A model generated the notes under the pieces. The model was not told the origin of the DNA. It made no database searches and saw only the letters and a program-made list of their open reading frames with translations. A stretch of DNA of 62,916 nucleotides, the filler included, from Reticulomyxa filosa (lineage: Eukaryota; Protista; Foraminifera): assembly GCA_000512085.1 (NCBI GenBank). It is 16 parts of 16 records of this genome, joined end to end, with 100 filler letters (N's around TTAATTAATTAA, not from the genome) between each part and the next. Parts side by side here need not be neighbours in the genome. Positions count along the whole stretch, not along the records: positions 30,883 to 33,715 come from ASPP01004167.1; 15 more parts are not named here. One strand, 5' to 3'. Of this stretch, positions 1-62,916 are shown one piece after another. The position numbers and the translations under genes were made by a program. Within the stretch, counting starts at the first letter, position 1. Every line of letters begins with the position of its first letter.

Positions 1-702
1 ATATTCAATTGATAATCCTGTTTTTTCACAAAACAACAGCATTTGATAATTTTGTTGATTTGTTTTCATCATTTCTTGTCCTTGTCCATTTTCTGACTTT
101 GATATAAAGCAATGATAACATATTCGATTATTAGTTGGTAAAGTATCATGTTTAATATATTGAAGTGTACTTAAATCAAACACACTAATATTATTTTTAT
201 AATAAGTGATAAATAACAAATCATTGTTGACTCCACCAATCACTGCACGCATTCCAATGTAATTATCATCATCTCTTCCAATGTTAATTTGATTATGGTG
301 ATTGTCTGTGAAGGGGATCCATGTATTGTATTTTTTGAATTTCTTTGATTTGTTGGATTTCATTGAATTGTTTGATACATCTGATATATCACTCCAAACA
401 CTTACATACTTCATCACTAGTGCATGTTTATTTTCACTTGTACCTCCACCAAAAGACAACAAAGTGATTTGATTGCTTTGTTTGTTGTTATTGTCTACCA
501 GTTTCACTACACAGTGTCCATATAATCCAGTATAAAATGGATACTTACAGATAAACTTGTATTCGTTTTTGAGTGTATGATAAGAATAACAATCCTGTTG
601 ATCACCTCCACAAATAAGGAGTTCGTGTTCGTGTAGCACACATTGAGCTTGATTAAGTGGAACAGGCAACTCCTTCAAAGTTGGAAAGACTTGATTACCC
701 AT
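1..702 (-). CDS. Kelch-like beta-propeller protein, lineage-expanded family; 3' end runs off the window
   Basis: Manual translation from ATG at 702 gives MGNQVFPTLKELPVPLNQAQCVLHEHELLICGGDQQDCYSYHTLKNEYKFICKYP, then ITLLSFGG and RAVIGGVNNDLLFITY. It is co-linear with the ORF at 11618. Not in the ORF track because there is no stop inside the window. Confidence 0.8.
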   Translation of the reverse strand, partial: MGNQVFPTLKELPVPLNQAQCVLHEHELLICGGDQQDCYSYHTLKNEYKFICKYPFYTGLYGHCVVKLVDNNNKQSNQITLLSFGGGTSENKHALVMKYVSVWSDISDVSNNSMKSNKSKKFKKYNTWIPFTDNHHNQINIGRDDDNYIGMRAVIGGVNNDLLFITYYKNNISVFDLSTLQYIKHDTLPTNNRICYHCFISKSENGQGQEMMKTNQQNYQMLLFCEKTGLSIEY

Positions 703-1287
703 GTTGTCAATATTGATTAGCTATGAAGTAGTTTAGGTTTTTTTAAAAATGAGAAGTACATAAAAAAAGTCTACAAACACTTAGTATAAAACAAAATTAT
801 CTATGTTATTGATGAGTAAATAATTAAATGAAGAGTATAATTTCCTTTTCTTTTATGCAAAGCAGAAGAACTTCCTATTTGAAAATTTTTCTGTTCAAAA
901 ATAAATTCAAACTTACAAAAATCAATTATCATTACTGTTTGTTCTTTTTTTCAACCTGTTTACATTTGCAAGAGGGAATTAGAAAGTCCTCACACTGACC
1001 TATTTCTGGGCATAAAACTCCTCACCCCTTTTTGTTTGAAGATTCAATTACCATCTGTTTTGTTTCATGTGCTTCCTTCCCCTTTTAAGAAAAGATTCCA
1101 CATGAATAGTGCAATCAATAGTAGAAACAAGCTAAAAAAAAAGTCAAAAGCAAAGAGGGCCTTAATGATTACGTCTGAGCAATAAAAAGTTTGCAATTTT
1201 GCAATTTTGTTGGACAATAGAAAAAAAAACAGTGCATTGAATTATTTGCTTTTGAATGTTTTATTTGGAGAGATGCACTTGTTTATG

Positions 1288-1830
1288 TGATAAATATTTT
1301 CAATAATCATTTCATAATAATGATCTTTTTCTTTTTCTTTTTTTTATTTAGATCAACTGATAGTAATCGAATACTGTTATGAACAATAAAAAAATAATTG
1401 AGATGAAAAGTAACGATATTCGAAAGAGTATCGATCTATGACTATCCAAAAATTGCATCCAATGAAATATACAAAGACTATAGACAAATGAAATAACAAA
1501 CGAAATGATAAAACATAATTGGAGAAAGAAACACATTAAATTCAAACAAAATAAATCAATGGATATAAATATTGTTTAATTTAATGACAGAACATTGTTT
1601 GAGAAAAGTAGCCCCACGTAAACAACATATTTATGTTACTTTTTATATTTTTGGAGCCTTTTGTTGTTATGTCCAAATTCAAAAGACAACAAAATATCAC
1701 TTGAAGGGGCAGTAGAATACCGTTACAGAGTCAAACTCTTTTTTTTTGCAACAACAAGAAAACTATTAAATCTTTGTTACAAAAAACCATTTGATTTCTT
1801 TTAAAACCCGAAACATGAAAAAGAAACATT
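1288..1830. repeat. Dispersed ~540-bp repeat, copy 1 (copy 2 at ~8910-9447)
   Basis: Long shared blocks such as taacgatattcgaaagagta, aaaacataattggagaaagaaa, gccttttgttgttatgtccaaat and actattaaatctttg occur in both copies in the same order. Confidence 0.9.
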
Positions 1831-2150
1831 TTCCAGTTCTGGTTGTTATGACAAAGACTGGGGTTTGTTAATATCCAACAAGTGAAACAGAAATGAATCC
1901 GACTATTACCCAAATTGAACAATGCGAAAGTGCATGTGGTACGTGTACGGAGCTCAATTTATATATTTTCTACTTTTAAAAAACAATTTGTCAATATGTG
2001 CAATATTTCCTTAATTGACAATTCAAAATAAATAAATATAGAATGAAATTAAACATTTGAAATCAGAAAAAGAAATAAATGAAAAAAAGCAAAGTGAAGA
2101 AATTTCAAGAATGAGTAATGATAACCAAATATTAAAACGACGACTGGAAT
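1830..2150 (+). pseudogene. Relic of a TRAF-like Zn-finger/coiled-coil gene
   Basis: SSSGCYDKDWV resembles SCFSKEWV (3431) and SCFDKKWI (7542). A later exon after aaatatag| reads NEIKHLKSEKEINEKKQSEE, a coiled coil. The frames are broken. Confidence 0.45.
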
Positions 2151-2529
2151 GTTCTCTTTTGCTATTCCTATTTTACGAAAAAGGGATGAAACTTTACTAT
2201 CATGCATACTTATATATTTCTTGTTTGTTGTTGATTTTTGAAACTATGCTATATCTCATTTGCCTATTTTTGATACGTATTTAAGTGTTGAATTTAGAAA
2301 ATCAGTATTATTCTGAACAAAACAGCCAATAGATTATTACTTAATGCAATTAAGTTGTATTTTATTACATGTTAATTTAATCATTCCTTTTCAAGTCTTA
2401 ACAAAATCCAGAAAAAAGAAATTAGATTAAAATTAAAATAAGGTTGTATATCAAAAATCATCTTCCTCATTTTTCTTGAGAAAAAAAAGTTCAATATCTT
2501 CCGTTTTACATCATCAAAACGATCTTGAG

Positions 2530-3066
2530 ATCAATTGTATATTATAAAGGAATTGATAAAAAAGATTATGGAATATCTTGTCTTAAATTTATTGTATTGA
2601 AAAAGAAAGAGAATGTTACATATGATTTAAATTTGTGTTATTGTTCATTCGAAGGTCTAATTCGTATTTGGGGATAATTTACTTTTTGTCTGATAAAAAA
2701 TGAACGTGTTTTTGTTTGAAAAGTTTGATTAAAGAAAAGTAAGGTTATATTAAACTTGTTGTCAATATGTTATGTTTTGTTTTTCATTCAGATAATAATG
2801 CCATTTATTTGTTGTTGTCCACAATCATAAATTGACAGGTAAACATTGTTTTCATGTTTGATACGTTTCGTTCGTCATCCAGATTACTTAAAACATTCAC
2901 TGGACATACCAATAGTGTATGTAGTATTGATTGTTCAATATTTGATTGTCATCCATTCATTTGTTCTGGATCAGATGATAAATCAGTTCGTGTATGGGAT
3001 ATTGACAACAAACAAATTCAATTATTCAACGGACATTCAAGTGAAGTGTGTAATAAAATTAGATAA
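2530..3066 (+). pseudogene. Rearranged WD40-family fragments: a C-terminal piece followed by an N-terminal piece
   Basis: 2623-2675 reads DLNLCYCSFEGLIRIWG*, the family C-terminus. 2839-3050 reads VNIVFMFDTFRSSSRLLKTFTGH...ICSGSDDKSVRVWD and is then truncated. Confidence 0.75.
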
Positions 3067-3430
3067 ACTAGTATACTGTCTTAAATTATAGAATTGGAAA
3101 AAAAAAGTAAACAGCAATGAACAAATATCAAACGGTGATATTTGTGTGAATTTGTGTCATAGTTTAACCAACGGTTTAATTTGTGTTTGTGGATGAATAC
3201 ATTACAAAAGCTTGTTTTGAATGAATTTGTTTGAATTCGTTAACATTAAGTAAGTAAAAAGAAAACTAATTTTAGTTTCTTATTTTTTATTAAAAATGGA
3301 ATAGACTGTATTCAACTTTATACGAGTAAGATTGTCATTGTTGTTCTCCCAATTCATGAAAAAACTCAAATAAAAAAAATCAATAACACTGATCAATCAT
3401 TATAACAAAAGCTACTTTCAGGAAAAAACA

Positions 3431-5612
3431 ATGAGCAACATAGAAGACGAAAAAACTTCAAAAGAAATAGAAACTGGAGTGCCTCCAATTTCTCTGGAGA
3501 ATTCTTGTTTCAGTAAAGAGTGGGTTTTGCAATTGAACCAACAAGACCAAATTAATCACTTTATTTGTTTGATTTGCAAACAAGTTGCCAGAAATCCTAT
3601 TGAAATGAGTTGTGCACAACACCAAGACTTGAATGAATCGCTGATTGTTGGAGCCAATTGCTTAAAGCAATTCTTAAATACTAATCCTGATTCTTGCCCT
3701 GTTCAGCCTCATAATAATTGTTTGTATTCTCCAAACAGAGCGGCTCAACTATGCATTGGTGACTTACGGATTATATGTCCACGACAATTTCGACAAGATT
3801 CAAAAGGAGTTATTCAACGACAACAACCAGAAGAAGAAGATGATGAAAAAATAACATGTGATTTTAAAGGGAAAATAAAAGAGTTAAATGATCATTTGAA
3901 TAATTCCTGTTCTTTGAAATTATTCGATTGTTGGTATAAACCATTTGGATGTGCCCATTCCTGTCCCAAACAGACATTACAGCAACATTTAATTTTGAAA
4001 TTAAAATTTCATTTTGATCTTGTTGTCGAGTTTGTCAATTCATTAAAACAAAATATCCAACTTCATCAAGTTAACTATTTTTTTTAGAATGATCAAAAAC
4101 AAATACATGACAATTACAAATAGCAAAAAAATAAAATAGGATGAGATAACACAATTAAAATTACAAGTAGAATCCAATGAAAAAAAGAATGAAAAAAATC
4201 GAGTTTTGATTAATGAAAATACATCATTGAAGAAAGAGGCAATACAATTAATGGGCAAAATAAACGAAACAACAGAATTGAAACAAAAGGAATTGTTGGA
4301 GAAAGATAATGAAATAAAAAAATTACAAAGAGAATATCAACAAGAATTACTCAAACTACGTGCTGACATTGAAATTATCAAAAAAGATTTCAATGAAAAG
4401 GAAAAACAACTATTATCACATCATGATAAATTGATCAAACTATTGGAAGAAAAGAATGAGAAACTCATCCAAGATGTTCAAAAACTGTCCACCAAAGACG
4501 AACAAAAAGAAAATGACAATACTTTTTCTTCCAACTCCAAATGCTCTTCCACTTACACTCTTGACTTGCCTCGCTATTCTAAACTACTTAAAATTTTCAG
4601 TGGGCACTCCGATTGGATATATAGTCTTCAATATTCTTCACTTGATGGTGGTCGGTTTCTTTGCTCCGGATCACGTGATAACACTGTTCGTGTATGGGAT
4701 TTGGATACCGACAGACAGATTCAGATCTTTAATAAACATTCAGACTATTTTTGTAGTGCCAAATTCTCTCCATATCATCGTAATTATCATTGTCCAACCA
4801 TTTGCTCAGCATCACAGGACGGAACCATCCGTTTTTGGGATATCAAAACAGCAAATGAATATCAGACTTTCAAAGGACACAGTGGTTATGTTTGTACCAT
4901 TCAATTTTCACCATTCACTGATGGAAGATATTTGTGTTCTGGGTCCAATGATTATACTATTCGTTTATGGGATGTTGAAACATCGAAATCGTTGCATGTT
5001 TTAAATGGACATTCAAGTTATGTTTGGTGTGTTGAATTTTCACCATTACAAAGTAATAGTAAAGATACTAATAAAATTGGTGTGATTGGTGGTGCTGGAT
5101 ATACCATTTGCTCTGGATCAGCTGATAACACCATTCGTTTGTGGGATATCGAAAATACCAAACAATTGGTTGTTTTCAATGGACATGAAGGAGCATTGAG
5201 GACTGTAAAATATTCAAAAAATGAAACAAGTATTGTTGGTGGCAATGTGATATGCTCTGGGTCAGAAGACAAGACAGTCCGATTATGGGATATTCGAACA
5301 GAAAAACAAATTCATATCTTCAAAGGACATACAGGCGCTATATATACTGTTGAATATTTGCCATCCGAAAATGGTAGCAGTGATACAAACATAATATGTT
5401 CTGGATCGAGTGACAATACGATTCGATTTTGGGACATCCGAACTAACAGACAATTACATGAAATCAAAGGATTTGATGATACTGGCATATTTTCTTTTGA
5501 ATTTGTGCCATTTGATCAAGATCTAAAAAATAATGAAAAAGGTAAAAAAGATTGTTGTGGTTATGCTTTGTGTTATGGTTCTGGAAATGGTCTCATTCGT
5601 GTGTTGGGATAG
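3431..5612 (+). CDS. Variant RING + TRAF-type Zn fingers + coiled coil + ~7 WD40 repeats (TRAF7-like architecture); join(3431..4069,4140..5612), ~703 aa
   Basis: CLICKQVA..CAQH..GANC..CPVQPH is a RING variant. CDFKG..DHL..C and DCWYKPFGC..C..QHL are TRAF-type Zn fingers. A phase-0 GT-AG intron at 4070-4139 joins the two ORFs in frame. GH...WD repeats follow. Confidence 0.88.
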
Positions 5613-6230
5613 CCAAATTCTTTTGTTTGAGACAACAAGAAAATCAAAACTATTTGTCAAAATTGAATGATGAAAAAAAAATACTTGAATCAAATTTGCA
5701 GAAATGTTTTTTTTAGTTTAAGCCTAAAAGCCTTCAATTAAAATGCAAGTTGTTCCTTTGGGCTTTGTGATATTCTTTGGAATAGATTTTTTTGACACAA
5801 TTTACAATTTCCAATCGTCATTTTGTTTGTTTAGACAAGATATTTGATAGTAAATGCAATGCAACTCATACTTTGCTTATTATGCCGTGGGGAATCAAAG
5901 AAAAAACATTCAATGAAAATTTTATTGAAAAATATTTTTGTTAAAACGTTTATTTCTGGATGTGTCAACATATCTATTTAAAATTAAAAGGATGAATATC
6001 TTGTGTTAAATGAATTTTTACTTTATTATGAAAGCATATCAACTCTGTTGATATGGTCAAAGTGCATTCTTTTGTTATATACACGGAATGTTTATGTAAA
6101 TTTTCATTTCTTTAAATGCTTTAAATTAACAAAAAAACTTAACATATTTAAAAATCCGCTCATTATGCTTGATTGATGAAAGTCACTAATATTCTACTTT
6201 CTTAATGTCCTGTTTTCAATAATTTACCGC

Positions 6231-6288
6231 TCTTGAGAGAAAAAAGTTCAATCATTTTCCATTTTGTATCATCAAAGACTATCTTAAG
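6231..6288 (+). promoter_or_regulatory. Conserved upstream motif of the WD40 family (second copy at 2474-2529)
   Basis: tcttgagagaaaaaagttcaatcattttccattttgtatcatcaaagactatcttaag lies ~25 nt upstream of ATG 6314. A near-identical copy precedes the WD40 relic at 2474. Confidence 0.4.
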
Positions 6289-6313
6289 CAAAAAAAACAA
6301 AACAAATTGAAAA

Positions 6314-6977
6314 ATGACAACTCTTGGCAATAAGAAACGAACTTCAATACAACTAACATTGGTAAACTTTTAGAAAGTTTGTTGTCTTTTTTTTGTTTTA
6401 CTTATCACGTGTGATTTGTGATTGAAACAGTCTGAGGAAGAAAAGATTAAAGCAATTTTACAACATTGGATTAGAATATTGCATATTAAATTTGGATGGA
6501 TTTATGATTTTGACAAACTTGTTGTCAATTATGTTATGCTTTATTTTTTATTTTTCATTCAAATGAAAATATGATCTTCTGATATTTATTTGTTATCCAT
6601 GATAATAACTTGACACAGGTAACTACTATTTTCATGCTCGACACATTTCGTTCATCATCCAGATTACTTAAAACATTTACTGGACACACAGATTGTGTAA
6701 GTAGTATTGATTGCTCAACAGTTGGTGATTATCAATGGATTTGTTCTGGATCAGATGATAGCACAGTTCGTGTATGGGATTTTGATAGCAACAAACAAAT
6801 TCAGTCATTCAATAAACATTTAAATCAAGTAACTTGTGTGAAATTTTCACCATATCATTATTATAATAATCACCAAAATGTCATTTGTTCTTCATCAATT
6901 GACAAAACCATTCGTTTTTGGGATTTCAAACATAATAAGCAATTACAAATATTTAATGAACACACTGATGGTATCGG
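6314..6977 (+). CDS. WD40-repeat protein, 5' part; join(6314..6361,6431..6532,6619..>6977)
   Basis: MTTLGNKKRTSIQLTL | SEEEKIKAILQHWIRILHIKFGWIYDFDKLVVNY | VTTIFMLDTFRSSSRLLKTFTGH..., with two phase-0 GT-AG introns. Cut by the contig end. Confidence 0.85.
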
Positions 6978-7077
6978 NNNNNNNNNNNNNNNNNNNNNNN
7001 NNNNNNNNNNNNNNNNNNNNNTTAATTAATTAANNNNNNNNNNNNNNNNNNNNNNNNNNNNNNNNNNNNNNNNNNNN
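6978..7077. other. Artificial contig spacer (N44-TTAATTAATTAA-N44). Identical spacers at 9524-9623, 23079-23178, 26364-26463, 30783-30882, 33716-33815, 36857-36956, 43996-44095, 46546-46645, 47735-47834, 50899-50998, 51999-52098, 53249-53348, 55365-55464 and 61351-61450
   Basis: The same 100-bp pattern occurs 15 times, and its core puts stops in all six frames. Confidence 0.98.
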
Positions 7078-7542
7078 CAAATGATCATTCACCTGTTTCA
7101 ATTTTCCTTTGAAATTACAACTCGCAAATCCAGGTGTTTCTCCTTCTTCATGTCCTTGCTGTGTTGACATTTGCAGCTGCTGTTCTTGTTGAAATTGTCG
7201 TGGGCATATCACATCCAACTCACTAATGTATCGTCTCGCCATTCGACTTTGAAAATACAAGAAGTTGTTATGATGTTCGACTGGACAAGAATTTGGGTTT
7301 TGACTAAGGAATTGATTCAAGCAATTCTCTCCAACGATCAATGATTCATCCATTTTTTCATGTTGAGTGCAATTGATTTCTATTGGATTGTTAGCGACTT
7401 GTTTGCAAATCAAACAAATAACATCGTGAATGTCTTCCTGCTGGTTCAATTGTAAAATCCACTTTTTATCAAAGCAAGACTGTTGTTGAGGAATTGACTT
7501 CAAGTCCATTTTTGTATTTTCTTTGCTTTTCTCTTCTTCCAT
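7078..7542 (-). CDS. TRAF-like variant RING/Zn-finger protein, 5' part (paralog of 3431)
   Basis: MEEEKSKE..SCFDKKWILQLNQQE..CLICKQVANNPIEINCTQH..VGENCL..CPVEHH..ICPRQF..CNFKGKLKQVNDHL. Truncated at the contig end. Confidence 0.85.
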
Positions 7543-8909
7543 CTTACTCAGTTTTCTCCCTTTTGGTTCTTGGTTAGATGACGTATATGAATTGATTATG
7601 GAGTTTTTTTTTGAATGGTGAAGTTTTGTTGTGGGCAGCTCTAATTTTTTTTTTGGTACAAAAATCACACCATTTGAAAAAAAGTTATTTCACAAAGTTG
7701 TTTTTACTTTTAAAAATTAAAAGAGGTCATATGTTCTAAGTGCTGGAATCAGTTGTAAGTAGATAAAACATTTAAAGATGAAAGCAAAAACAGACTTTAT
7801 TTATAAATCTCATGTAAAAAATGAAAACAACATATTTTTTTTATTTAAATAGTTTTGTTTACTTGGTTGTTTTTTACAAAAGGGGAAAACTTTAGGACTT
7901 TTCAATCCAAAGTTCAATTGCAGAAAAGGGTTAAAAGTAAAACTTGCTGTCAGTACAACTTTGAGTAATTTTCTTTTCTTAAGAATGAAACGAGATTGCT
8001 CCATCATTTAAGAAAAACTGAGTAGCTTTTCTAGAAATGCATAACATTATTAATTATGCTAGGAAAACCAATTACAGAAATTTTGTAGTTGATTATTTTT
8101 TATCTTTTTCTTAGTAAATAGTATACTGTATTTGATATTCCATGCAATAATTTATTCTTTTCCAGTAATTTTTAAAAAGCAAAGGGAAATATACAGCTCA
8201 AAGGATCTCTTAGTCAATGTGTCTTTTTTTGTTTTAAAAAATTATAACAAATGCGACAAATAAAGACAGCATAAATAGAAATACTCAAATAGGACGCTAA
8301 TACAATAAACATTATAACAATCTTTAAAGTATTTTGACAGCATTCAAAAGATGAAAAACATAAACTTTATCCATTACAACACAAACAACAATTATAGTAC
8401 AAGTGATATTTAAAAAACTTTGACAATAATCTAAATCTTGAATGATAAAAAGTCATTGAAATAAAAGAACATAATGATCTTCATGGTGTGATATGAAATA
8501 TTCAATTCACTGCATTTGTGAAGGATCATAATTAATGTAATACTTTTTTGTGATAGCTTCACCAAAGTGTAAAAAAATAATAGCAATTGATTTTATTTAT
8601 ATCTAAAAAAAGGGATTGCTTTAGTACACAACCAAGATTCTCTCCTATGAAAACAGTAGAGATAATAAATGCAATCACGCGAAGGACAATGTTGGAGAAA
8701 TCTATGGAATGTAGTTATCATCAGACGGTTTAGAGAATACAAAATTAAAAATCTTTGCTAATCACTTACCTAATTTCACACTCCATAAATCACTGTTTTA
8801 TCATCAAATGAAAATACAACCATTTGATAATGGCAAAATATTGCAATTGTATCTTAAGAAAATATTGTATGCAAAATTTTTGGTGAAGTATTACATATTA
8901 ATTAAATCA

Positions 8910-9447
8910 TGATAAATATTTTCAACAATTATTTAATACCAATGAAATTAAATGATATTTTCCTTTTTTATTTAGGTCAACTGATACTCATTAAACACTG
9001 TTGTGAATAATAAAAAAAAAATTGAAATAAAGGTAACGATATTCGAAAGAGTATTGATCTACAACTATCCAAAATTGCATCGATGAAACATACAAAAAAA
9101 CTCTCTAGACAAACGAAATAACAACCGAAATGACAAAACATAATTGGAGAAAGAAATACATTGAATTTAAACAAAATAAATCAATGAATATATATTGTTT
9201 AATTTAATGACAGGGCTTATTTGAGAAAGTAATCTCGCATGTACAACATATTTATGTGACTTTATATTTTTTTGAAAAGCCTTTTGTTGTTATGTCCAAA
9301 TCCAAAATACAAACAAAAGATTACTTGAAGGGCAATAGAAAATACCATTACAGGTTAAACTCTTTTTTTGTAACAAGAAAAACTATTAAATCTTTGATAC
9401 AAAAAACCATTTGCTTTCTTTAAAAAATGAAAATCATAAAACAAACG
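8910..9447. repeat. Dispersed ~540-bp repeat, copy 2 (copy 1 at ~1288-1830)
   Basis: Co-linear similarity to 1288-1830, aligned by eye. Confidence 0.9.
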
Positions 9448-9623
9448 TCCACAAAATTTCTTATTTTCAATACAGGTTCATTTATATGAACTCCTTCGAA
9501 ATTTTAAAAAATCATTTCAAAAANNNNNNNNNNNNNNNNNNNNNNNNNNNNNNNNNNNNNNNNNNNNTTAATTAATTAANNNNNNNNNNNNNNNNNNNNN
9601 NNNNNNNNNNNNNNNNNNNNNNN

Positions 9624-10627
9624 CCTCTACCTCTACCTCTACCTCTGTCCCTGTCTCAGTCCCTCCGACAAAGACAGTTCATTTCAAAGCGGAGCCGTCC
9701 ATTGAGTCGTCGGAAGTCGGATACGTGCACCGCTCAAAAGCGCAGTTCCCTTTGGCAGCAGGAGAGCGCTCTGTCAAAAGCGGCGGGAGACGTAAGTTCC
9801 AAAAAGGGAGCGATCGCAACTTGTTTGGCGAAGCGGAGAGCGCCAACAATTCCAAGCGTCCACGTACCGAGTCCAACTTCGATGAGAGTCTGTATGCTCC
9901 ACCTGCAAACAACAATAGGACAGATGGTATTGACTCGACCAATTCAACGATCACAATGACACCGACAATAACAGCGACACCGACAATAACAGCGGCATCG
10001 ACGATAACACCGACAATAACAGCGACCACAACGACAACTGAAACAACGACTGAAACGACAATGACAATGACAATGACAATGATGACTACTACTGCTACAG
10101 ATCAAATCGCTTCTGCATATGAACACAACTCAGATCACATTAGGACTGTTGAGACAACACAGACAAATGCCGCTGTGGAAACGCAAAAAAACGCTAGTGT
10201 CGCAAATGAAAATGACGTCAAAGCAGTCCCGACAAACAACGGAAATGTGACAAAGATGCCTCCGCTGGAACTCAATGCACATGGCGAAACCACGGTGCAG
10301 TATTCGTCGCTCATTGACCATGCAAATAAAACAGAAAACGCAAGTATCCACTTGCCTGTAATCGAAGAGAAGAGAGACAACACAAACGTTGCCACCAATG
10401 TTACAAATTCGGCAGTTGCTATTGCCCCAAGTCCGACACTTTGGAAGACGAGGCAAAACAGACAGGAACTACTGTTCCGTTAAAAACGTCTTCTCCGGCC
10501 ACTCTTGGCAAGTCTACACCGACACAAAAATATGATTTGGAAAAATTGGTTATTTTGAAAGTGAGTTGTTGCGTTGTTTTTACAAATAAATAAATAAATA
10601 AATAAGTAAATATATACATATATGTAC

Positions 10628-10660
<33 letters not shown>

Positions 10661-11012
10661 CTATATATGTACGTATATATGTACATATATTTATATATTT
10701 ATTTGACAGGGCTTGTCTGCAGATGACAGAATGGCAATTACCCCGCTGCACTATCGTGTGACACGTTTTTTTAGCTTGGAACCAGAGCAACAAAAGAAAA
10801 TGCAACAAGTTAGTCCCAACGTGAAACAATTGCTGGCCGAAGATATGGCCAAATTCGGTACTTTTGTCTATGCTCCAGAAACACCCGACTTGTTGGAAAT
10901 CAATATTCATAAGTCCACTGCTATGCCTAAGCGCAAGCTGGTTTGGCGAAATGTTATGTTTTTAACTACCGCCAGACTCGGAGGGACTTTGAAGGATCTC
11001 CAATTAATATAA
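9624..11012 (+). CDS. Hypothetical protein with a Thr-rich low-complexity region; 5' partial, probable frameshift near 10425, intron 10561-10708
   Basis: GC-richer ORF 9725-10483. The alternative frame after gcccc reads KSDTLEDEAKQ..LVILK up to a gtgagt donor. A TA-rich intron is followed by the exon GLSADDRMAITPL. Confidence 0.5.
9957..10098 (+). repeat. Coding tandem repeats: 18-bp ACACCGACAATAACAGCG units plus (ACAATG)n
   Basis: Encodes TPTITA x3-4 and TMTMTM. Confidence 0.85.
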
Positions 11013-11617
11013 ACGAAATCTCTTATCTTCTATTGAATATATCGTGTCTGTCCCCGGTATACGCAAATGCAAAAAGTTTACTACATTGTTTGTACTGAAA
11101 AAGATCAAGAGGTTGCTCTGTTTTTCTTTGTCTCTCCTCTCTTCTCTTTTTTTTTTTCTTGGTGAAACTCAGCCGTTTTGTAAATAATTATTGCACTTTG
11201 AGAAAGATTGAATTTTGTTATTATTCTCAGACAAACCTCAAATATGTTTTACAAAATTCAAAATGGAGTTGTGGTGCTTGTATTTGCATTTTTTCTCAAC
11301 GCTCTTATTTTTATTATTATGACAGTGCTGAGCAATGTTAAGCTGGTCAATTGCGGTCTTATGGAAAAAATTACATTTTTTTAATATTTGAAGTCAACAA
11401 AAGGTCATTAACAATTTAAAAATGGGTTATAATTTGGAGAAGGGGCAAGCAACTCATCTCTTTGCTTTTACACCAAATCTTTGTTTGAAACATGTTTATT
11501 CTTCTCCGCTGTCTCTTTCATTCTCTTTTTTTTTGGCTTCCAAATAATAGAAACCGTAAAGTTCGTTGAGGTGGGAGAAAGGGGAAGATAAAATAACTTT
11601 GGACATGTTCAACTACC

Positions 11618-14229
11618 ATGGGAAATCAAGAAACAGCACTCTTTGAAAATTTAGAACCTTTACCTTTTCCACTTGGACATTGCCAATGTGTGATCCATAA
11701 GCATGAAATCCTTATTTGTGGAGGACATACTAGAGCAGCATGTCTCTCCTACAATACACAAAAAAATCAATACAAACGTATCTGTAATTATCCAGTTCGT
11801 ATTGCAAATGACAGTCATTGTGTAGTAAAGCGAGTCAACAGCAATAATCCGGATGATATTACTTTGCTGTCTTTTGGTGGAAACAAGTTTAGTGGAAGGC
11901 ACACTTTAATGATGAAGTATGTGAGTGTTTGGGATAACCTTAAAAAAGCTGATCAATGTTTCAATGAATGGACGCATCTTACTGATAATCAAGGAAAGCC
12001 CATTTTCTTTGGCGAAGAAAGAGATAACTATTCTGGAGCACGGGCAGTAGTTGGTGGAGCTAATAATAATTTATTGTTTGTTACATATTATCCAAAGAGT
12101 ATTGAGGTATTTGATTTTGACACTTTTCAATTGATTCATTTCGCGTATTTACCAACTAATTACAATTTTAGTATACATTACCATTGTTTTGTGTTGAGAA
12201 CGATGGATGACCTTGCAGCAATGGAAAGAACGAAAATAAAAAAATAACGAAATGATACTATTTTGCGAATATAGCGGATTATCAATTAAATATGATGAAG
12301 AAAGTAACACGTTTAATTATCGTCCTTTACAAGTTTGTACGGCAATTCGACCATTCAAACATTATGCATGTGTGTATATCAATGATGTTATTTTGTTTTT
12401 TGGTGGATTAAGTCAGCATCTTCGCCCGAACAATTTTGCAATAAATGATATATTTAGGTATTCTATTCGAGAAGATAGATGGACCAAATTTGAACGTACT
12501 TTGCCTCTGGCATTGTGTGATTGTGTTGGAATACTAAATGAAGACAATAAGTCTGTTCATATCATTGGTGGTTCTGATGTGGACAAAGGTATCGTATTAG
12601 CACATATGAAAACCAATGTACAAGAATGGATGAAAGGAGAAACAGAAAAAGAGAAACAATGGGCTGTGGAAGAAGAAGAAATCAGAGAGCTGGAAGAAAT
12701 GAAAAACAATTTGCAGATTGGCAGATTAGAAAAAGTTAGCTTTTCTTACCAATTTTTTTTACTGCAAATATTGTAGAAATTGAATTACACTTAACAAATG
12801 TGCTCTGTAAAAAAAAAAAAACGAACAGAAACAAGAGACAATCAAAATGGTAGTTGAACATTGGTTTCGTTCCTCTCTTGTCAATATGATATGGATTGAT
12901 GATCTTACCAAAATTGTGTCACTATATGTCATGGTATATTTTGTTGATTATTTATGCTTCTTTATTATATGTGCACAATCGAACACAAAAAAAAAGATTT
13001 CCCCCAAAATGAACACATACAAACATTAATTTTATTAATGAAAAATTAAATTTTTTTGAAACAATGTCTCCACACCCAGCGAATCCAAAAATCTATTTGG
13101 TTTTTTAATAAAACGTAGAAAACATGAAAAACTGTACCTTCATTTTTTGAATATTTTACAAAAATTACAAATTCGTTCAGGTATTAAAAGTTAATTTTTT
13201 TTTTTGTTTTTTTCTAAATTATTTTTAAAAAGTTCAAAGAAAATGTTGATTTTTCGTAAATAAAATTGCTAATATTTGTATGTGTTCACTTTAGGGTATG
13301 TCTTTTTTTTACAGTCGATTTTACGTATATGTATCACTTCGTCACTCAAAAACTCAATATAGACAAAATATTTCAAACTATCAAAAGAAATTAAAGGCCA
13401 CTTGAAGGGTGTGAACAGTGTAAGATTTTCTCCAGATTGCACTAAAATTGTTTCTTCTTCAAATGATGGAACAGTTCGAATATGGGATGTTGAATCAGGA
13501 AAAGAAGTGCAAACGTTAAAAGGACATTCAGGACCAGTAATTGGTGCACAATTTTCCACACATAATGATATGATTATGTCATTTTCAGAAGATAACACCA
13601 TTCGATTATGGAACAAAACATGGAAGACAGAAAAAATATTAGTAGGACACTCAAAAACTGTAACAAATGCACAATTTTCATGGGATAATCAAATGATTGT
13701 TTCAATGTCATTAGATGAAACAATACGGATATGGGATGTAAATTCTGGAAATGAGATAAAAAGGCGTTCAGAAGTAAATAATGCTCGGTTTTCATCAAAT
13801 GGTCTTAGTATTGCAGCAATAACAAAGCACACAATTGTTATATGGAATATACAATTTGGTGAAAGAAAAAAGATTTTAGGCAAATATCTTTGGGATGTGT
13901 CAAGATCACAGCTTTCGCCAGACGGTAAATCTATTGCCATTGATTCAAGTGACGAGCTTCGAATTTGGGATATAGTGTCAAATAAAGAAAAGAAAGTATT
14001 GATATGTCAAAGTAAAATAAGAGACTTTAAATTTTCATCAGACTCTCAAACTATTGTTTCATGTTCAGATGATAAAATTATTCGAATATGGAATGTGAAA
14101 TTTGGAATAGAAATCCAAGCACTGCAAAGAAATCTTAATGGTGTTACAAGTGTAGATATTGCGCCGAATGGCAATTTTATTGTGTCATCATCAGATGATG
14201 GGACAATTTGTCTGTGGGAACAGTTGTAA
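11618..14229 (+). CDS. Kelch-like propeller + 'HW..W..D' helical module + WD40 fusion; exons 11618..12734 (frameshift in the A-run at ~12238-12245), 12829..12933, 13363..14229
   Basis: The Kelch-like ORFs 11618-12247 and 12252-12776 join if one A is added. Phase-0 GT-AG introns at 12735-12828 and 12934-13362 put KQETIKMVVEHWFRSSLVNMIWIDDLTKIVSLYVM and TKYFKLSKEIKGHLKG.. (WD40) in frame. Confidence 0.75.
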
Positions 14230-14844
14230 AGAACACAAACTAAGTTTCAAAAAAAAATGTTGATAAGATTAATTAAACAAAACTATTTTTTTATTTGTTG
14301 CATTTTTTGAATTTTGTTACAAGAGATAAGTGTTCGACACTTTCATGTTCACAATTCAGACACGGCTAATATGCTGAAAATTTTCTTGTAACATTGCCAC
14401 CAAATAATTCGAAATGCCCGTTGCCAAATGTTATGAATTTGGAAACGACTAGATTGAAGCTGTTGTTCGAGATACACTTGCTATTGAAATTGGAGTTTAA
14501 CTGGAAACGAAAACTGAATTTAGCATGCACTACAAAAAAGTGTGGTGTGTTAGTTGTTGACATAACGAAATAAGGAATAGTGTCAATTTTTGTAAGACGA
14601 TCAAATGATCATCAGGTAACTACTCAAAGAATTTACAAAATACCCATCCGTCACATGAGCGATCAAAAATACCGCACAACTTATTTTTAACAATTTTAAA
14701 AAAAAGAAAAAGTTAGAAAGAATTTGTTAATCAATTTCAATTAACTAAACGATGATGAAAGAATTGTTATGCAAACTTTTAACTAAGAAAACAAAACTAT
14801 CCTTTCCTTGAAATCTTTTACTGAAAGTTTCTCACAATCAATAC

Positions 14845-16723
14845 TTAATAGTGAGTTTTTCTGTAACTAAATAAGGAATGTACATTTCCTTCTTTTTGCG
14901 CCGCTTGCGTGCGTACTTCAAATCGGATTTCACCGTTTTCACGTAAGCGTTTTACATCATCAAATTTTTGAATACCCAAATCTTGAAAGCCATGTCTAAC
15001 CCCTTGGATAATATATGGAATAAACTTGCGAATCGAGCCACGATCAACGACAGTCCCACTAACTCCTTGAGCTACACGAATCTTGCCTCTCTCCGTAAAG
15101 TAACGATCGTCACTTCCTTTTTTCATTGCTTCCAAACTGCCCATTCCGCGATATGTCTTTAATTTTATTCCGTCTTGATACACATACTCTCCAGGGGACT
15201 CTTCGCATCCTGCCAAAAGTGATCCCATCATCGCAGTGGAGGCACCTTGAAGAACAAGAAAAAAAAAGTAAACGGAGTGTGGCATATTTTTAATACCCAG
15301 TGCATACATATTTACAATATATATGCAATATGTGTCATAAGATAAGCAGCCCTTGCTAAAAAAAAACAAAAAACAAGACCCAACCTAAGACAAGAGCGCG
15401 GACAATGTGGCCACTACTCTGAATACCCCCATCAGCGCAAATAGGAATGGCATAGCGTGAAGCAAACTTGGCAACATGATAGACAGCCGAGGCTTGGGGA
15501 CGACCACAAGCGGTGACCTCTTGCGTGGTGCAGATGCTCCCACTTCCCATACCAACACGTATCCCATCCACGCCCGCTTCAATCAAGTGCTTCGCTTGCG
15601 TAGTCGTTACCACATTGCCGCCAACCACATCCAACTTGGGGTACGTTTTTTTGATATACTTTATCATATCAATCTGATAGATCGAGTCTCCTTGACTCGA
15701 ATCAATTACAATGACATCTACACCAGCTAAAAAATAAATAAATAAATTTATATTTGTATTTATATACGTATATAATGACGAAAACAAAATAAAGTGTTTT
15801 TCGCTCTTTGTGTTATACGTCATTACAACGAACATACGTATAAAAAAAGAAAAACCTTCAACTAAAGCGTGTAGTCTACTCTTATCATTTTCTCGGGTTC
15901 CGATGGCGGCGCCTACTCTCAATCGTTTCTTGTTATCTCTTGTGGCCAGAGGGAAATCGCGATTTTTGAGCAAGTCGGTTCGGCTCATTAATCCTGTCAA
16001 TTGCTGTTTTTGGTTGACAATGGGCAATTTGCCTTTTTTACTCGTAATCAAAATCTGATGACATTCTTCGATGCTTTGTGTGTCTTTGGCGACGACCAAG
16101 TCTTTCCGTGGGGTCATGATATCTTTCAACGGAGTACGTCGGTCCGCAGTAAAGTGAATGTCACGATTTGTCACAATGCCGAGCAACACACTTTCCATTT
16201 GCCCATTCTCTGTGATCGGAACACCACTGAACCCAAAGCGCTGATATATCGCATCAATATCGGCTACTGTCGAATTGGGCTTCAATACCATTGGAGATGT
16301 TATAAATCCGTTTTCATAGCGTTTCACCAATTTTACCTATTTAAAAAAAAAAAAAAATCATGAAAGGGTTTTTTTTAATTGTTTACTCGTTTCCTCTTTT
16401 CTCCTCCTCCAAACTTCGTGTGCTTGCTCTTCAGGTTTCATGTTGTAATGGATTATCCCGAGTCCCCCTTGCAATGCCATTTGAATGGCCATGCCGTGCT
16501 CGGTGACAGTGTCCATTGGAGACGATACCAACGGTACTTCGAGCGAAACATTTCTTGAAAATTTCGACTTCAGTGATACCTCGTCCGTTGAAAATCCTAT
16601 GTGTCCTGGCAACAGGATCAAGTCGTCGTAAGTATAGCCATGCCTATTCTCAAATAATTCCTTTGCGCTCAGACCGTCGCGAAGATCTTGTTTGGATGAT
16701 TCGTCTTTCTTTTCATTATCCAT
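14845..16723 (-). CDS. IMPDH: Inosine-5'-monophosphate dehydrogenase with CBS pair; exons 16723-16415, 16336-15856, 15726-15385, 15245-14845
   Basis: Motifs [24 protein letters not shown], the catalytic loop [21 protein letters not shown] and VAQGVSG. All three introns are GT-AG and in phase. Confidence 0.97.
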
Positions 16724-16995
16724 GTTCCTTGTGAACAAGCCTCCTTTTTACGAGTAGTTTCAAAAAAGTCCTTGACATAAGCTTTTTGTCAACGCTAAAC
16801 TTTTTTTTTTTGTAAACAGTTTTATTGACGCTGCTTTCTGAAGAAGCCAATTTCAAAAATTAAACGCACACTAAAATTCCAGACAGTTAGTGAGTAAAAG
16901 AAATATTGAAAAAAATATATTTAAAAAAAAATGAAAATGAAAAAACTAAGTTATGAAAGATATTAGACAATGAAAATCAAGTTTGTAATGTAATT

Positions 16996-17812
16996 TTATG
17001 GATGGACTTGAGAAATTCTACAATCATCCATTTCAACATATAAATTCTGAACATCCCATCCATATTTTTGGAGCAAGGTTGTCCACGTCTCGGCATGTTG
17101 TTTTGCAAACGCAGTGGACTCTTTGAGAGAGAAAGAAGAGAGCGAAGTACCTTGAGCAAGATAGCGCAAATGATTGGAGGCCAAGACACCTTCCAAGATA
17201 TCATTGCTAGTGGCATCAGTATGAAACCATAAATAAACGGAGAAGCCATTTGCAACAATAAAATAGCGTTGAGGCGTGTCCGACAAAGGATGAGTAACTT
17301 GTTGAGTGAGTTCAGCAATGACACGATGTTGATCCACAACATGTTTCAAATTACAGTTGACAATTAATTGAGTGCCTTTCCAAAGTGTTTCGTCTTTCCA
17401 AATAATCGATTCATTGGAGATCAATTGCTTTGGAGTGCTCAACCGCAGTTTGTCAATGCCCGTCGTCCCGCCACTGCCGTCAACAGGCGAAGACAGCAGC
17501 TGCTGAAGGAACTCAAACGCCAAATTTTCAGACCGCGTCAAATTGATCAAAGAGTCGTAGATATATTGCAAGGAAGAATAGACGCACCACAAATGTAACA
17601 ACGAAAGACCCAAAGTGGCAGGCAAAATTGCCATCGTCGAAGTGCCCGTTACTAACGAGAGCATCACGCCAAGGCTCGTTCCAAATAAGCTACTGCCGAT
17701 TGCTTGCGACACCTCTTTGCCAGTCACGTCGGCCAAGTTCTCATGTGCACACATATATTTATTGATATGCGCTTTACTTGCCGACGTCGACAACCAGCAC
17801 AAGTTCTTCGCT

Positions 17813-17845
<33 letters not shown>

Positions 17846-18721
17846 TATATATATACATATTTGACTTTTTTTTTTTTAAGTGGTCGGTATAACTTTTTTT
17901 AAAAAAAAGAGTTAAGCTATGTTTGAAACCTGCATTTGCACTACTTGCTAATAACAAAAAGAAAAACGGCGAGTGTAACAGTGGTGTGATGACCTCAGCG
18001 AAAATGGCCAATTCCATGAAAATGGCAGCACGGAATCTCCATTTGCGCACATGTGCATCAAATCTCTGACTGATACGACTGGCCGCATACATGGCCATCA
18101 GCTGCCCCATTCCATCTTTCAATACCCAGTTTATGGTCGCTCCCAATCCTATGCTGGCTGATACACTCATGCCTAATGCATACAACAGACTTTGTGTGGC
18201 TAACACGCCACTTACCGATCCAATGATTATGCCCATGTTCGTGTACAACGTATATGGCAAATAATTCTTTGTCACTGATTGTGGAAACCCGTGGGGCAAA
18301 TAATATCCAGCCTTTGTTTTTGGTATTATATTATCTTTTTAACTTTTTTTTTTTGTTTTTTTTTTTTTTTTTTTTTGTAATTTTCCCACACGGGGAAGGA
18401 AAAATCTTTTTTGCGTATACGTTTATGTACATTTTGTTAAACTAATTTTCGAAAAAGTCTTGACTGACGAAGGAATTTTGGAAAGCTCACTTGCTCCAAC
18501 ATTTGCCTCAAATCGGTCGTGTCGTCGATAATGATTGGATTTGCTTTCGTTTTATTACTTGGCTTTCCTTCCTTATCGAATTGATATACTCGCTTTTCGC
18601 CGTTGTTGTTTTGACACAAAGAAACCTGCGAGTCTGACGTTCTGCGGCGAGAAAAGGTTAATGGTGTCAACGCATGTGAGAGAGACGGTCGCAAGCATTG
18701 GGACAATCTTGTCCGTTTCAA
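16996..18721 (-). CDS. RUS1 / DUF647 (root UVB sensitive, C16orf58-like) family protein; exons ~18721-18491, 18311-17930, 17810-16996; start uncertain
   Basis: LPHGFPQSV..YLPY, VLATQSLLYALG, INWVLKDGMGQ, FDAHVRKWRF and NLADVTGKEVSQ are RUS1-family motifs. No in-frame ATG was found upstream of exon 1. Confidence 0.85.
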
Positions 18722-19454
18722 ACGTAAAATAGTGGCCAGCTTTTGTTCAAGTGACGTAAAATGTCTTTATATAATGAAGATTCTCTTGGGATGCTCCTTC
18801 AAGTTTCGGCCCGTCTACGTTCAACTTGATATTTAATTAGTTTATTTCAAACTTTGTGGACTATCATTTTCTTTAAATTTCATGACTGACATTCTTATTG
18901 ATTATTCATTGATTTTTTTATAAATCCAAGGATAACAATACTAAAAAAGTTTCCGTTTTTTTAGAGTGATTGCTAACAGGATCCCAAACCAAAGGGGCAT
19001 TGTCCAATCGCAAAAAAGAAAATAAATTGAAAATGTTGTTAAAAAGAACAAATAATGACATCAAATTGAACACTTTTCCTTTCTTTCTTAAAATTAACAC
19101 AGTACTAAAGATTAATAAAAAAATTTGTTAATTCTAAAACAATATCTAAATGCAGCGATGAATTTGTTCCAACCGGCTACAAATAGATTGCTACTCAAAA
19201 ATACTTTATTACTTTTAGTTTTACTATTTAGTTGAATAATAGATTTGTGCTTTACAATTTTTTGTAACAATTTTTCTACTCGAATTGATTTTGCATTAAT
19301 ATTTTTATTCGTCTTGTTCTCACAAACCAAAAAACTTAACGTGAACTTCGTCGTAAGTGTCACATTTTTTTTCTTCTTCACTTTGCGTATTATTTTTGTT
19401 TATTTTTGCATTCTTTGTAACTTTTATTACTAAAACAAAAGAAAATGTTTGAAT

Positions 19455-20125
19455 ATAAAGTGTCAACCGCATGTATCATTGACAACTGAAGTGGAATGGG
19501 ATTTGCTGGAGATGACGCCACTAGCTGTCTTCCTACCAATTGTTGGACGACCAAGACACCAAGATGTGATTGTCGGGTGGGCCAAAAAGATGCTTGTATT
19601 GGTGATGAAGCACAAGCCAAAAGATGTATTTTGTTCATCAGTTATCATGTTGATCAAGGAATTGTGAATAATTTGGATAACAGTAAAATTTGGCCCATAC
19701 GTTCTACAAGTTAATTGGCGTGCATTAGCTTTAAAAAAATGTGAAATTTCTTAACATTGTCAATATATGTTTTTTGTTTTAAATTGTGTTTAGTGAGTTG
19801 CGAATTGCCACTTATGAACATTGAACGTTGTTGACTGATGCCCATTCACAAAAGTCAACAGAAAAAAAAATGACAAAAATCATGTTTGTGACATTCAATA
19901 CATAAATATTTCATGTTGACATTCAAGCTTTGTTGTCGTTTTATGCAAGTGGACGAACTACAGGTATTGTGTGAGACATTGATGGAATTACCCAAACAGT
20001 CCTAATCTACGAAGAATATCGATTGTACAACGTAATCTTACGATTTGACTTGCTTGACGATATTTGACTAAATACTTGCAAAAAATCTTGGCAGAAAGAT
20101 TATATTCTTTCACAATTACAAGCGA
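19455..20125 (+). pseudogene. Actin pseudogene (N-terminal ~200 codons)
   Basis: Frame-jumping translation gives DN*SGM-GFAGDDA..AVFLPIVGRPRHQDV..GQKDACIGDEAQAKRCIL..GIVNNLD..KIW..TFYK*L..LLTDAH..KMTKIMFVTFN..IQALLSFYASGRTTGIV*D..TQTVLIYE..ILRFDL..YLQKILAERLYSFT. Multiple stops and frameshifts. Confidence 0.9.
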
Positions 20126-20919
20126 TAATGAATTTTGTAATACATCAAGTAAAAATTGTCATATGTTGATTTATACTTGATGATAAATTGAATAAAGGTT
20201 ATATACACAACGAATTTTTTTAATCTTTTTTTTATGTGAAAATTTGATTTATTGATTAACAGCAAACTCAATAAAAAAAAGTGATGCTGAAAAATATAGT
20301 AAGAAAAGTGAAGTGTGCAAAAATAAAAATAATGATAAACTGTTGATAAATTGAATATATACTTGCTACTGTTCATGTTCAGTTTAGTATATATTGTTTT
20401 TCTTTTTTTCAAATTATATGCCTTTTGACTGCAACTTTTGTATCACAAATAATTTTTTATCAATATACAATGTGTTATAATATTGTTTTTAGTCTTGATT
20501 TTTTTTAGCATAATGATTATTTTAAAAATTTTATTTAATGAATCTAAAACAAAAGTTTTTTAAATTAGCGAAAGATTAAATAAATTTATTTGTATTTATT
20601 TATTGTTTGAATAAAATAAATAATGAACTTTTCATAAAAATGACAATAATTTTTGAAAAGTTTACAAAATTTATAGCTTTGAGCAGCAAATAAAACATGT
20701 TTATTTGTTCTGATCGTACGAACATATTTATTAAAAAAAGTTTTTTTGTTAATTTAAAAGATTTGCTCAATTGAATTGCTCGAGAAATAGTAACAATAAT
20801 TTTGTGTGTTTTTCAAAGTATGAAATATATAAAACATAATTAAAGATTATAACTTTTGACAACTTAGTGATTAAAGTCATAAATCAAGTAATGATTGTTA
20901 GTATGACTATTGTCATTAT

Positions 20920-21480
20920 TCAAGACTCGTTCATATCCAAGGCACGTTCAGAAGGCAGAGACTGGATATGTGGATGCGGTGGTGAAGTCCTAACAGATTG
21001 CGGAGACTGTTGTGATCTATGATTATTTCCGCCAAGATTGTCATGAACTCCCAACGTATGCAATTGTGACAGTGGCAATTTATGTCTATTATTGACAGTA
21101 TCGACATGATCGTGTCGTGAGTCTTCCGTGCTGCTTTCTTCAATAGTATGTGCTGATGACAGCTTTTGATCTGCGTTCGTCGACGCAGCGACGGCAGTAT
21201 CAGTGGTGATATCGAGCCCCTCGACGGAGACATGAACGACATTGACTTGCACTTGCAGGTCCAATTTCTCCTGCTTTTTGAGTTCGTTGAGTCGAAACTC
21301 GTCGCGCTTTTGCTTGAGTCTGCCGTCCTCTGCCAGACATTGACGCACCTGTAACAGCAATAGACGGCCAGACAGCACGCATTTGTATTATTATCTCTTT
21401 TCTGTTCGTGCTTACCGTCACCTGCTTGCAACAAAGCAATACTCTTTATACATATACATAAATGTATATGTATATGCTCA
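20920..21480 (-). CDS. Hypothetical protein fragment or terminal exon
   Basis: GC-richer island with a 152-codon ORF, preceded by a gtgagc donor and a TA-repeat intron. No recognisable family. Confidence 0.35.
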
Positions 21481-22355
21481 CCTTGCTGTAATCTTTAAAG
21501 CTTTGCTTGATAAGATACACAATTGTTTTTTTAAAGTTACTTTGTCGAACGTACATATCATACAAAATTAATTTTCCCCATTTATAGCATCATATATACT
21601 ATTGCTATGTGTTTTACATTTTTTTAAATACAAACGTTTTTAAAAATTTAAAACAAAAATTAATAATATAAAATAATTATCTTGAGTAAAATGATTTTCA
21701 TCATTATATTTGCTTGAGTCTGGCATGAATTCCTTTATTGGTTCTTCGAATCAACATTTCTTTAGTTTAGTTGCTTTATTATGTAGACGAAATTGTCGCT
21801 ATTTCGCTTGGTATTGTCGTAAATTCGTTATGTAAGTTGCTGTCTTGCAAATGTAATATGAATTTAGAGCTATTTGTCATTTCATCTGTTTGGTTTGCTG
21901 GTTATCAATGATGAAAGTGATGTTTGTCATTTTGTCAGTTTCCTATATAAACGAAACTTCTTCTGAGCATTGTGGCATGAAAAGCTGGATTTTTCTTTAT
22001 ATGTAGAACTGTATTTGCTGTCAAGTATTTGTCTTCAATGTTCACATTTTAATTATATCTTATATCTTTTTTGAGAAAACCCCATTAATACGAGTAAGCT
22101 GTCGAAATGAAAGAAAAAACGAAGATGAAACATGAATGAAAAAAAAGATTATGCAAAAGTGGGTGTCGAAGATGATAGATCGTTGATAAACAATAAAAGC
22201 TTTGATTTTTGTTTTTTCTGTCATTTCTTTTATTCATCTTAATATCAGTACAAATGCAACCAAATTGAAGAAGAAGGACAGCAAAATTTTGAATTTGTAT
22301 GCATTTATTTATTATTCAAAAAAGAAACATTTGAAAGCTTCAGCTCTCAGACGTG

Positions 22356-22992
22356 TCATCCATCAACCAGTTCGATATCTCCTTCATATTCAGCAGTATA
22401 TTGACCTCCACTGACCCCATCCTAAAATTTGATTTTTAGAAATGAAGTTCGCATTTTGATACATACACATATAAATATAAGTATATATATATATATGTGT
22501 ATATATGCATATATATTTATTTATATACACGTTTTATTGTTTTTTTTTTTTTTTTTAAAAAAAATTTCAAACTTCATCAAAGTATTGTTTCAAATTGTCG
22601 CGTTCTCGAGGAGACAAGCTATCTTCATCCCATTCCGAGTAGTAATCGGATCCACCTCTTTCACTTTGCCGTTGCTTTCGGCGCTCCTTGCGCATTTGCT
22701 CACGTTCACGGCGATGCTTTTCTCCGTCGTAGGCGTGGGACCCTGGTGTTTCACCGGAATCGACCCCGTCGGTGTCTGACTTTTTTCGACTATCTTGGCC
22801 TTTTCCTTTGTCTTGTTTCTTTTTGCCTGTTTTTACATATTTGTTGTGCAAGGCTTTAAACAGCTGTTGCTCTTTCCCTTGCCATTTCGACAAAATACTA
22901 TCGATTTCGTCCACTTTTTCTGGGTTGTACTTTTCGTATAGCTGTCGCAATCGTGCACGGTACCCTGTTTGTTTATGCGGTCTGATTTTCAT
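22356..22992 (-). CDS. Protein with a small 'Y.KYNP.K' helical domain and a charged tail; 3' part, last exon 22421-22356
   Basis: YRARLRQLYEKYNPEKVDEIDSILSKWQGKEQQLFKALHNKY, then an intron with TA repeats, then DGVSGGQYTAEYEGDIELVDG*. Confidence 0.65.
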
Positions 22993-23033
22993 AAATTCTT
23001 TTTTTTGTTTGTTTTTTGGTGTCTCCCCTTCTA

Positions 23034-23071
<38 letters not shown>

Positions 23072-24411
23072 CTTTTTTNNNNNNNNNNNNNNNNNNNNNN
23101 NNNNNNNNNNNNNNNNNNNNNNTTAATTAATTAANNNNNNNNNNNNNNNNNNNNNNNNNNNNNNNNNNNNNNNNNNNNTTTTTTATTATATTTGTTTGTT
23201 TTGCTCTTTTTTTCAGGCATCTTTTTTTCCCCTCCTTTTTTTTTTGGTTTGTTCATTTGTTTGTCCACAGCGTCACTCTTTTTTGAAGTCAATGTTTCTT
23301 TGTTTCCGTTTGGTGTTTGCTCGTTGACCGAGTTTGTCTTTTCTTTTTTGCTGTTCCATCTTCTGTAAATTGTGTGTGTGCGGTTTCTTGGTGCACTTTC
23401 TCTTTGTCCCTCTCAATTCAGTCTTTTTATTCTACTTTTATTTCTTTTTTTTATTGTTTTTTTTTTGTGTGTGTTGATTTCTTTTTTATTGTTGACAAAT
23501 TGCACTGGGTTTTCAAAAATTTTGGGTGTATTTTTGTAAAATTTTTTTACAATCAGGGACAAAGAGCGACTTCACGTTAAATTCTTTCAAATTTTTGTTT
23601 TGTCTTGTTTTGTTTTGTTGTTTTTTGTTTTTTTTTTGGTCGTTTTCAAACTATTTTCTAAAACATGCCTAGACCCTTTGGCACAGTTTCAATGTCAAAA
23701 TATCTATTCTTTTCATTCTTCTGATAACTTTCAAATTTGTTAAAGTTAATTTAGGAATAAGTTTGTGTCCGTTTTCCTAATGTTGTTTCCTTTGAAATCT
23801 TTTTTGTCTTTGCCAAAATAACCTACTATTATTTCGTATTCTGGGTTTTTGTTTTCCGATATTCAACATCATATGTTCATCTTCGAACAATAAACACTGA
23901 GACTTATTCACCGATCAATAAAATTGCTCTCAAATACAACCACTTCAAAAATTTCATGATTCAACAGGTTTTCGCAATTACATTTGAATGCAAGGTGGAT
24001 GCACTTAATAGTGACAATATGAAATACAAATAAATGTATGAGTGACATTAAATCAATTTAAAAAGAAGAAACAGCTCATTCTTTGAAAAAGCTTCAAAAA
24101 AAAAAAGCAAAAACTGAAAGAATACCAGCGAGTACGTGTAAATAAAATAGCAAGTGTGCCAATAGTTTTTTTTTGGATTCTCCCTTTGAAGTTAATGAAC
24201 AGATAGAATAATGGGGAAGTTGTTTCAATTGTATTTGGTCCGTTGTGACCAAATACAAAAAGAAAATAAGTTAAGACGGCAAAGACAAAGCAAGGAGCTA
24301 GCGCAGTTGGAGCAAGCAATGAAAAAGAGAAGCAGCAAAAAAAATGGGAAAACAGAAACGAGAATGTTACGATTACAACGAATGAATTATTATTAAAAAT
24401 ACTTTCCCCAT

Positions 24412-24658
24412 TTGGAGGCAGGGATAGCCAAGAGTGCTCTCGACCCTTCATTGGTATACACACGGCCAAGAAACCTGGAGAAAAGAAATTGTAGCAAACA
24501 AGTGACAACGAATGAAAAGAAAGAGAAAGAAAATTCGGGACTGGAAAGAGATGACAAAAGTACTGTCGACAATGTTAACATGGCAGACAATGATGTATTG
24601 GAGAGTGAGCAAAAGGAAGAAGAAAAGAAAGAAGTATCATCATCACTACCATCATCGT

Positions 24659-24689
<31 letters not shown>

Positions 24690-25630
24690 ATCTTCTTCCG
24701 TTGTTGCTGTTGATGAAGAAGAAGAAAAAGAAGAAGAAGAATTCGAGGAAGAATGGAGCATAGGTCCAGAGTCTTCGGAAGATGACGAAGACAATAAAGT
24801 GACAATGGAAAGCAAACGACTGCACGTGCACGCAATGACAGATGAAATGCTACTGTCGGCCCAGCTGAAGCCGATCAAAGAGGAAGCCCCAGAGAGCACC
24901 CAAACGGGAAACACAGAGGAAGAAGAGGAGGAGACCGATCATTACACGCGGCCCCGTCGAAGCGTCATCTATGTATGCCGTCGTTGTGGCACGCATTTGA
25001 GTTGCTCCGAATACGTGGTCAACAAAGAGTTCACTGGGAGAACTGGCAAAGCCTATTTGACTGTCACTTGTTTTAATGTTGAATTCGGAACGGAAGAGCG
25101 ACGACAGCTGACCACTGGAGTACATCAAGTTTGCGATATTTATTGCAAAGGCTGTGGCGGAAATGTCGGATGGAGCTATTCTGACGCAGAGCAGAAAGAA
25201 CAAAAGTATAAAGTGGGACACTTTTGTTTGGAAAAGGCGCTGCTAGAAGAGGATGCTTCATTTGTAGTTAATGTTTCCCCCCTTTTAAAAAAAAAAAAAA
25301 ATTGAAATTGAACTTGTTTGTGGGTGCACTCGAAATATACTGCAGAAACGCCGTGGATTTGGCAGTGGAATCAAACCCAATTTGGAAGGCCATATGCAAA
25401 GGTCAGACACAAACAATACAATTACCCGCTCAACTCAAGCACTTCCCGAAAGGGTCTTGAGTGATTCTAGTGAGAATGATGCAGAAAGAAAGGAAGAACA
25501 CAACGAAGACGAAGAGGACGACGATGATGATGACGATGACGATGATGACGACGATAAAAACGAGTCTCAATATGTTGAAGGAGATGAAAGTGATGAAGAT
25601 ATTAATGTTGAAGAGATCCCCATTGATTAA
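24412..25630 (+). CDS. Yippee/Mis18-family zinc-binding protein with long acidic extensions; last exon 25346-25630; start uncertain (possibly 24211 or 24581)
   Basis: YVCRRCGTHL..KEFTGRTGKAYL..FNV..G.EERRQLTTGVHQVCDIYCKGCGGNVGWSY..A....QKYKVGHFCLEKA matches the Yippee consensus. Confidence 0.9.
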
Positions 25631-26043
25631 ACATACTTTGCCCATTACTATCTTTGTGAATTCTCTCCCAAAAAAAACTATCTTATTATAATCAATCAAA
25701 TTCACTCTTCTGCTAGGAGAGAAGAGGACCAAAAAAAAATTTAAAAAAGTTCTCGGTGTGAAGATTTATCTTTCATTCTCGACGATGGAAAAGTTACTTT
25801 TATTGTAAAGAAGAACCAATGCAGAAGACCAAGAACAGAATTTAAAAAAAACTGTACAAGATTTTTTCTTGACGCCAAATCGTTTCCACAATTGCCATCT
25901 TTAGTTAGTTAGCTTGGTTCCAAAAAAATTTAAAAAATTAATTCCTTTTTTTGCCCAACAATTTCAACTCAAACATTATTAAAGATTAACCAAACAAAAA
26001 AAGCATCTCTTGAAGAAATCCTTCAAAAAAAAATAATACTCGA

Positions 26044-26363
26044 TCAGCATTCTCCTCCAAACGTGCTTTCTCCCGAGTATGTGAGATATAAAAAGCCGTC
26101 CTCATCCTTATGGTCTTTGTAGATGGCAGACATCAAGGCAGCTTTTGCATCACAACAAACAAATACAAACAAAACAACCACTAATTTGAAGATATTGGAT
26201 ATACAATTTGTTTTGGATGTTATTAGACAAGTATTTTACATGTTGAAGGAATCTTGTTGTCAATGAACACGAAAATAGCCTTTTCAGGAGGAATTTTTAT
26301 TCTTTTTCGAATCACGTATACAAATTGGCTCACAGCCAGATCTCCAGGGACCAAGTACCTTTT
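26044..26363 (-). CDS. ATG8: Autophagy protein ATG8 (GABARAP/LC3 family), 3' part; exons >26363-26240 and 26141-26044
   Basis: Manual translation: [41 protein letters not shown]|[32 protein letters not shown]. Not in the ORF track. Confidence 0.95.
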
Positions 26364-26495
26364 NNNNNNNNNNNNNNNNNNNNNNNNNNNNNNNNNNNNN
26401 NNNNNNNTTAATTAATTAANNNNNNNNNNNNNNNNNNNNNNNNNNNNNNNNNNNNNNNNNNNNAAATATAAGAATTTATAAATAAATACATATAT

Positions 26496-26720
26496 TTACG
26501 TACCTTTGGCAGTAACGTTATAAATACGTACACTGTGCAATAAACCGGAGCAATTGGTGGAATTGAAATACCAGTTTGCATAAGGTAGATCATTGGGATC
26601 ATTGCTGGTGCAATGAAAGTAAAAGCTCCATTCCACATCACCCTCTTTTGCCACGTGACATTGATCAATAGCCCAAATTTCGTTGTTCACGCTCACAAAA
26701 TTGCATTCAAACTGTATTGA
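26496..26720 (-). CDS. Hypothetical Cys/Trp-containing exon, possibly extracellular
   Basis: CNFVSVNNEIWAIDQCH..WSFYFHC..WYFNSTNCSG ends at a gtacgt donor. No family recognised. Confidence 0.3.
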   Translation of the reverse strand, partial: SIQFECNFVSVNNEIWAIDQCHVAKEGDVEWSFYFHCTSNDPNDLPYANWYFNSTNCSGLLHSVRIYNVTAKGT

Positions 26721-27286
26721 AGGAATTTTCAGTCAAACGAACTTAATGAAAAGCAATTTATGATTGATATAATTTATTTATCAACAAAAAACAACTAGAA
26801 TTTTTTTTATTTCAATCTTCTCTAAAAAATTTTTGGAGTTGACAAGAGCGAACACTAAAAAAATAGAACAAAAAATTTTATTTGGACATATGATAATAGC
26901 AACATTAATACTATTTTCAGTTTTCATAGCACTGCATCTTTTTTTATCACTCTTTGAAAACAATTCAAAAAACGTGAAGTGGGACACTTTTTTTTGGAAA
27001 TTTTGACAACCTATAATATAAATGTTTTAACACTCGCCAAATAAATTTTTAAAAATTTGTGAGATAAATTGGAGATAACCGGTTTTTTTTCTGACAAGCA
27101 CTCTGGTTTTAAATAGATTTTTTTTAAAGAAGTGTTGAAAAACATTAATCTTAACAAAAACTTGAGTGCCTCAGTGAATAAATTTATGGAATTCAACAAA
27201 ACTTTTTCTACTTATAACGTCAACAAGTTAAAAACGTTACAAAAAATGAAACTATTTAAGAATGTTTGTAATTGTGTATTGAACAG

Positions 27287-29621
27287 AGTGAAAGAAAAGA
27301 ATGAATCGAAAATAATGAGAGAAATGTGTTTGTACATATTATGGAATATCCTGTCTTATCCCACAATTGTCAAATATCGTCAAATCGACACGAATTCATT
27401 ATATCAAATTTTAAAACGTAAGTGCTATCAATTCAATGGGAATGTAGATGACCTATTTGTGAATATAAAATCCTTTTTAGAAGAGTGTGGATTCCAAAAA
27501 GAAAGTGACGATAATTGGTATTATTATGACATTCAAATGTTATCGTTATGGAAATGCTATCAAAAATGGATTAATCAACAACAAATGTATTATATATTTG
27601 TTTTTATTTACAATTGACAAATGGCAAATAACAAATGTATAGTTACAAAACAAAGAGTAGATATTCCAAAGACAGTATGTATGTTATCAAATGGAAAATG
27701 GAAAGAATTTGAGATTGCATTTGATTATGAATATCGAAGAATTGTATTATTGAACGAGCATAACTCAAATAAAAAAAAGAAATTGAAAGTAAAAACATTA
27801 CAGGTTGGAAATCCAAAAAAATTATCATTGGAATTGAATGTTCATATTCAAAGGTATAATGATTGTTCTGAAATTCAAACGAATTGTATCAAATACTGTA
27901 ATCTCATTCTTAACTATTCTTGGCATTTTCGCACAACAAAATATTCTGATAGAGATAATTTATCAGATTGTTGTTCAGTTAATAATTTCACATTTTATAT
28001 TTCATACACACAAAATATTTATCAAATAAATTTTTATTGATATTTATTTATAAACAGGAGTTCAATTCATTCCAAATTTTTCAAAAAGAAAATAATTTAT
28101 TAACACATAAAGAGCCATTGAACCCTTATTTAATAACTTTGAAACAAGGACTTCAACATCTCAAAGATCAATTACAAATAATATCACAGTCTAGGTATGG
28201 AGAAGATGAATTGGTAGGGTTTGAATGTAATTTTGATAAATGTGAGCCGTCAATTCCACCAAAAATAAATGAAGATGTATTATTACATGATATTTACAAA
28301 CATATTCCTCATTATCCAAATATACAAGCTTATTGGAAAATAGATACAACATTCATCGTATCTTTCAAACACACAATTTGTGTTAAAAGATATGAAATTC
28401 CAAAAAGTATTAAAACTGAAAATATTTCATTAAATCAAAAATCTATATTCAATCCATTATTATTTGAATGTGATATTTACAAACTAAAAATTATTCAAGA
28501 TACTACATCTCTGACTAACTCATCAAGTAATAATGAATTAAAATTACTCTTGCATGAAATAATAAAAAATGGTTATTTGATTGATCTAATCGAATATCAA
28601 TATACAGATAATGAAAAAGAGGAAAGACAATTGCATGAAAGGATTAAACAACAAATTAACTACAATGAAAAAAATGCAAATGAATTAATACTGAATGAAA
28701 AAATATTAACAATATTAAATGAAGCAAAGATATTATATCATGATGATATTCATGAACAAATGGGATATCCACTTCAATTATATCATATTTGTGCAATATT
28801 ATTGTATTGTGGAAAATCATGTAATATTGAATTTAGTTATAATCAAATACAATTTAAACATTTTAAATGGAAACATTTGGATGTGTATTTACACAATGCT
28901 GTATCTATTTTGCATAAACATGAAAGAAGAGAAGAAGAGAGTATTGATTTATATTGTGGATTGAAAGGAGTTAGAATGGGGAATATCAAAGAAATAAAAG
29001 AAGGATTTTTTATAAGTCATGTAAGTACTTCTGATGATATTCAAATTGCACGAAAGTTTAGAAGTAATCAAGGATGCATTTTACACTTTCATCCCTCTAT
29101 GAGAAGGGCAAATATGATACCAAGTTGTGATGTATCATGGATATCTCCATTTAAAAATGAACGTGAAATTTTATTTGCAAGATCTTTCACATATTCTGAT
29201 GAGAGAATGAATAAAGAATATGCTTCATGGAATGCAAAAATAGAAAGTGAAGATAATTATACACAAATGATATTATTAACATGGACACAATATGATCGAT
29301 ATATTGGACAAATTATGGAAATAAGTGCATTATGGAATCAATCTATTGACTTAAATCTCATATATATACTTTTGTTTTATACCAAAGGGGATATGCATGA
29401 AACAATTCAAAATTTATATATATTTGAAGAATGGAGAATGCAACCAAACAATAAAAAAAAAATATGAAGAAAAAAAGAAAGAATTTATGGAAAGACGTTG
29501 TTGCAATCATAATATCAATCTTTTTTTTATTTTTTTTGCAGAAAGCAGACTTAAACATAATCTAATTGAATTTGCAACGCAAGTCACTGCTATAGATGGT
29601 TTACCATTTGTTAACAAATAA
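27287..29621 (+). CDS. Multidomain protein with a PUB-like N-terminus and an ADP-ribosyltransferase (ART)-like domain; multi-exon, with probable homopolymer frameshifts near 27650 and 29460
   Basis: ILWNILSYPTIVKYRQI..FLEECGF is PUB-like. AILLYC..LYCGL (28949)..HVSTS (29024-29032)..DVSWISPFKNEREILF (29159-29167) resembles the R-S-E ART motif set. Introns at ~27586-27640 and ~27978-28057. Confidence 0.65.
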
Positions 29622-29899
29622 GAAACAAATTTTGTAAATAAATGTGCCATGCTTTAAAAATGGGAAGACTCAACTATGAAAGAAGAAAGTACTAATTATT
29701 CTTTTTCTTGTTTGTTTGGAAAATGTGCTTGAAATTTTTGTCTTGCTTTAAGTAAAGTTGCAAAAACGATTACATAAATAAAAACATACACTCCACACTT
29801 TTTTTTCTATTTCAAAAGACTGAGTGGTTAATGAAAGAATAGGGACACTTGAAATATGTGTCAATTAATAGAGGAAACTTAATTATAGTTTGTGTTATC

Positions 29900-30780
29900 A
29901 CTAAATACAAATTGGGTCTTTGGTTGAACCATAACACAGATAAATACCACAATCACTATCATTATTTCTTTTTCTGCTCTTTTTTAATTGTAAGAATTTA
30001 AGACATATTATTCCACCACTTCTATGTCATCTCCTTCAATCAAAAAAAAAAAAAAAAAAAAAAAATAAGCAAGTTCTGTTTATTTGATCGAATATCCTAC
30101 AAGCGAACACTTTTATCTGTGATCCAGATAATATTTTATTTACTAATTCATTTGATCCATATTTTTCACTCCTAACATAACCATTATGTCCTTTGAATAC
30201 ATTCAATCGTTTGCTTTTTTCAATATCCCATATTCGAATGATTTGATTAAATGATCCAGAAGAAATTGTATATCCATTTCCACTAAGCACACCAATATTA
30301 TTACTTTACAATGTGAGATATCAACACACCAAACATCGTTTTCATGTCAATTGAACATGTAACAATTTGCATGTTTCAATATCCCACAAACGACTTGATC
30401 TGAGTGTCCTTTGAATAATTGAATATGCTTGTTGCTATCAAAATCCCATACATGAACTGTTTTATCCTCTGATATAGGACAAATGAATTGATCATTGTCA
30501 ATTGTTGAATAATCAATACTATATACATCTGCTATGTACTTTAAATGTTTTAAGTAATTTGGATGATGAACAAAATGTATCAAACACGAAGATGGTATAT
30601 GCCTATGTTAAATAAACATTTAAATATTTTGATTGATACTAAATAAAAGAAAAACAAGTGAACTGACATAATCGACAACGAATTTATTAAAGTCTCCGAT
30701 CCATCCTAATTTAATATTTAATATTCGGTCTAGTGATGAAGGATTATTTGGGCCTCTGCTTTTGACTATTTCAGTCTAAA
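29900..30780 (-). pseudogene. WD40-family pseudogene
   Basis: Contains QIILHH*TRILNIKLGWIGDFNKFVVDY, then fragments YSIDYS..DKTVHVWD, GNGYTISSGS..IRIWD and LCYGS. Stops, frameshifts and deletions throughout. Confidence 0.85.
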
Positions 30781-30882
30781 GCNNNNNNNNNNNNNNNNNN
30801 NNNNNNNNNNNNNNNNNNNNNNNNNNTTAATTAATTAANNNNNNNNNNNNNNNNNNNNNNNNNNNNNNNNNNNNNNNNNNNN

Positions 30883-31137
30883 TATATTTCCCTGTTTATG
30901 TTGTTACTTTCTATGTTCTACTGTCTATGCCGCTTCTGTCTAGTTGTTCCAGTCTATGTTTTCCTGTTTATGTTGTTCCAGTATATGTTATTCCTGTCTA
31001 TATTGTCCTGTCTATGTTGTTCCAGTCTATGTTGTTCCAGTCCATGTTGTTCAAGTCAAGTCTATGTTTTTCTGTGTATATGCTATTCTGATCTAGGTTG
31101 TTCCGGTCTAGGTGTCCCTGTCAAGATTGTTCCGGTG
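30883..31137. repeat. Degenerate 14-15-bp minisatellite, consensus ~GTCTATGTTGTTCCA
   Basis: Near-perfect tandem units gtctatgttgttcca at ~31010-31050, with many decayed units on either side. Confidence 0.85.
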
Positions 31138-31412
31138 GGTCCTAGAAATCGTAACCACCAACCCTCTACGTGGGAGGACCTAGTAACACACTTACATATT
31201 TTGTAGTGTGGCCAAGGTGAATTCACCAGGTGGACGTCACCACAAACTTGTGGTGTTTATTATTTAAAACATAAACCTAAAAAAAAATAAAAACAGGTAT
31301 GATGAAAATCAAAGTCAAAGTTCAAATCAAGACCAAGATTCGAATTCATATGCAAATGTAAATGAATGTGAGAACAACAAAGACAAGAACAAATGATAAG
31401 ATATACTCAACA

Positions 31413-33345
31413 GAAATTGGAGAAACAAAACCAGGAATTAATTTGCAATGATATTGTAGCAATGAAAACTGTTTGGCATCAAAAATCAAATTACTCGTAT
31501 GTGTGAATATTGGTTTTGTAATGCTACATTTATGAACATGCAATGAATAGTATTGAAATTAAAAATTTAATGGCAGAAATACAGAAATATGAAATTACTA
31601 TTGTAAAATTATCCAGTTTAAAAGGAAACGAAAGACTATTGGAAAAGATTCAAACAGATTATGGTGATAATTTTAATCAAACATTTGCTATATGAAGATT
31701 TACAATCTTATGTGATAATCAAATAAGAAGAGGAATTAAAATAAGCAAGTAATGAAACATTAACCAAAATTAATGATGTAATTTGCGAAATGGATTGATA
31801 TAAATGAAATTTAAAAAATTGCAAATTGTTACAAACCACATTCAAAAATTCGAATATTAAGACATCCTCAATTAAAGGAAATAAGTAAAGAACAAATTGC
31901 AGACATTAAAATTAATCAATTTTGTACATTCATTTTATTTGAATATTTTAAGACACATATTATGGATAAAATAAATCCAGCAAGTTGTACTGATGTTATA
32001 TTATTGTTAAAAAAATCAAGGAAAGAAGAATTAGGAGAATACACAACTATGTCTCCATAACATCAATTCCTGTTTCTATCTCATTACAAAAAATGTTATA
32101 ACGAATTAAATGAAGACAAATCATTTCTCAAGCATTATAAATGAAACAAATCAATAAAGAGATAATGGATATTGTTCATGAAAATATTTCATTTGTATTT
32201 ATTTTTGATGGATTTGATGAAATTTTTGATAAATATAACAATAATAATAATGGAGATATTTTTATGAACATTAACAGGTCGAAGTCATGTATTAAATGAT
32301 AAAGATATTTTAATTGGTTCAAAGAACAACATCAATGATATATTCATTGCCTTTTTCAAACCACAAATGAATGGATAGATTGATGAAAAAAATAAAACGA
32401 ATGCATTGCAAAATCTAGGATATTTATTCATGTTGCAAAAACAGAAGATATTCGGGAAAAATATTTTGATGGTGATAGTATTGCTAAATATGTATTTAAA
32501 AAAGTTGATAATCATAAATATCAATTTTTATATAAATCATCTCAAGAATATTTGATATTCTTTCATGGAGATCCAATGATATTACTATTGATAATCAATA
32601 ATTTCAACAACAATTTGAAACACATGTTCCAAAATTATCTATTAATTGTAAATTATTAAATGAGGAATTGGGAATCATCAAAATTAGAATAATATAAAAA
32701 TCAATTATGCAATTTTAGATCGTGTATTTCTTGAAGGAACTGATTTCACTAATGCAACCAAAGTAAATTTCACAAATGCATCAATGACTGACATTTACTT
32801 TGGGGAATATGCATATTTAGAAAGACATATAGATGTTGTAAAGGGTATTCAATTTTCACCAGATGGAACAAAAATAGTATCTTATTCAAATGATAAGATC
32901 ATTCAAATATGGGATGCATTCTCAAGAAAACAACTTCATGTACTAGAAGGACATTCTGATGAAATAAGAAGCGCTCAGTTTTCACATGATTGTTCTAAAA
33001 TTGTATCTTCAATTATTGAGTGGACATTCAAGGCGTGTGAACAGTATGAAATTTTCATTAGATGATTCTAAAATTATTTCAGGTTCAACTGATAATTCCA
33101 TTCGAATATGGGACGTATCTTCTGGGACACATCTTTTATCATTAGAAAGACATGAAAAAGAGGTAAAGAGAGCGTAATTCATATATAATGAATCAAAGAT
33201 TATATCATACTCATATAATAAAATTATTCGAATATTGGATACATTATCAGGTCAACAACTTCAATTATTGGAAGGATATACACATGATGTAAATGGAATT
33301 CAATTATCATCAAATGGTTTAAAATGCTTATCATATTAAATATAT
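31413..33345 (+). pseudogene. Decayed STAND/NLR-like gene: Cys-rich domain, RelA/SpoT-like motif, NACHT, pentapeptide repeats, WD40
   Basis: In order: EIGETKPGINLQ*YCSNENCLASK; SLKGNERLLEKIQTDYGDNFNQTFAI*RFTILCDN; IPVSISLQKCYNEL; Walker B FVFIFDGFDE (~32192-32221); TGRS; LEGTDFTNA..VNFTNASMTDIYFGE; QFSPDGTKIVSYSNDKIIQIWD. Many stops and deletions. Confidence 0.75.
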
Positions 33346-33815
33346 TATTGAACAATGGATAACATAAGCTACTTTATTTAAAGTAATGAAAATATATGAC
33401 ATATGATAATAAAAATGTAACAGTAAATACAAATACAAATGGTAATGATAAAATTATTTTGTAAATATTATTTATTTTAATATCGCAAACACACACACAT
33501 ACAAAAAAAAAATAAATTAGAAACAGAAAGCAAAGAAAATGAATTGAAGAATATAGAGCAGTTAGTAATAAAATTACTTTTTTTATATTGTTATATTTTA
33601 TATTTTTTTTTTTTAGAAATAATGAAAAAAACAAGAAGAACAAGAAATACAGTGAATGAAACTAATGGTAATAATAAGAGTGTATAAAAGAAAATGGGTA
33701 AAACAGAAAATCAGTNNNNNNNNNNNNNNNNNNNNNNNNNNNNNNNNNNNNNNNNNNNNTTAATTAATTAANNNNNNNNNNNNNNNNNNNNNNNNNNNNN
33801 NNNNNNNNNNNNNNN

Positions 33816-34614
33816 TTTTTTTTTTTTTTTTTTTTTTTTTTTGAGGAAAAACATAACCAACAAAAAACAATGATCATTCCAATAACTCCACCAACAGAGG
33901 TTGCAATAATGCGACTAATATAGTTCATGGATGGAGCCGATAGCCATGAGAGTGCAATTATGGTAGCTATCACTGCTGGCACACATATCCTTGTCGAAAC
34001 CCATTGCGTGTTCCCAAACGTGTTTTTGTTCTTTTCACGTGCAAACCATTGCAAACTGTTGGCATCTTCTCCGGTCAGTGCGTGCTTGTTTATTAATTGA
34101 ATCCACTTCCCTTGCGAGACCGCCAAGTTATATTGGGTATTGTACAATCTTTTTTATGCGTATGTTTATATAGTATACAAAAAAACTTGTTTAAGGCTCT
34201 TCTACTTCTTTTTAAAAAAGCGTACAAAAAAAATACATGCTGCCAACTCTTTCTTAACAATAGCCAAACTCGTGCGGCAAATACTTCACCCGCGACTGGA
34301 TAAGCAATCACCCACGTTACTTGACCAAGTTGGTAAAACACTTTTATCCACAACGGACTTGCTTCATAAGTTATCTCTGGATGCCGAATGTCGGTATAAT
34401 AGCCCCAGATGAAGAGGGACGGCTTAACAATAGCCAATCCAATGAAAGCACAGATTACATCTGCAACAGCCAAGACATATTGTCGGCTATGAACAACTGG
34501 TAAAAAACGAACTTTGATTAATTGAACTAACCAATACACTACAATACCACTCAATAAATAAAATAAAACGAGTTCTGCTGCGAGGATAATTGAGGCTGTT
34601 GCATTAGCTGCCAT
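33816..34614 (-). CDS. Multi-pass membrane protein of a GPCR-like lineage family; 5' part, intron ~34260-34148
   Basis: Several hydrophobic segments. The motif FAARVWLL|YNTQY..W.QLI..WF..NTFGNTQWVSTR is shared with the gene at 53995. Confidence 0.7.
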
Positions 34615-36386
34615 TATTCCCTTTGAACGTGGTAACTGCCCACTTTTTTAAAAAAAATTCACACTAAAAATTAAAACCTTATGAAACCGTTAATCAGAGC
34701 ATCATTTTCTTAGCATCAACGTTGCTTTCATTCATTGTTCTTACATTTGATACGTTACACTATAAGACGCTTAGTAAATGCATTTGTTATTTTATTTGTT
34801 TAAATCCTACTTACAAATTTGTAATTATGCAGTTTTCACAGAAACTCTTACTATCAAAAAACTTCTTCTAAGGTATATGAAATGCATTTGTCAAAATTTT
34901 AAAAATGTATACTGCATATCGTAGTTTATGAACATGTAAAGGTTTGTTTAATTTTTAAAACAGAAAACTATTGTAATTCGATCTTTTGATATTTTTGAAA
35001 GTGCGACTTTGTTCGATATTTACAGCAATTTTTAAAATTTTTTTTTCGTTTCAAGACTTCATCTTGTTGGTTATTAACAACTTGTCTCCATAAACTTTAA
35101 AGAGTTGTTGTATCTCTTGTCTTTTTTTCCATTTTTTAACTAAGGGAAACGTCTTACGTTTGGTTAAAAAACTTAACTAAAGACAGACTTTCACGAAAAA
35201 GGTAACGAAGTTCAGCAGTCAAGTTTCAACGTACAATATGTTTCAAAAAATGGAAGTTATAACCAGTATTTCCAAAAATGTATTCAAAATCCAAAAAAAG
35301 CGTAAAATGTATTATTAAATTTTGAGTAGAACACAAGAAAAGTATGCCGGGTTTGCAAAACGGTACACGGATTGAGGAAAATAAAGAAATGGTATATAGC
35401 AAAAACAATTTGCTGTACTTACTGATTTATCAGTGTGTCATTGTGTCGTGAAATTTTGTTACTATCGTGCAAAGTTTTTTCAACTGTTGACCGTTTCCCA
35501 TTTTATATCATTTAACTTACTTTTTGAATGTATGAGTCGTAATTTCAGACCGACTATATACATTTTTCGTGTGACTGAGTATATTCTTTGTGCTATAAAG
35601 AAAAAATAAATATATATGTACGTCTGACAATTTTCGAGGAGCAAACAATTCGATATTTGTGTGCTTGAAAACAGCTTTTTTTATGCAATTGAATCTCCGC
35701 CAATCTTTTTTTAACAACAGGATTTGCTAACTCAAACGTTTATGTCTTTAACTTTTTCTGGGGATGCAGCTGCATTTTATAAGTCTGCCACATTTCCTTT
35801 TCTAAAATTTGAACTGCTATGTGGCAAGAATATTTTAAGTATTATTTTCATCATTTGAGAGAGGACATTGTCAACAAAAAATAAAAAAAATCTAATCATG
35901 ATATATACCTTTCACCAATATGGTTCAAAAACAAAACTCCTACATTATCAATTTTGAATTTTTCGAAAAACAGAAAAAAAGCAGCGTTTTCAATACAACC
36001 ACCTACCTTTTTAAGTGAAGTTTTCAATTTAAGAGGGAATAATTTTTGTTTATTGGAGTCCATTTAATAATTGTTGCCGATAATATCTTGTTTTTCATTC
36101 ATTAACTTCGATTTTCTTCCGTCGATTGTAAACAAAACCCAAACGAACAACTGATAAAAAATCTGCCGATTGAAAACAAAAAATTTATAAATGTACGTGA
36201 TGCTTTGACAATTCACCTGAAATTATTACAAAAAAACGCTACCATTCTATAATGCAAGAACCAGTACAGTATACGTAGCTAGGGAAAAAACCACCAATGG
36301 AAAAAGAAATTGAAAAAATCAAACACAAAAAAAAAGATAAAAAAATAAGAGGACCAGTAATGCCAATTGTGTCTTTTGCAAAACTT

Positions 36387-36836
36387 TTAAATATTTAATT
36401 TCCTTCGTTTATTGCTACCAGAAGGACAACAAGTCCACATTTCCAAGCTAGTGGTCGATTTCCTTCTTTTTTTTCCGATGGAAACACGGGATTGTCGATG
36501 CAGCTTTTTTTTATTTGTACATTTGGATTTTGTTTTAACATTGGCCGATCGACATTTCCTGGCTTTTGAGCTACTCTTGGAGATACAATGAGTAGCATTT
36601 TCTTCATTGGAAACTTTGTCAATGACACCTGCACAACCACTAACAGGAAGGTGTACTGGGTCGGAAGTTACCAATTTCATAAAGCGCCTATCTATATTCA
36701 TTCGAATGAAGGTTTTGTGCTCCAAGCAAAACTCAACCTCGAAAATATTCGGACTAATTTCTCTTTGCACTTTTGCGTACTTTCCACAGTACTCTGTCAT
36801 CCTATGATTCGATTGCAACACAGAACATATGTTAAG
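36387..36836 (-). CDS. Hypothetical protein, terminal exon with a basic C-terminus
   Basis: 144-codon ORF after an acag acceptor near 36838. No family recognised. Confidence 0.4.
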   Translation of the reverse strand, partial: LNICSVLQSNHRMTEYCGKYAKVQREISPNIFEVEFCLEHKTFIRMNIDRRFMKLVTSDPVHLPVSGCAGVIDKVSNEENATHCISKSSSKARKCRSANVKTKSKCTNKKKLHRQSRVSIGKKRRKSTTSLEMWTCCPSGSNKRRKLNI

Positions 36837-36956
36837 CTGTAGTTATTTTTTTTTCCNNNNNNNNNNNNNNNNNNNNNNNNNNNNNNNNNNNNNNNNNNNN
36901 TTAATTAATTAANNNNNNNNNNNNNNNNNNNNNNNNNNNNNNNNNNNNNNNNNNNN

Positions 36957-62916: not shown

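Follow-up and report, generated by a model that had tools for sequence, protein, structure and literature searches.

The locus analyzed here occupies positions 31413 to 33336 on the plus strand of the window, a stretch of 62,916 nucleotides made of 16 joined parts of the Reticulomyxa filosa genome. Judged by its sequence, it is a dead pseudogene copy of a large R. filosa gene family, and it aligns colinearly with full-length R. filosa proteins, e.g., ETO08206.1 (1368 aa). About 630 recognizable codons are left. In-frame stops number 12, the frame changes 9 times, and five segments have been deleted internally. The stops comprise three TGA (two of them at conserved Gly codons), two TAG, and seven TAA. 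By tblastn, the copy resolves into ten segments in alternating frames that are colinear with paralogs P0002 and P0006, with a best paralog identity of 82% over 62 aa and 50 to 60% overall. The pieces of the broken gene were searched separately. An earlier note on this DNA had listed, in order on the plus strand, a Cys-rich domain, a RelA/SpoT-like piece, NACHT pieces, pentapeptide-like repeats, and WD40; all of them are present in that order and are homologous to the matching parts of intact R. filosa paralogs (tblastn).

The copy begins with a remnant of the N-terminal Cys-rich beta-sandwich (31413 to 31532, plus strand, frame 2), delimited by tblastn against P0002 and P0006 and by the alignment of the paralog domains. 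It carries a nonsense TGA at 31449 where the paralogs have Gly, and the remainder of the domain (about 80 aa, residues 72 to 151 of P0002) is deleted. Next, in frame 0 at 31534 to 31719 (plus strand; tblastn and phmmer), comes the first third of the RelA/SpoT-like synthetase domain. This LKGNERLLEKIQTDY...RFTILCD piece is 66% identical to P0002 residues 152 to 213 and 82% identical to P0066 over 62 aa, and it spans a Syn1-like K-x-K...R..EK motif along with the Syn2 strand. The catalytic Asp has become Ala (FAI* versus FDIG in the paralogs), and the next codon but one is a TGA (31693) at the place of a conserved paralog Gly. Searched alone with phmmer, the 57-aa synthetase piece reached an E value of 2e-13 among 1.8 billion proteins, so that chance can hardly account for the homology. 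The segment is cut by a deletion junction at 31720 to 31726 (plus strand), where 274 nt of the paralog gene (L002 6644 to 6917) are missing according to blastn against L002: positions 31533 to 31723 match L002 6453 to 6643, and positions 31726 to 31860 match L002 6918 to 7051. This deletion costs the copy its synthetase core, with Syn3 and the ExQ strand, and puts what follows into another frame.

Beyond the junction, the synthetase domain resumes with its C-terminal helix, which together with the helical linker that precedes NACHT extends over 31724 to 32039 (plus strand, frames 1 then 2; tblastn), with TAA codons at 31724, 31742, and 31812 and small internal deletions; the next 77 aa, Walker A among them, are deleted. 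The earlier note rightly remarked on the absence of Walker A and ExQ, each of which falls within a deleted segment; the Asp-to-Ala replacement can now be added. Remnants of the NACHT core lie at 32045 to 32402 (plus strand; tblastn), consisting of the strand IPVSISL and the Walker B motif FIFDGFDE in frame 1 (32045 to 32263, with stops at 32099, 32111, and 32138) and of the LTGRS sensor-1 strand in frame 2 (32271 to 32402, with a TAG at 32376); Pfam NACHT matched the Walker B piece weakly, at 13.4 bits. The C-terminal, helical or winged-helix part of the NACHT module (32438 to 32682, plus strand, frames 1 then 0) is 60 to 73% identical to P0006 by tblastn, contains a TAA at 32599, and has about 87 aa deleted on one side and about 50 aa on the other. 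It is followed by a shortened pentapeptide-repeat linker (32673 to 32816, plus strand, frame 2; Pfam Pentapeptide and tblastn) with a TAG at 32685 and a 12-aa deletion, in which the pentapeptide-like stretch at about 32706 to 32789 scored 18 bits with Pfam Pentapeptide (PF00805), against a cutoff of 20.2. Four WD40 repeats close the copy (32817 to 33336, plus strand; Pfam WD40 and tblastn), first in frame 2 and then, from about 33007, in frame 0, with a TAA at 33175; Pfam PF00400 scored 44.2 and 40.9 bits here (cutoff, 27). No Pfam match to RelA_SpoT (PF04607) was obtained with the pieces of the decayed copy, even at an E value of 10.

Having lost most of the propeller along with Walker A, the ExQ strand, and the catalytic Asp, and having accumulated 12 stops and 9 frame changes, the copy is considered dead. 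A ciliate-type code, with TAA and TAG read as Gln or all stops reassigned, was first suggested by the AT richness and by TAA at Gln positions; it was rejected because TGA and TAG also break the frame at conserved codons and because the R. filosa relatives use the standard code. Residues 1 to 1200 of P0002 were recovered from their own contig under code 1 by tblastn, indicating the standard code. As read from the sequence, the copy is thus written in the standard code, and its frame changes and stops reflect genuine decay. Of the 9 frame changes, some fall at homopolymers and could be sequencing errors, which the stops and deletions cannot be.

Could the copy instead be a functional gene whose stops and frameshifts stem from an alternative code, tiny introns, or sequencing errors? 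The DNA is that of an AT-rich protist, several in-frame TAA codons coincide with Gln in the paralogs, and homopolymer runs accompany some frame changes, yet we find this very improbable. TGA, TAG, and TAA all occur in frame, the standard code suffices to recover paralog proteins from the contigs that encode them, and five coding segments of 50 to 90 aa, including Walker A and the catalytic core, are absent, a loss that introns and sequencing errors are unable to cause. It is equally hard to believe that the pieces derive from separate genes or fragments joined by decay or misassembly, so that no single effector-NACHT-WD40 gene existed: the ten segments are ordered as in single full-length paralog genes on 10- to 27-kb contigs, and dozens of paralogs repeat the same architecture, even though the source assembly is highly fragmented and many gene models of the family are partial. 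Being colinear with single paralog genes, the pieces were not brought together by misassembly. The best explanation, which we regard as very probable, is that 31413 to 33336 on the plus strand is a decayed paralog of a family that combines a RelA/SpoT-type domain with NACHT-WD40 in a putative effector switch. A search of sequencing runs with the locus returned only one wetland metagenome, with 6% of the words, and no RNA run.

To recover intact paralogs, the earlier note had pointed to the 57-aa synthetase piece, and this piece indeed retrieved them directly. The phmmer search gave 16 matches, and those looked up were from R. filosa except for one spurious fungal match. Beyond these first matches, database searches yielded 52 short and 59 long models, i.e., about 110 gene models with the synthetase domain, the sole one not assigned to R. 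filosa being an ENA fragment. The family is large and lineage-specific, found in the foraminiferan R. filosa. Most long paralogs share one layout, namely, Cys-rich beta-sandwich, RelA/SpoT-like domain, NACHT, pentapeptide, and WD40. Intact members, such as ETO08206.1 and RFI_21712, are about 1,400 to 1,900 aa long (1368 aa for the former), have a helical linker between the synthetase domain and NACHT, and end in one or two WD40 propellers after a short pentapeptide-repeat stretch. Each is a single polypeptide with an N-terminal RelA_SpoT domain, a central NACHT, and C-terminal WD40 repeats, an order that the decayed copy has kept while losing function. The synthetase-domain profile had no match in bacterial and archaeal genomes, nor did the synthetase domain have one in plasmids (tblastn), and these searches therefore found no close prokaryotic donor. 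The 81-aa linker piece had no match among viral and metagenome contigs, and ESM Atlas features gave no usable match for the 57-aa piece.

In the intact paralogs, NACHT (PF05729) scored 36 to 43 bits against a cutoff of 26.7, the call being based on an HMM score above the cutoff, Walker A (GxxGxGK[ST]), Walker B (hhhDGxDE), and the sensor-1 strand; both Walker motifs are present in nearly all of the 59 long paralogs. Intact members carry about 9 to 14 or more WD40 repeats, compared to four in the decayed copy, and Pentapeptide reached 24.6 bits in paralog P0003, above its 20.2 cutoff. The Cys-rich N-terminal domain is a 4-Cys beta-sandwich with an orphan fold, for which neither Foldseek nor an exhaustive VIA search (best Z, 5.5) found a relative in the PDB.

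The claim that the family carries a RelA/SpoT-like nucleotidyltransferase (NTase) ahead of NACHT-pentapeptide-WD40 is supported by the paralogs. Pfam RelA_SpoT (PF04607) matched 46 of the 48 paralog domains at an E value of 0.01 or less (best, 3.3e-7), and no other family recurred. Typical domains scored 16 to 20 bits, mostly below the gathering cutoff of 27 bits; fragment P0038 exceeded it (28.8 bits), and paralog P0065 has a precomputed PF04607 call. The sole significant PDB sequence match of the domain profile was Tas1 (6OX6; E value of about 0.005 to 0.012). With an AlphaFold (AF2) model of P0002 residues 140 to 330, the best 50 PDB rows in Foldseek were all RelA/SpoT synthetases (Tas1 at an E value of 1.4e-6), as were the best 24 rows of a VIA search, in which Tas1 reached a Z score of 11.4 with an rmsd of 2.9 Å over 120 aa, followed by SAS1/2 (about 10), CapRel (9.8), long RSH (about 8), and generic NTases (about 7). 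The model has a moderate pLDDT of 73, is built on a shallow, paralog-only alignment, and drops below a pLDDT of 50 right after the ExQ strand. RelA_SpoT clusters were also among the ESM Atlas neighbors of the domain. Taken with the limits of a predicted structure, the assignment of the paralog N-terminal domain to the RelA/SpoT-homolog synthetase fold, with Tas1 as its nearest solved relative, is supported. Neither of the outcomes that the earlier note had named as refuting, i.e., paralogs lacking the fold or pieces from separate genes, occurred, since the paralogs show a RelA/SpoT fold and the pieces are colinear with single genes.

Conservation within the domain was then compared with that of known enzymes. 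Residues D64, G66, R67, E127, and Q129 (domain numbering) are invariant in the 48 paralog domains, among them the Asp of FDIGR and the Glu and Gln of EMQ, and so are the basic Syn1 residues; both strict motif strings are kept in 49 of the 53 long paralogs with a whole domain. The D..R, ExQ, and Walker A motifs that the earlier note had proposed to look for in paralogs are all present and conserved. Sequence links to solved RelA/SpoT enzymes are weak, with E values of about 0.005 to 0.07. When an 11-sequence profile was compared with E. coli RelA by hhalign, the alignment was confined to the Syn2 motif (E value of 0.29). A larger profile, set against E. coli RelA plus SpoT, aligned colinearly over 139 columns, in which the Asp corresponds to D275 of RelA and the Glu to E335, at a weak E value of 0.073. 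The paralog Syn2 motif has D-I-G-R in place of D-x-x-G-x-R, and the acceptor loop of Syn3 is non-canonical, being His-rich and without G-Y-x-S-x-H, so the substrate is not readable from sequence.

These departures bear on the rival view that the domain has a RelA/SpoT or generic Pol-beta NTase fold without being a pyrophosphokinase. It could be a pseudo-enzyme or adaptor, serving only as an oligomerization or signaling module of the NLR, or it could perform other NTase chemistry, such as nucleotidylylation or cyclic-nucleotide synthesis. We judge this rather unlikely. While most members score under the Pfam cutoff, the Syn2 spacing and acceptor loop are non-canonical, and generic NTases (Cid1, cGAS, Pol lambda) align too at a Z score of about 7, RelA/SpoT synthetases top other NTases in both structure searches, the best of them by 3 to 4 Z units, and Tas1 is the only PDB sequence match. 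In addition, all 48 paralogs keep the Mg-binding Asp, the ExQ Glu, and the basic residues of Syn1 without exception, which is not expected of a dead enzyme.

RelA_SpoT-NACHT-WD40 NLRs have been annotated in fungi, e.g., in Gaeumannomyces graminis (Dyrka et al. 2014, PMC4986451; review PMC10197012), and the R. filosa family is thus a variant of a known architecture. Annotated since 2014, these fungal effectors account for under 1% of annotated N-terminal domains and are still termed “minor yet intriguing” and uncharacterized (PMC4986451, PMC10197012). In both groups, a RelA/SpoT-family effector stands at the N terminus, a NACHT NOD module follows, and WD40 repeats occupy the C terminus, and both form large, variable birth-and-death families in a syncytial organism. 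However, R. filosa belongs to another supergroup (Rhizaria, Foraminifera), its proteins add the 4-Cys beta-sandwich before the synthetase and the pentapeptide stretch before the propeller, and the effector that is rare in fungi heads about 110 gene models. The likeness shown is one of architecture; the two synthetase domains may be specifically related or may have been recruited separately. In R. filosa, the fungal RelA_SpoT NLRs have a protist counterpart, and no description of this family in Rhizaria was found in the searchable literature.

Tas1/Apk1 (6OX6) is a toxin that Pseudomonas aeruginosa delivers by type VI secretion and that synthesizes (pp)pApp; alarmone synthetases that are exported are also known (8VX3; PMC12691689), and Apk1/Tas1 homologs number about 3,000 (PMC12691689). 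The nearest solved relative of the R. filosa domain by both sequence and structure, Tas1 has in common with it the Syn1 block K..ER...KI..DY.GD and a D-x-x-R Syn2 variant. In bacteria, however, Tas1 is secreted as a toxin, carries delivery domains in the same protein, and is kept in check by an immunity protein, whereas the R. filosa domain is joined to a STAND switch in a eukaryote, and identity is only about 18%. CapRel and other toxSAS are fused or two-gene toxin-antitoxin defense systems that pyrophosphorylate the tRNA CCA end or make (pp)pApp (PMC7229694, PMC11782079). By analogy, the R. filosa proteins may likewise keep a toxic RelA/SpoT-fold effector inactive until an invader is recognized by their own sensor part, and CapRel is itself a structural match of the domain. 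Unlike in R. filosa, the CapRel sensor is a small C-terminal antitoxin-like domain rather than NACHT-WD40, and these systems are bacterial or phage-borne. NACHT/STAND receptors (bNACHT, Avs, animal NLRs, and fungal HET-E/D) share Walker A and B, the sensor-1 TxR strand, and the same order of N-terminal effector and C-terminal repeat sensor, but differ in effector type.

We infer catalytic activity of the domain, its product, and an immune role, drawing the mechanism from the workings of STAND/NLR proteins and RelA/SpoT-family toxins. The WD40 propeller would sense a ligand, upon which NACHT would swap its nucleotide and oligomerize, gathering or freeing the N-terminal pyrophosphokinase domains. 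With ATP as donor, these domains would then pyrophosphorylate an adenine or guanine nucleotide or the tRNA 3′ end, and the resulting ATP depletion, toxic or signaling alarmone, or translation block would stop growth in the affected part of the syncytium or kill it. Tentatively, and with somewhat more doubt than confidence, we suggest that the family serves this giant syncytial foraminiferan as a working system of innate immunity or allorecognition, in which ligand-activated NACHT-WD40 oligomers fire a Tas1-like pyrophosphokinase; local cytoplasm might be killed or arrested via (pp)pApp synthesis and ATP depletion or via tRNA pyrophosphorylation. If true, eukaryotes would here, for the first time, employ the chemistry of a bacterial alarmone toxin as the death effector of an NLR, with an origin either independent of the fungal RelA_SpoT NLRs or shared with them by transfer.

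That a second, unrelated eukaryotic lineage has expanded this architecture to about 100 copies speaks for its usefulness and against an accident. Because the nearest relative of the domain is Tas1 and not the housekeeping ppGpp synthetases, ATP depletion, a toxic alarmone, or tRNA pyrophosphorylation becomes a testable hypothesis. The analysis adds the conservation of the catalytic residues across paralogs and specific intact genes to study, and the orphan 4-Cys beta-sandwich extends the catalogue of NLR accessory modules. As for the decayed locus, its interest is confined to the evidence it gives of birth-and-death turnover, which is typical of immune receptor families.

The piece surrounding the decayed gene copy (30883-33715) is 73% A+T, and on its + strand protein motifs are recognizable in stop-free stretches of 25 to 125 codons whose frames alternate; minus-strand ORFs are short and unremarkable, and a tRNA gene search of the piece found none. 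We searched the broken pieces of this copy (31413-33336, + strand) one by one, against Pfam and otherwise. WD40 was detected at 44 and 41 bits (cut-off of 27), Pentapeptide and NACHT stayed below threshold at 18 and 13 bits, respectively (NACHT on the piece carrying Walker B), and the N-terminal pieces had no Pfam match. By tblastn, ten colinear segments of the R. filosa proteins P0002 and P0006 were found in frames 2-0-1-2-1-2-1-0-2-0, i.e., with nine frame changes, and 12 in-frame stops (7 TAA, 3 TGA, and 2 TAG) interrupt the copy, with two of the TGAs at conserved Gly codons and several TAAs at Gln codons. A ciliate-type code was rejected and the stops are taken as real, since P0002 residues 1 to 1200 were recovered from their own contig by tblastn using the standard code. 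They came as a single HSP, and the gene occupies 4307 nt for 1368 residues and thus contains little intron sequence.

Five coding segments are absent from the copy: in P0002 numbering, most of the Cys-rich domain (residues 72-151), a stretch from about 214 to 300, the segment with Walker A (432-508), and residues 654-740 and 826-876. Most WD40 repeats are also gone. At the DNA level, 31533-31723 aligns with 6453-6643 of the P0002 contig and 31726-31860 with 6918-7051, which indicates a clean 274-nt deletion that removed the enzymatic core, including ExQ. The effector remnant also carries Ala at the catalytic Asp position, and of the NACHT motifs only Walker B and the LTGRS strand remain, in agreement with the earlier note, which had described a decayed copy devoid of Walker A and of the ExQ motif. 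About 630 codons are still recognizable; overall they share 50 to 60% identity with the best paralogs, and the remnant of the effector domain is 82% identical to P0066. Some of the frame changes lie in homopolymers and could be sequencing errors, but the stop substitutions and deletions cannot be explained in this way. The window copy is a pseudogene, a dead member of its family. Internal deletions also occur in many other family gene models, consistent with birth-and-death turnover.

Intact relatives were recovered with the flagged peptide, as the earlier note had anticipated. With the 57-aa peptide at 31522-31692 as query, an exhaustive phmmer run returned 16 proteins with E values down to 2e-13, among them P0002 (ETO08206.1, 1368 aa) and P0006 (ETO36350.1, 1734 aa), and all matches looked up came from R. 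filosa except one spurious low-complexity fungal protein. Profile and region searches found the same domain in 52 further short and 59 long (752 to 1990 aa) gene models, all from R. filosa except a single ENA fragment, which makes R. filosa or a very close relative the most likely source of the window sequence. Among sequencing runs, one wetland metagenome contained 6% of the 31-mers, and no RNA run matched. No prokaryotic or fungal relatives were retrieved at the sequence level by a domain-profile scan of bacterial and archaeal genomes or by tblastn against plasmids.

Several independent lines of sequence and model evidence support a RelA/SpoT-like assignment for the N-terminal domain of the intact paralogs. 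RelA_SpoT (PF04607) was the sole recurrent Pfam family: of the 48 paralog domains, 46 matched it with E values of 0.01 or lower, the best being 3.3e-7. Typical scores of 16 to 20 bits lie under the 27-bit cut-off; one fragment, P0038, scored 28.8 bits. The only PDB sequence match of the domain profiles was Tas1 (6OX6; E of 0.005 to 0.012), a Pseudomonas aeruginosa type VI (pp)pApp-synthetase toxin, over a block that begins with the Syn1 motif and ends in the Syn2 strand. An AlphaFold2 model of P0002 residues 140-330 (pLDDT of 73), folded with alignments of close paralogs only, was compared to the PDB with Foldseek, and RelA/SpoT-family synthetases filled the best 50 rows, including Tas1 (E of 1.4e-6), exported SAS, Rel, RelQ, RelP, SpoT, and CapRel. 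VIA-align ranked Tas1 highest (Z of 11.4, rmsd of 2.9 Å over 120 residues), followed by SAS1/2 (Z about 10), CapRel (9.8), and long RSH (about 8), with the unrelated Pol-beta nucleotidyltransferases Cid1 and cGAS lower (about 7); RelA_SpoT clusters were also among the structural neighbors in the ESM Atlas. The 48 aligned domains share invariant Syn1 basic and acidic residues, F-D-x-G-R (Syn2), and E-x-Q (Syn4). Both strict motif strings are kept in 49 of the 53 long paralogs having a complete domain, and Walker A and Walker B in nearly all long paralogs. A low-stringency hhalign comparison with Escherichia coli RelA and SpoT was colinear over 139 columns, with the paralog Asp aligned to D275 and the paralog Glu to E335 of RelA (E of 0.073, indicative only). 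The result that the earlier note had named as refuting its reading, intact paralogs devoid of a RelA/SpoT or nucleotidyltransferase fold, was not obtained. Two models differ in layout: P0065 (RFI_08856) has two tandem RelA/SpoT-like domains (126-315 and 508-697) ahead of NACHT, and P0110 has one at 714-900 without NACHT motifs.

Among the other domains, NACHT scored above the Pfam cut-off in paralogs (36 to 43 bits), as did Pentapeptide in P0003, and the paralogs carry 9 to 14 or more WD40 repeats. Two cysteine pairs, C-x4-C and C-x2-C, are conserved across the paralogs in the N-terminal region (P0002 residues 28-150), of which the decayed copy retains a remnant at 31413-31532. This region is confidently predicted to be an all-beta sandwich (pLDDT of 86). 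No Pfam family was found for it, and neither Foldseek (no E < 0.001) nor an exhaustive VIA search (best Z of 5.5) retrieved a solved relative; we treat it as an orphan domain ahead of the NLR effector. P0010, P0005, P0023, and P0026 have an additional helical segment at the N terminus. A related fragment, P0004, bears the UniRef name "CUE domain-containing protein" and hints at a possible link to ubiquitin binding; Pfam detected no CUE domain. Short WD40-only gene models directly adjoin family members on two R. filosa contigs (L002 10357-10827 and L003 7845-8561); they may have originated as propeller parts of family genes that became detached or decayed.

The architecture as such is already known from fungi, where a 2014 catalogue of NLRs includes RelA_SpoT-NACHT-WD40 proteins (PMC4986451); these fungal proteins are still uncharacterized (PMC10197012). 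The R. filosa family shares their domain order but adds the Cys-rich domain and a pentapeptide linker. Our literature search found no paper tying Reticulomyxa or Rhizaria to NACHT proteins of this kind. What is new is the presence and scale of such a family in a foraminiferan, with an effector that resembles Tas1, an added Cys-rich domain, and the pentapeptide linker.

Dozens of paralogs have this domain composition and order and conserve the NTPase and pyrophosphokinase motifs. By analogy with STAND/NLR proteins, ligand binding by the propeller would release NACHT autoinhibition, and oligomerization would switch on the N-terminal domains. These would then move pyrophosphate from ATP to an acceptor, as in Tas1/toxSAS biochemistry (PMC7229694, PMC12691689). 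Closeness to Tas1 favors adenine-nucleotide acceptors and ATP depletion; with its non-canonical acceptor loop, however, the domain may instead make (p)ppGpp or pyrophosphorylate tRNA CCA ends in the manner of CapRel/FaRel2. Candidate outputs would be cell death, local arrest within the syncytium, or a second message.

Upstream of the pseudogene, 31137-31222 (+ strand) gave a weak full-length match to RF02682, a model of HDV-like self-cleaving ribozymes, with 24.7 bits where the cut-off is 44 (E of 0.099 on the piece). It comprises an opening P1 of 7 bp including a G.U wobble, a P3 stem whose loop matches the consensus exactly, a P4 hairpin, a J4/2-like stretch (GGCCAAGG), and an imperfect version of the J1/4 GG that P1.1 requires. 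HDV-like ribozymes often mark the 5′ ends of non-LTR retroelements, and a retroelement remnant may therefore abut the pseudogene; no similar sequence adjoins the two paralog loci fetched. Two repeat blocks precede this match: at 30891-31052, a tandem array with a 15-nt unit in about 11 copies (consensus CCTGTCTATGTTGTT, 78% matches), and at 31092-31136, a related unit in three copies. The + strand of this repeat region is T-rich, with a GC content of 36 to 44%, above that of the rest of the piece.
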